Notes: generated from the sequence alone by a model not told the origin. A DNA stretch of 56,549 bases from an uncultured delta proteobacterium (GCA_963733195.1 CAVTCR010000004.1:1-56549), one strand, 5' to 3'; shown: positions 1 through 56,549, counted from the stretch's first letter. A program made the numbers and translations.

Positions 1-1
1 T

Positions 2-550
2 CCTGAGACGTGGGCAGCAATTTACAACAAGCTCGTCAGAGAGCCAGAGGGTAAGCCAGACACAGATCCGACAAAGTTACTGAGCCACAAAGTCGATGAA
101 CGCAGCGAGAGGACTATCGTTTCACTGCTTCCTGAGGTCCATCCCTACGCGCGAGCGTTAGTCAATCGCGCAGCGGCGATCGGTATTCAGATCAAGATCA
201 TCAGCGGTACCCGCACCTATGCAGAGCAAGACGCTCTTTATGCGCAAGGGCGCACGAAGCCAGGCAGAAAAGTAACCAACGCGCGGGGCGGTTACTCGAA
301 TCATAACTTTGGCATCGCTTTCGATGTCGGGGTTTTTGAAAGCATGAAGTATCTTGGTGAATCTCCAAAGTATAAAGCAGTTGGCGCGATTGGCCGTGCG
401 CTTGGGCTCGATTGGGGCGGAAATTGGACCTCAATCAAAGACGAACCCCACTTTCAATTCCGCCCGCGATGGGCAACGGACTTGCCTGAACGTGAGATGC
501 TCGCACAGTTACGAATACGCAAAGTGGAAGGCTCGTCAGTCTTCGTCTAG
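2..550 (+). CDS. M15-family L-Ala-D-Glu peptidoglycan endopeptidase (CwlK-like), 5' end outside the window
   Basis: Frame open from base 2 into track ORF 344..550: ISGTRTYAEQDALYAQGRTKPG...SNHNFGIAFDV...WGGNW...DEPHFQ, the typical M15C Zn motifs. Confidence 0.9.
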   Translation, partial: PETWAAIYNKLVREPEGKPDTDPTKLLSHKVDERSERTIVSLLPEVHPYARALVNRAAAIGIQIKIISGTRTYAEQDALYAQGRTKPGRKVTNARGGYSNHNFGIAFDVGVFESMKYLGESPKYKAVGAIGRALGLDWGGNWTSIKDEPHFQFRPRWATDLPEREMLAQLRIRKVEGSSVFV

Positions 551-607
551 TTGATACCTCTACGTAATCCATTGCATTAGTGGTTGTCTTAAAAGTGGGA
601 GATCTCT

Positions 608-784
608 GTCATTGCGAGTTATCCATAGTGCGGGCGCTAAGCGTGGAGGGAGAGCTTGATGCTCCTGGATTCCGGGTCGCGGCCTGCGGCCTTGCTCGGA
701 ATGACGGGCTAGTTGTTTTCGTCATTCCAGCGAAAGCTGGAATCCAGGAGAGGTAGTGGGCGGAGCATTTTGTTTCTGAGCAGC
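608..784. repeat. Composite palindromic element, copy 1 (GTCATTCC/GGAATGAC hairpins)
   Basis: Same block order as 35077..35245: gtcatKgcgag, gggcgctMagcgtggagg, ctggattccgggtc...cggaatgac, gtcattccagcgaRagctggaatcc, attttgtttctgagcagc. Confidence 0.8.
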
Positions 785-815
785 AGAACAAAGCAATGAC
801 AGGGAACCTATAACC

Positions 816-998
816 GACCTGAGTTCGGGATAACTCCCCAATAAAATCAAAGCGAGAGGAAAGTAGAGGTTGGGAATTGTTCAGTGTTTGTGGCGCTCTC
901 GTGAGTTGTCATACGTCCCTAATCCGAAAGCCGGAGGCGGAGTTTCCAGTTGTTTTTCATTGCAAATACTTACAGGCGCCTTAACCCGAACTCAGGTC
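816..998. mobile_element. MITE-like element of 183 bp with terminal inverted repeats
   Basis: gacctgagttcgggataa (816-833) vs ttaacccgaactcaggtc (981-998): outer 14 bp perfect, 17/18 overall; no transposase inside; no clear target-site duplication. Confidence 0.7.
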
Positions 999-1091
999 TA
1001 TGGCTTGTTGCACTAGTTCTTCGGGCGAACTATCTCCATAATTTTTCCGTCTATCCATAGTCGTTCTCCTTCTTTGCTTTTGTGTTTTGCG

Positions 1092-2384
1092 CTAAGGCGC
1101 TACTTCTTTTGCGACCACGCTGGCAGGGACGAGTGTGTCCACCCGAATCGGCCGAATTGGCACGACAAATAAGATCAACGCGCACACCGTACCGACCGCC
1201 GCTGCCGCGAGAAAGGGCAAGGTCCAGTCGCCGCCACTCTGGTTAAGCATGAACCCTGCTGTCATCGGGCCGAGGATCCCAGCAAAGCTACCCAGAGTGT
1301 TGATCAGACCGAAGATCGATCCCGCCATATGCGGATTAAACTCCAACGCCACTGTCGTATAGCCAGCGATCGCACTGGCAAACAGCAAGTAGAACAGGAC
1401 CAACAACACCACACACAAGGTGGGAGAAGACACGAGGGTTGCGCTCACGAGGAATGGTAACGACAAAGCCACTCCGATCCCGGGAAAGCGCACGCGGGCA
1501 AACTGCGAGCTCCACCCCGTGCGCAGAAGCCGGTCCGAGATCGCCCCACCACTAAGGAGGCCGATAAACCCAGCTCCGTGCACGGCGACCCCCAACATCC
1601 CCATCACCCCCAGAGAAAAGCCGCGTCCTTCCACCATATAGTCTGGAAACCAGAACAGGAACATCCACCCCATATAAGCGAAGCACATGTAGCTGAGAGA
1701 GAGAACGAGCAGAGACGAATTGGTGAACACCGCGCGCAAAGGCAGGGGTATCGCGGGCTTGGGAGGGAGGTGGGCGGCAATATAGTCACGCTCGGTTTGC
1801 CCGATACGGGGATGGGTGCTTGGGGTGTCAGTTGCGTACCATAACCAAGCCCCCGCCCAGACGACGCCCAGCACCGCGTTGAGGTAGAAGACCATCTGCC
1901 AGGAAAAGTGCAGAATGATCCACGTGGTCAAGGGATACGCGACCATCTGCCCCACGGTGATCCCTGAGAGACTCAAAGTCTGCGCCCGGCCAAACTCGGA
2001 ACGCGGAATCCAGCGGGAATTGAGCGAGGTCAACGCAGGAATCGTGACCGACTCAAACGCGCCTACCAGAAACCGCATTAAGAGCAGGAGCACAAACGTG
2101 GACTGCCCGAACGGAGTGAGTGCCGTAAAGAGGGAGAAGCCGCAGAATGCGAGCGCCAAGACTTTCCGTCCGCCCCAGCGGTCCGCGATGACCCCGCCGG
2201 GAATTTGCAAGAGCGCGTAGCCAATCAGAAAGGCAGAAAAGACCAGCCCAAACTGGCCCTTATCCCAACCGGTCTCCTTCATAATGACCGGTGCCGCCAC
2301 CGAAATGTTCACGCGATCGATATAGTTGACCACGGTGCTGAGGAACAGCAACCCGATCATGTTGTAGCGGACCGGCCATGCCAT
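1092..2384 (-). CDS. MFS transporter (anion:cation symporter-like)
   Basis: NYIDRVNISVA, GGVIADRWGGRK motif A, about 12 hydrophobic segments. Confidence 0.92.
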   Translation of the reverse strand: MAWPVRYNMIGLLFLSTVVNYIDRVNISVAAPVIMKETGWDKGQFGLVFSAFLIGYALLQIPGGVIADRWGGRKVLALAFCGFSLFTALTPFGQSTFVLLLLMRFLVGAFESVTIPALTSLNSRWIPRSEFGRAQTLSLSGITVGQMVAYPLTTWIILHFSWQMVFYLNAVLGVVWAGAWLWYATDTPSTHPRIGQTERDYIAAHLPPKPAIPLPLRAVFTNSSLLVLSLSYMCFAYMGWMFLFWFPDYMVEGRGFSLGVMGMLGVAVHGAGFIGLLSGGAISDRLLRTGWSSQFARVRFPGIGVALSLPFLVSATLVSSPTLCVVLLVLFYLLFASAIAGYTTVALEFNPHMAGSIFGLINTLGSFAGILGPMTAGFMLNQSGGDWTLPFLAAAAVGTVCALILFVVPIRPIRVDTLVPASVVAKEVAP

Positions 2385-2835
2385 ATTCCCCCCTTTTATG
2401 GACCAGCTCGGACTCTGTTTTGTATGCGGCTTCGAACGGCAGTGGTACCCTTTCCCTGTTTCTTATCTGTCCAGAGGAGCGCTTGTGTGCTCTTTATGCT
2501 TCCCATGTTCAATCGAAGATGTCAAAGATCTCAGTCCAGCGTTTCTTGCGATACCGCCCCTCGCCCCCATAGCGGCGTTTGTAAAGGGAAGTGTTTGCCT
2601 TTTTGAAATGCGCCTTTGGGGTCGTGCGTACGAGCCATCGCGCCGCGCATGCCTTACCGATTCACCTCTGGTGTTGTTTCCTGGCCTATTCCCTCTCTAA
2701 GTCCTTGATCGCCTAACGCATTTCTCTGGGAATCGCGTTGGTAACGTGAGCCCGACGCTTGAACGTCGGGTTGAAATAGAGAACAGAGAGCAACAAAGTA
2801 CATGAACTCATGTGCTTGACTGAGCTTACTCTTGA

Positions 2836-4168
2836 TTATGGCAACCCATAGAGTTTAGCCGCAGTGTCGTGCAGTATGAGTCGCGCCAAGCGCAGCGCTT
2901 CCAGCTTCATCGCAGCGTTTTTCCTCTACCATTTCAGTGAGGGCAAGTGCCAACCCCTGACGACCGCTCTCAGTTGCTAACCAGTACGCTTCTTCCACAT
3001 CGATTATATCACTGACAATCGTAGCATCCGTTCCAAACAAGATTTTCTCTGGATAGAAGGAAAGCCATTCCTTCACAATCCGTGCGAATTCTTCGGGATA
3101 GAGCCGTAATGACAACCCCGATGTGTCGAGGAAGACGTTCGGCTTTCCAGCGAGGAGTCTTGCTTCTTGCGTGAACGGATATCCACCATGCAGTAAAACA
3201 AACTTAGTGTTCCGGTACTGTGGGTCAGTTACGAGATTTTCCAGCAACAAGGGGTTGGCATTACTCAGACGAAATACATCACGCGTCCCAATTCCCGTGT
3301 GGATCAGCACGGGTAATCCGACAGCGGTCACCTCTCGGAGCAGAAAACGAAAGAGGTAATCCTGCAACTTCCGATACTCTTCCTCAGGCACGTCAGTGGT
3401 ACTGCGATAGCGTTCATAGATACGCCGTACCTGACGTTGAGCAGGATCATCAACAGACAGCGAGCGCAGATATGCGAGCTCAAACTTGACGGCAATCGCG
3501 CCATCGGCCTTCAAACGGCTCACACTTTCACGAACGAACCGTAAGTACGCATCAAATCGTCTTGGTCTCGCGGTTTCGACCAACGCGAAATATCGGTCTA
3601 ATACTTTCTCTTCAGAGGAGAAAAACCCCTGAAAAGCGGGATGCTGCTTTTTGTACACACTATTGTTCAATGGAAAAAGGTACGCATCGATAGACGGCAC
3701 CCATTTGAAGCGCTGTCGATCGAGAGAGATATTCGCCATCCCGACACGATTCGCAAGAGAGATACTGATCCCAGCTTTGTCGAGTACGGTGTTGAAGTAT
3801 GAAGCATCTGCGGAGACTCGCTTGTTCTTCTTGAGCGCGGCCAGCTCACGTAAGTGTTCCAACGACAGATCCGTATGCGGATACCCGTAGAGAGCATGGA
3901 ATGCGGGAATAAGTTCGAGATTGTTGGGGCGTAAGCGTAAAGGCAACAGTATTTCCTGAGAGGTAGTACCACCCAGGTGAAAGCTCAACGCTTCCCTATC
4001 CACATCCCCAGGAAGTCCTGGGTGTGCATGGTTATCGATAATTTGAATTTGCCGGATGGTGGCGAGCAGTCGAGTAAACAGTGCGTCGTCAGGCACAGGA
4101 AGGGAAGTCTGCGCAAGAGCCTCGCGACCTCCGCACATCACCAGGAGCAGTGCCCACAAGAGTAACAC
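2836..4168 (-). CDS. Amidohydrolase family protein with signal-peptide-like N-terminus (frameshift near 2905)
   Basis: IDNHAH, IHTG, LLHGGYP, ILFGTD metal motifs; the shifted frame gives the expected end EALRLARLILHDTAAKLYGLP* at 2836. Confidence 0.85.
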
Positions 4169-4338
4169 AGCCCAGACATAACATGCTGTTGGATTGAGAG
4201 TCTAGGGTAGACTATCGAAGAATGCTTCGATTTGCTGGACAATCGTCATGAACTTGCCGTTATCAGTACTGTGTGGTAGGCAGCGAACTTAACACTAATC
4301 TTGTAGGCTAGGGCCTTCTAGCCATTGAGGAGTAGTCA

Positions 4339-5784
4339 ATGATTTCGCTAAGCGAGTACACCTCTCACGATGGGCTCGGGCTTGCAGACCTGGTCGCACG
4401 CAAGCAAGTAAAACCAGAGGAGTTGGTTGCTGCGGCCTTGCAAGCAGTTGAAAAAGTCAATCCAAAACTCAATGCCGTTTTGCAAACGCTGCCAACTCAG
4501 TCAGCCGAAAATATCCGCAGTGGCCTGCCGCAGGGACCGTTCACAGGTGTACCGTTCTTGATCAAAGAACTCGTGCTGCATGCGAAAAACGTTCGCTGTG
4601 ATATGGGCTCGAAATTCGCTCAAGGGTTTATCCCGCAAGAAGACACCGAATTGATGGCTCGCTTCCGCCGTGCCGGGCTCGTGCTTGTAGGGACAACGCA
4701 AACACCAGAACTAGGCTACAATCCAACGACAGAAACTGTTCTTTTCGGCCCGGTTCACAACCCCTGGGATCTCACACGCAGTGCGGGAGGATCAAGCGGT
4801 GGTTCAGGCGCAGCCGTCGCAGCTGGCATCGTACCGCTTGCCCATGCCAATGATGGAGGGGGCTCAATCCGTATTCCAGCTTCGTGTAATGGCCTTGTCG
4901 GACTCAAGCCGTCACGCGACCGCATTCCCACCGGCCCTGACTATGGAGACCCGCTGTGTGGACTTGCCTGCGAGTTTATCGTCTCCCATAGTGTCCGCGA
5001 CTCGGCAGCGCTACTTGATATGGTCTCTGGGGCTGATGTTGGGGCACCGGGACAACTTGCTTCCCCTGCCCGTCCCTATCGTGAACTCATCACAACTCCC
5101 CCAGGAAAACTGCGCATTGCGTGGACGACTACTCCAGCATCTGGAGCCAAAGTCGCCCCCGAGTGCGAGAAAGCTGTGCACGAGACAGTACGCTTGCTGG
5201 AAGGTCTCGGACATACGGTTGTCGAAGATCGCCCACGCTATGATTGGGAGGATTTCTTAAAGAACGTCCATGTTATTTGGACGGCGTTCACGACCACGAT
5301 GGTGGATGGTGCTGGCGCCGCACTTGGCCGCAAGCCAGGGCCTGACAACCTGGAAGCCGTTACCCTCGCGTGTTACGAGGATGGGAAACGCTATTCAGCA
5401 GCGGATCTCGTCAACGCCATGACGTACGGTAACGTGCTCTCTCGCCAAATTGGCACATTCTTCCAGAGTTGCGATGTGTTCATCACCCCCACGATTGCCC
5501 AACTCCCTGCCCCGCTGGGCGAACTGAATCAGAACCGCAAAGGCATGACCGCAATGGAGTGGACGCAGCAGGTCTTCACTTATTGTCCGTTTACGCCGGC
5601 GTTTAATTCGACCGGTCAGCCAGCGGTTTCACTGCCGTTGCACTGGAGTGCCACTGGGCTTCCGGTCGGAGTACAATTTGTCGGCCATTTTGGTGATGAA
5701 GCAACGCTACTTCGCCTGGCTGCACAACTTGAGCAAGCTCGCCCATGGGCCGGAAAGCGGCCACCGGTGCATGCAGCGAACTAG
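4339..5784 (+). CDS. Amidase (amidase-signature family)
   Basis: [30 protein letters not shown]; SD GAGGAG. Confidence 0.95.
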
Positions 5785-5942
5785 AACGACTCCCAGGTTT
5801 GTTGTGGAGCTCCCTCTACTCCCTTGGGGACGGAACCGAGGGTGATGAACCTGAGCTCCCGCTACACTACGCTCGGCGACGAGCGGAGACGAGAGGCTCA
5901 AACGTCGGCGATATTGAATCCGAAGGTCAACAGGGAAACACC

Positions 5943-7320
5943 ATGAGCTGACACGAAGTTTATTCTTGAAGAACAACGCATGCCCAAGTTTTGGTACAAC
6001 CTCAACGCAGACATGCCGGTGCCAATGTCGCCCGTCCTCCATCCACAGACCAAGGAGCCAGTCACTCCAGAATTTCTCAGCGTCATTCAGCCGATGAGCC
6101 TGATCAAACAGGATGTTAGTACCGAGCGCTATATCGAAATTCCCGAGCCAGTACGGGAACTCTATAAGCAGTGGCGCCCCTCCCCATTGCACCGTGCTCA
6201 TCGATTAGAAAAAATGCTCGATACCCCAGCGCATATTTATTACAAGAATGAAGGAGTAAGTCCGGTCGGCTCACACAAGCCCAACACTGCAGTGGCACAA
6301 GTCTTCTTTGCTAAGCAGGATGGCGTCACCGCCCTCACTACAGAAACTGGCGCTGGGCAATGGGGTTCGTCACTGGCAATGGCATGTAATTTTTTCGGTC
6401 TGCAGCTCGAAGTGTATATGGTACGTATCTCGTACCAACAGAAACCCTATCGCCGCAATCTGATGGAAACTTATGGTGCGCAGGTGTTTGCCAGCCCGTC
6501 CGATCGCACGGACTGTGGTCGCAAGCTACTCGCACACGATCCCAATCATCCTGGTTCTCTTGGCACTGCGATCTCTGAAGGCATTGAAGCTGCAGTCATG
6601 TCCGGTGGAACTAAGAAATACAGTCTAGGCTCATGTCTTCCGCACGTCTTGTTACACCAAACAATCATCGGCGAGGAAGTACTGTTACAGATGGAGATGG
6701 CTGGGGAGTACCCGGACATCGTCATCGGTTGCGCTGGTGGCGGCTCTAATTTTGCGGGTATTGCATTCCCCTTCGTGCGTGAGAATCTGCGGAACGGTAG
6801 GAAAACCCGGATCGTCGCGGTAGAGCCGACCGCATGCCCTACGTTAACACGCGGCGCGTTTACGTATGATTACGCGGATGCGGTGGGGATGGCTCCAATC
6901 ATCAAAATGTACACGCTCGGACATTCGTTCGTTCCCTCGCGCATTCATGCTGGCGGACTGCGCTATCATGGCATGGCTCCGCAAGTAAGTGCTCTTCTGC
7001 ACGCTGGATATATTGAAGCGACAGCACTTGACCAGTTGGACACGTTTGAAGGTGGCGTTATGTTCGCTCGTGCGGAGGGCATTATTCCAGCGCCCGAGTC
7101 AAATCATGCTGTGCGGGCAGCTATCAACGAGGCGGTACGCTGCAAAACCACCGGTGAGAAGAAAGTGATTGTGTTCAACCTCAGTGGCCACGGTCACTTT
7201 GATATGTCCGCCTATGATGCGTATTTCAGCGGAAAACTCGAGCGTCAGGAATATTCACAAAAGGAACTACAAGTAGCGCTACAAGCATTGCCGGAGGTGC
7301 CGGGAGCTACGCGTTTGTAG
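5943..7320 (+). CDS. trpB2: Tryptophan synthase beta chain type 2 (TrpB2), extra base after the start codon
   Basis: GSHKPN PLP lysine, [27 protein letters not shown]; ATG at 5943 plus a one-base shift gives the typical M[18 protein letters not shown] start. Confidence 0.92.
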
Positions 7321-7345
7321 AGACGCCCCAGCAGGGTATCTCTAC
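7317..7345. repeat. GTAG-type REP palindrome overlapping the trpB2 stop codon
   Basis: gtagagacgccccagcagggtatctctac. Confidence 0.7.
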
Positions 7346-7373
7346 GCAGCCGCACATGAGATCTGTCTTTCTC

Positions 7374-8174
7374 CTAGAACGGTACAGAGACACCTTCTCC
7401 TTCGTCGTTCTCTTTATCAACGACCGTGGTACGAGCGGAAGTGTAGTTGCCATTGGGATAGAACAAATAGCCAGTCACAGTTTGTCCTGGAGCAATCGTC
7501 ACCTCTCCTTGCAACGCTTTTCCTTGACCGGCAGCAGGAGGCGCAGACGGAGCCACACGTCCGCCACTCGCTGACATAACGAATACTTGGTTGGCATCGA
7601 ATCCGTACGGCCGCGGGCTGTTGTTGGCAATCACCACTTTTACTGGTAGCACCCCACTCGCCGGGAGGTCAGCTCCAAGCTCGATTCGGGATTCTACGCT
7701 ATTGAGCTTAGTCATCTTCACGATCAACCCTTTTTCAGAAACTTGCTTTGTGCGCGCCTCGTTTTCGCGGATGAGAATAAAACTGTGGCGGAAACTATTG
7801 TAGAATTTATGGGGATTCTCACCGCCAACAAACGACGGAACGGGAAGACCACCCTCCTGTCCTTCAACCGAGGCTCCTCCTCCACTATGGCACATGATGA
7901 TCACCCGCCCGCCTCGAGTGCCTTCTTTTTCAGCGACGATCACACCAGATTGACCTGGTGTAGCCACCGTAACCGAGGTCGCGGTGTAACCCATTACGTT
8001 CACTGTCTTGTAGGCTACGCTATTGGCTTCCTCACAAGACATAGACGGATCATCAATCTTTGTTGGCGCTGGAGGCGGTTTGGCAATCGTGCGGTGATGC
8101 GGTTCTGTCCCAGTAGCACAGCTTGCCAGAATCGCACCGCAACTGAGGATCACAATAGACAACTTTCTACTCAT
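7374..8174 (-). CDS. Hypothetical lipoprotein (paralogue of 17871..18905)
   Basis: SD GAAGGAG before ATG 8174; MSRKLSIVILSCGAILASC lipobox; C-terminal IAPGQTVTGYLFYP beta-rich domain. Confidence 0.8.
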   Translation of the reverse strand: MSRKLSIVILSCGAILASCATGTEPHHRTIAKPPPAPTKIDDPSMSCEEANSVAYKTVNVMGYTATSVTVATPGQSGVIVAEKEGTRGGRVIIMCHSGGGASVEGQEGGLPVPSFVGGENPHKFYNSFRHSFILIRENEARTKQVSEKGLIVKMTKLNSVESRIELGADLPASGVLPVKVVIANNSPRPYGFDANQVFVMSASGGRVAPSAPPAAGQGKALQGEVTIAPGQTVTGYLFYPNGNYTSARTTVVDKENDEGEGVSVPF

Positions 8175-8299
8175 CACTATGGCTCCTTCACACCCCACAG
8201 GATTATTTCTGTTATACCAATTTCCGGCACATTCGGCACCGTTGTTCCCCACCTTTTTCGCTGCAGGCGAAAAGGATAAACTCGCGCAGCGGGGAAAGG

Positions 8300-8401
8300 A
8301 GTGATGAGTTAAGAGTGATGAGTTAAGAGTAATAAATGAAGACTCTCAGAATCTTTATTCTTTTCTATCAATTCTTCACTCTTAACTCTTCATTCTTCAC
8401 T
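8300..8401. repeat. Inverted 7-bp tandem arrays (AGTGATG/AGTTAAG vs ACTCTTA/ATTCTTC)
   Basis: agtgatg agttaag agtgatg agttaag ... attcttc actctta actcttc attcttc; lies between divergent genes. Confidence 0.8.
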
Positions 8402-8420
8402 AGTCTAAGGAGGCTCAACC

Positions 8421-9209
8421 GTGGAATTCAAAGAAGTGGTCGGCCGTAGACGCTCAATTCGCTACTTTCTTCCCTGGAAACCAGTCCCGCGAGAAAAGAC
8501 GCAAATCGTTCTCGAAGCCGCCCGCTTAGCCAGTCGCGCAGGCAATGCGGATTTTGCCAGGGCTATCGTTGTCGAGCGAGACAAACTCTCCAAGGCGGAT
8601 CTGCAAGCACTCACACTTCCTGTGAATGCAGGCATGATCGAGATGGCTCCTGTGCATATTTATTGGTGGGGCGATCTGCAAGCATTTACCCGCGATATGC
8701 CTTCACGTGCAACAGAACAAGTGAATATGGGCGTGCTCAATATCAGCCACGGCTGGACCCATAAGTTCGTCAATGAAGTAGCTTATCCGCAAGTCGTCCA
8801 GGTATTCAGTTCAGACCCTGTATTGAACGCAAAAGTGACAGGATGTGAAGCGGGATTAGCAATATCCCAAGCCTTGCTTGCGGCAGTTGATGAAGGACTC
8901 GGCACGATGTTGTGTACCTATCCTGAAGGTCCAGCTCGCAAAGTGTTCGGTGTCCCGGATCATTGGACCGCACTCTGGGTGCAGTTTATCGGCTATCCAG
9001 CGGAAGGCTGGGAAGCGGGCGGACAGCGACCACGTCCGCCATTGGGATCACTCTTTCATGAAGGGCGTTACGGCACGCCGTTCCGTGGAACAGAAGAAGT
9101 CGTGGCCCAACTACAAGCGCAAAAGATGTTGCAAGACCCGGCTCCGCTACCGTGGCGTAAAGAAGAAGTACGAGCAGTGAGCCGGATGTTGGGATTGCCT
9201 GAGGAATAA
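8421..9209 (+). CDS. Nitroreductase-family flavoprotein, atypical subgroup
   Basis: RRRSIRYF, ALLAAVDEGLGT, IGYPAE; SD AAGGAGG; long C-terminal extension. Confidence 0.85.
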   Translation: MEFKEVVGRRRSIRYFLPWKPVPREKTQIVLEAARLASRAGNADFARAIVVERDKLSKADLQALTLPVNAGMIEMAPVHIYWWGDLQAFTRDMPSRATEQVNMGVLNISHGWTHKFVNEVAYPQVVQVFSSDPVLNAKVTGCEAGLAISQALLAAVDEGLGTMLCTYPEGPARKVFGVPDHWTALWVQFIGYPAEGWEAGGQRPRPPLGSLFHEGRYGTPFRGTEEVVAQLQAQKMLQDPAPLPWRKEEVRAVSRMLGLPEE

Positions 9210-9277
9210 AACGTAAGGAAGGTAACGCAGCCTCACCTTCTGCCCTATCACGTTTTGCGATTTACGTTTTACGCCTC
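9207..9277. repeat. Inverted 7-bp arrays (AAAACGT/ACGTTTT type)
   Basis: taaaacgtaag ... tcacgttttgcgatttacgttttacgcctca; starts at the stop codon. Confidence 0.65.
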
Positions 9278-9315
9278 AATTTCCAGTAGCAAGACAAACG
9301 AAGGAAAGAGTAAGC

Positions 9316-9663
9316 ATGAGCACGCAGTTCACTGACTGTCAAACTGTCCAAACCTGGCTGCAAGGAGTGCACGAGCAGTCCGGAGTGTCTCCCGAAGCCG
9401 ATATCAAACGCGTCCAGGTTCTCATCGAATTCTGTGCACGGGTGGAAAAACAGCCGGATGAGATTATCGACGATTGCCTGCGTGACGTAGACGGTGGCGG
9501 GAAGAAAATTCGTGCCAAAGGCCGACGCTTCTATGCCGACAAGATTAACGAGTTTGAGCAGCAGTCAGACGGCACGACCGGAGAGAAACGACAGAAAGCA
9601 AACTACATCCGTAGCTTTCTGATTCACAATGGTGTGCTTATTCAGACGAGTCCACTTTTCTGA
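9316..9663 (+). CDS. Hypothetical helical protein, 115 aa
   Basis: Clean ORF with SD, co-oriented behind the nitroreductase; LIEFCARVEKQPDEII...IRSFLIHNG. Confidence 0.75.
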   Translation: MSTQFTDCQTVQTWLQGVHEQSGVSPEADIKRVQVLIEFCARVEKQPDEIIDDCLRDVDGGGKKIRAKGRRFYADKINEFEQQSDGTTGEKRQKANYIRSFLIHNGVLIQTSPLF

Positions 9664-9717
9664 GTAACGAGGGCTGAGGGTTAAGGGCCGAGTAGAGGAT
9701 AAGACAGTCACATACAA

Positions 9718-10275
9718 TCAGCTCTCGTTAGTCTTCACTACCTGTAGATGCTTCTTCAGGTCACGCATCGCGGAGGTAATCTGGTCGAGTGAATAATTGG
9801 CATTACGTGGACTGGTTGAAGGAATAACGAAGACAGATGCTCCACCAAAGTGTCCGGGCTGTGCTCCGAGGCGGCGTTTTTCTCCGCAACAAATCTGATA
9901 TCCCGTAAGCCCCACAAAGCACACCACATGAGGTTGGTAGCGAATAAGCTTCGCTTGGAGAATTTTCGCGCCGTGAACAAATTCTCGACGTGCAAGTTCA
10001 TGGATTCCACTGGTTGGCCTTTTCACGATATCAGTGAGCCCAATTCCCCAATCGAGAAGCCGTACATCGTCTTCTGGTCCAACCGGTTCAGGAACTAACC
10101 CAGAGGCAGACAGAGCCGACCAAAAACGATTAGGTTTGAAAGCAAAGTAGTGACCGACTTGCGCGGAGTAGAGCCCAGGATTGAGCCCAACAAAGACGAG
10201 GTCGAGTCCCACACGCAAATAGTCAGGCAAGGTCTCCCCTTGCCACTCTTCATTTTTCTTCTTGCGCTTGGGCAT
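9718..10275 (-). CDS. mug: G/U mismatch-specific DNA glycosylase
   Basis: LPDYL...VFVGLNPG, NRFW, GIGLTDIVKRPT, PSTSPRN. Confidence 0.92.
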   Translation of the reverse strand: MPKRKKKNEEWQGETLPDYLRVGLDLVFVGLNPGLYSAQVGHYFAFKPNRFWSALSASGLVPEPVGPEDDVRLLDWGIGLTDIVKRPTSGIHELARREFVHGAKILQAKLIRYQPHVVCFVGLTGYQICCGEKRRLGAQPGHFGGASVFVIPSTSPRNANYSLDQITSAMRDLKKHLQVVKTNES

Positions 10276-10296
10276 TCTCTACCTACCATGCACTAA

Positions 10297-11358
10297 TCAC
10301 TGTGCGTTTGTGACGAATCCGCCCTGCACAAGCAGTTGATCGTAGTAGCGTTCCAGCGCGCGGTCGGACCGTACCGACAGGAGCGATCGCAGCATAATGC
10401 CATAGACTTGGGTTCGCGCGATTTTGACTCGTGCCTGGGGATCAAGTAACCGTTGCGAGCGGCGTACCAATGCCAACGTCGAGATGCCAATGAGCAGCGG
10501 CCAGGCACACGCGAGCCGCAGGCGCCACTCTTGTCTGGGAATAGCCAACGTATAGGCCCATCCCTCACGATAATGACCAAGAGTGAGGTCGAGAAGTTCA
10601 TTCAGCAAGGGATGTACCTTTGCTACCATATCTGGGTCGAGGAGTTGTTGTGGTTGTACACCGAGCGCAGCCAGTTCTGTACGAGGCAGATAGCAACGTC
10701 CGAGGCGTACGTCTTGGGCAATGTCACGAAGAATGTTCGTGAGTTGCAATCCTTTACCAAAACGAATTCCTCGCGCTTCCATGAGAGTGGAGTCCCAGTG
10801 CTGCAACGACGGCACGTGGGCGACTGTCACACGGGTCCAAAACTCGCCAACACAACCCGCGACAAAGTAGGTGTATTGATCAAGATCCTCTCGCATTTCC
10901 AGTGCTTGTACGTGACCGTCATTTTCTCCGGGAAACATGGTCAGATCGAGCTGCATCCCCTGAGTTAGTGTCAGCACCAAGTTGCGGATGTGCTGTTGAT
11001 CGTTGGGCGGCAGCTCCGTGAGGAGGTGAAAGCACTCTGGCAAACGAACGAGAAGTTCTCGTTCCGAAGAGTTCTGCTGCTTTTCCGCTAAATTTTTTTG
11101 CAGCGTATCGATGACCGAGAGGCTTTGCCCGGCAAACACCGATCGATATTGCTCAAGATACGTCCGGCGCTGAGCACAAGGAAACAATGAAGTATCAGCT
11201 ATCGTATCCGCCGCCCGACAGAACAAATACGCGAGGCCGATGGTTGGCCGTACACGCTGCGGAAGTACCCGCAGACTCAGATAAAAGGAGCGACTCACGC
11301 GCGGGAGAATATGAGAAAGAAGTTGGGTGGAGATCTCAGCAGGCTGCATGGGCATCAA
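10297..11358 (-). CDS. Squalene/phytoene synthase family (farnesyl-diphosphate farnesyltransferase-like)
   Basis: VSRSF, YLFCRAADTIAD, YTYFVAGCVGEFWT, GKGLQLTNILRD, GRCYLP. Confidence 0.9.
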   Translation of the reverse strand: MMPMQPAEISTQLLSHILPRVSRSFYLSLRVLPQRVRPTIGLAYLFCRAADTIADTSLFPCAQRRTYLEQYRSVFAGQSLSVIDTLQKNLAEKQQNSSERELLVRLPECFHLLTELPPNDQQHIRNLVLTLTQGMQLDLTMFPGENDGHVQALEMREDLDQYTYFVAGCVGEFWTRVTVAHVPSLQHWDSTLMEARGIRFGKGLQLTNILRDIAQDVRLGRCYLPRTELAALGVQPQQLLDPDMVAKVHPLLNELLDLTLGHYREGWAYTLAIPRQEWRLRLACAWPLLIGISTLALVRRSQRLLDPQARVKIARTQVYGIMLRSLLSVRSDRALERYYDQLLVQGGFVTNAQ

Positions 11359-11487
11359 GAGATATGCTCCATGATTGGAGGCGTCAACGGGTGATTTGAT
11401 TAATCCGTTGCTAGTGTTCCGTCAGTTTGAACAGGAGGAGAACGCTCGCTCGCTCTAGCTCTCTCCGCAAAGGTCAGGGTGAGGGGG

Positions 11488-12310
11488 CTAGTAGCGCAAG
11501 CGATCAAGCAAGTCGGATTGACGCAATTGCTCTAACGCCAACCGACGCATGGAAAAGTGGTCTTTTTCTTCCGGGTTCATTTCCGCAAAAGTCCGCTCGC
11601 TACCAAGCGGTTGGAAAATCGCGTCCCAGCCGAACCCTTGAGCACCACGTGGAGACTCCACGACGATCCCCTCCACGCTTGCAGAAAAAACACGACAAAG
11701 GGTACCGTCATAATAGCCGAACATGGTGGTCGCCGTCGCTGTGCGGTTCATTTCCGCCTGCATGAGGCGACACAGCCCGTCGTTTCCCAGTGAAGAAAGA
11801 AACCACTTCACCAACGCGCCGGGTAATCCGTTCCACGCGGCGAACGCAAGTCCGGTATCTTCGACTAACACCGGTCCGTGGACTTGAGCGTAGGCGTGAC
11901 GAGCCTTATGGGCAACCACCGGCTCAAGTTCAATCGCCTGGATCTCTTCCAGTGATACAGTCGATCGAGCGAGCGGCCGCCCAAGCAAGCGCACGACTTC
12001 ACTGAGTTTATTTTCACTACTAGTGATAAACGTGAGCGGCAGCAATGTCACGCTCGCTGGGTGGCAGTTCCTCTTTGGAGATCTGCGACTGCCACTCGTC
12101 AATTCCCAACAAGTTGCCGATTTCGACCCGAGCCAGGGCAGGATCTTGTCCAAGACACGAAATTCGGTGATCTAACATTTCATCGACTAAGCGAAACGGG
12201 ACGGCTACTGCTCTACCTCTTCGCAAACCGAACCGGTACGCGCAGCTCCAAATGCCTATCCCGCTCAGCAGGGAAAGAGCAACACCAATTGCCAGTGCAT
12301 CCCACGGCAT
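11488..12310 (-). CDS. Ham1/ITPase non-canonical purine NTP pyrophosphatase, probably with an N-terminal transmembrane extension (frameshift near 12060)
   Basis: FITSSENKL, LEEIQ, VEDTGL, LPGALVKWF, GFGWD, SMR; upstream 96-aa ORF begins with a hydrophobic helix and overlaps in a shifted frame. Confidence 0.8.
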
Positions 12311-12358
12311 AAGAGTGACTCCTTTCTCCCCAAAACAATAGAGGGGGCTAGTCTTTCA

Positions 12359-12892
12359 TTAACTTTTCAACCAGTATCGCTGCCACTCAAGAAGGTGTGT
12401 CAGTGTCTCCAAGGAAGGCATTCGGTCAATATAGACCTTTCCTTGCAGATGGTCATATTCATGCTGAATTACCCTAGCATGGAAATCTACGGCAACGAAA
12501 TTCAGCGGCTGACCGTTGCGATCAAGCGCCTCCACTCGCAGCTCGCGACAACGCGGGGCAACGCCGCGCATCTCTGGAATACTGAGGCATCCTTCCCAAC
12601 CGTCGACAGTATCCTGTGTCAGCATCGTCACTCGCGGGTTGATCAGCACGGTGAGCGGCACCGAGGGTGCATCAGGATAGCGCGGCGGTTTGTTTACTTC
12701 GAGTACCGCCACCTGTTGTGAAACATGCACCTGCGGCGCGGCCAAACCAACACCGTCGTATTCGTGCATGGTCTCGATCATATCATCGATGAATTGCTGA
12801 AACTGCGGTTGAGCAATCGTGTCCAGAGCTATTACCTCAGCCACTCGTCGTAGCACCGGATGCCCTAAGCGAGCAACTTTGAGAATCGCCAT
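12359..12892 (-). CDS. def: Peptide deformylase
   Basis: GVGLAAPQV, EGCLS, QHEYDHLQG. Confidence 0.96.
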   Translation of the reverse strand: MAILKVARLGHPVLRRVAEVIALDTIAQPQFQQFIDDMIETMHEYDGVGLAAPQVHVSQQVAVLEVNKPPRYPDAPSVPLTVLINPRVTMLTQDTVDGWEGCLSIPEMRGVAPRCRELRVEALDRNGQPLNFVAVDFHARVIQHEYDHLQGKVYIDRMPSLETLTHLLEWQRYWLKS

Positions 12893-12926
12893 CGTTTCCT
12901 CCCCCACCTCTTCCCACTACCACGGG

Positions 12927-13559
12927 TTACTTCTGCCGACGAAGTTTCGTCGTCTCCTCACGCTGAAATGTATACACGCGATGACCCTGGCGATATTGCA
13001 GAACCAAACGGACAAGGTCATTGCGGTCGATAAGAAGACATCCCACACGTCGCGCAAAGCGTGCAGCCCCCCACGACACTGCACGATTCGTAAGTATCAT
13101 AGAGCCCTTGCAACCGTACAACTTCATCTGAGCAAGAATGCGAGAGATCTCTGTTTTATTCAATCGACGACGAGCACGCATCACGCGACAGGCAAGGCTC
13201 TCGTCTCCATACATGACGAGGAGGTTTCCTTGACTATCGTCTGGTTGCCCTGTTTTCAACACACCATAACCTTGGGTTCGCAAAAGATCAGCCGCAAAAC
13301 GGAGAAACTCATGGTCGGTCTGTGTCACAACATCCTGTAGCACTACTTCTCGCTCACGACGACACTGGAGAGCTTCGGCGAGCTGCCAAACCCCAAGTCC
13401 ACCACAAATCAGCACCAGCGCCAACAGCCAGTTGCCGTGAAGGGCCATCGTCGCAAAGATGAGCAATAGTACCCCTGCAACAGCTCGAAAGCTCAACGGA
13501 TACCGCTTCCGTAATCGTGGTTTCTCGACAATGCCTATGGAATGTGCGCGCCTCCGCAT
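12927..13559 (-). CDS. Membrane-anchored Mrr-like restriction endonuclease domain protein
   Basis: Two N-terminal TM helices, then EF...ADLLRTQGY, Y...MILTN, LLIDRNDL of the Mrr catalytic fold; catalytic residues degenerate. Confidence 0.7.
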   Translation of the reverse strand: MRRRAHSIGIVEKPRLRKRYPLSFRAVAGVLLLIFATMALHGNWLLALVLICGGLGVWQLAEALQCRREREVVLQDVVTQTDHEFLRFAADLLRTQGYGVLKTGQPDDSQGNLLVMYGDESLACRVMRARRRLNKTEISRILAQMKLYGCKGSMILTNRAVSWGAARFARRVGCLLIDRNDLVRLVLQYRQGHRVYTFQREETTKLRRQK

Positions 13560-13746
13560 AAAGGTGTCTCACGAAAAGGAGTACCCATTAAGTAAACTAT
13601 AAATTCTTGCTTTTGCAAACCTCTCTTGGCAAGAATCTTCAAAGTATGGAGCATACTCTCTAATGCTCATCACGAAAAACTCTCACAACCACATATCGAT
13701 GGCGAGATAGCGCAGTGCGCTAGGAAAATCAATAACACAGAATGAC

Positions 13747-14724
13747 CTAGAATCGTGTCGTCAGAATTACTCCGCCGATGACCATGGCGGTACCAGCAAC
13801 AATTTGCAACAAGGAGAAAGACAGTTGTCCACCGAGAACGACAGCTGAAGAACAATACAGGAACAGATGCATCGGCATCGAAACTCCGTGAAAATGGCGG
13901 CGCGGTGAAGGACTTGCGCTTTGGTGAGCAGCTTTCGAATACGCAACTGCGAGAGTGGAGAACAAGAGGCACAGAGCATAAATACATAATGGCGACCCCT
14001 CCAGCCAGAGACAATTGTTGTATTATCGCACGAGGGGATTCGAGAAAGAATAACGGGAACATAACAACACGGCTCCAGTCAGACAACGAACTTGCTGGTT
14101 GTGACAATCGCGGACCGCCGCGTAGAGCACCACGCAAGACGACGATACACAGTGTATGTTGCCAGTTCAGTTGACCGATGAGGATAATTAGCACGTCCCC
14201 AAGATTGAAACGAGCGTTGCAGGAGGATCGCTAGCACGACTCCTGATGAATGATCGTTACCAGACCCGACGAAAGACAGAAGCACCCCACAGACGTTAAT
14301 CACAGAAAATCGTTCTGACGCGAACATCCAATAGGATATTACGCGCGACCCGGTCATATTGGCGTTGAGGCAGAAATAATACCGGGCGTTGGAAATACGA
14401 GAGTCAGCCGTAAACCGAAATAAAAGAGTATGCCGGATGCCATCACTCCCTTCGTCACACAGCAAGGATCGGCGCTTCGCGAAGATCTTCACGCAGGTCC
14501 ACTGCCAAATTGGGCGTCGATTTGCGCGCGAGGCTAACCAATATCGCCGCACCAACGAGGGTAACAAGCAGCAGCGGCAGGACCTTGTCAGGGGAAGAAC
14601 GGACGTCTGGCCCCTAATTTGCTGGAGCGCAAGTTTCCCGACGGGATAACTTCCAGCCAAGATAAACGTCACAAAGAGTAAGAGAGGATACGCGCAAGGG
14701 AGGGAGAGAAAATTATCTGATCAT
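13747..14724 (-). pseudogene. EamA/DMT transporter, many frameshifts
   Basis: DMT-like fragments in several frames (YPLLLFVTFILAGSYPVGKLAL; SERFSVINVCGVLLSFVG; VVLGGQLS...IVAGTAMVIGGVIL); decay or poor sequence. Confidence 0.7.
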
Positions 14725-15196
14725 CGGGGATAGGTTAACGGGAGATATCGGTGTAATGACCTTTGTCAGCATATACCGATCATGATCAACGAATCCGATC
14801 TTGCGATACAAGCCATAGGCGTTGATATTTGCACGCTCGACTTCAAGGTGCAGTGCTCGAACACCTAAGGCACGACACTGTTCCTCTGCAAATGTAAGCG
14901 CTGCCGTTCCGATTCCTCTCCCGCGATAACTTGAACGAATGTACACCTCATCAATGAACGCATCACGACCACCATACTCCAAACTATAACCGAGAGTGAG
15001 TACGAGATACCCCACTGCTTTATCAACATGATGGATTACCCAGATACGTCCAAGAGAGTCATCGCTAACCATTTCTCTAAGCCGTACGAGCAACATCCTC
15101 ATCAAAGGCCAAATGATCGAACTCGTAATACTCGCGCATGAACTGGAGAAGAGTCGGGATGTCGGAGCGGATCGCAACGGTGAAAGTTGTTGCCAT
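14713..15196 (-). CDS. GNAT acetyltransferase (frameshift near 15080)
   Basis: MATTFTVAIRSDIPTLLQFMREYY joined to FIDEVYI...RGRGIG...LHLEV...N..A..LY..GF. Confidence 0.88.
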
Positions 15197-15300
15197 TAGC
15201 CATTTCTTCCTTTCTCCGTTTTTCCTTTTTTCACTCCCTTCAGCCTTCGGCCTATAGCCTTATTCTCCATTGATCATTCACTATTTTGTGAACATGCCTT

Positions 15301-15364
15301 CGCAGCCCAGATGCAATCCGGGAAGTGGAATTCCTGGATTCCGCTTCGCTTCATCCAGGCTACG
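15301..15364. repeat. GTAG-type REP doublet
   Basis: cgcagcccagatgcaatccggga ... tcctggattccgcttcgcttcatccaggctacg. Confidence 0.7.
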
Positions 15365-15464
15365 TCACTGGCAATGTACCACGGCGGGTCGTGGCTACAG
15401 GATGGAGAATTGTCACCTCAGCAATAGGAGCTGGAGGATTGAAACTCCGGTCATACGCAGGCAT
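15360..15464 (-). pseudogene. 5' fragment of a probable retropepsin-like protease, ending in the REP
   Basis: MPAYDRSFNPPAPIAEVTILHP...* starts 2 bp after the DUF5678-like stop; no DTG motif reached. Confidence 0.5.
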
Positions 15465-15466
15465 GG

Positions 15467-15742
15467 TCAGCGCGCTGTCTCTGGCGAAGGCAGTTCGTAT
15501 ACGGTTGGTTCTTTCTCAACCTTCGCAATATAGAACGGGACATCGCCGAATTGCTCGAACACCTCCCGGGCTAATTCCTCGTCATCTGGTCCGTGCCCAA
15601 CTACACGCCCCTGATAGAGCGCAACAAATTGCCCCTTATATCGTTGCAGGAGCTGGCGGTGTTGTTGCCGAAACGCGCGTTCTTCTTCTACAAAGGGGTT
15701 CACCAGGGATTCTTGGACTTGCCGAGCTTTGGATGTCGCCAT
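15467..15742 (-). CDS. DUF5678-like small protein
   Basis: EERAF...LLQRYKGQFVALYQGRVVGHGPDDEEL...FYIAKV. Confidence 0.75.
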   Translation of the reverse strand: MATSKARQVQESLVNPFVEEERAFRQQHRQLLQRYKGQFVALYQGRVVGHGPDDEELAREVFEQFGDVPFYIAKVEKEPTVYELPSPETAR

Positions 15743-15902
15743 GTATCCGTTCCTCACTGCTCCTCAATCTTCGTGTCTTCTGTAGACATAACGCTATGAG
15801 AACTTCTCTTCAAGGCTGTTCATCATCTCAGCTTTTTAAGGCCGGGCGACCTTCATGCGCCGCTTCGCGGCCACCTTCGCATCACAAAGTGATGCCGTGA
15901 CG

Positions 15903-15928
15903 GTAGCCGTGGGTTAAAACCCACGGCT
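15903..15928. repeat. GTAG-type REP hairpin downstream of rtcB
   Basis: gtagccgtgggttaaaacccacggct. Confidence 0.7.
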
Positions 15929-15948
15929 CTGTTCCAAAGAAAAGACTC

Positions 15949-17395
15949 TTACCCTTTGATAACCGCCAGGGGTTTGAGCTTCACTACCTTTTTACTAATC
16001 CCAGCCCGATCAACGACATCGACCACATCTGCAACATCCTTGTATGCATACGGCATCTCTTCAGCAAACGTTCCCTTTCCACGATAGCGGGCAATAACAC
16101 CGACTTTGCCAAGCTCCTGATCAAGGTCGCGTCCACGCGCAGCTTTCTTGGCTTGCGCGCGGCTCATCATGCGCCCTGCTCCATGGCACGTCGATCCAAA
16201 GGTCTCACGCATCGCTTTGTCGGTCCCAACCAGTAAGAACGAGTACCGACCCATGTCTCCAGGAATCAGCACCGGCTGGCCTAGTGGTCGCAGCGACGAA
16301 GGAATCGCTAGATGTCCTGGACCGAACGCACGTGTCGCACCTTTGCGATGCACCCATACTTTGCGTTTCACTCCATCAATCTCATGCGTCTCCGGTTTGG
16401 CAATGTTGTGGCACACGTCATAGATCAACCGCATGCCTAGCTCACGCGGTGAAATTTGCAATGTTTTGAGAAACGCGTCTTCGGCCAGACTCATCATTAC
16501 TTGGCGATTGACCCAGGCATAGTTCGCCGCACACGCCATCGCTGCGAGATATCTCTGCCCTTCTGGTGAGGAGATCGGAGCGCACGCAAGTTGTCGGTCA
16601 GGCACGGTGATGTGGTATTTTTCCATCGCCTTGCCCATCACTTTCAGCGCATCTTCACAGGTTTGGTGCCCCAACCCACGTGACCCGGAATGAATGATGA
16701 TCGCTATTTGCCCAACTGACAAGTCCTAACGCCGCAGCAACCTTCTCATCATAGATTTCCTCGATCCGATCGACTTCAAGAAAGTGGTTTCCAGACCCAA
16801 GCGTGCCAACTTGCGTAAGACCACGAGACAGGGCGTCATCCGTTAACGCCTCAGGATCGGCACCAGCAAGACAGCCATTCTCTTCGGTATACTCAATGTC
16901 TTCCGAGCGGCCATAGCCGCGTGCCACCGCCCAGCGCACCCCTTCGCTGGCAAGCTTCTTCTCCTCGGACTTGCTCAGTTTGGGAATCGCACCCTCAGCT
17001 CCGACACCACACGGAATCGACGCAAAGAGCGAGTCTGCCAGGGCTGGTAGTCTTTTTTGAATATCATGCTCGGAAAGCTTTGTAGCAACCAAACGGACGC
17101 CACAATTGATGTCGTAGCCTACGCCGCCAGGCGAAATCGCTCCTTCGTCTGCATCAACCGCCGCAACGCCGCCAATCGGGAAGCCATATCCCCAGTGAAT
17201 ATCCGGCATCGCCAACGAATAGCCCACAATCCCCGGCAGGTGCGCCACATTGGCGACTTGTTCCAGCGATGCATCTTTCTGGATATCGTTCATCATCTCG
17301 CGTGACGCATACACACGGCCAGGAACACGCATATTCCCGTGCTTAGGAATCTCCCATAAGTAATCTTGAATCTGTCGAATTTTGATTTCTGTCAT
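15949..17395 (-). CDS. rtcB: RNA-splicing ligase RtcB (frameshift near 16720)
   Basis: MPDIHWGYGFPIGGV, GVGYDINCGVR, GSGNHFLE, HSGSRG, YDVCHN, HRKGATRA, HGAGR, EEMPYAYK across two overlapping ORFs. Confidence 0.96.
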
Positions 17396-17401
17396 ACGTG
17401 T

Positions 17402-17824
17402 TCACACATCAAAGATCACCCGCGCTGTCCAATGGTCGTTTTCGTTCCTCACTGAAAGTTGGTGATACGTTACAGCTTTAATTTCTGTTTCAAAATCGTG
17501 TCGTTCGTAATCGAGCTTCTCACCGGTGAGGCGTGCATGCACATGCGTCGCGTCAATCTCAAGCACGGTAATCGTTACGGCGATAAAGCCGTCTTGTAAA
17601 AAACGATGAAGCAAGTGAGACAGCCACGTATGAAAAAGATTTTCCCACCCTTCCGCAGACACAGTGACTTCCCAGACATCACGTGCTTTGATGCCCTCCG
17701 GGCGCACCATTAATGAAAAGAGTGCCAGACCAGCGCACGAAAATAAATCCGCAGCAGAATCGGCTTCGACCTCGATCCCAAGGTCGGCGGTATGCTCGAT
17801 TTCACGAAAGAGTGGCTCTGCCAT
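17402..17824 (-). CDS. Archease
   Basis: EHTADLGI, EIKAVTYH, C-terminal FDV; directly upstream of rtcB. Confidence 0.95.
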   Translation of the reverse strand: MAEPLFREIEHTADLGIEVEADSAADLFSCAGLALFSLMVRPEGIKARDVWEVTVSAEGWENLFHTWLSHLLHRFLQDGFIAVTITVLEIDATHVHARLTGEKLDYERHDFETEIKAVTYHQLSVRNENDHWTARVIFDV

Positions 17825-17870
17825 CCTGGCATTATAGAACCGAGCCACCCTCAGGGGAATCTACGTGCGC

Positions 17871-18905
17871 TTAAAATTGCACATCGAATCCTTCGCGTTC
17901 TTGACTCTGTTCTTCAGTAAACGAACCACGCGCGCCAGTGTAAGAACCTACAGGATAGTACAGATACCCTTTGATACTGGTCCCTGGAGCGATACTCTGA
18001 TTGGCAAGCGCTTGCGCCGGGAATCCACCATTTTTCTCGGCCAGTGGTTTGACTCGTCCTCCTGCAGAGGACATCAACATAACCTGTTCAATGTCTAACT
18101 GGTACGACCGCTTGGTCCGATTGGCAATCTCGATGAGCACCGGTAGATATTTCTTACTTTCTGCGCCAAAAGCCATTTTCATCTCTGTTCCATTGAGTGG
18201 CTTCATCGCCACGTGGATCTGGTTATCTGACGCAGGTATCTTTTCTGCTGCTACCATGCCACGCTCGCCTTTGAAGATAGCGTAGAAGCCCTGATAAAAA
18301 TTCGAGATCGTGATGTAGAACTCTTTGTGCCGCGCCAGCGGGCCGTCCATCGAGGTCTCCATCGTGACATTCTGGGTGGGTTCACATGAGATCGTAATCA
18401 CTGCCGGTTTTTCTCCCTCTTGCGTACCTTTGACTATTCCCGGCTTACCGATGGCCGCTGGGGTAAATTCTGTCACCTTGAATCCTCGGCGTTCGATCGC
18501 CAACCGTGAGATACGATTGCCTTGTTCGCACGGCGGAACATCTGGGAACGCATTGATGCGCACCCCGTCAGATGCGCACGTCAGGGTAACCGTCACTGGT
18601 TCTTTCTCTCCCCAGAGGCCCATGCGCGAGGCCTTGAGTTCTCCATCTTTGCCGGCAGTCGCAGGGGTAAAGGTAGTTACCTTATATCCTAATCGCTCGA
18701 CCGTCTTTTTAGAGACGAAATGAGCCTGTTCACACGTCAGTAGCGACTCAACAACCGGATACGCCCACGCCGGCGGTGGAGGGGCTGATGAATTCGGCGG
18801 TTGCGGTATCGGGTCCTGAAGGGTCTCTTGTGCATAGCCACGATGTTGTGTCGTAGCCGCAAATATGCCCAGCAGAAATATCCCCAGCCAGGATGTGCTC
18901 TTCAT
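17871..18905 (-). CDS. Hypothetical secreted protein with an internal duplicated Cys-bounded domain (paralogue of 7374..8174)
   Basis: SD GGAGG; signal-like MKSTSWLGIFLLGIFAA; two CEQ...ER.G(Y/F)KVT.FTPA..GK.G...C repeats. Confidence 0.8.
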   Translation of the reverse strand: MKSTSWLGIFLLGIFAATTQHRGYAQETLQDPIPQPPNSSAPPPPAWAYPVVESLLTCEQAHFVSKKTVERLGYKVTTFTPATAGKDGELKASRMGLWGEKEPVTVTLTCASDGVRINAFPDVPPCEQGNRISRLAIERRGFKVTEFTPAAIGKPGIVKGTQEGEKPAVITISCEPTQNVTMETSMDGPLARHKEFYITISNFYQGFYAIFKGERGMVAAEKIPASDNQIHVAMKPLNGTEMKMAFGAESKKYLPVLIEIANRTKRSYQLDIEQVMLMSSAGGRVKPLAEKNGGFPAQALANQSIAPGTSIKGYLYYPVGSYTGARGSFTEEQSQEREGFDVQF

Positions 18906-18993
18906 GATGTCTTCCCCTCCTAGAGCATCGCGTTGGACTCTGTTGTTCACCTCCCGTGAAGATTTGTCAACTCGTCACGGAGCGTGTCGAGCG

Positions 18994-19515
18994 TTACTCA
19001 CTATCATACTGAATGAGCGAGAATACCTCACAGGGCGCAAGGCGCTGACGACCAGGAAGAAAAGTCAGCTCGATGATAAACGCCGCAGCGACTACGTCGC
19101 CGCGTAGTTGCTGCACTAACGCGATTGTTGCTTCGGCGGTTCCTCCCGTCGCTAATAAGTCATCCACAACGAGTACTCGGCTCCCAGGAGCGAACGCGTC
19201 TTGGTGGATTTCCAGGGTATCAGAGCCGTACTCCAGCGCGTAACTCGCGTTAAATTTCGCAGCCGGCAATTTACCCGGTTTGCGCACGACCGCAATTCCA
19301 CAGCCAAGCGCATAGGCCACCGCCGAACCGATAAGAAAACCGCGCGATTCAACCCCGAGGATAATATCGACGCGATTGCGATAGTGTTCTGCAATCTGGC
19401 CTACCGTGTCACGCCAAGCTGGACCATTAGCCAAGAGCGGAGTAATGTCGCGGAACATGATCCCAGCCTTGGGGAAGTTCGGAACATCACGAATGTATGT
19501 CTTCAGATCTTGCAT
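18994..19515 (-). CDS. apt: Adenine phosphoribosyltransferase
   Basis: FPKAGIMFRDITPLL, ESRGF, RKPGKLP, LEYG, VVDDLLATGGT. Confidence 0.97.
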   Translation of the reverse strand: MQDLKTYIRDVPNFPKAGIMFRDITPLLANGPAWRDTVGQIAEHYRNRVDIILGVESRGFLIGSAVAYALGCGIAVVRKPGKLPAAKFNASYALEYGSDTLEIHQDAFAPGSRVLVVDDLLATGGTAEATIALVQQLRGDVVAAAFIIELTFLPGRQRLAPCEVFSLIQYDSE

Positions 19516-19559
19516 GCGTTCTTCGTCTCCTAGTGAGTGTTTGCAAACTCATGGGAGTA

Positions 19560-19699
19560 TGTCATTGCCAGCCCTTCGACTCCACTGCGTTTCACTCACC
19601 TGTGCCTGCGGCACTGGCGCAGGCAGAATAAACTTCGCAAAGCAATCGTTGCCTGACCTAAGAGATTGCTTCGTCACCTGCAGCTCCTCGCAATGACAG
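19560..19699. repeat. Nested GTCATTGCGAG/CTCGCAATGAC palindromic element
   Basis: tgtcattgcc...aagcaatc...gagattgcttcgtc...ctcctcgcaatgaca, with internal cccttcgac...ataaact and cctg(t)gcc...caggcag units. Confidence 0.7.
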
Positions 19700-19725
19700 A
19701 AACCTGCCGGTTTGCAACTACGCTC

Positions 19726-20331
19726 TCAGCGATCTTGTCGCACTGTCCGTCGGTCCTCGGGAAGATAGCGGAGAGGATTCCGGGCCAGGTTATCTTTGCG
19801 AACTTCAAAATGCAAATGCGGCCCGGATGCGCGGCCAGTCTGCCCGACACGAGCAATGGCTTGTCCACCTCGAACAAACTCCCCTTCTTGCACAAGGTTT
19901 TTCTGGTTATGGGCGTAGACGGTCACAAAACCATCACGGTGACGGAGGATTACAAGATTGCCATAGCCACGGAGGGCACCGCTGTAGATCACTTTACCAC
20001 TTGCCGCTGCCAGGATCGGGGTTCCTAGAGGTGCGGCGATATCGAGGCCATCATGAGAACTGCCACCTCGTGGTCCGAATTTCGAGGTGATTTTTCCATC
20101 AACTGGCCATAACAAACTGCTCTTGCTGTCTCGAGGGGAGTTGCGGCCATCATCAGCGTAGTCACGCCGCTTGTTCTGCCCTTTTTGATTCGCACGTTTT
20201 TCCTTAGAGAGGGAAGTGGCTTTCTGAGAAGATCGCGGGCGCTTCTGCTGAGACGAGCAAGAAGCAATCGCCACACAGAGGCAAAGTAGAAAACCCAGCC
20301 GTACTCCTGTCCGCCACCATCCCACAACCAC
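19726..20331 (-). CDS. M23 metallopeptidase lipoprotein (NlpD-like, no LysM seen)
   Basis: IASC lipobox; WPVDG, HDGLD, YAHN, HLHFEVR. Confidence 0.9.
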   Translation of the reverse strand: MVVGWWRTGVRLGFLLCLCVAIASCSSQQKRPRSSQKATSLSKEKRANQKGQNKRRDYADDGRNSPRDSKSSLLWPVDGKITSKFGPRGGSSHDGLDIAAPLGTPILAAASGKVIYSGALRGYGNLVILRHRDGFVTVYAHNQKNLVQEGEFVRGGQAIARVGQTGRASGPHLHFEVRKDNLARNPLRYLPEDRRTVRQDR

Positions 20332-20587
20332 ATCCTCCTCAGTGTACGTTCGCTATGTCTTCATTCATATTCTGAAGTCCATGCAACGACCGAGAGAGGC
20401 TCATTGTCAAGGCGATCGCTGAGTTTGTCAAGAAACTCTTGAGACAAATGATCGATATAAGGTGGCAATGGCAGGGGTTACATTTGCTCCATAGACGAGC
20501 CAGATAATATCTTCAGAACGAATCGTCACAAGCTGTCAATATAGAGAATTGATTGTAATTTAGCGTGAAAAAAACCATAATGCCCGC

Positions 20588-21389
20588 ATGTTACAGCAAG
20601 CAATAGACTTTCGCGATGAAAGCGACGCACTCTTCACTCTCCTCGACTCACTAGATGACCAAGCTTGGGAGCGGAAAACCCAATTTAAGGGTTGGACCCT
20701 CAATGATGTCGTTGCCCACTTACACTTTGGCGACTACGCTGCAGACTTATCGTTACAAGATAGCACCGCTTTCAACGACTTCGTGCAACGTATCACGGCA
20801 TCACGCAAGCAAGGGATCGGACACCTAGCCTTCACCCATACGTGGCTTGAAGGAACAAAGAATCGAGCCTTGCTTGAGCGCTGGCACGGTTTCTCTCGGG
20901 AGATGGCAGAACGATTCCTCGTCGCTGATCCCAAACAACGAGTTCAATGGTTTGGCCCCTCTATGAGCGTCCGCTCCAGCATAACAGCGCGACTCATGGA
21001 GACCTGGGCACATGGACAAGCGGTCTACGATCTCCTCGGCCAGATACGACCACAATACCGACCGCATCAAGAACATCGTGGTGATTGGCATCAATACCTT
21101 TGGTTGGACTTTTACCAACCGAGGCCTCCCCGTCCCCGCGGATATGCCCTATGTCCGACTCACAGCTCCATCAGGGGAGATCTGGGAGTGGAACCAATCG
21201 AATCAGGGAGACCGCATCAAGGGAAGCGCGGTAGAGTTTTGTCAAGTCGTAACCCAAGTGCGAAACATTGCTGATACCACACTAAAAGTTGATGGGTCAA
21301 TCGCCACTACCTGGATGTCGATTGCCCAATGTTTTGCTGGCCCACCTGAAAACCCACCAGCCCCAGGAAGCCGGTTCCGGCAAAGGTAA
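20588..21389 (+). CDS. TIGR03084-like DinB/MDMPI-superfamily metal-binding protein (frameshift near 21050)
   Basis: WTLNDVVAHLH, ARLMETWAHGQ, VRLTAPSGEIW, FCQVVTQ, IAQCFAGPP. Confidence 0.85.
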
Positions 21390-21522
21390 GTCGAAAGAAC
21401 GTCAGTCATTCTCCCTGGATTTGCCTGGGATTCAGTAGTCAGTCAAGAGACTCTGCCTCGATCCGTTCCCAGACAGAGCCTGGCATCCAGGAAGATCAAG
21501 CATTGGCCTCCCGTTATACCTC

Positions 21523-21559
21523 CTGGATTCCGGGTCTCGCGTTGCTCGCCCGGAATGAC
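21523..21559. repeat. CTGGATTCCGGG...CCCGGAATGAC palindrome
   Basis: Near-identical to the unit inside 35077..35245. Confidence 0.8.
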
Positions 21560-21644
21560 GTACCCACCATTTACCCCTTATTGCTACTGTGGTGGTCTAC
21601 TAAATTCCTACGACAGGGATCATTCTTCGTTCCCCCAAACACAT

Positions 21645-22679
21645 CTAGTCCCCTCGGCAAATCAGTGACTCCGTTAGGCCACGTACACTGGTTTGACCGC
21701 ACAATGCAAGGCTCGTTACCAATTCCTCACGGATGAGTTGGATTGTACGATCAACACCTGCCGCACCATCAACTGCCAGCCCCCACAGCATGGTTCGCCC
21801 CATCGCTACGACGTTCGCACCCAACGCAAGTGCTTTAATGATATCCGTCCCCCGAGAAAACCCTCCATCGATGATAATCTCGGCACGACCATCAACCGCT
21901 TCGACAATCTCAGGCAATACGTTGATCGTTGCTTGAGTGTGATCCAACTGTCGTCCACCGTGGTTGGAGATCCACACAATTTGTACTCCTGACTCAACTG
22001 CTCGTCGGGCATCTTCGCCTGTCATAATACCCTTGATCCCAAGCGGCACTTTGAGAACGCTCTGTAACCATGCGACATCATCCCACGTCAGCCGTGCCTG
22101 ATAGTTCATATCCGGCGGTGAGGGATTTGGTGCAAATGCACGAGCCGCGCGGGGATCAAATCGTAAAAGTAAGTCACGTTCACGTCGTCCATACACTTGC
22201 AGATCAACCGTAAGACAAACAGCACGATAACCAGAGGCTTCAACTCGTCCGAGCAACTCCTGCGCCCAGGAACGTGGCCCACCGAAATATAACTGAAATA
22301 TCAATGGCCCACTGGTGGCCTGTGCGATTTCCTCCACTGGCCAACCCGTCACACCACTGACAACAGCAAGGGTCTTGCTCGGCGCTGCTCCGCGAGCCAT
22401 TTCTACATCGCCTTGGGGATGAAACAGGATAATACTTCCCATCGGAGCGACGGCGATCGGCATAGGCAACTCCATACCGAGAAAACGAGTAGTGAGGTCA
22501 ACGTTGCGGACATCGACCAATACGCGCTGACGAATTGCCAAACGTTGGATAGCCTGACGATTACGACGGAGCGTGGTCTCACTTTCGGCACCGCCAGCTC
22601 CGAACGCCCACGCACCAGGCGGCAGCAAGCGTTTCGCGGCACGGCGGATCTCTGACAGCGTCATGAAACGTTCTGACAT
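21645..22679 (-). CDS. FMN-dependent alpha-hydroxy-acid oxidase/dehydrogenase
   Basis: LTVD, IKGI, SNHGGRQLD, DGGFSRGTDIIKALALGA. Confidence 0.93.
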   Translation of the reverse strand: MSERFMTLSEIRRAAKRLLPPGAWAFGAGGAESETTLRRNRQAIQRLAIRQRVLVDVRNVDLTTRFLGMELPMPIAVAPMGSIILFHPQGDVEMARGAAPSKTLAVVSGVTGWPVEEIAQATSGPLIFQLYFGGPRSWAQELLGRVEASGYRAVCLTVDLQVYGRRERDLLLRFDPRAARAFAPNPSPPDMNYQARLTWDDVAWLQSVLKVPLGIKGIMTGEDARRAVESGVQIVWISNHGGRQLDHTQATINVLPEIVEAVDGRAEIIIDGGFSRGTDIIKALALGANVVAMGRTMLWGLAVDGAAGVDRTIQLIREELVTSLALCGQTSVRGLTESLICRGD

Positions 22680-22698
22680 GTCGGTTCCTTCCCTTACT

Positions 22699-22733
22699 CT
22701 TTCGTCTCTACTCTGTCACGGCTAATCATGCTA
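22699..22733 (+). repeat. 35-bp imperfect direct repeat, left copy (pair at 35328..35362)
   Basis: ctttcgtctctactctgtcacggctaatcatgcta; 31/35 identical. Confidence 0.8.
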
Positions 22734-22779
22734 AATCAAACCACACGAGATTCGTATAGATGCTCATCTGTTCTCTCTG

Positions 22780-22839
22780 GTAGCGTGCGCCATGCGCACG
22801 AATGGCGGTGCGGGGGGTCGCGCGCACAGCGCGCGCTAC
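22780..22839. repeat. GTAG-type REP doublet
   Basis: gtagcgtgcgccatgcgcacg ... cgcgcgcacagcgcgcgctac. Confidence 0.75.
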
Positions 22840-22864
22840 ACGAAGTATACTCATGATCTGTTTG

Positions 22865-23335
22865 TCACACTGATGGCCGCCGCTGCGGTTCCTCAGGAAG
22901 CACAGACACAGTCAGCCAATACTCGAAGAACAGCCACAAGGCACGAGTCAATTTCTCGAGATCGACCGGCTTTACCAGATACGTGTTCGCCCCATGTGCA
23001 TAACAAAACATGATGTCTTTCACATTCGCCGAGGTCGAGATCACCGCCACGGGAATGTGTTTGAGTGCCTCCTCACTTTTGATCTCCTGGAGCACTGCAC
23101 GGCCGTCTTTCCCTGGTACATTCAAGTCCAACAAAATCAGCACAGGACGTGGCGCAGTTGCGGGATCGCTATAGCGCCCCTGGTGCCGAAGAAAATCTAG
23201 GGCCTGTTGTCCAGTGATACAACGGAACACCGGATTGGTGAGCCCCTGCTTGCGCATCAGCCGCTGCAGAGTCGCGAAATCTTCGTTATTGTCCTCCAGG
23301 ACAAGGAGGGGACGAGAATCAAGATCCTCGTTCAT
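22865..23335 (-). CDS. Single-domain response regulator (Rcp1-like)
   Basis: LEDNNED, LILLDLNVP, STS, ANTYLVKP; ATGA overlap with the upstream regulator. Confidence 0.92.
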   Translation of the reverse strand: MNEDLDSRPLLVLEDNNEDFATLQRLMRKQGLTNPVFRCITGQQALDFLRHQGRYSDPATAPRPVLILLDLNVPGKDGRAVLQEIKSEEALKHIPVAVISTSANVKDIMFCYAHGANTYLVKPVDLEKLTRALWLFFEYWLTVSVLPEEPQRRPSV

Positions 23336-23784
23336 GTCATGACCTCCGGTACCGTTGCCATGCCCAGCCAAAATTCGACCAGCGTCCGTATCACGAGGAA
23401 GAACCGCTCTATCTCGAGCGGTTTGATGATAAAACAGTTCACAGGAATCTGGTACAGAGCATATACATCCTGGGGAGAAGCAGAGGATGTCAGCATAACT
23501 ACCACCAGGTGTCGTAAAGCCGGTTCCTGGCGGATGGCGGTCAGCAGCTCACGCCCATTAAGGCCGGGTAGATTGAGGTCCAGCACCACCAAGTCAGGCC
23601 GTGACGCCGTCGCGTACGGGGCTTCACGGTGCAAGAACTTCAACGCTTCCCAACCACTGTCGATGGCGGTCAGATGGTGCGGTATGGAACATCCTTGCAA
23701 AGCTTCAGTGACGAGGCGGATATCGGCCGGCGAGTCTTCTACTAACAGGATTTCAGCTGGGCGGCTGCGGTGGTACAAGCTCAT
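23332..23784 (-). CDS. Single-domain response regulator (Rcp1-like)
   Basis: VEDSPAD, VVLDLNLP, MLTSS, NCFIIKP. Confidence 0.92.
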   Translation of the reverse strand: MSLYHRSRPAEILLVEDSPADIRLVTEALQGCSIPHHLTAIDSGWEALKFLHREAPYATASRPDLVVLDLNLPGLNGRELLTAIRQEPALRHLVVVMLTSSASPQDVYALYQIPVNCFIIKPLEIERFFLVIRTLVEFWLGMATVPEVMT

Positions 23785-23799
23785 CAGACACTCCTGAGA

Positions 23800-23925
23800 A
23801 ATGATGAATTAGAATGCTGAATGATGAATTAAAAATTATCCTCGTCTTCCATTCATCATTCATCGTTCCGCGTTCATCATTTTTCTCTCGTTCATCGTTC
23901 ATCATTTATCATTCAGCGTTTATCT
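23800..23925. repeat. Inverted 7-bp arrays (AATGATG / (A/G)TTCATC)
   Basis: aatgatg...aatgctg aatgatg ... attcatc attcatc gttccgc gttcatc ... gttcatc gttcatc atttatc attcagc gtttatc; includes the kinase stop codon. Confidence 0.85.
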
Positions 23926-25423
23926 TTGCTGTTCAGCCTGGAGTGTAAAAAAGAAGCTAGCCCCGTTCCCGACCGTAGATTCGACCCACACTCGCCCACC
24001 ATGCTGCTCGACGATTTTTCGGCAAATGGCGAGCCCGATGCCGGTCCCGGGGTACTCAGTGCGCGTATGCAAACGCTGAAACACCTGAAAGAGGCGCTTG
24101 GTCTGCGCAGGATCAATGCCGATACCGTTATCACGCACACAGAACTGCCAGTGCTGCGCCTTGCGCTGGGCGGAGATATGAATCCGCAACGGCTCCTGCC
24201 TACGAAACTTGAGGGCATTACCGATCAAATTCTGCAACACCTGGCCTAAACGGGTGGCATTGCCCTGAACCGTGGGCAACGGGTCGTAGGTGATCGTGGC
24301 ACCGCTCTCCGTAATGACAGTCTGTAGATCGGTCAAGACCCGCACCAGTAATGCGTTACAGTCTACAGAGGTGAACTGCTCAACTCCCCCGCCCACCCGC
24401 GTGTAGGCGAGCAAGTCAGCGATCATCTGCTGCATACGCCGCGCACCGTCCACGACAAAGCCAACGTACTCCTGTCCCTTCGGCGTGAGTTGCTCTGACA
24501 TCTCTAGAGTCAAGAGTTGGAGGAAGTTACTGATTGTACGTAGGGGCTCGTTCAGGTCATGGGAGACGACGTAGGAGAATTGCCGCAGTTCATCGTTAAT
24601 ACGCCGCAGTTCCGCCGTCTGGCGGGCGAGAGCTTCCTCCGCCTGTTTACGGGCGGTGATGTCGGTAACATAGCCAATAATGCCCGTGGGAACCTCTCTC
24701 TTGTCCCGCAAGAACGAGAGCGAGGCGTGCACGTAAAGCTCCTTCCCCGATCGGTGGTGCTGCCGCACTTCGAGATCATGTTGGCCGTGCTCTCGTAACG
24801 GTGCCAGCACGAGTGAGGAGAATTGCGCATGAATCTCCTGCGGGAAAGAGCATGAGGGCCGGATGCCCGATCATCTCCGTGTCCGTATACCCAAACAGCC
24901 GTTCCGCGCCTTTGTTCCAACTCATGACGACGGCATCCAGGTCAGTGGTAATGATCGCATCATGGGTCTGATCAATGATCTCCGCCTGGCGGCGTAACTG
25001 TTGGTGCTGCGCTTCGAGCGTCCGGCGCAGCGTGACTTTTTCAATGGCATTGGCGATGGCACTCCGCAAGCGGTCCAGAGTCAGCCTACCTTTAACAAGG
25101 TAATCCTGCGCTCCACATTTCATCGCTTCCACCGCGACAGTCTCATTGCCGGTGCCGGTCAGCACCACCACCGCTGGCGCCTGAGAGTCGAGCTGTTCGT
25201 GTAACTGCGTTAGAAACTGTAGGCCGTCGAGATCCGGCAGCCGGTAATCAAGCAACAGACAGTCTGGTTGGAACGTCTGGCACGCAACCAGACCTCTGTT
25301 GCCTAAATCCACTTCTTCAAAAAGATAAGTGGCATCGGGATCCCGCTGCAAGAGACGCCGGTAGGTTGCGCGATCCTCCACGCTATCGTCCACAATGAGA
25401 ATTTTTCGCTGTGGCTTACTCAT
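23920..25423 (-). CDS. REC-PAS-histidine kinase (frameshift near 24800)
   Basis: IVDD/LLDY receiver, WNKGAERLFGY PAS, SHDLNEPL H-box, NLIGNA, DNGIG, GTGIGL. Confidence 0.92.
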
Positions 25424-25478
25424 AAACGATGAATTATGAATACTGAATGCTGACTACTGTTTACTTTCCCCCTACTGA

Positions 25479-26669
25479 CTACTTGTTTCCAATCGTAAAA
25501 TAAAAGGCTGCGCCATTCCCGACCGTTGACTCTATCCATACGTGGCCGCCATGGTGTTCAATAATCTTCTTAACGACGGTTAACCCGACACCCAGGCCAC
25601 CGCCGAAGTCGTCGCGCGGGTGGAGCCGCCGGAAGATCTCGAAGACCTTGTCGTTGTGCTCCGGTGCGATGCCAATGCCGTTGTCACGCACGAAGAAGAC
25701 GGACGGCTCATCGGTCGCGCTTGCATCACGTATGCCGATTTCCACCCATTTCTCAGCTTTGTCGTTATACTTGATAGCATTGCTGAGTAGATTGACCATG
25801 ACTTCCGTGAGTTGGGCACGATCGCCCCGCACACAAGGGAACACCTTTGGATAGCGCACCTGCACGCTCTCTGCATCGATACGTGGTTTGAGCATTTCCA
25901 TTGCGTCTTGCAAAACGTGAGTGAGATTGACTTCCACCAGGGTTGGATCAGCCCGATTGAGGCGGGAGTAGTGGAGCAGGGAGTCAATCAAGGCTTCCAT
26001 TCGCTGAGAGAGCCGCACCAGCGCTTGTAGCTGTTCCGTCGCTTCGGTGCCGAATTTGTCTCCATAGTCTTCCATCAGAAAATGCGAGTAGTTATGAATG
26101 CCGCGCAGTGGCTCACGCAGATCGTGGGAGGCGATGTAGGCAAAGTCGTCGAGTTCCCGATTACTCCGTGTGAGCTCGGTGTTGAGCGCGATGAGTTCCT
26201 CATTTGCGCGCTGCAAGTCGACCGTCCGCTCGATAACCCGCTGCTCTAATTCGATATTCAACCGCGCCAATTGCCGCGTCTTGCGGTAGAGTTCAGCAAA
26301 GACGCTGACTTTTGCACGCAAAAGATCCGGAATAACCGGAACGGAAATGTAGTCCACCGCCCCATGGGCGTAGCCCTTGATCTGATCGACGTCTGTCAGA
26401 TGCACGGCGGAGATAAAGATAATCGCCGTTTGCTGGTAGCGAGGATGCTGACGGATGATCTCCGCCAGTTCAAAGCCATCGATCTCCGGCATACTCACAT
26501 CCATCAGCACGACGGCGATGTCGGTTTTCAGCAGATGCTCCAGCGCCTCCCGGCCCGAATTGGCCTTGATTAAGTTTTCTCCCAGCTCACTCAGGATAAC
26601 CTCGTAACTGAGCAGCTTGGAAGGCTGATCATCCACCATAAGAATGTTGACTCGCTCGTGTTCGCTCAT
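25479..26669 (-). CDS. REC-histidine kinase hybrid (OsaB-like receiver plus coiled coil)
   Basis: MVDD, LMDVSMP, SHDLREPL, NLLSNA, DNGIG, GLGVGL. Confidence 0.93.
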   Translation of the reverse strand: MSEHERVNILMVDDQPSKLLSYEVILSELGENLIKANSGREALEHLLKTDIAVVLMDVSMPEIDGFELAEIIRQHPRYQQTAIIFISAVHLTDVDQIKGYAHGAVDYISVPVIPDLLRAKVSVFAELYRKTRQLARLNIELEQRVIERTVDLQRANEELIALNTELTRSNRELDDFAYIASHDLREPLRGIHNYSHFLMEDYGDKFGTEATEQLQALVRLSQRMEALIDSLLHYSRLNRADPTLVEVNLTHVLQDAMEMLKPRIDAESVQVRYPKVFPCVRGDRAQLTEVMVNLLSNAIKYNDKAEKWVEIGIRDASATDEPSVFFVRDNGIGIAPEHNDKVFEIFRRLHPRDDFGGGLGVGLTVVKKIIEHHGGHVWIESTVGNGAAFYFTIGNK

Positions 26670-26683
26670 TCTTTTCCTCTAAA

Positions 26684-26765
26684 GAGTAGCCAGTAGTCAG
26701 TAGCCAGTAACCAGGCATGGACTCTCTTTCTTTACTGACTACTGAATGCTGATTACTGATTACTT
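26684..26765. repeat. Inverted 7-bp arrays (CAGTAGC / (C/T)TACTGA)
   Basis: gagtagc cagtagt cagtagc cagtaac ... ttactga ctactga atgctga ttactga. Confidence 0.85.
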
Positions 26766-26777
26766 TTCCCCAAGTGC

Positions 26778-29700
26778 CTATCGGTGCAACCACATCCTCA
26801 AGGCTGACAACAATTGATCGGTGTTGACCGGTTTGGCGAGGTAGTCGGACGCGCCGGCTTCCAGGCACTTCTCGCGATCGCCTTTCATTGCTTTGGCGGT
26901 CAGAGCAATGATGGGCAGTCGCTGGAACGCCGGGTTCTCTCGGATCACTCGCATGGTCTCGTAACCATCCATTTCCGGCATCATAATATCCATCAGCACG
27001 ATCGTCACATCAGGTGTTGAGTCGAGGATGTCAATCGCCTCACGACCGGTACCAGCGGTCAGCACAGTCATGCCACGGCGTTCCAGCACGCTGCTGAGCG
27101 CGAAGATATTCCGCACGTCGTCGTCTACGACCAACACTTTTCTCCCCATCAGGGCGTCGTCAGAGCGGTGCAGCCGGTCGAGCATCTGCTGCTTTTCTGT
27201 CGGCAGGTCGGAGACCACCCGGTGCAAGAACAACGCCGTCTCGTCCAGTAGCCGTTCCGGCGACTCGACTCCCTTAACCACCACACTCCGGGCCAATGTG
27301 TGCAGTTGGGCGTCTTCCTCCGGCGACAGCTCCTTCCCAGTGAAAACTACCACCGGCAAGTCGCTCAGCGCGGTGTTGTCGCGCATGCGCTCCAATACCT
27401 CAAACCCCGTCATGTCGGGCAGACGTAAGTCGAGCACCGCGCAATCGAAGGCTTGTTCACTCAGCGTAACGAGCGCCTCCTTACCCGTCCCAGCCACGGT
27501 AATGTCGATATCGTCGTAGCCTAATAACTCCCTGATGCTCAACTGCTCGGCGGCGTTGTCTTCCACCACTAGCAGTCGCTTGCGGCGTGGTGCAGCGTAG
27601 TCCTTGATCCGCGCCAGCGCCGCCTCCAAGCCCTCAGTCGTCGTGGGTTTGGTGACAAAGGCGAACGCGCCGCGTGCCAGGCCGTGTTGCCGATCTTCAT
27701 CCAACGTCAACATCTGCACCGGGATGTGCCGCGTGGCCGGGTCTTGCTTCAGATGGTTGAGTACTGTCCATCCCAGCATGTCGGGGAGGAACACATCCAG
27801 TGATACAGCCGTCGGGCGGAACTCGCGGGCCAAGGCGAGAGCCTCGGCACCGTGCATGGCCACGAGCACCTTAAACCCTTTGTCGCGGGCCAAGTCACAC
27901 ATGATGCGAGCATAGCCCGGATCGTCTTCGACAATGAGTAAGACAGCGTCATCGGGCTGCAAGGTCTCGCGGTCGTCTGGGATCTTCTCGACCGGGCGTT
28001 CTGCTGTACGCGGGAGCGATATGGCGACAGACGGCGAGGTCCTGCGCAGCCTTATCGACTCGTACCGTCGCCGTGGGCGAGGACGGACCAACGTAGGCCT
28101 GCGGCAGGTAAAGGGTAAAGGTGCTGCCCGAGCCAGGCGCGCTACGCAACTGGATTTCGCCACCCAGTAGGCTGGCCAGCTCGCGGCTGATGGCCAAGCC
28201 CAGGCCAGTGCCACCATACTTGCGACTCGTACCGGCGTCGGCTTGCTGGAAGGCTTCGAAGATAATGCGCTGCTTCTCAAACGGAATGCCGATGCCCGTG
28301 TCAGCAACTTCAAAGGCGATCACCGATGATGCCCCCTTGAGAATTGGATGATCATCACTCCAGCCGCCTACAGCAGCCGAGACGCTGAGGCGTACTCCAC
28401 CTTGCTCGGTAAACTTGAAGGCGTTGGAGAGGAGATTCTTGAGCACCTGCTGCAACCGCTTCGAGTCAGTCACTAAGCTGCGCATGAGATGCGGATCTGT
28501 ATGGACGTCGAAGCTGAGTCGCCGGTTCTCGGCCTCGTGGCGGAACGGGCGCGCGACCACGTCGAGCAGGTTGGAGAAAAAGATCTCCTCGGCATCCACC
28601 GATACCGTACCGGATTCGATCTTGGACAAGTCGAGGATATCGCTGATCAAGTTGAGTAAGTCTGTTCCCGCGCCGTGAATAGTGCGAGAGAATTCAACCT
28701 GCCGGTCAGTGAGATTACCGTCCGGATTTTCGCTGAGCTGTTGCCCAAGCACCAGGATGCTGTTGAGCGGCGTGCGTAGCTCATGCGACATATTGGCCAG
28801 GAATTCGGACTTGTACTTTGAGGTCAGAGCCAACTCTGCTGCTTTCTCTTCCAGCGCCCGGCGGGCCTGTTCAATTTCCTGGTTTTTGCGTTCTACCTCG
28901 ACGTTCCGCTCAGCGAGCTGCTCGGCTTTCTGCGCGAGCTGCTCGTTGGTCTGCTGCAACTCTTTCTGCTGTGTCTGTAACTCAACGGCGAGCTGCTGCG
29001 ACTGTTTGAGCAGCCCTTCGGTCTGCATCGTTGCTTCAATGCTGTTAAGCACAATGCCGATGCTGGCCGTGAGTTGTTCAAGGAACGCCAGATGCGATGG
29101 CGCGAATTCATTGAGGGATGCTAAGGCAATGACCGCCTTGACTTGATCCTCGAAGAGTACGGGCAGGACGATAATGCCGCGGGGAAGGGCTTGCAGGAAA
29201 ACGGACCCGACCACCGACGTATCGGGTGGCACTTGCGCGACCACTATACGTCGCTTCTCGATGGCGCACTGACCGATGAATCCTTGCCCCATTGCGAGCT
29301 GTGGGGGGTAGCCATCGTTATGGCTGTTGGCGTAACTGGCCAGCATCTTGAGGTGCGGTGTGCCTTCGTTGTCCATCTGGTAGATAAGACCCTGGTGGGC
29401 GTTGACCAGCGGCACCAGTTCAGACAGGAGCAGCTTACCGACTGCGACCAAATCACGCTGGCCTTGCAACATCCCGGTAATCCGGGCGAGGTTCGTCTTA
29501 AGCCAGTCCTGTTCGGTATTGCGGTCGGTGGTAAGCCGCAGGTTATTGATCATGGTGTTGATGTTGTCTTTGAGATCGGCGACTTCACCGCTGGCCTCGA
29601 CCTGAATGGAGCGGGTTAAGTCACCCTGAGTGACGGCGGTGGCGACCTCGGCGATCGCTCGCACTTGGCGGGTCAAGTTATCAGCCAATAGGTTGACGTT

Positions 29701-32700
29701 CCCTGTAAGATCTTTCCAGGTGCCGGTGGCATTGGGCACATTGGCCTGACCGCCCAACTTCCCTTCGCTGCCGACCTCACGCGCTACGGTCGTCACCTGG
29801 TCAGCAAAGGTGGCCAACGTATCCGTCACGTTGTTAATCGTATCGGCAAGTGCCGCGACCTCGCCCTTGGCGTTCACTGTCAGTTTCTGCTTGAGATCGC
29901 CGTCGGCGACAGCGGTCACAACTTTCACAATCCCTCGCACTTGCTCGGTGAGATTGGCGGCCATAAAGTTGACCGAGTCGGTAAGGTCCTTCCACGTCCC
30001 CGCCACACCTGGCACGTTGGCTTGCCCACCCAGTTTGCCCTCGGTTCCCACCTCGCGCGCCACACGGGTCACCTCACTCGCGAAGGCGTTGAGCTGGTCG
30101 ACCATGGTGTTAATCGTGTCCTTGAGTTCGAGGATCTCGCCTTTCACGTCCACGGTAATCTTGCGCGAGAGGTCACCGCGGGCCACAGCTGTGGTCACTG
30201 TCGCGATGTTGCGCACCTGCTCGGTGAGATTGGCGGCCATAAAGTTGACCGAGTCGGTAAGGTCCTTCCAGGTCCCCGCCACGCCCGGCACGTTGGCTTG
30301 CCCACCCAGTCGTCCATCACTTCCTACCTCACGCGCCACCCGTGTCACTTCGGCAGCGAATGAACGGAGCTGCTCAACCATAGTGTTCAGGGTTTCCTTG
30401 AGCTGGAGGATTTCACCACTCACGTTCACCGTGATCTTTTTCGAGAGGTCACCGGTGGCAATAGCAGTAGCCACTTCAGCAATGTTCCGTACCTGACCGG
30501 TGAGGTTACTGGCCATCGAGTTGACCGAGTCGGTGAGGTCCTTCCACGTCCCCGCTACACCCGGCACGTTGGCCTGCCCGCCTAAGCGGCCTTCAGAGCC
30601 CACCTCACGCGCCACCCGCGTCACTTCTGAGGCAAAGGCACGCAGTTGGTCCACCATGGTGTTGATCGTGTCCTTGAGTTCGAGGATCTCGCCTTTCACG
30701 TCCACGGTAATCTTGCGCGAGAGATCACCGCGGGCCACGGCAGTCGTCACCTCGGCGATGTTCCGTACCTGACCGGTGAGGTTACTGGCCATCGAGTTGA
30801 CCGAGTCGGTGAGGTCCTTCCACGTCCCCGCCACACCCGGCACAACGCCCTGACCGCCCAACTTCCCTTCGCTACCGACCTCACGCGCCACGCGCGTCAC
30901 CTCGGCGGCGAATGAGCGTAACTGCTCGACCATGGTGTTGAGCGTTTCCTTTAATTGGAGAATTTCGCCGCGTACATCCACCGTGATCTTGCGTGAGAGG
31001 TCACCACTGGCGATAGCCGTCGCCACTTCAGCGATGTTCCGCACCTGACCGGTGAGGTTACTGGCCATCGAGTTGACGTTGTCAGTCAAGTCCTTCCACA
31101 CGCCGCTCACACCGCCGACCTGTGCTTGCCCACCCAGTTTGCCCTCAGTTCCCACTTCACGTGCCACGCGGGTCACCTCACCGGCGAAGGCATTCAGTTG
31201 ATCCACCATGGTGTTCAGGGTGTTTTTCAGTTCCAGAATTTCGCCCTTCACATCCACCGTGATCTTGCGTGAGAGGTCACCACGTGCCACAGCCGTTGCC
31301 ACCTCGGCGATGCTACGGACCTGACCGGTGAGGTTACTGGCCATCGAGTTGACCGAGTCGGTGAGGTCCTTCCACGTCCCCGCCACCCCCGGCACGTTGG
31401 CCTGCCCGCCTAAGCGGCCTTCAGAGCCCACCTCACGCGCCACACGGGTGACTTCACCGGCGAAGCGGTTGAGTTGGTCCACCATCGTGTTCAATGTCTC
31501 TTTGAGCTGGAGAATTTCGCCGCGTACGTCCACGGTAATCTTGCGCGAGAGGTCACCACTGGCGATAGCCGTCGCCACTTCAGCGATGTTCCGCACCTGA
31601 CCGGTGAGGTTACTGGCCATCGAGTTGACCGAGTCGGTGAGGTCCTTCCACGTCCCCGCCACCCCCGGCACGTTGGCCTGTCCGCCCAATCGCCCGTCCG
31701 TACCCACTTCGCGCGCCACACGGGTAACTTCACCGGCAAACGAGTTGAGCTGGTCCACCATCGTGTTCAGGGTATCTTTGAGTTCGAGGAGTTCGCCCTT
31801 CACATCCGCGGTGATTTTGCGTGAGAGGTCACCGCGTGCCACAGCCGTCGCCACTTCAGCGATGTTGCGCACCTGACCGGTGAGGTTACTGGCCATCGAG
31901 TTGACGTTGTCAGTGAGGTCCTTCCAGGTACCGCCCACACCGGGCACTTGCGCTTGGCCGCCCAGTTTGCCATCCGTACCCACTTCGCGCGCCACACGCG
32001 TCACTTCACCGGCGAACGAGTTGAGCTGGTCCACCATCGTGTTGATGGTGTTCTTGAGTTCGAGGATCTCGCCTTTCACGTCCACAGTGATCTTACGCGA
32101 GAGGTCGCCGCTAGCCACGGCGGTAGTCACCTCGGCGATGTTGCGCACCTGGGCAGTCAGGTTACTGGCCATCGAGTTGACGTTATCGGTGAGATCCTTC
32201 CAGGTGCCAGCCACACCAAGCACTTGTGCTTGGCCGCCTAACCGGCCTTCAGAGCCCACCTCGCGCGCCACACGGGTGACTTCACCGGCGAACGAGTTGA
32301 GCTGGTCCACCATCGTGTTGATCGCTTCTTTGAGCTGAAGAATTTCACCGCTCGCAGTCACAGTAATCTTCTTGGAGAGGTCACCACCAGCGATGGCGGT
32401 GGTGACCGTAGCGATGTTGCGCACCTGGGCGGTCAGGTTACTGGCCATCGAGTTGACCGAGTCGGTGAGGTCCTTCCAGGTGCCGCCCACGCCGGGCACT
32501 ATGGCTTGGCCACCCAGTTTGCCGTCGGTACCCACTTCGCGCGCTACACGCGTCACTTCCGAGGCAAACGAGCGCAACTGGTCCACCATCGTGTTGATCG
32601 TATCCTTGAGTTCGAGGAGTTCGCCTTTGACATCCACCGTAATCTTGCGGGACAAGTCGCCACGGGCCACGGCGATGGTCACCTCGGCAATGTTGCGCAC

Positions 32701-33708
32701 CTGGGCGGTCAGGTTACTGGCCATCGAGTTGACCGAGTCGGTAAGGTCCTTCCAGGTGCCGGCTACACCGGGCACTACGGCTTGGCCACCCAGTTTGCCA
32801 TCGGTGCCCACCTCGCGCGCCACACGTGTCACTTCCGAGGCAAACGAGCGCAACTGGTCCACCATCGTGTTGATCGCTTCTTTGAGCTGAAGAATTTCGC
32901 CGCGTACGTCCACCGTGATCTTGCGCGAGAGGTCGCCGCTGGCCACGGCGGTGGTCACCTCGGCGATGTTGCGCACTTGGCCAGTGAGGTTGCTGGCCAT
33001 CGAGTTGACCGAGTCGGTGAGGTCTCTCCAGACGCCGCTCACACCACTGACCTGCGCTTGGCCGCCGAGTTTGCCATCCGTGCCCACCTCGCGCGCCACG
33101 CGCGTCACTTCAGACGTAAACACCCCGAGCTGCTCGATCATGGTATTGACGATCGTCGCTGAGCGCAGGAATTCGCCTTCCAGGGGACGTCCGTCTACGT
33201 CAAGCCGTACGGTTTGTGTCAGGTTTCCCTGCGCAACAGCCGCAATGGCGCGAGTGACCTCGGAGGTCGGGCGCAGGAGATCATCCACCAGGGTGTTGAC
33301 CGAGACTTCCATCGCGCCCCAGGCGCCTTTCACTTGGGTAAAGCGTGTGCGCTCTCGTGTTTTCCCCTCTCTGCCGACGACCTGCCCGATACGTGCCAGT
33401 TCCTGCGCCATCTGCTGGTTGGCAGCAATGATCTCATTGAACGTGTCCGCGATCTTCCCCTCTAATCCAATCCAATCGCCTGGGAGTCGCACGTCAAAGT
33501 CGCCGTCGCGCATGGCCTGCAACCCCGCGAGCAGGCCACGCAAATTGGACGAACTACTCGTCAGACCATTGGCATGGCCGTTCGCATGCCCATTTTTCTT
33601 GGTGGTTTTGGCTGCCCTCGTGGGCTTCACGTTAACCGCTGGGTGTCCGTCTACCTCTTGCCCTCGCGTCTGTGCGTGGATCACCGTGGTTTGGTCGTTC
33701 GTCTTCAT
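26778..33708 (-). CDS. Giant cytoplasmic hybrid histidine kinase: poly-HAMP, GAF, HisKA-HATPase, 3 receivers (frameshift near 28030)
   Basis: 13 clear plus 1 degenerate 92-aa units ([16 protein letters not shown]...WKDLTD.VN); [28 protein letters not shown]; three receivers in ORF 26778..28313. Confidence 0.95.
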
Positions 33709-33864
33709 CTCAATTCCCCCGAATGAATGCTAGTTTACTACTGTAGAGCATGCTTATTCACTGCAAGAATCATTCTTATCCTTATCATTTCCTATGCAAG
33801 GAGTGAACTTCTGGAGATGAACAATGCTGCAGCTCGTCATTCCGGGCAAGCGTGAGACCGGAAT

Positions 33865-34390
33865 TCAATAATGATAATTTTCAAAGCGATGCATCGCCCG
33901 AGCCCACGGCTCTTGCTCAATGTAACTCAGCGCCTTGAGTTGTCGCAGATGATGCGCGTTACACAACGCGTGGAGCACGCTGAGCATCGCCAAATAGGGA
34001 CGCAAGAAATCATGGACGAAAATCCCGCACACGTCCGCCCACATCGCGCCGCGCTGGGCCGCCGTGCGGGAGCACGTCAGCAGGCCGGTCGACGCGACAT
34101 GTAGCCACTGCAACCTGCCCGCAATGCGATACCCGGTTTCGTCCAGATGTTTGACTACTGCCTGCTTGAACTGCTGCTCGATATGTTCCGCTAACCCGGT
34201 GAATGCCTCCGCTTTCCGTTGCCCTATCGCCGCGATGGTTGCGGTGGCCACCTCCACGGCAAAGAGATCTTTCATCGAATGTGCGAGCCGGTCTTCAGGA
34301 ATTAACTGCCACGTCTGCAAATAGCCCACCAGCGCTTCCACCGTCGAGCCGTATTGGGCCGCTGCCCGCACCGACGATGGAAATGGGCTG
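33865..34390 (-). mobile_element. IS66-family transposase remnant
   Basis: QYG...YL...QLIP..R, HLDETG, WLHVAST, VHD..PY, HALCNAHHLR; both ends missing. Confidence 0.85.
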
Positions 34391-34551
34391 CGTTTCTGAG
34401 CAGCGCTAGCGTTGAGCACCGGATATCCAGTAATGATAATCCTCACTGTGGGCCGTCGTGAACGTAAAATTTTTTCCTCCGGTGTGTCAGACCTCTTGCA
34501 TAGGAAACGGTATGACCTACGATGGACTCGTCTGCTCCTCACCCTTCACCC

Positions 34552-34590
34552 GTACCGGGGGAATTCAGTCCCCCAGGGTTCCCCCGGTAC
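34552..34590. promoter_or_regulatory. 12-bp perfect GC-rich hairpin upstream of 34619
   Basis: gtaccgggggaa / ttcccccggtac with a 15-nt loop. Confidence 0.5.
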
Positions 34591-34618
34591 CCTTCCTTTG
34601 CCACTAAGGAGTGACTAT

Positions 34619-35020
34619 ATGAAACACAAGCATCCAGTCACGACAGTCAAATCTCCGGTCTTTTCTACCTTATCGCAACACACCCATGGCCGTGCCACCT
34701 GGCTAGTACCAGGTGAAATTCTCGCTGAGGATGGGGATCTGCCTGGCTTTCGACGGTTTCGGACACAGCCAATCTTAGCATTGATGCAGGCAGTCCTGGT
34801 GGATGCGCTTGAGTGCTTCCATCGCCAATGCATTATGGGGCAGCTCTCCAAGCGTCGTCAGCAGGGCGAAGCTGAGCAATGGCTTTTCAGTGATGATGTG
34901 CACTGGCCGTTCGCGTTCTTGCGTGTTTGCGACGCTCTCGAAATCGACCCAGCCTATTTACGACAGAAAATTCTCCAGTGGCAAGCGTCTCCTTCTCGGA
35001 CTAGTGATCTGTCGCGATGA
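34619..35020 (+). CDS. Conserved hypothetical helical protein
   Basis: SD AAGGAG; LMQAVLVDALECF...EAEQWLFSDD..WPFAF..VCDAL.IDP.YLR, a family pattern I recognise from deltaproteobacterial genomes. Confidence 0.7.
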   Translation: MKHKHPVTTVKSPVFSTLSQHTHGRATWLVPGEILAEDGDLPGFRRFRTQPILALMQAVLVDALECFHRQCIMGQLSKRRQQGEAEQWLFSDDVHWPFAFLRVCDALEIDPAYLRQKILQWQASPSRTSDLSR

Positions 35021-35034
35021 TGTTGATAGGCAAA

Positions 35035-35270
35035 GATTGCTTCGTCGTTTCACTCCTCGCAATGACATTGCTCTGTGTCATGGCGAGTCGCCCAGAGCGT
35101 AGGGCGCTCAGCGTGGAGGCAAAAACAGGAGGTTCCTGGATTCCGGGTCTCGCGCTGCTCGCCCGGAATGACGAGCGTGTCGTCTCCGTCATTCCAGCGA
35201 GAGCTGGAATCCGACAAGGTTGGATATTTTGTTTCTGAGCAGCCCTTCGACAAGCTTGGGATAAACTCCG
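35035..35270. repeat. Composite palindromic element, copy 2, nested within a GTCATTGCGAG-type repeat
   Basis: See 608..784; flanked by gattgcttcgtc...ctcgcaatgac and cccttcgac...ataaactccg. Confidence 0.8.
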
Positions 35271-35327
35271 TCGCGTGAGCGGCGAAGTTGACGCACGAGT
35301 CTGTTTTCTTGATTTAATACTCTTGCC

Positions 35328-35362
35328 CTTTCGTCTCTACTCCGTCGTGGCCAATCATGCTA
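35328..35362 (+). repeat. 35-bp imperfect direct repeat, right copy; likely promoter region of the LLM operon
   Basis: ctttcgtctctactccgtcgtggccaatcatgcta, ending 50 bp upstream of ATG 35413. Confidence 0.8.
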
Positions 35363-35412
35363 GAGCAATCGTAACGAAACAGTACAGAGCGCAGTTGGGA
35401 AAAGGAGAAGCT

Positions 35413-36306
35413 ATGAAATACGGCGTTCATCTCGGCGGTGGAGCAGCATTACGTACTCCAGGCGTAGCGCAGACAATTGGGCAACTCGCCGAAGAGCTTG
35501 GCTATGATGGCATTCTTACTGGTGACCACATCACCATTCCTAAGAGTATCGCTTCAACTTACCCCTACCACAAACTGGCAGAGGCTCTTGGCTATAATCC
35601 TTATGCGGTCTTCACCACGATTGACTGGCTGGATGCCTTTACTGTGTTGGGGCTCCTTGTTCCAGTCACACAAAAAGTTCGCTTGGGTACCAGTGTGACG
35701 ATCATCCCGTATCGTCATCCACTCGAAATGGCGCGCGTAGTCGCCTCACTTGATGTTGCCTCTAACGGTCGTATCATCTTCGGCGCTGGTGTCGGTTGGA
35801 TGGCCGAGGAGTTTCAGCTTCTTGGAGTCCCATACAAAGAACGCGCGAGTCGGACTCGCGAGTACATTCAAGTGATGAAAGAAGTCTGGACAAAAGAACT
35901 GCCACGTTTCGCCGGCAAGTACGTTCAGATTGATCAAGATCTTCACTTTGCACCCAAACCGTTACAGAAACCCCATCCTCCCATCTGGGTTGGCGGCGAA
36001 AGCACGCCCGCACTGAAACGCGTCGTCGAGTTTGGTGATGGCTGGCACCTCGGACCGATTGCGTTAGAAGAAGTAAGACCGAAGTTTGCTCAGCTTCGCG
36101 AGTTAATGGCGGCAGCGGGACGAGACTTCTCTCAACTTGAGATCACTTCGATGGTCGATACTCGGGTCGTGTCTGCGGCGGACATTCGCGCGTATCGGGA
36201 TTTGGGTGTGACAGGTTTGTATGTTGTCGCCCCCGGCCCTGATCCACAAAGTGTCGTCAAAGTCATGCGAGAGTTTGTGGATAAAGTGAAGAATGCCGTT
36301 GCCTAA
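35413..36306 (+). CDS. LLM-class oxidoreductase, probably F420-dependent (Rv2161c-like)
   Basis: GDHITIP, RLGTSV, GAGVGWMAEEF, PKPLQKPHPPIWVGG. Confidence 0.9.
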   Translation: MKYGVHLGGGAALRTPGVAQTIGQLAEELGYDGILTGDHITIPKSIASTYPYHKLAEALGYNPYAVFTTIDWLDAFTVLGLLVPVTQKVRLGTSVTIIPYRHPLEMARVVASLDVASNGRIIFGAGVGWMAEEFQLLGVPYKERASRTREYIQVMKEVWTKELPRFAGKYVQIDQDLHFAPKPLQKPHPPIWVGGESTPALKRVVEFGDGWHLGPIALEEVRPKFAQLRELMAAAGRDFSQLEITSMVDTRVVSAADIRAYRDLGVTGLYVVAPGPDPQSVVKVMREFVDKVKNAVA

Positions 36307-36330
36307 GCCAGACCACAAAAGGAGGGCTAT

Positions 36331-37530
36331 ATGAAACAACCACTGTTCGCTGAGTTTCCTCTCGACGAGTATGAACTGCGTGTGAGTCGAGTCCGTGCGC
36401 TGATGGAAGAAGCTGGAATCGACGCACTCCTCCTCACGCAGCAAGAGAACGTTCGTTATCTTACTGGCTACCTTTCGTTGCTGTGGATCTCTAAATTCCG
36501 ACCGCTGCTGGCTGTGCTCCCACGTGATCCCTCCATCTCCCCTACCCTCATCCTGCCGGGACAAGAATACGGCAATGCAAAAACTTCGTGGATCGAGGAG
36601 ATTACTTTTTACCGCGACCAGGAAGATCCGATTGATACAGTCGTCAACGCCTTACACAAGAAGGGACTCCGCGACAAAACTGTCGGCGTCGAGTTGGGCT
36701 ACGGAAGTCGCATCGGCATGGCTCAAGTGCAGTGGGAGTCACTACGAAATTCCTTTGGCGGGACGTTTGTCGATAGCGCACCGCTGCTGCGTCAACTCCG
36801 GGGTCGCAAATCTGCCCGTGAGATTTCTATGCTCCGCCGTGCTTGCGAAATCTCTTGTAACGGCGTCCAGGCGGGATGGCGTGCTCTGCACGAAGGAATG
36901 AGCGAGAAAGAGTTGGCTGCGATTATGATCTCCACCATGATCCAGCAGGGTGCCGAACCGATGAAAACCTTTCTTTGCGTGAATGCGGGGGTGCAACGTT
37001 ATCAAATCGTGAATTGTCCACCGAGTGATTACCGTCTCAAACGTGGCGACCTGGTAATGATCGACGGTGGGGCAACGTACAATGGGTATTGCACCGATTT
37101 CATTCGTCAGGCGTGCCTTGGCAAACCTACTAGCCAGCAGCGAGAGTGGTTTGACCTGGCAAAAACCGCGAACGACACTGCCATTGCTGCGATTCGTCCA
37201 GGGAAACAGTGTGCGGAAGTCTATGAAGCGGGAAGAAAAGTTTTTGTTGATGCTGGCCTAGGGGACTATGGGGTCATCAACATTATCGGTCATAGCTGCG
37301 GAATGGAAGTGCACGAACTTCCGTATGTGGGAGAGCGCGGAGTCGATACGAGCGATACCGTGATTCAAGAAGGTATGGTTTTTTGTATCGAGCCAATCAT
37401 TGCAGGGATGGATTCGCCGCGGTGGGAAGCAGGGATTTTTATCCAAGAAGATATGGTCGCGGTCACTCCAACAGGATGTGACGTCCTGACGAATCAGTTG
37501 AGTAAAGATCTCTGGTTAGCGAACCTCTAA
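36331..37530 (+). CDS. M24 family Xaa-Pro peptidase-like protein
   Basis: Creatinase-like N-domain; D, D, H (GHSCG), E (IEP), E (QED) metal ligands retained. Confidence 0.9.
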   Translation: MKQPLFAEFPLDEYELRVSRVRALMEEAGIDALLLTQQENVRYLTGYLSLLWISKFRPLLAVLPRDPSISPTLILPGQEYGNAKTSWIEEITFYRDQEDPIDTVVNALHKKGLRDKTVGVELGYGSRIGMAQVQWESLRNSFGGTFVDSAPLLRQLRGRKSAREISMLRRACEISCNGVQAGWRALHEGMSEKELAAIMISTMIQQGAEPMKTFLCVNAGVQRYQIVNCPPSDYRLKRGDLVMIDGGATYNGYCTDFIRQACLGKPTSQQREWFDLAKTANDTAIAAIRPGKQCAEVYEAGRKVFVDAGLGDYGVINIIGHSCGMEVHELPYVGERGVDTSDTVIQEGMVFCIEPIIAGMDSPRWEAGIFIQEDMVAVTPTGCDVLTNQLSKDLWLANL

Positions 37531-37546
37531 AGTAAGGAGATATGCC

Positions 37547-38041
37547 ATGAACAACGAGTGGATCGAAAAACTGGCCATTCAAGAGTTATTCGCTCGCTAT
37601 GCCCATGCCGTCGATAATCTGGAGGTTGAACCGTGGGTACAATGCTTCACGTCGGATGGGGTGTTCCAGGTCGGCAATCGTGCGATGCGTGGCGAAGTCG
37701 CCTTGCGTGGCTACGCTGAAGTGCATGTCAAAGACATTCGTTGCCGGCACATGATGGGCAATTTTCTGTACGACATTCACGGCAACGAAGCTACCGGGCA
37801 GTGCAGCATGTTAGCGACCTTGGCGACTGCCGGTGGATATAAGATTTTTGCTCAGGGTCGTTACGTCGATCGCTTGGTCAAACATAATGGTCAATGGAAG
37901 ATCGCTCACCGACGGGTAGAAACAGACCGCCTGGCCTCTGATCCTAAGAAGATCACGAGCATTGCTGACCCGGATGTGGCCGCATTGGTGGGGGTGTTAG
38001 TTGACGCCGCCGTGCGATTAGGAGAGAAAGTGTCGCAGTAA
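37547..38041 (+). CDS. SnoaL/NTF2-like protein
   Basis: AIQELFARYAHAVD...CFTSDG...RH...GRYVD...WKIAHR. Confidence 0.88.
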   Translation: MNNEWIEKLAIQELFARYAHAVDNLEVEPWVQCFTSDGVFQVGNRAMRGEVALRGYAEVHVKDIRCRHMMGNFLYDIHGNEATGQCSMLATLATAGGYKIFAQGRYVDRLVKHNGQWKIAHRRVETDRLASDPKKITSIADPDVAALVGVLVDAAVRLGEKVSQ

Positions 38042-38057
38042 CCCTAGAGGAGGCGCT

Positions 38058-38904
38058 ATGAAAGTTGGAGTTTCGATGTTTGCTACGGATTATGCTATCC
38101 GCCCCGATGACCTCGCCCGTGAAGCTGAAGCATCGCGGCTTTGAGTCAGTGTGGTTTCCTGAACATACGCATATTCCCACCAGCCGCAAGAGTCCCTGGC
38201 CAGGTGGGGGAGAACTCCCCAAAGATTATTGGCACACTCACGATCTGTTTGTCACTATGATGGCCGCGGCTGCAGCGACAAAGAAAATAAAAGTCGGTAG
38301 TGGCATCTGTCTCGTCATCGAACGTGATCCCATCCTCATGGCCAAAGAGGTTGCGTCAGTCGATCAACTGTCGAATGGTCGTTTGATCTTCGGCATTGGT
38401 GGCGGGTGGAATTCTGAAGAGATGGAAAACCACGGCACCCAGTTTAACAAGCGATGGAAGGTCCTGCGTGAACGTATTGAAGCGATGAAAGAAATCTGGG
38501 CAAAAGACGCTGCTGAGTATCACGGTGAGTTTGTCAACTTCGATCCGATTTGGTGCTATCCGAAACCGGCGCAGAAACCGCATCCGCCGATTTTACTCGG
38601 GACATTATCATCAAAAGGCCTCGATCGTGTCGTGCGCTATTGTGACGGCTGGATTCCGGTTGGCATCAGACCGAGAGATCTGCCAGCCGCAATGAAGGAT
38701 CTGAATGAGCGTGCAGCACGGGTTGGACGCAAACCAAGCGAAGTACCAGTATCGATCTTCGGTGCCCCTGGCAAAGAAGACACATTGAAACAATTTCAGG
38801 ATGCTGGTGTCGAGCGGGTAGTGGTGGGACTCCCATCGGACAATAAGGCAAAAGTATTGTCACTGCTCGATCAGTTTGCACCGCTCATTCAAAAGTGTGC
38901 GTAG
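38058..38904 (+). CDS. LLM-class F420-dependent oxidoreductase (frameshift near 38130)
   Basis: MKVGVSMFATDY from ATG 38058 (SD GAGGAGG) joins RGFESVWFPEHTHIP...GGWNSEEMENHG. Confidence 0.9.
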
Positions 38905-38918
38905 ATTGCAGCAGAACG

Positions 38919-38946
38919 GTAGAGGCACGGCGCGCCGCGCCTCTAC
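38919..38946. repeat. GTAG-type REP palindrome
   Basis: gtagaggcacggcgcgccgcgcctctac. Confidence 0.8.
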
Positions 38947-38978
38947 GATTTCTGACAATATAAGAGAGGAGGCTCACC

Positions 38979-39618
38979 ATGGCTAACGTTCCTTCCTGGT
39001 GGATGCGTGGCGACTGGTTTGATGTCTGTAGCTGTAACATCGCTTGTCCATGCGAGTTTGCCCAACCGCCAACCAACAACCATTGTGAGGGCGTGCTCGC
39101 GTACCATATCCGTGAGGGTGACTTACGGAGACACACGGCTCGACGGATTGAACGTGCTCGCCGTCTCGGAATTTACGGGCAATATTTGGGCCGGGCAAGC
39201 GAAAGTCTCGATGGGGTTCTTTCTCGACGAGCGCGCAAACGACCCCCAACGGCACGCGCTGCAAATGGTCTTTTCTGGACAAGCTGGCGGGTTCATGGAG
39301 AACTTCGCTAAGTTGATAGGCGACGTGCGCGGCATCGAATTCGTGCCGATCTCTTTTGACCTTGCGGCTGATCTCGCCTATTGGCGAGCCGAAATCCCAG
39401 GCAAAGTCAAAGCCTCAGCCGACGCACTTACTGGACCAATGACTCCTCCCGGCGCACGAGTCCAAACGCTCAATCCACCAGGCTCCGAGGTCGGCCCTGG
39501 GCAAATTGCGACGTGGGGAAAGACAACTGATAATCTCGTCGATGCGTATGGCTTCAAGTGGGATTGGGCAGGCCAGTCTAGTAAGCACATCCCGTTCGAC
39601 TGGACAGGGCCAGCGTAA
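38979..39618 (+). CDS. DUF1326 domain protein (frameshift near 39120)
   Basis: W...GDWFDVCSCNIACPC...C; DERA...QR.AL..VFSG; FDWTGP end. Confidence 0.88.
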
Positions 39619-39641
39619 GCTGAACCGATAGGGAGTTTGCC

Positions 39642-40412
39642 ATGAACGACCCACTCGCGATGTTTCGTCTTGACGGGAAAGTGAGTGTTGTGGTTGGTGG
39701 CGGTGGAGGTCTGGGCCGCGCAGTAGCTCTCGGGCTGGCCGGAGCTGGAGCACGCGTTGCCGTAGTCGATATCGATGCCGAACGTGCGCAAGCGACGGCC
39801 GCGGGCTGTACCGAACGGGGACAACAGGCTCTCGCCTTGGGCGTCGACATTACGTCTCGCTCCCAGGTGGCAGTAATGGTTGAAGAGGTCCAGAAGCAAC
39901 TGGGACCGATCGAGGTACTCATTAACGCCGCCGGTATCACTCGTCGTTATCCTGCCGCAGAGTTTCCCGAGGAGGTTTTCGACGAAATCCTCGCGGTGAA
40001 TCTCAAAGGCGTTTTTCTCTGCTGCCAGGAAGTTGGACGACACATGATCTCCCGGCGGCAAGGAAAGATCGTCAACTTTGCCTCTATCGCTGGGCAGATT
40101 GGCCTCCAAGGTACGCTAGCGTATCTGTGTAGCAAAGGTGGTGTTATTCAGCTCACCCGTGGCCTTGCGGTCGAGTGGGCGCAGTACAATATCCGCGTCA
40201 ATGCAATTGCTCCTAGTTGGTTCGAAACCAATATGGGTGGCATGCTGCGCCAAGAACCCCAGTATCAATCTCACGCTATGCGCCGCGTGCCGCTCGGTCG
40301 TATGGGGCAACCAGAAGAACTGGTCGGCGCGGTGCTGTATCTCGCTTCTGATGCTTCGTCTATGGTCACGGGCCACGTCCTGGCAGTAGACGGTGGGACG
40401 CTGGCGGCGTGA
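39642..40412 (+). CDS. SDR oxidoreductase (gluconate 5-dehydrogenase-like)
   Basis: GGGGGLG, NAAG, YLCSK, VDGG. Confidence 0.93.
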   Translation: MNDPLAMFRLDGKVSVVVGGGGGLGRAVALGLAGAGARVAVVDIDAERAQATAAGCTERGQQALALGVDITSRSQVAVMVEEVQKQLGPIEVLINAAGITRRYPAAEFPEEVFDEILAVNLKGVFLCCQEVGRHMISRRQGKIVNFASIAGQIGLQGTLAYLCSKGGVIQLTRGLAVEWAQYNIRVNAIAPSWFETNMGGMLRQEPQYQSHAMRRVPLGRMGQPEELVGAVLYLASDASSMVTGHVLAVDGGTLAA

Positions 40413-40429
40413 GCAGAGAGTAACAAAGC

Positions 40430-42361
40430 TCACAAATTCTCAATCTCCACCGGCTCCACGGGATCAGCCAACGCAAACCCGAACACGCGCGAATAGAAAT
40501 ACAATTCCGCGTCCAGTGCGCGTTTGATGTTCTCAGCGCGGCGAAATCCGTGCTGTTCCCCAGCAAACGGTACATAAGCCACTGGCAAGCCTTTTGCCCG
40601 CAACGCTGCGACCATCGTTTCTGCTTGATTAGGCGGGACAATCTTGTCTTCCAGTCCTTGAAAGAAGATCACCGGGCAGGACAACCGATCAGTAAAGTGT
40701 ATCGGCGAGCGTGCGCGATAGAGGTCACGCTTGGCGGGATACGGTCCGACTAAGCTCTCCTCATATCGTGACTCGAACTTATGCGTATCATGCGCTAGTG
40801 CTTCGAGGTCACCAATTCCGTAGTGGCTCGCTCCGGCTTTGAAGACATCACGAAACGTGAGAGCACACAGCGTTGTGTATCCACCGGCACTGCCGCCAGT
40901 AATAGTGAGACGTTTGCCGTCAACCAGCCCCCGTTTGACTAAGTAACGTGCTCCGTTCACGCAATCATCGACATCAACGACACCCCACTGTCCTTTGAGA
41001 CGGTCCCGATACGCTCGTCCGTATCCACTACTACCGCCATAATTCACATCAAGCACGGCAATGCCGCGACTGGTCCAGTATTGAATACTGGCGTTAAATG
41101 TCGTCGTTGCTGCAGACGTAGGTCCTCCGTGACTTTTCACTAATAATGGCGGGCGTTCATCCGCTGAGGCAGCAAAATCACGGTTCCGCGGTGCATAAAA
41201 CAGCCCGTACGCTTTCAGCCCGTTTTCGGTAGGAAATTCGATGGCTTGAGGAACTGAAAGATATTCACTCTCAACAGAAAGCGCACTCGAACGGCGTAGC
41301 GTGGACAGTTGGCGGTTGCTGAGATTCAGTCGAACGACTGAGACCGGCTCTGTTGGTGAACCACCGACAAAAACAGCAGTCTGCGCGTTGGCTCGGACGT
41401 CGCTGATTTCAGTGTAAGGAGTCGGGATCTCTGTCAGTTGTCGCGTTTCAACATCAAGCTGGGCGAGACGCCACGTACCATTCTTGCCATAGGCACACAC
41501 AATCTGTGAAGCAGAAACAAACGCGTAAGTGGACATGCCAAAGACCCATTGTGGACGCCCAAACTCAGCATCGAGTGGACACAGCGACTCCACTCGTCCC
41601 TCTTTCCAGCGATAGAGATTCCACCAACCGGTACGATCTGACACAAAGTACAAAATGCCATCAGGTGACCATTGCGGCTGAAAGACTGATTCGTTCGGAC
41701 CATCAGCAACATGCGTAACTTGGCCTAACGAGCCATTGGATTTCACGTCTGCAACCAGCAACTCAGTGCGATCCCACGGCATGCTGGGATGGTTCCACGT
41801 CAACCAGGCAAGGTGTTTTCCATCTGGGCTTAGTCGAGGTGAGGAGTAGAAGTCGTTTCCTGAAACCAGTACCTCCCCTTCTCCACCTTGCGACAAGTCG
41901 ATGCGAACAATCGTGTTGATCGCTTCACGCCCGGTTGCACGGTGGTCCTCCCGGACGCAAATCAAATGTTTGCGATGACGATCAACGATCGCATCGGCGT
42001 AACGTAGCGAGGCTTCAGGCGTCAGTGGCTGTAGGTTAGAGCCGTCTGCCTGTCGATAGAGCCGTTGATCAGAAAAATGCGAAAAATACACCGTACCTTC
42101 ACTGACGGTGAATGCGCCACCACCATACTCGTGTACCCGCGTTCGTGCATTGAACGGAGCAGGAGTCACATCAACCGTATGACCATCAGCTGTGCAACGA
42201 ATAACAACGCTACGGCCACCTTCGCTTGGTCGCAGCTCAAGCCAGTACACATCGGTCCCATCAAGGACGATCTGTCCTAAACCTACGGTTGCTGAGACAA
42301 TCGCATCTGACGTTATTGGTGATTTCCACGAACCATAGGGAACTATCTTAAGTGTTGTCAT
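40430..42361 (-). CDS. S9 family prolyl oligopeptidase / acyl-peptide hydrolase
   Basis: [33 protein letters not shown]. Confidence 0.95.
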
Positions 42362-42686
42362 CTGTTGACTCCGCTTTTGGTACTCGTAGTTCAATTCCAT
42401 ATCGAGGCATAGAGATATTCTCACCGCGACACTGTGGACAATGGCTTGGCCGCGTTATCCGCGAACGATCTTTAAAGACAAACTCACAGTCGAGGCATTC
42501 GGATGGTTCGGTGACGAATCGCCTTGAACGATCACGTTCAACCGACTTCGCAATATGAACGAGATGTTCCTCGACTTGCCGTTCAGAAATCTTGATTACC
42601 GCCGCCAGTTGGCGTGCTGTCATGACCCTGCCACCCAACAGGTCGAGAATACGTTGGCGCGGAGTGCGATCAGCGCTCGTCATCAA
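42348..42686 (-). CDS. HTH plus Zn-ribbon predicted transcriptional regulator (COG3357-like)
   Basis: TPRQRI...EHLVHIAKS...CLDCEFVF...PSHCPQC. Confidence 0.85.
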
Positions 42687-43413
42687 TAGCTCTCCTAAAG
42701 TGCCCAGTTCGCAGGAAATGCACGGTCTGTTGGGCGACAGCCTCGTGCCTCATGATGAAGGTATGCCCATAGGGAACAATAAGAAAATCCGTCATGCCTT
42801 CTACTTTTGCCCGTTCCACTGCAACTTGGCCATCATCAGGACCAGGAATCACCCATGAGAAGAACGGATTGATACTGCGATTTCCAGTAATAATGCCAAG
42901 TGTGAAAGTGACAGGTCCGAGCGAATTGGGAACACTGGTACTATCGGTGCCAAGCTGTTGCCCAGCCGGTCCGGTCACCTTTTGAAACAACCACAGATCA
43001 CGCAACAGATCTACAATCTCACTCCCCTGATTTGGCGGACTCATCATCACCACTCGACCAAGATTTTCTATCAAATACTTTTTGAGGTATGCCCGAACGA
43101 GAATGCCACCTAAAGAATGCGTTACGAAATGGATTTTTCGTTCTGGAGCAATGCAACAGCGAGTGAGATCTTCATGTAACACGTCGACTAAATCATCAAT
43201 GCTTCGTTTCCGTGACGGATAATTAAGGTTATGAACCTCGTATCCCTGCTGGAAAAGTCTTTTTTCCAACACCTTCATAGATTCACGGGAGCGGCCAAGC
43301 CCATGCATGAGTACAACCAGCTGTCGCTGGTTGTGTGATGGCAGATCTTCAGCAACTGCCGGAGGTTGCGCGAAAAACAGAAGCAAGAGACAGGGCACGA
43401 TGGGGAGTTTCAT
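42670..43413 (-). CDS. Secreted alpha/beta hydrolase
   Basis: Signal peptide; LMHGLGR, THSLGG, DDGQV, GHTF. Confidence 0.9.
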   Translation of the reverse strand: MKLPIVPCLLLLFFAQPPAVAEDLPSHNQRQLVVLMHGLGRSRESMKVLEKRLFQQGYEVHNLNYPSRKRSIDDLVDVLHEDLTRCCIAPERKIHFVTHSLGGILVRAYLKKYLIENLGRVVMMSPPNQGSEIVDLLRDLWLFQKVTGPAGQQLGTDSTSVPNSLGPVTFTLGIITGNRSINPFFSWVIPGPDDGQVAVERAKVEGMTDFLIVPYGHTFIMRHEAVAQQTVHFLRTGHFRRAIDDER

Positions 43414-43553
43414 ACGACGCTCGTATCATAACTTGTTATCGTGGTGCCGGAAACGCTTTGCTTACTCCATCCTCAGGAGTGTTCTTCCCCCTTGACCAAG
43501 ATCACCCCCATCAGTAGCGTCAGCCAATCGGCCTCGCTCTAGAGGAATATGGA

Positions 43554-43733
43554 ATGGGTATTCGTACGGGTGCACAGTTTATCGCAGGCCTACGCGACAA
43601 TCGCGAAGTGTGGCTCGGCAATGAGCGAGTCAGAGATGTGACTACACATCCCGCCTTTTGCGCTCCAATCAAAAGTCTCGCGCGGCTGTATGACATGCAG
43701 CACGATCCAGGGCTGCAACCGTTGCTCACTTAG
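43554..43733 (+). pseudogene. 5' fragment of a 4-hydroxyphenylacetate 3-hydroxylase (HpaB-like) gene
   Basis: My translation: MGIRTGAQFIAGLRDNREVWLGNERVRDVTTHPAF...LARLYDMQHDP...* (59 aa). Confidence 0.8.
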
Positions 43734-43753
43734 ATGAGTTGCAGAAGCATAAA

Positions 43754-44635
43754 TCAAATCTCCTTCGCCGGAAGCATGACCTCATCACGAAACTTCCCCA
43801 GTTGTGCGACGAATTCGTCGATTTGTGGATTTGCAACAGGAGCCAGTAAACTCGATGCGCCGTGCTGACGATAGGTGCGAATGTGATCGAGTGAAAAGTA
43901 CGTCTTGTTCGCAGGAAACACACAGGTGGTAATAGAAGAGAAATCTCGTCCTTGCTCTGCACACAGCATCTTAAGTTCCGCTGACTTTGCAGCGAATTGT
44001 TCAGGAGACACGAAAGCAGGAAACCAACCATCCCCCTGTTGTACGACACGCTTAAGCGCGGCACGGGTCTCACCACCAAACCAGATTGGCGGATACGGTT
44101 TCTGTACCGGCTTTGGCGCAAAACCGATTTCTGTCTCTATGCTATTTAATCCAGAGATGCGCGGTCGTGCTTCAGTCCACAAGGATTTCATGGTCTTCAG
44201 ATATGAACGTGACACCTTAGCGCGATCAGCAAAAGGAACTCCTAGCAACTCAGTCTCTTCCGCAAACCAGCCAACGCCAACACCAAAAATAAATCGTCCG
44301 TTGCTCACCTGATCGAGCGTAGCAATAGCTTTGGCCGTAAGAATCGGTGGGCGATAGGGAATCACCGCAACGCTGGTACCGAGCTTGATTGTTTTCGTGT
44401 GTGCCGCCAATGAAGCAAGAAGAACAAACGGATCGTAAAAGTGATCATCAGGCGTAAACGACGGGCGGCCATCCGCTGAATATGGATATTTCGATTCATG
44501 CTGGGTAGGAATCACCACGTGATCGTTGATCCACACTGAGTGATAGCCATACTCCTCTGCGACTTTCGCAGCAGTCACATAATCTTCAACTGTGGCGCGA
44601 CGACCGAGACCGAGTAGATGAATACCAAAGTCCAT
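43754..44635 (-). CDS. LLM-class oxidoreductase, probably F420-dependent
   Basis: WINDHVVIP, YPYS, KLGTSV, GVGVGW, PKPVQKPYPPIWFGG. Confidence 0.9.
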   Translation of the reverse strand: MDFGIHLLGLGRRATVEDYVTAAKVAEEYGYHSVWINDHVVIPTQHESKYPYSADGRPSFTPDDHFYDPFVLLASLAAHTKTIKLGTSVAVIPYRPPILTAKAIATLDQVSNGRFIFGVGVGWFAEETELLGVPFADRAKVSRSYLKTMKSLWTEARPRISGLNSIETEIGFAPKPVQKPYPPIWFGGETRAALKRVVQQGDGWFPAFVSPEQFAAKSAELKMLCAEQGRDFSSITTCVFPANKTYFSLDHIRTYRQHGASSLLAPVANPQIDEFVAQLGKFRDEVMLPAKEI

Positions 44636-44746
44636 TGCAATACTTCCTCTCTCGCTCTCTCGGACTGAGACTCTGCGATTCGTGAACGGGCGTGACCTGA
44701 CGATAATTTCTCCTTTGTCTACGTAACACGTACACGCTTTACGCAA

Positions 44747-45532
44747 TTAGTTCGCCTTTCGCCGTCGATATTTCTCGACCATATACGAACCAGCAGCAAC
44801 TGACCCACCATCGACTGTCAACACAGTTCCAGTGATGAAGCCTGAATCCGGGGAGGCAAGAAACAGCGCAGCATGGGCAATCTCGTCAACCGTGCCAAGC
44901 CGTGAGATCGGCATGTGTTGCGCACGTTCACGCAAGGCCTCAGGAGGCCAGGTACGTAGCAGTTCGGTATCGATCGGGCCTGGTGCAATCGCATTTACCG
45001 TAATGCCATCATCTGCCAGATCAAGAGCGGCAGCACGCGTCAAACCTATGATCCCGGCTTTAGCAGCACCATACGGCGCAAGATCGATCGGTCCAATCAA
45101 TCCTGCAATCGAGGCAATATTGATAATTCGACCATACTTGTGCTTGACCATTTCTTGCGCAGCAGCTTGGGCACAGTAGAACGTACCAAAGAGGTGAATC
45201 TGTAGATGTCGCTCCCAGTTCTCTTTGGTGATCTTGAGAAAGTGTTGCGCTTTGCCGATGCCGGCATTGTTGACAATCACATCGAGTTTTCCAAGTGCAG
45301 CCGCTGCCTCATGAACAGCAGCTTGCGCTTTCTCGCAGTTGCTAACATCGACGGCTTTGGTGAAAGTTTTTCTCCCGAGCGCCTTGACTTCTTCACCTAC
45401 AGCGTACGCCCACTCTTCATTCAGATCCAAAATAGCGACATTAGCGCCCTCACGGGCGAAACGGAGTGCAATCGCCTTGCCGATTCCACGGCCTGAACCT
45501 GTGACTAACGCAACTTGCCCTTGGAGTTGCAT
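44747..45532 (-). CDS. SDR oxidoreductase (FabG-like)
   Basis: TGSGRGIG, NNAG, YGAAK. Confidence 0.93.
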   Translation of the reverse strand: MQLQGQVALVTGSGRGIGKAIALRFAREGANVAILDLNEEWAYAVGEEVKALGRKTFTKAVDVSNCEKAQAAVHEAAAALGKLDVIVNNAGIGKAQHFLKITKENWERHLQIHLFGTFYCAQAAAQEMVKHKYGRIINIASIAGLIGPIDLAPYGAAKAGIIGLTRAAALDLADDGITVNAIAPGPIDTELLRTWPPEALRERAQHMPISRLGTVDEIAHAALFLASPDSGFITGTVLTVDGGSVAAGSYMVEKYRRRKAN

Positions 45533-45547
45533 ACAATATCCTTTCTT

Positions 45548-45616
45548 AAACGTAAGACGTAAAACGTAACCACCCCTTCCCTTTTTCTTACGTTTTATTC
45601 TTTATGCATTACGTGT
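45548..45616. repeat. Inverted 7-bp arrays (AAACGTA / TACGTTT type)
   Basis: aaacgta agacgta aaacgta ... ttacgtt ttattct ttatgca ttacgtg. Confidence 0.75.
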
Positions 45617-46379
45617 TCAGAACGCCTTCCCCGCCATAAACCCACCGTCGATCGGAAATGTTGCTCCGGTAATGAAATCAGCTTCGGGTGAGGCCAGATA
45701 AAGAATGAGGTTGGCAATTTCCTCGGGCTGAGCCCAACGTCCCGCCGGATGCGCTTTTTTCAGTCCTTCAATCACTGTCGGTTGGTCGAAATACGATTCC
45801 GTCATTGAAGTGCGCACCACACCTGGAGCCACCGCATTCACCTGAATGTTCTTGTCCGCCAATTCGAGCGCCATTTCCTTGGTTAAGCCAACAACAGCAT
45901 GTTTAGAAGAAACATACGCCGCGCGATTCGGTACGCCCGTCAGACCAGCCACTGACGCCAGATTGATGATCTTGCCTCCTTTCCCTTGCTGCACTAGATA
46001 CTGCGCCACCGCCTGACTGCACAGAAACGTACCACTCAAATTGGTACCAATCACTCGTTGCCACTCTGCAAACGGCAATTCGAGAAAAGGAATGATCTCA
46101 CGTACACCAGCACTGTTCACTAGGATGTTAATGGCACCCAGCGCTGCAACAGTCTGGGTGACCATTGTTTGCGTAGAGGCTGGGTCAGTGACATCAACAC
46201 GGATGGCAACTAGCCTTCCGGCCACTGTTCCGCACTTCTGCAGCAACTGTTTCAGCTCTTTCAATATCAAAATCTGCAACACTGACATCAGCACCTTCCC
46301 GTGCGAATGCCAGACACGCTGCCCGGCCAATGCCACTGCCACCGCCGGTGACAAGCACGACTTTGTTAGTGAATCGCAT
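45617..46379 (-). CDS. SDR oxidoreductase (frameshift near 46200)
   Basis: TGGGSGIG in ORF 46194..46379 joins NSAG, YVSSK, IDGG. Confidence 0.92.
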
Positions 46380-46439
46380 ACTCCCTCCTTAGAAGATTTG
46401 CTTGGGCGTTGGACGACTTCCTCCTGTATAGTTTACGTT

Positions 46440-47461
46440 TTACGCTTTCCGAAACGCCGGCATGACTTCTTTGGCAAACAACTCAAACGCGCCCGTCGCC
46501 TTCTTCGGGTCAAGTCCAGGAAGTTGCGTCAGCATAATGAAATGAGTGCACTGGAACTCTTTCTGGAATTGCTCAATTTTGCGCGCAACTTGATCCGGCG
46601 TCCCGACCATCGCCGCACGGCCAAACGCCGAGTTACGAATCTCGCTGTGATGCTTGAAGGTCCAGACATCTTTATCACCCGGTGCGTCATTGGCTTCGGC
46701 AAGAATATGGCCGTAGAACTCCATCATGCTGTGGAGGTGCGGCGCAACGTTCTCCCACGCCTCGTCTTCGGTTTTTGCGGCATACACTAAGCGGAGCTGA
46801 GCAATGTTGAAATTCTTGGGATCATAGCCGTTCTTCTTGAGTTCGTCAGTGTACCACGGAGCCGGATCAGGGCCGAGGGTCGCCATTAAATGGCATCCTG
46901 CTTTCGCTACGCGACGGGTCGCTTTCTCTGCCCGTGCGCCGATCCACATCGGCATGGGGTTCTGCACCGGTCTGAGGCGAGAGGGTCATATTTTTGACTT
47001 GGGTAAACTTCCCATCAAAGGTCACGTTTTCTTCATTCCACAGGCGTTGCACCAATCGCACCCCTTCATGCATCCGCGCTGAGCGTTCTTCACGTTTCAT
47101 ACGGAACGCGTCGAATTCCATATACGAATAACCTTGGCCGACACCAAGGTCAAAACGGCCATTGGAGATAATATCAACACAAATGGAATCTTCTGCCGTC
47201 ACGCACTGGATGTTGGAATGGTAGCAACAAGATAAACGTCCCGATGCGGATGCGGCTGGTGCGCGCAGCGACAGCAGCAGCCGTCGGCAGAATCGACGGA
47301 TTGTAACCATCTTCAGTGAAGTGATGTTCCGTCAGCCAAATGTTGTCGTAGCCGAGTTCTTCACAGCGCACGATCTGATCAAGGATCGCTTTATACAACT
47401 CAGGAAACGGACGTCGCCATTGTTTAGGATTACGAAAATCTTCCATAAAGCCGAATTTCAT
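46440..47461 (-). CDS. LLM-class flavin-dependent oxidoreductase (two frameshifts)
   Basis: WLTEHHF.EDGY, RIRIGT, SNGRFDLGVGQGY, MVGTPDQV, FAKEVMPAF across three ORFs. Confidence 0.9.
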
Positions 47462-47629
47462 ATGGACCTCCTTCTCACTCTGCGCATCGGTGGGGTACGA
47501 TACCTCTCCCACTCACGAAACGCAAAGCACTCGCAAGCTGGTTGTCTCGCCTCTATTTCAAGATGGGGATAGAAGCGAGCGGTCTTGATCTTTTTGCGCA
47601 CCTGTTTCAAAAGGAGAGAAACAGCCCTC

Positions 47630-48150
47630 CGGTGGAGAAAGAAAACGCTCCGGCGGTCCTGTGATCGGGCCACTGGCAAGAGTGCGATTCAGATGGTGAG
47701 TGCGTGGGCCAGTGCCAATCGGCTGGAGTTAGGCCAACAGAAGGTCGATGAGAAATCGAACGAGATCACGGCGATCTGGGCCTTGCTGCAGCTCTTAGAG
47801 CTCAAGGGGTGCATTGTGACCATTGATGCGATGGGCTGTCAGAAAGCGATTACGCAGACAATTATTAAGCAAGAGGCGGACTGCGTGTTGACGCTCAAAG
47901 CCAACCACGGGCTGCTGATGAGGAAGTGCAGCGCTTCTTTGCGGGGGCACGGCAGCGTCAGTTTACCGACGTGGCGCATGAGTATGATCACACGCTAGAT
48001 GGCACCCATGGGCGGATCGAAGAACGACACTATTGGTTAGTGTCTGATCTGACGTGGCTGACGGCAAGGCGAGAGTGGACGGGGTTACGGAGTCTGGGCA
48101 TGGTAGAGCGGCAGCGAACGGTAGCCGGGAAAACAACAGTGGAAAGGAGG
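47630..48150 (+). mobile_element. ISAs1-family transposase remnant
   Basis: KTLRRS...MVSAWA...LGQ.KVDEKSNEITAI...VTIDAMGCQ...LKAN...HGRIEER. Confidence 0.9.
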
Positions 48151-48156
48151 AACGAT

Positions 48157-48771
48157 ATGTTTCTTGTTAAGCGGCTGGCTCAGTTAGCAGTTACTCTTTC
48201 CTACTTGGTGGGACACACGAGCTTGGCAGCTGTCGCCAAGGAGATGACGCCTATCGTTAACAAAGACCTCGGCAAAGTTTCACAAACCTCCGATTGGCAT
48301 AAAGACCAAGGCGGGATTTTTGAAGAGCGCCCCCTCTTGCGAGTTGCACAGGCGCGGTCAGAACGGAATGAGTTCAACCAAAAAGTGATTACCGAATTCC
48401 GAGCGAACCAAGGAAAGGTTGGCGGTCAGTTTGCCAACAGACCCTTGCTGTTGTTGACGACAACCGGCGCGAAGAGTGGCAAGACTTACACGCATCCGCT
48501 TGCGTACACAAAAGATGGCGATCGTTTCGTCGTCATCGCCTCTTTCGGAGGAGGCCCCAAGAACCCCTCTTGGTACAACAATTTAGTCGCCCACCCTGAG
48601 GTGACAGTCGAAGTCGGAAGCGAACGCTTTAAGGCCAAGGCTACGGTGACGACTGGCGAAGAGCGCCAGCGACTGTACGATCGTCAGGCTGAACAAATAC
48701 CAGCTTTTGCCGAGTATGCGAAAAAGACCACCCGAAAGATCCCGGTCATTGTGCTTACGCGCATCAAGTAA
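48157..48771 (+). CDS. Deazaflavin (F420)-dependent nitroreductase family protein (Ddn-like) with N-terminal extension
   Basis: FNQKVITEFRAN.G, LLLTTTGAKSG, IASFGG...P.WY.NL, RKIPVIVL; SD AAAGGAGG before ATG 48157. Confidence 0.88.
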   Translation: MFLVKRLAQLAVTLSYLVGHTSLAAVAKEMTPIVNKDLGKVSQTSDWHKDQGGIFEERPLLRVAQARSERNEFNQKVITEFRANQGKVGGQFANRPLLLLTTTGAKSGKTYTHPLAYTKDGDRFVVIASFGGGPKNPSWYNNLVAHPEVTVEVGSERFKAKATVTTGEERQRLYDRQAEQIPAFAEYAKKTTRKIPVIVLTRIK

Positions 48772-48786
48772 GCGCCGTTGGGGCTG

Positions 48787-48811
48787 TGTTCCCAGGCAGA
48801 GCCTGGGAACA
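48787..48811. repeat. Palindrome between convergent genes (REP-like, possible terminator)
   Basis: tgttcccaggcagagcctgggaaca; degenerate relative at about 21465..21484. Confidence 0.7.
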
Positions 48812-48857
48812 AGATCGTAAAAGCCAAATATTATACGTCACTGCGCCCCTCCTTATA

Positions 48858-49430
48858 TCATCGCTTGGGAGGAAGGATGTCAGACACAGCGATTCGTTGC
48901 CCGTGCGGAAGCGTAAGAGTCTGACCGGCGCGAAACGTACGCACGCGACGATACTGGCCGGTAGCCGTATCGGGGGAAGACATGGCTTCTATCCGGCGAC
49001 GCCTGAGCTCCACCACCCAATAGTGAGGAATGCCACTGCTCGCGTACACACGAGCTTTCTGTTGTCGGTCTTGTCGCACGCTGCTGTCTGCCACTTCGAT
49101 AATCAAGAAAATCTGCTCGGGGCCAGGATGGGCTTCGGCGTAATCCAATGGATCGGGAGCACAAAGCACCACATCAGGTTCTGGCTGGTTATGCTCGTCA
49201 AGTGCAATAGGAGACTGGACGCGAATATAGACCTCGGGGCCACACAGTTTCATGAGCTGATAGTTGAGGCGATTCACCGTCGCGGCATGAGGGGTGTTCT
49301 GTGGAGACATGGTTATCACTGCACCGTCGAGCAGCTCAACTTTTTCTCCAGCAAAAAATCCGGAGTCTACCAACCGTTGGAACTCACCTCGGGAGAATAA
49401 TCGCGCAATTGGTGCCGTTGCCGATGCCAT
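48858..49430 (-). CDS. Uma2 family endonuclease
   Basis: VELLDG..ITMSP...H, PEPD, IIEVADSS...D...K..YA..GIP.YWVV. Confidence 0.92.
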   Translation of the reverse strand: MASATAPIARLFSRGEFQRLVDSGFFAGEKVELLDGAVITMSPQNTPHAATVNRLNYQLMKLCGPEVYIRVQSPIALDEHNQPEPDVVLCAPDPLDYAEAHPGPEQIFLIIEVADSSVRQDRQQKARVYASSGIPHYWVVELRRRRIEAMSSPDTATGQYRRVRTFRAGQTLTLPHGQRIAVSDILPPKR

Positions 49431-49452
49431 ACAAACCTCTTCATTTTTGTCT

Positions 49453-52400
49453 CTATCGCTGTTTTTTCTTCTTCCTCTGCCCCGGTCTCTTCGGCGTTTT
49501 CCCTTCAAGCCCATCCAACAAGGCTTTCGCCTCTTGCAAATCCTTGGTGTCAAATCCTTCAGTGAACCAGTTGTAAACTTCGGATAACATCTGGTGTGCT
49601 TCGTCGCGTTTGCCTTGCTGTTGCCACAGGCGCGCAAGGCTCATCGTCGCACGCAGTTCGAGGGACTTGGCTTGTTGCTTGCGGGAAATCTCGATCGCTT
49701 TCAGAAAACATGCTTCGGCTTCCTGAGCTCAGGCTGGGCTAGGATTTGGAGAGTCAGGATTTGGGAGTTGTGACTTTTGACTTTTGACCTTCCTGACTTT
49801 TGACTTCCTGTTGAAGCGTCAGCTCGCCTTTAAGCCGATACAGCTCCGCCTCGTAGCACCGCTCCCCAGTTCTGTCCACAAAAGCTAACGCTTCAGCCAG
49901 TGCAGCTCAGCCCTTCCTCCATCTGTCCCGTTTTTCCATACGCTTCGGCCAGCAGGGCCAGATATGCGACTCGACGTCACCTCTCCCCGTAGCTCGCAGG
50001 GCTGCCAAGCCCTGGCGTATCTGGGCAATTCCTTCCTCTCCCTGTCCCTGCACAGCGAGCGCCCAGCCCTGCAGGATAGTGCCATGCGCCAGCCAGACGG
50101 GAAACCCTTGCTCGGTACTGAGAGCAGCAAAGCCTCGGCCCGCTTTTGGGCTGCCTGCCCTTCTCGGCGGAACTGATGCAGCCTGGCTGCCCAGTACAAC
50201 GCATTGGCGAGGCTGTAGGGGTGAGCCAGCTCCTGGGCGAGGGTAAGGCAGCCTCGTGATCCTCTTGAGCGCCTGGTCGGGATAACCCAGATACCCTTGA
50301 GCCGCCGACCCCATAGCAGAGGCAAAGCACCCCAGGGTCCTCGCCGTAGAGCACGGCTAGGGAACCGTGCTTGCAGCGTCGTAGAGGGCAATCCCCTGCT
50401 CCGTATATGCTCTCGGGCGGGGGCAAACTCCCCAGGTCGAGAGCAAGGTAGCCACCCAACATACTGTGGGCCTCCACGAGAAGGGCTGAGTCTTGCGCGT
50501 CTGGGCCAAGCGGAGAAACTGCTCGGCCAACTCGCGTCGCCGTCTGGAGTTCCGCTCGCACAAGATAAAAGATCCACAATCCCCAGAGCACCGGAAAGAG
50601 CTGCGGCGTCTCCCCAATCTGCTGGCAGAGCGCTCGGGCCCGGGTGTACGCTTGTTCCACCTCCGGAGCGGCGTAGCCTTTGGTTGCTATCAACGAATTG
50701 CCCAAGGCGATTTGCAGCGTAAGTTCTTGCTGCGAGCGCTCAGGGGTGTCCGGGAGAGTAATGAGCAACTCCAAGGCAGTAGTCAGGTGATTGATCGCTT
50801 CCGCATTGGCCGATCGCTGCACCGCTTGTTGCCCAGCAAGTTGCAGATAATCTATCGCCTTCTGCGTATTGCCGCTGCGACTGTAGTGTGACGCTAGTTC
50901 ACTGTATTGGTCCTCTAACCGACTGTGAAAAATTGTCTCGATTGCCCTGGCTGCGCGTTCGTGCAGCACTTTGCGACGTTCAACCAACAGAGAGTTGTAG
51001 GCCACTTCCTGCGTCAGTGCGTGCTTGAAGACGTAGTCTGGTTCAGGAAATGCCGGTTGTTCGTAGATAAATTCTGCGTCTCGTAAACGAGAGAGCAACC
51101 GTTGCAACGTTTCTTCAGAGTGATCGACAACTTGCTTGAGCAAACCGAGCGAGAATTCTTTGCCGATCACGGCCAGGGTTTGCAGCAGATCTTTTTCTTC
51201 TAGTGATAAGCGATCAATACGTGAGGCAAGGACGGCTTGGACGGTGGGAGGGATGTGCATCGTAGGTGGCGGGTTTGCAAACCCGCTCCTACATCTCTGC
51301 GCCAACACGCCCTGCTCGGCTAATTCCTGTACGATCTCTTCCATGAAAAAGGGATTGCCTTCGGTTTTGTCGAGGATGAATTGGTGTAGGGGCGACCGGA
51401 CGGTCGTCCCTACTTTTTCGGCAATTAATGCCGTCAGCATCTCCTCAGCATCTGCTTGGCTCAACGGATCAAGCCGCAGTTGCGTGTAATACGTCTTGCT
51501 GCCCCATTCATGGCGATATTCGGGACGGTAATTCACAAGCAGGAGGATCTTCGCACTGGCAATACTTTCACTTAGCAGACTCAAAAATGCCTGAGTCTCG
51601 TTATCGAGCCAATGTAAATCCTCAAAGATCAAGATCAAGGGCTGGTTGAGGCTCTCACGGATCAACACTCGTTTGATCGCCTCTAGCGTGCGTTTGCGGC
51701 GAATCTGCGGGTCCATTTGCTGGAGAGGAGAACTCGGCTCGGCAATGCCTAACAAGTAGAAGAGATATGGCAGGGTTTCTTCTAAGGTGCGATCTAAGGT
51801 TAGGACTTTGCCAGTGAGCTTCTCACGTCGTCGCCGTTCGTCATCTTGCGGCGTAAGCTGGAAGTAGTTCTTGAGTAAATCGATGAGTGGCAAATAGGGA
51901 TACGCTTTGCCGTGCGAGACTGAGAATGTCTCCAGCACAACACAACCGGTTTGGTTGAGCAGTTTGAATTCATGGAACAGACGAGATTTCCCTACGCCAG
52001 GTTCACCCATCACGCCGACAATCTGTCCATGCCCGGCCCGTGCCTGTGCTAACGCCGAGTGTAAGGCGTCTACTTCTCGTTGTCGTCCGATAAAACGGGC
52101 CAATCCTCGCCGGGCTGCAACTTGCAATTTGGTCCGTAGTGGCCCAACTCCGAGTACTTCATAAATCTTGAGGGGATCAGTCACGCCTTTGACTTGGGCA
52201 CCACCCAAAGACTTAAACTCGAAGTAGCCGTCCGTCAGTTTGTGCGTATGTTCGCTGACAACGATAGCTCCCGGCGTAGCTAGACTTTCCATTCTGGAGG
52301 CAATGTTGGTCGAGTGACCTACAGGGACGTAGTCAGTATGGAGGTCATCTTTACGAATAGACCGTACGACTACCTCACCGGTGTTGATGCCCACACGAAT

Positions 52401-53015
52401 CTGGACATTGATGCCCTGTTCCAGACGTAACTTCTCCGCTTGTTTCTTATTCTCTTCTTGCATCAACAACGCTGCATACAAGGCACGGTGCGCGTGGTCT
52501 TCATGAGCAATCGGCGCACCAAAGAGTGCAAAGATGCCATCACCCAGCGACTGCGCTACGTAGCCTTCATAACGATGGACGGCGTCCATCATCACTTGCA
52601 ATGCAGGATCAACGATGCGCTGGGCGTCTTCGGGATCAAGGTTTTCAATAAGGGCGGTCGAACCTTTGATGTCGGCAAAGAGGGCAGTGATAGTCTTGCG
52701 CTCGCCATCGGCTATGCCCCGTGCTTCCATCGCGGCCTGCTCCGCCGTATGCGTTCGGCCAGATGCGCAGGAGTGTAGGAAATTGGGGGCTGGGGGTTAG
52801 GGGCTGCGTTTGCGTATTACGTGGACTTTTTGGACTTTGGACCTGGACCTGACTTTGGACTGCTCCGTAAGGGACGTTCCGCATTCGTTGCAGAACTTAC
52901 TGCCAGGCGAATTGAGGGTTGCACACGCAGGGCACACAACTTCGAGTTTGTTGCCACACTCGTTGCAAAATTTGGCTCCGTCTTTGTTCTCGTGCTCGCA
53001 CTGGGAACAGCGCAT
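49453..53015 (-). CDS. Double-zinc-ribbon, class III nucleotide cyclase, STAND-type ATPase, TPR protein (several frameshifts)
   Basis: CSQC...FCNECG twice; LFADIKGST, LGDG, RVGINTG, NIASR; GEPGVGKS, FEDLHW, GNPFF, FKHAL; end WFTEGFDTKDLQEAKALL. Confidence 0.93.
51262..51292. repeat. GTAG-type REP palindrome inside the cyclase-STAND CDS
   Basis: gtaggtggcgggtttgcaaacccgctcctac; translated as CRSGFANPPPT. Confidence 0.85.
51386..51413. repeat. Second GTAG-type REP palindrome inside the cyclase-STAND CDS
   Basis: gtaggggcgaccggacggtcgtccctac; translated as VGTTVRSPL. Confidence 0.85.
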
Positions 53016-53065
53016 GATTACCCTCAGCACGTGTTACGTGGATGCCCGCCCTATTGCTATGAATC

Positions 53066-53155
53066 CGTAAAACGTAAAGATAAAACGTAAAAAGATCTAC
53101 GCTTCACGTTTTACGCCTCACGTTCCCTTCACGCCTCACGTTTTACGCCTTACGC
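53066..53155. repeat. Inverted 7-bp arrays (AAAACGT / (C/T)ACG(T/C)(T/C)T)
   Basis: cgtaaaacgtaaa...taaaacgtaaa ... tacgctt cacgttt tacgcct cacgttc ... cacgcct cacgttt tacgcct tacgcta; includes the stop of the GlcG-like gene. Confidence 0.85.
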
Positions 53156-53560
53156 TAGTCCCGCGAGTGTTAATCCAGCCTGCGCACACTCAATATCCTG
53201 CTCAGGCGTCCCACCACTCGCCCCGATGGCACCGACGACCTCTCCATTCTGCCGGATTGGCAATCCACCGCCACCGGCAACCAACGGGACCGCACCAATA
53301 TTGACGATGCTGGCAAAGAACTGGGGCCGCGTTTCTGCCAGTTTCCCCATTTCGGCAGAGGTACGGCGGAAGAGCGCCGCAGTGTAGGCTTTGCTCTGGG
53401 CGATACTTGGCGTCAGTAGCCCGGCCCCATCCATCCGAACCAATGCCACGAGGTAGCCCCCCGCATCAACGACCGCAAAGCTCATCGGCACTTGCATTTC
53501 CCTAGCCTTTGCTCTGGCTCCGGCGAGGATTTTTTCTGCGCTGTCTATCGTGAGTGCCAT
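53150..53560 (-). CDS. GlcG/HbpS family heme-binding protein
   Basis: AVVDAGG.LVA..RMDGA, KAYTA, GGLPI...VGAIGASGG...D. Confidence 0.92.
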   Translation of the reverse strand: MALTIDSAEKILAGARAKAREMQVPMSFAVVDAGGYLVALVRMDGAGLLTPSIAQSKAYTAALFRRTSAEMGKLAETRPQFFASIVNIGAVPLVAGGGGLPIRQNGEVVGAIGASGGTPEQDIECAQAGLTLAGLA

Positions 53561-53582
53561 GATTCTCTCCCTTTCTGTTTTT

Positions 53583-55034
53583 CTACAACCACCGCTCCAC
53601 TACTACTTTCTTTTCTGTATAAAACTCAACCGCGTCGCGCCCCTGCCCATGTAGATCACCAAAGAAACTGTCTTTCCAACCAGAGAAGGGAAAGAACGCC
53701 ATTGGCGCCGCTACCCCGACGTTAATGCCGATATTGCCGACCTGCGCTTCATAACGAAACTTCCGTGCAGCCGCCCCACTTCGCGTGAATAGACACGCCA
53801 TGTTGCCGTAGTGGTGACGATTCACCAACGCAATCGCCTCATCAATGTCTTTGGCATGCAACAGCCCCAGAACAGGTCCAAATATTTCCGTTTGCGCGAT
53901 TTGGCTGTCAGGAGCGACACCGTCGAGAATGGTTGGTTTGAGGAAATAGCCACCCTCATACCCTCTAATCTGCACCGCGCGACCATCAACGACCAGTTTT
54001 GCTCCCTCCTCCACCCCTTGCCGGATCAACTGTTCGATCCGCACCTTGCTTTCCGATCGAATCACCGGCCCCATTTCGACACCCTCGTTCAGCCCGTAGC
54101 CGACTTTCCGAGACTGGGCCTCTTCAGTCATGGCCGCAATAAATGTCGAGTGTGCTTCACCAACAGTGATTGCTAATGACGACGCAAGACACCGTTGGCC
54201 GGCACAGCCAAAGGCCGATTCCGCGGCAAGGTGAGTCACCTGCTCCATATCGGCATCAGGAAGGACGATAAGCGGATTCTTCGCTCCCCCTTGGCATTGA
54301 GCACGCTTCCCGTTGGCAGCAGCACGAGCATAGACGTATTTCGCAACCGGAGTCGAACCAACAAGACTGATCGCGCGTACGGTAGGATGGTCGATCAACG
54401 CATCCACTGTTTCTTTCGTCCCGTTGACCAAATTGACAACGCCCTTGGGCAGCCCAGTCTGGGCAATCAAGCCAACAATCTTCTGCGCAGTCATTGGTGT
54501 TTTGTCCGATGGCTTTAGCACAAAAGTGTTTCCGCAGGCGAGCGCATACGGGAGAAACCAGAGCGGAATCATGCCGGGAAAGTTGAACGGGGTGATCGCA
54601 GCGACTACCCCGACAGGTTGACGAATCATGATCTCGTCGATGCCACGGGCAATATCTTCACTGAAGACCCCCTGGAGAAGCATAGGGATACCACATGCGA
54701 CCTCAAGGTTTTCGATACCGCGACGAATTTCACCGGCAGCCTCTGCATAGGTTTTACCGCATTCGTTCGTGACTGTTTGTGCGAGGCCATCAAGATTATC
54801 TTCCAGGAGGCTTTTGAATTTGAAAAGATACTGCACCCGCTCGCCAGCCGGAGTCTGTCGCCACTCTTTGAACGCCACACTCGCGGCTTGAACCGTAGCG
54901 TCGATCTCAGCAGCGGGCGACAGAGGCATCGTCGCAATGACTTCAGCGGTAGCAGGATTGACAATACTCAGTGATTCTTGTGCGTTGGAACGACGCCATT
55001 CGCCGCCTATATAGTTGAGGAGTTGGGTGGACAT
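53583..55034 (-). CDS. mmsA: CoA-acylating (methyl)malonate-semialdehyde dehydrogenase
   Basis: [42 protein letters not shown]. Confidence 0.92.
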
Positions 55035-55170
55035 TTTTGCCTCGTTTCTCATGCAGCATTTATACGACCAAAGGACGAACCGCACTTGCCCTACACCGCT
55101 CAGCACGTGTTACATGATTTGTGTCGAAGTCTGCTTCAAAGGTCACGCAGCACGCTTCACGCATCACATC

Positions 55171-55635
55171 CTAATACGTGTCTGGGGGTAACTTACTGTG
55201 ATCCCAACTCGTCATTTTCTCAGGAGTGATCTTCAGTACCGCGCGTTTCTTGGCGCGCTCCTGCACGACAGCGCTGGCTGGGGCTGGAGTTCCACCTTCC
55301 TGAAATGCACGAATCTCGCGCATGATCTTCCACACTTCATCCGCGTCGTCGATCACTTCACACCGACCGCGAATCATCACCCCTTTGAGTTCGTTATACG
55401 CCATCCCTGATTCCACCATCACCGCCACTTTCGGATTGCGGCGAACGTTCACCACTTTCTGTGCTTTTTTGAAGGAGGTCATGTATACACAGCCGTCTTT
55501 CACCATATACGCCATGGCGACAGCGTGCGGAAATCCGTCTTTGTCGATGGTACACAACATCATCGTTTTCGCTTTTTCGGTAAGATACACGTGTCGTTCT
55601 TCCGGGGTCATTTTGATCTGGCTTTGTCGGTTCAT
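55171..55635 (-). CDS. Pyridoxamine 5'-phosphate oxidase-like split-barrel protein (PPOX class, possibly F420-dependent)
   Basis: TIDKDGFPHAVAM, KAQKVVNVRRNP, GVMIRG, SWDHSKL. Confidence 0.88.
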   Translation of the reverse strand: MNRQSQIKMTPEERHVYLTEKAKTMMLCTIDKDGFPHAVAMAYMVKDGCVYMTSFKKAQKVVNVRRNPKVAVMVESGMAYNELKGVMIRGRCEVIDDADEVWKIMREIRAFQEGGTPAPASAVVQERAKKRAVLKITPEKMTSWDHSKLPPDTY

Positions 55636-55691
55636 TGTTGTCCTTCCTCAGCGTTGTCCTTCCTCAGCTAGCTTTTTAGAATGGTGTACGA

Positions 55692-55997
55692 CTAACTCAT
55701 CTTTGTCTTGGATCTTCTTGAAACGAGCGGGATAAGGCAACGCAAGGCTGCGTTAACCGCTTCGGAATCGGGGAAATGCGCATGGACATCTGGTGCCAAA
55801 AGAACAGCACCTTCTGCAAGGGTAAAATGTTGAACCGTACTGGTACCATCCTGTTTTTGGATTTTTACCGCATGGCCTGCGCGATATGATTTGTAATACT
55901 TGCCTTGGACTCCACCCTTCATTCGGGCAAAGTCATACTCTGGACGCAGGTCATTACGGTCGATGTCCGCGGTCTCTCGTTTAGCGGTTTTCTTCAT
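55692..55997 (-). CDS. BrnA-like antitoxin
   Basis: DLRPEYDF...GKYY...LAPDV...FPDSEAVNAALR. Confidence 0.8.
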   Translation of the reverse strand: MKKTAKRETADIDRNDLRPEYDFARMKGGVQGKYYKSYRAGHAVKIQKQDGTSTVQHFTLAEGAVLLAPDVHAHFPDSEAVNAALRCLIPLVSRRSKTKMS

Positions 55998-56261
55998 AAT
56001 CCCTCCGTTCGGTCCGCGTCGCCTTGCGACAGCTAATAAGGCGAATATTCATTTCCCGATCTGTGTGGCTTACCACAAGAATACGTCCTGAGCAGAGAGC
56101 CCGATACTCACGTACCGAGCCTCAACAAATGCATGCTCTGGATCAGGAAAGGTCAGTAAGAAAGGATTGTTGAAAAGCGATTTTGCTTCGTCAAAGCTAA
56201 CCTTATGTTTCCTCAGGTTTGTGCGGGCTTTTTCCTCATCCCAATCGAACGTTAACGGCAT
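55981..56261 (-). CDS. BrnT family toxin (frameshift near 56090)
   Basis: FDWDEEKARTNLRKHKVSFDEA...D.EH...R...IG; shifted frame gives IRLISCRKATRTERRDYEENR*. Confidence 0.9.
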
Positions 56262-56300
56262 GTCGTTTCTTTCTGTTACCTGAGGATGTCGTTCCCTCGC

Positions 56301-56549
56301 TTAGCCAATCGTGATCTCGACCAGCAGAGCCTTGGCCTCCTGCAAATCTTTGGTGTCAAATCCTTCCGTAAACCAATTATAAATCTCTGATAACATCTGG
56401 TGAGCTTCGTTGAGTCTGTTACGTACTTCGTGGTGCGTAGTACGTGTTGCGTGACCCTGGGCTTGCTGTCGTCGTAACCTAACCAGACTCATGACAGCGC
56501 GTAGTTCGAGGGACTTGGCTTGTTGCTTGCGTGAAATGTCGATGGCTTT
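56301..56549 (-). CDS. C-terminus of a second STAND-TPR paralogue (5' part outside the window)
   Basis: AIDISRKQQAKSLELRAVMSL...EAHQMLSEIYNWFTEGFDTKDLQEAKALL, highly similar to 49453..49700. Confidence 0.9.
   Translation of the reverse strand, partial: KAIDISRKQQAKSLELRAVMSLVRLRRQQAQGHATRTTHHEVRNRLNEAHQMLSEIYNWFTEGFDTKDLQEAKALLVEITIG

Follow-up and report, generated by a model that had tools for sequence, protein, structure and literature searches.

The 42 extra bases in the long form of a C-terminal loop, encoded by a multidomain gene at the edge of the window, are quite probably an old, degenerate array of six heptanucleotide units, which is in frame, has grown in place and has been filtered for its reading frame. 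The window is the whole stretch of DNA that was analysed, 56,549 nucleotides in length. It contains two paralogues of the gene family concerned, both on the minus strand. Paralogue 2, which has the long form of the loop, runs past the window end, and its last 82 codons alone lie inside the window; their translation (fragment P0001) is KAIDISRKQQAKSLELRAVMSLVRLRRQQAQGHATRTTHHEVRNRLNEAHQMLSEIYNWFTEGFDTKDLQEAKALLVEITIG, ending at the stop codon. Paralogue 1 has the short form. The features of the two genes are as follows.

56301..56549, minus strand: paralogue 2, long form, 82 codons plus stop (56301-56303), from translation and homologue matches; this part is the C-terminal helical module of the cyclase/AAA_16/TPR-type family
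56409..56462, minus strand: loop segment, residues A30-N47 of P0001 (AQGHATRTTHHEVRNRLN), from the register shared with 27 homologous arrays and from the MAFFT gap
56419..56453, minus strand: five in-phase YACG units, from the sequence, with 18 of 28 matches at a lag of 7 nt
49453..49728, minus strand: short-form C-terminal module of paralogue 1 (AQEAEACFLKAIEISRKQQAKSLELRATMSLARLWQQQGKRDEAHQML...WFTEGFDTKDL...), stop codon at 49453-49455
49603..49619, minus strand: short-form turn, Gln-Gln-Gly-Lys-Arg-Asp, from the sequence
49613-49619, minus strand: candidate seed heptamer AGCAAGG, which fits the array core A.CA.G., from the sequence
49729-49731, minus strand: in-frame TGA directly ahead of the C-terminal module in paralogue 1
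49747..49810, minus strand: linker heptamer arrays of paralogue 1, AAAGTCA-type on the coding strand, read as ..KSQEGQKSKV..
49977..52730, minus strand: body of paralogue 1, with Pfam domains Guanylate_cyc (residues 33-212) and AAA_16 (residues 234-415), numbered in the 939-residue stop-to-stop frame 49980-52796

The window-edge gene and its family

When the 3' ends of the two paralogues are aligned as DNA with MAFFT, they differ by a single 42-column gap, placed at window positions 56420-56461, with zero further indels within the shared coding part and a mean column identity of 72% outside the gap. A sequence-only reading of the window had reported a net difference of 14 residues or 42 bp, which agrees with this alignment, and had given the peptides on either side exactly (...SLVRLRRQQAQGHATRTTHHEVRNRLNEAHQML... 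for paralogue 2 and ...SLARLWQQQGKRDEAHQML... near position 49600 for paralogue 1, both on the minus strand). The five repeat units it described are likewise found exactly at 56419-56453. The loop comprises 18 codons (56409-56462) in paralogue 2 and four in the short form (GKRD in paralogue 1). Written in the register of its homologues, the loop array reads GCCCAGG GTCACGC AACACGT ACTACGC ACCACGA AGTACGT AACAGAC.

At 56419-56453, bases seven positions apart are identical at 18 of 28 positions, compared with a mean of 7.0 (standard deviation 2.56) for all 35-nt windows across the 56.5-kb window; a lag of 14 gives 15 matches and the remaining lags give 3-11. At least 18 lag-7 matches are reached in only ten regions of the window, the nine others being intergenic or linker heptamer arrays, and the positions at this level number 153, while 50 shuffles give a mean of 1.16 and a maximum of 10. 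The 7-nt periodicity is thus beyond chance, and the window loop array is a degenerate heptamer array. Its units follow each other head to tail, as in a heptanucleotide tandem repeat, but tract purity is low rather than high: each unit of the window array differs from all the others, and the array was not reported by Tandem Repeats Finder (TRF) at a minimum score of 30.

The body of paralogue 1 contains a Guanylate_cyc domain (Pfam, 1.1e-24, 87.5 bits for a cut-off of 21.9) and an AAA_16 domain (3.6e-23, 83.3 bits for a cut-off of 32.6), and is also matched by solved class III cyclase structures, of both adenylate and guanylate cyclases. Among curated models, TIGR03903 (TOMM system kinase/cyclase fusion protein) comes nearest to it: in paralogue 1 the Guanylate_cyc and AAA_16 domains are followed by a helical-repeat C-terminus. 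Unlike the proteins of that model, it is without a kinase domain, and its score of 400.1 bits is under the cut-off of 705.75. The C-terminus of L001, the closest full homologue of the window-edge protein, scores 32.3 bits with TIGR03903, and P0001 does not match it; nor do any Pfam or NCBIfam models match this 82-residue fragment. A 63-residue fragment remains below the cut-offs of the Pfam models TPR_19 (20.0 versus 25) and TPR_10 (18.4 versus 27.5). A search with the 82-residue fragment scored 8000 candidates, of which 7970 match at an E-value of 0.001 or lower; the full-length proteins among the best 120 of these 7970 matches combine PF00211 with PF13191, or PF00486 with PF13191. The family is a multidomain one of the class III nucleotidyl cyclase / AAA_16 (STAND-like) type with putative TPR-type repeats at the C-terminus, the cut-offs for Guanylate_cyc and AAA_16 being reached by paralogue 1 only.

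Paralogue 1 is a degraded, frameshifted copy, not an intact gene. A three-frame translation shows breaks in its reading frame near 49985 and near 49905, and three or more frame changes are needed to read through the 3' third; owing to the linker arrays at 49747-49810, the C-terminal module no longer shares the frame of the YRLKGELTL motif upstream of it. Two other genes are also split in the window, RtcB (15952-17401) and a luciferase-like monooxygenase (46443-47331), so that the breaks may mark pseudogenes or assembly errors.

An AlphaFold2 model was obtained for the C-terminal 296 residues of L001, using a 59-row alignment (mean pLDDT 93, pTM 0.90); it is a model of a homologue, which is 84% identical to the window protein over the shared 79 residues. 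The modelled domain is all-helical and consists of stacked hairpins. A helix of residues 222-242 leads from the AKS anchor into the insert, a turn follows at residues 243-248 (HAIRTT), and a second helix, residues 249-269, leads from the sequence QHETRTRL into the conserved EAH..L..IYNW. The insert block has pLDDT values of 86-95, while a linker further upstream (residues 177-198) is non-helical, with values of 62-80. The insert is thus predicted to be the tip of the last helical hairpin, where it lengthens a protruding element, and according to the L001 model it would be tolerated because it merely does so.

Heptamer periodicity, codon use and length steps

A scan of species-representative genomes yielded 78 loci, every one of them a contig of a metagenome-assembled genome (MAG), of which the best is 84% identical to the window fragment. 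In these loci and the window, the WFTEGF..T.DL motif occurs 90 times, preceded in 89 cases by the AKS.ELR anchor in the same frame and in one case not, in a search that favours in-frame loops, with out-of-frame copies ranking low or escaping it. Among the 87 distinct copies, the distance from AKS.ELR to WFTEGF is 34 residues in the 59 short forms, and 41 (1 copy), 47 (1), 48 (14), 55 (8), 62 (2), 68 (1) and 83 residues (1) in the long ones; the loci were picked by similarity to a long-form query, and the ratio of 28 long to 59 short copies is no census.

Written as 7-mers from anchor codon 20, the arrays of all 28 long copies share one 7-nt register, which bears out the derivation of the extra DNA from heptamers proposed in the sequence-only reading. 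Pooled over these 28 arrays, identity is 0.562 at a lag of 7, 0.549 at a lag of 14 and 0.511 at a lag of 21, compared with 0.21-0.31 at other lags and 0.27 at a lag of 7 in the flanks; from these values the repeat unit is 7 nt long and not 21. Two related types of unit are present, A[T/C/A]CACG[C/T/G] and AGCAGGG/AGCAAAG, often both within one array, with the CACG-type units on the 3' side. Read through its three frames, the heptamer yields the peptide units: three AGCAGGG units in one homologue (L022) are translated as EQGAGSR, and units of the A.CACG. type as H-[A/E]-[S/T]-R-[T/N]-T-[Q/H]. L014, L022, L023 and L028 each contain stretches in which the same unit is repeated unchanged, which suggests ongoing expansion in some homologues.

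The excess over the short form is a multiple of 21 nt in 26 of the 28 long copies, with additions of 7, 14, 21, 28 or 49 residues, equivalent to 3, 6, 9, 12 or 21 units; the two exceptions have 13 and 34 extra residues. Odd multiples of seven residues (+7, +21 and +49) account for 10 of the 26 copies that follow the rule. Database proteins behave similarly. The best 120 of the 7970 matches, a set biased towards the query's own long form, comprise 113 proteins with 14 extra residues as in the window, two short forms, two with 21 extra residues, and one each with 28, 15 and 12, so that 116 of the 118 long forms among them differ from the short form by a multiple of three units. A binomial test against an expectation of 1/7 gives 3e-20 when the copies are taken as independent and 1e-3 when counted by length class (5 of 7 classes), values that overstate the significance because the copies are related. 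The expectation that such arrays survive in coding sequence when the net gain is a multiple of three units is in line with these counts, and the proposed tabulation of insert lengths and units, which was carried out, is indeed enriched for 21-bp multiples.

Within the unit, the information content is unevenly distributed. In 178 units of 26 arrays, positions 1, 3, 4 and 6 carry about 1.1 bits each and positions 2, 5 and 7 carry 0.16-0.48 bits, giving a core A.CA.G., of which the window array mostly has the A.CACG. version. In the same 178 units the core is matched at 80.5, 83.8 and 81.4% of first, second and third codon positions, respectively; for comparison, the flanking columns of these 28 genes agree with their consensus at 90, 93 and 66%. 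Synonymous codon choice follows the core. With the bodies of the same genes as background, the counts in the arrays are 23 of 24 for Thr ACG (background frequency 0.34), 10 of 11 for Thr ACA (0.13), 19 of 19 for Ser TCA (0.09), 21 of 27 for Ala GCA (0.16) and 28 of 29 for His CAC (0.54). The insert residues in 113 database proteins follow codon classes with one free base, such as Ser/Thr/Pro/Ala for NCA, and further sets are Thr/Asn/Ile/Ser for ANC and Ala/Glu/Val/Gly for GNN. Codon position makes no difference to how well the core is kept, and synonymous sites are no exception, which is a sign that it is maintained as nucleotide sequence; a purely protein-level cause of the periodicity is ruled out, since both the synonymous choice and the residue sets follow the core. 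The fixed positions 1, 3, 4 and 6 in old, non-identical units go beyond simple slippage and drift, which do not explain them.

These data bear on the idea that the seven-residue steps are helical heptads, with selection acting on an H-x-x-R-x-T peptide and the DNA periodicity as a by-product. In the model the insert does extend both helices, four of its residues (R7, T9, H11 and L17) are nearly invariant, in 106, 112, 108 and 113 of the 113 proteins, and additions of 14 residues, which would give each helix one more heptad, far outnumber every other class. However, a seven-residue period predicts a 21-nt period in the DNA, and identity at lag 7 (0.562) at least equals that at lag 21 (0.511). 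The core persists even where a third position is synonymous, the Ser codon TCA with its background of 9% being an example, amino-acid variation tracks codon classes and not chemistry, and ten of the 26 copies have an odd multiple of seven residues. We therefore regard this explanation as very unlikely. A rule of one heptad per helix could add to the preference for 14 extra residues, but it leaves the 7-nt period and the ten odd multiples unexplained.

Age and origin of the loop array

Long copies of the gene number 27 in five MAG assemblies titled Binatia or Deltaproteobacteria, and the 78 loci bear the titles Candidatus Binatia, Deltaproteobacteria bacterium and Methylomirabilota, with a few Enterobacteriaceae, Klebsiella or Acidobacteriaceae. 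The window copy is identical to L001 at 46 of 54 nucleotides in the insert (85%) and at 74 of 90 in the flanks (82%), and this agreement implies common inheritance of insert and flanks. Since the same array, in the same register, occurs throughout a widespread long-form subfamily, the window copy has inherited it; that all its units differ likewise makes it old. The long and the short form are both old and widespread.

The sequence-only reading had taken the extra DNA as a gain that distinguishes two paralogues within one genome. This does not hold, with 113 of the 120 nearest proteins and 27 gene copies sharing the insert, and its internal comparison with and without the insert loses its footing, the copy without it being a frameshifted remnant. 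It had also named, as grounds against itself, a conserved ancestral subfamily feature with no 7-bp periodicity in homologues. The first half of this describes what was found and the second does not; because homologues do show the 7-bp periodicity, the clause as written does not refute the heptamer derivation.

The extra units had moreover been equated with those of three sites elsewhere in the window:

55143..55170, plus strand: intergenic array TCACGCA GCACGCT TCACGCA TCACATC, between a PNPOx-like and an aldehyde dehydrogenase gene
53098..53155, plus strand: intergenic array TACGCCT CACGTTT, period 14/7, upstream of paralogue 1
44715..44750, plus strand: short irregular YACG-spaced stretch at a stop/start junction, not reported by TRF at a score of 30

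The part shared with these is the YACG core only, and a kinship with them is not supported beyond chance. The array at 55143-55170 does have the.CACGC core of the loop arrays, on the opposite strand, and two or three more arrays in the window contain ACG; many of the remaining ones have unrelated units. In the related loci, units bearing ACG or CGT are found in 23 of 140 period-7 arrays away from the two hotspots of the family, in 8 of 109 linker arrays and in 14 of 25 loop arrays, where a hand estimate puts the share of random heptamers with such a core at about one in five. By the same kind of estimate, one.CACGC match among about 17 window arrays is not surprising.

A recent, frame-preserving insertion of six heptamers from the local intergenic repeat population, separating the two paralogues of the window, is consequently highly improbable. 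The clean 42-nt gap would agree with it, as would the many period-7 arrays of the window, which make up 16 of 34 TRF rows (three more are of period 14), and the cores just described. But the insert is present in the great majority of the nearest proteins and in five assemblies, its identity to L001 equals that of the flanks, its units have all diverged, the ACG/CGT cores elsewhere are at about chance level by the hand estimate, the best-matching array lies on the other strand, and the short forms carry a local seed.

This seed is found at the Gln-Gln-Gly codons, where 45 of 59 short forms have a core-like heptamer (A.CA.G.), compared with 3 of 3393 background positions. Its commonest versions are AGCAAGG (11 copies), AGCAGGG (10) and AACAAGG (10), among others, and it sits 5 nt out of register with the arrays. 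A weaker match, ..CA.G. at the Gly-Lys codons, is in the exact array register and occurs in 33 of 59 short forms (background 47 of 3393). The presence of a core-like heptamer at the site in short forms favours amplification in place over the import of an intergenic array. Slipped-strand amplification of the heptamer in the Gln-Gln-Gly(-Lys) turn codons of an ancestral short form would have given rise to the array, which would continue to gain and lose units; variation by whole units between homologous loci is seen when paralogues are compared, and it is from this comparison only that we infer slippage. As 7 and 3 share no factor, three-unit changes alone keep the invariant C-terminal helix with the WFTEGFDTxDL motif in frame, and this frame requirement would let selection pass steps of seven residues only. 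The added residues would lengthen the protruding helical hairpin, so that the site may tolerate them, the outcome for the protein being a longer hairpin tip.

The trees of the family are compatible with more than one history of the array. In a quick tree of the gene bodies (55 rows), long and short forms do not separate: 13 changes between them are needed, at least four of which are forced by starred branches. A DNA tree of the C-terminal module, with 85 of the 87 copies (two rows with identical row names were left out), 180 columns and one starred branch, is compatible with a single origin of the long form. The two trees disagree on the placement of the long forms and are both weakly supported. 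The bodies of L004 and L020 are 78% identical, yet their linkers and loop arrays are unrelated, which suggests either fast array turnover or the exchange of C-terminal modules between paralogues.

The same observations could mean that the core is a functional nucleic-acid element, such as a heptad-spaced protein-binding or recombination-promoting motif, selected on DNA or RNA and residing in a tolerant loop. Conservation of the core regardless of codon position, above that of flank third positions (81% versus 66%), fits this, as do the related bodies with quite different linkers and loop arrays, the discordant trees, and the concentration of repeats next to the module: 109 of the 274 period-7 TRF rows in the loci lie in the linker, within 320 nt upstream of the anchor. 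However, RNA folding of the array region is not significantly better than that of shuffled sequence (z = -1.43; 19 of 200 shuffles do equally well), repeated slippage with conversion within arrays could likewise keep the core, and the trees offer little support. A functional element of this kind is unlikely.

Known heptamer repeats and the linker hotspot

The loop array can be compared with several kinds of heptamer repeat already described. Cyanobacterial STRR (short tandemly repeated repetitive) heptamers form dispersed intergenic arrays belonging to a few fixed heptamer families, in heterocystous cyanobacteria. An identity with STRR sequences was rejected: the relatives are MAGs of other titles, the units differ between arrays and the loop array is coding. 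A Calothrix report is mentioned in PMC4692102.

According to PMC4692102 and PMC4679880, heptameric repeats are over-represented among long simple sequence repeats (SSRs) in many bacteria, slippage has been proposed as their source, and coding regions favour repeat units of a length that is a multiple of three. The long SSRs with 7-nt units, as described there from the work of Mrazek and co-workers (2007), are arranged head to tail, are mostly intergenic and are abundant in some large genomes. In contrast to what is described there, the loop array is a non-triplet unit that persists at a fixed structural site of a conserved gene family, and it is old, degenerate and quantised in three-unit steps rather than a pure, polymorphic tract. 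The TAACTGA repeats of Beggiatoaceae and cyanobacteria, according to PMC4679880, are mainly intergenic and occasionally located in open reading frames, where they are read as LSVISYQ. Like the loop array, they thus occur within open reading frames in a translatable orientation and form a seven-residue peptide repeat. As presented there, one dominant unit prevails genome-wide and the cases in open reading frames are mostly hypothetical proteins, whereas here the units vary by site, dozens of paralogues share the site and the core is kept at synonymous positions. The G-quadruplex-forming GGGNATC heptamers of Xanthomonas and Nostoc, present as arrays of 2-26 units across the genome according to PMC4692102, have the heptameric tandem arrangement in common with the loop array, but the latter is coding and without G-tracts. 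The hmw1A gene of Haemophilus influenzae, according to PMC8262952, has heptanucleotide repeats and is a phase-variable contingency locus driven by non-triplet repeats. Its unit is also 7 nt long, gain and loss by slippage are to be expected in both, and the linker of the present family is out of frame in 12 of 77 copies; the loop site, however, shows in-frame states only, in a search favouring in-frame copies.

Heptamer arrays as such are therefore already known. In the open-access papers and preprints searched, we have not found a description of a heptamer array that keeps to a single structural site throughout a defined multidomain family, of its quantisation in seven-residue steps, of a core conserved independently of codon position in such an array, or of such arrays in Binatia-like genomes.

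Non-triplet microsatellites are usually regarded as frame-breaking switches or as intergenic clutter. Here, a 7-nt repeat has long resided in a conserved gene family, in which the frame filter would turn slippage into seven-residue steps at a hairpin tip, a natural and countable example of repeat instability and selection together shaping protein length. The case also marks a lineage, that of the MAGs titled Binatia or Deltaproteobacteria, and a large family of cyclase/ATPase/TPR proteins with variable linkers and loops built from heptamers. The codon-independent conservation of the core is an oddity outside textbook slippage, and a testable one.

A second, more variable heptamer hotspot is located in the linker between YRLKGELTLQ and EAEACFLKAIEI. 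In the 78 loci (526,967 nt), TRF reports 616 rows, among them 274 of period 7, 76 of period 14 and 18 of period 21, with period 8 as the next commonest (78 rows). It is conceivable, if rather doubtful, that the A.CA.G. core is kept by selection at the nucleic-acid level or by directed homogenisation, in paralogues with flanks that have diverged at third positions, and that the linker and hairpin-tip hotspots of this large, sensor-like family are length-diversifying, recombination-prone cassettes. If true, these hotspots would not be passive slippage debris: they would give Binatia-like bacteria a contingency system that works on protein architecture.

Of the 86 copies other than that at the window edge, 64 have a linker that is in frame and open, 12, including paralogue 1 of the window, have one that is out of frame, and one linker contains an in-frame stop; seven copies are too close to a contig end and two are without the upstream motif. 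The 12 out-of-frame linkers and the one with a stop, among the 77 that can be judged, may include pseudogenes or assembly errors. Over 64 copies, measured from YRLKGELTL to the imprecise downstream anchor EAE..F, the linker lengths show no clean quantisation in seven-residue steps (lengths modulo seven spread 8/5/7/17/6/12/9). These linkers are 7 to 54 residues long, and their peptides are again readings of heptamers, such as QFKVQGSKFKV, ESQKSKGKSQKSK and TDPRPLTPDPQ.

Linker and loop arrays of the family

In this family of cyclase/AAA_16/TPR-type proteins, the linker preceding the last helical module consists of one or two heptamer arrays, both in the window (positions 49747–49810, paralogue 1) and in the homologous loci L001–L078, where the arrays precede the AKS anchor (the AKS.ELR motif before the loop) by 50–320 nt. 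The linker units are not alike from one paralogue to another, and linker length ranges from 7 to 54 residues across copies. The linker puts the C-terminal module out of frame in 12 of the 77 testable copies and contains an in-frame stop in one of the 77.

The loop arrays have a fixed core. In 26 copies (L001–L054 and window 56409–56462, paralogue 2), heptamer positions 1, 3, 4 and 6 (A.CA.G.) are fixed, while positions 2, 5 and 7 vary. The fixed positions are seen in old, non-identical units, whichever codon position they fall on, a pattern not accounted for by simple slippage plus drift.

Frame integrity of paralogue 1 and other genes

Paralogue 1, the short form, is damaged in its 3' third (49729–50000): its reading frame changes near 49985, near 49905 and once more within the linker, and 49729–49731 is a TGA in frame. 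It is a pseudogene, or else a carrier of assembly errors. The interpretation of its frameshifts is affected by two further broken genes:

15952–17401, RtcB, in two overlapping frames (Pfam positions 1–176 and 176–426)
46443–47331, luciferase-like monooxygenase, likewise split

These two split genes suggest either several pseudogenes or assembly indel errors.

Surroundings of the two paralogues and other repeats

The following genes lie beside the paralogues:

about 48858–49440, minus strand, Uma2-family endonuclease, its start directly after the paralogue 1 stop
56070–56261, minus strand, BrnT-type toxin (Pfam, 4e-16), adjoining paralogue 2 on its downstream side
55692–55997, 101-aa ORF following the toxin

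A Pfam search with the 101-aa ORF gave no match; it is possibly the antitoxin of the BrnT-type toxin. A perfect direct duplication of 16 nt (GTTGTCCTTCCTCAGC, twice, 55637–55668) is located directly upstream of the start of a PNPOx-like gene on the minus strand, and spans its apparent ribosome-binding region.

Many intergenic spacers of the window contain short heptamer arrays of 3–10 units, frequently abutting gene ends and with units unrelated from array to array:

8299–8401
9250–9273
23800–23924
25437–25459
26685–26764
45548–45569
52784–53155
55143–55170

Period 7 accounts for 16 of the 34 TRF rows in the window, and period 14 for three more. The array at 26732–26764 has TTACTGA units, which differ by one base from the TAACTGA repeats reported from Beggiatoaceae and cyanobacteria (PMC4679880). 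A longer repeat, of 276 bp in 11.4 copies (29959–33112), lies inside a minus-strand ORF (27952–33729) and encodes about 12 consecutive HAMP domains of a GAF/HisKA/HATPase histidine kinase of 1926 aa. Fragments of IS66-family and DDE_Tnp_1 transposases are present at 33868–34545 and 47573–47995.
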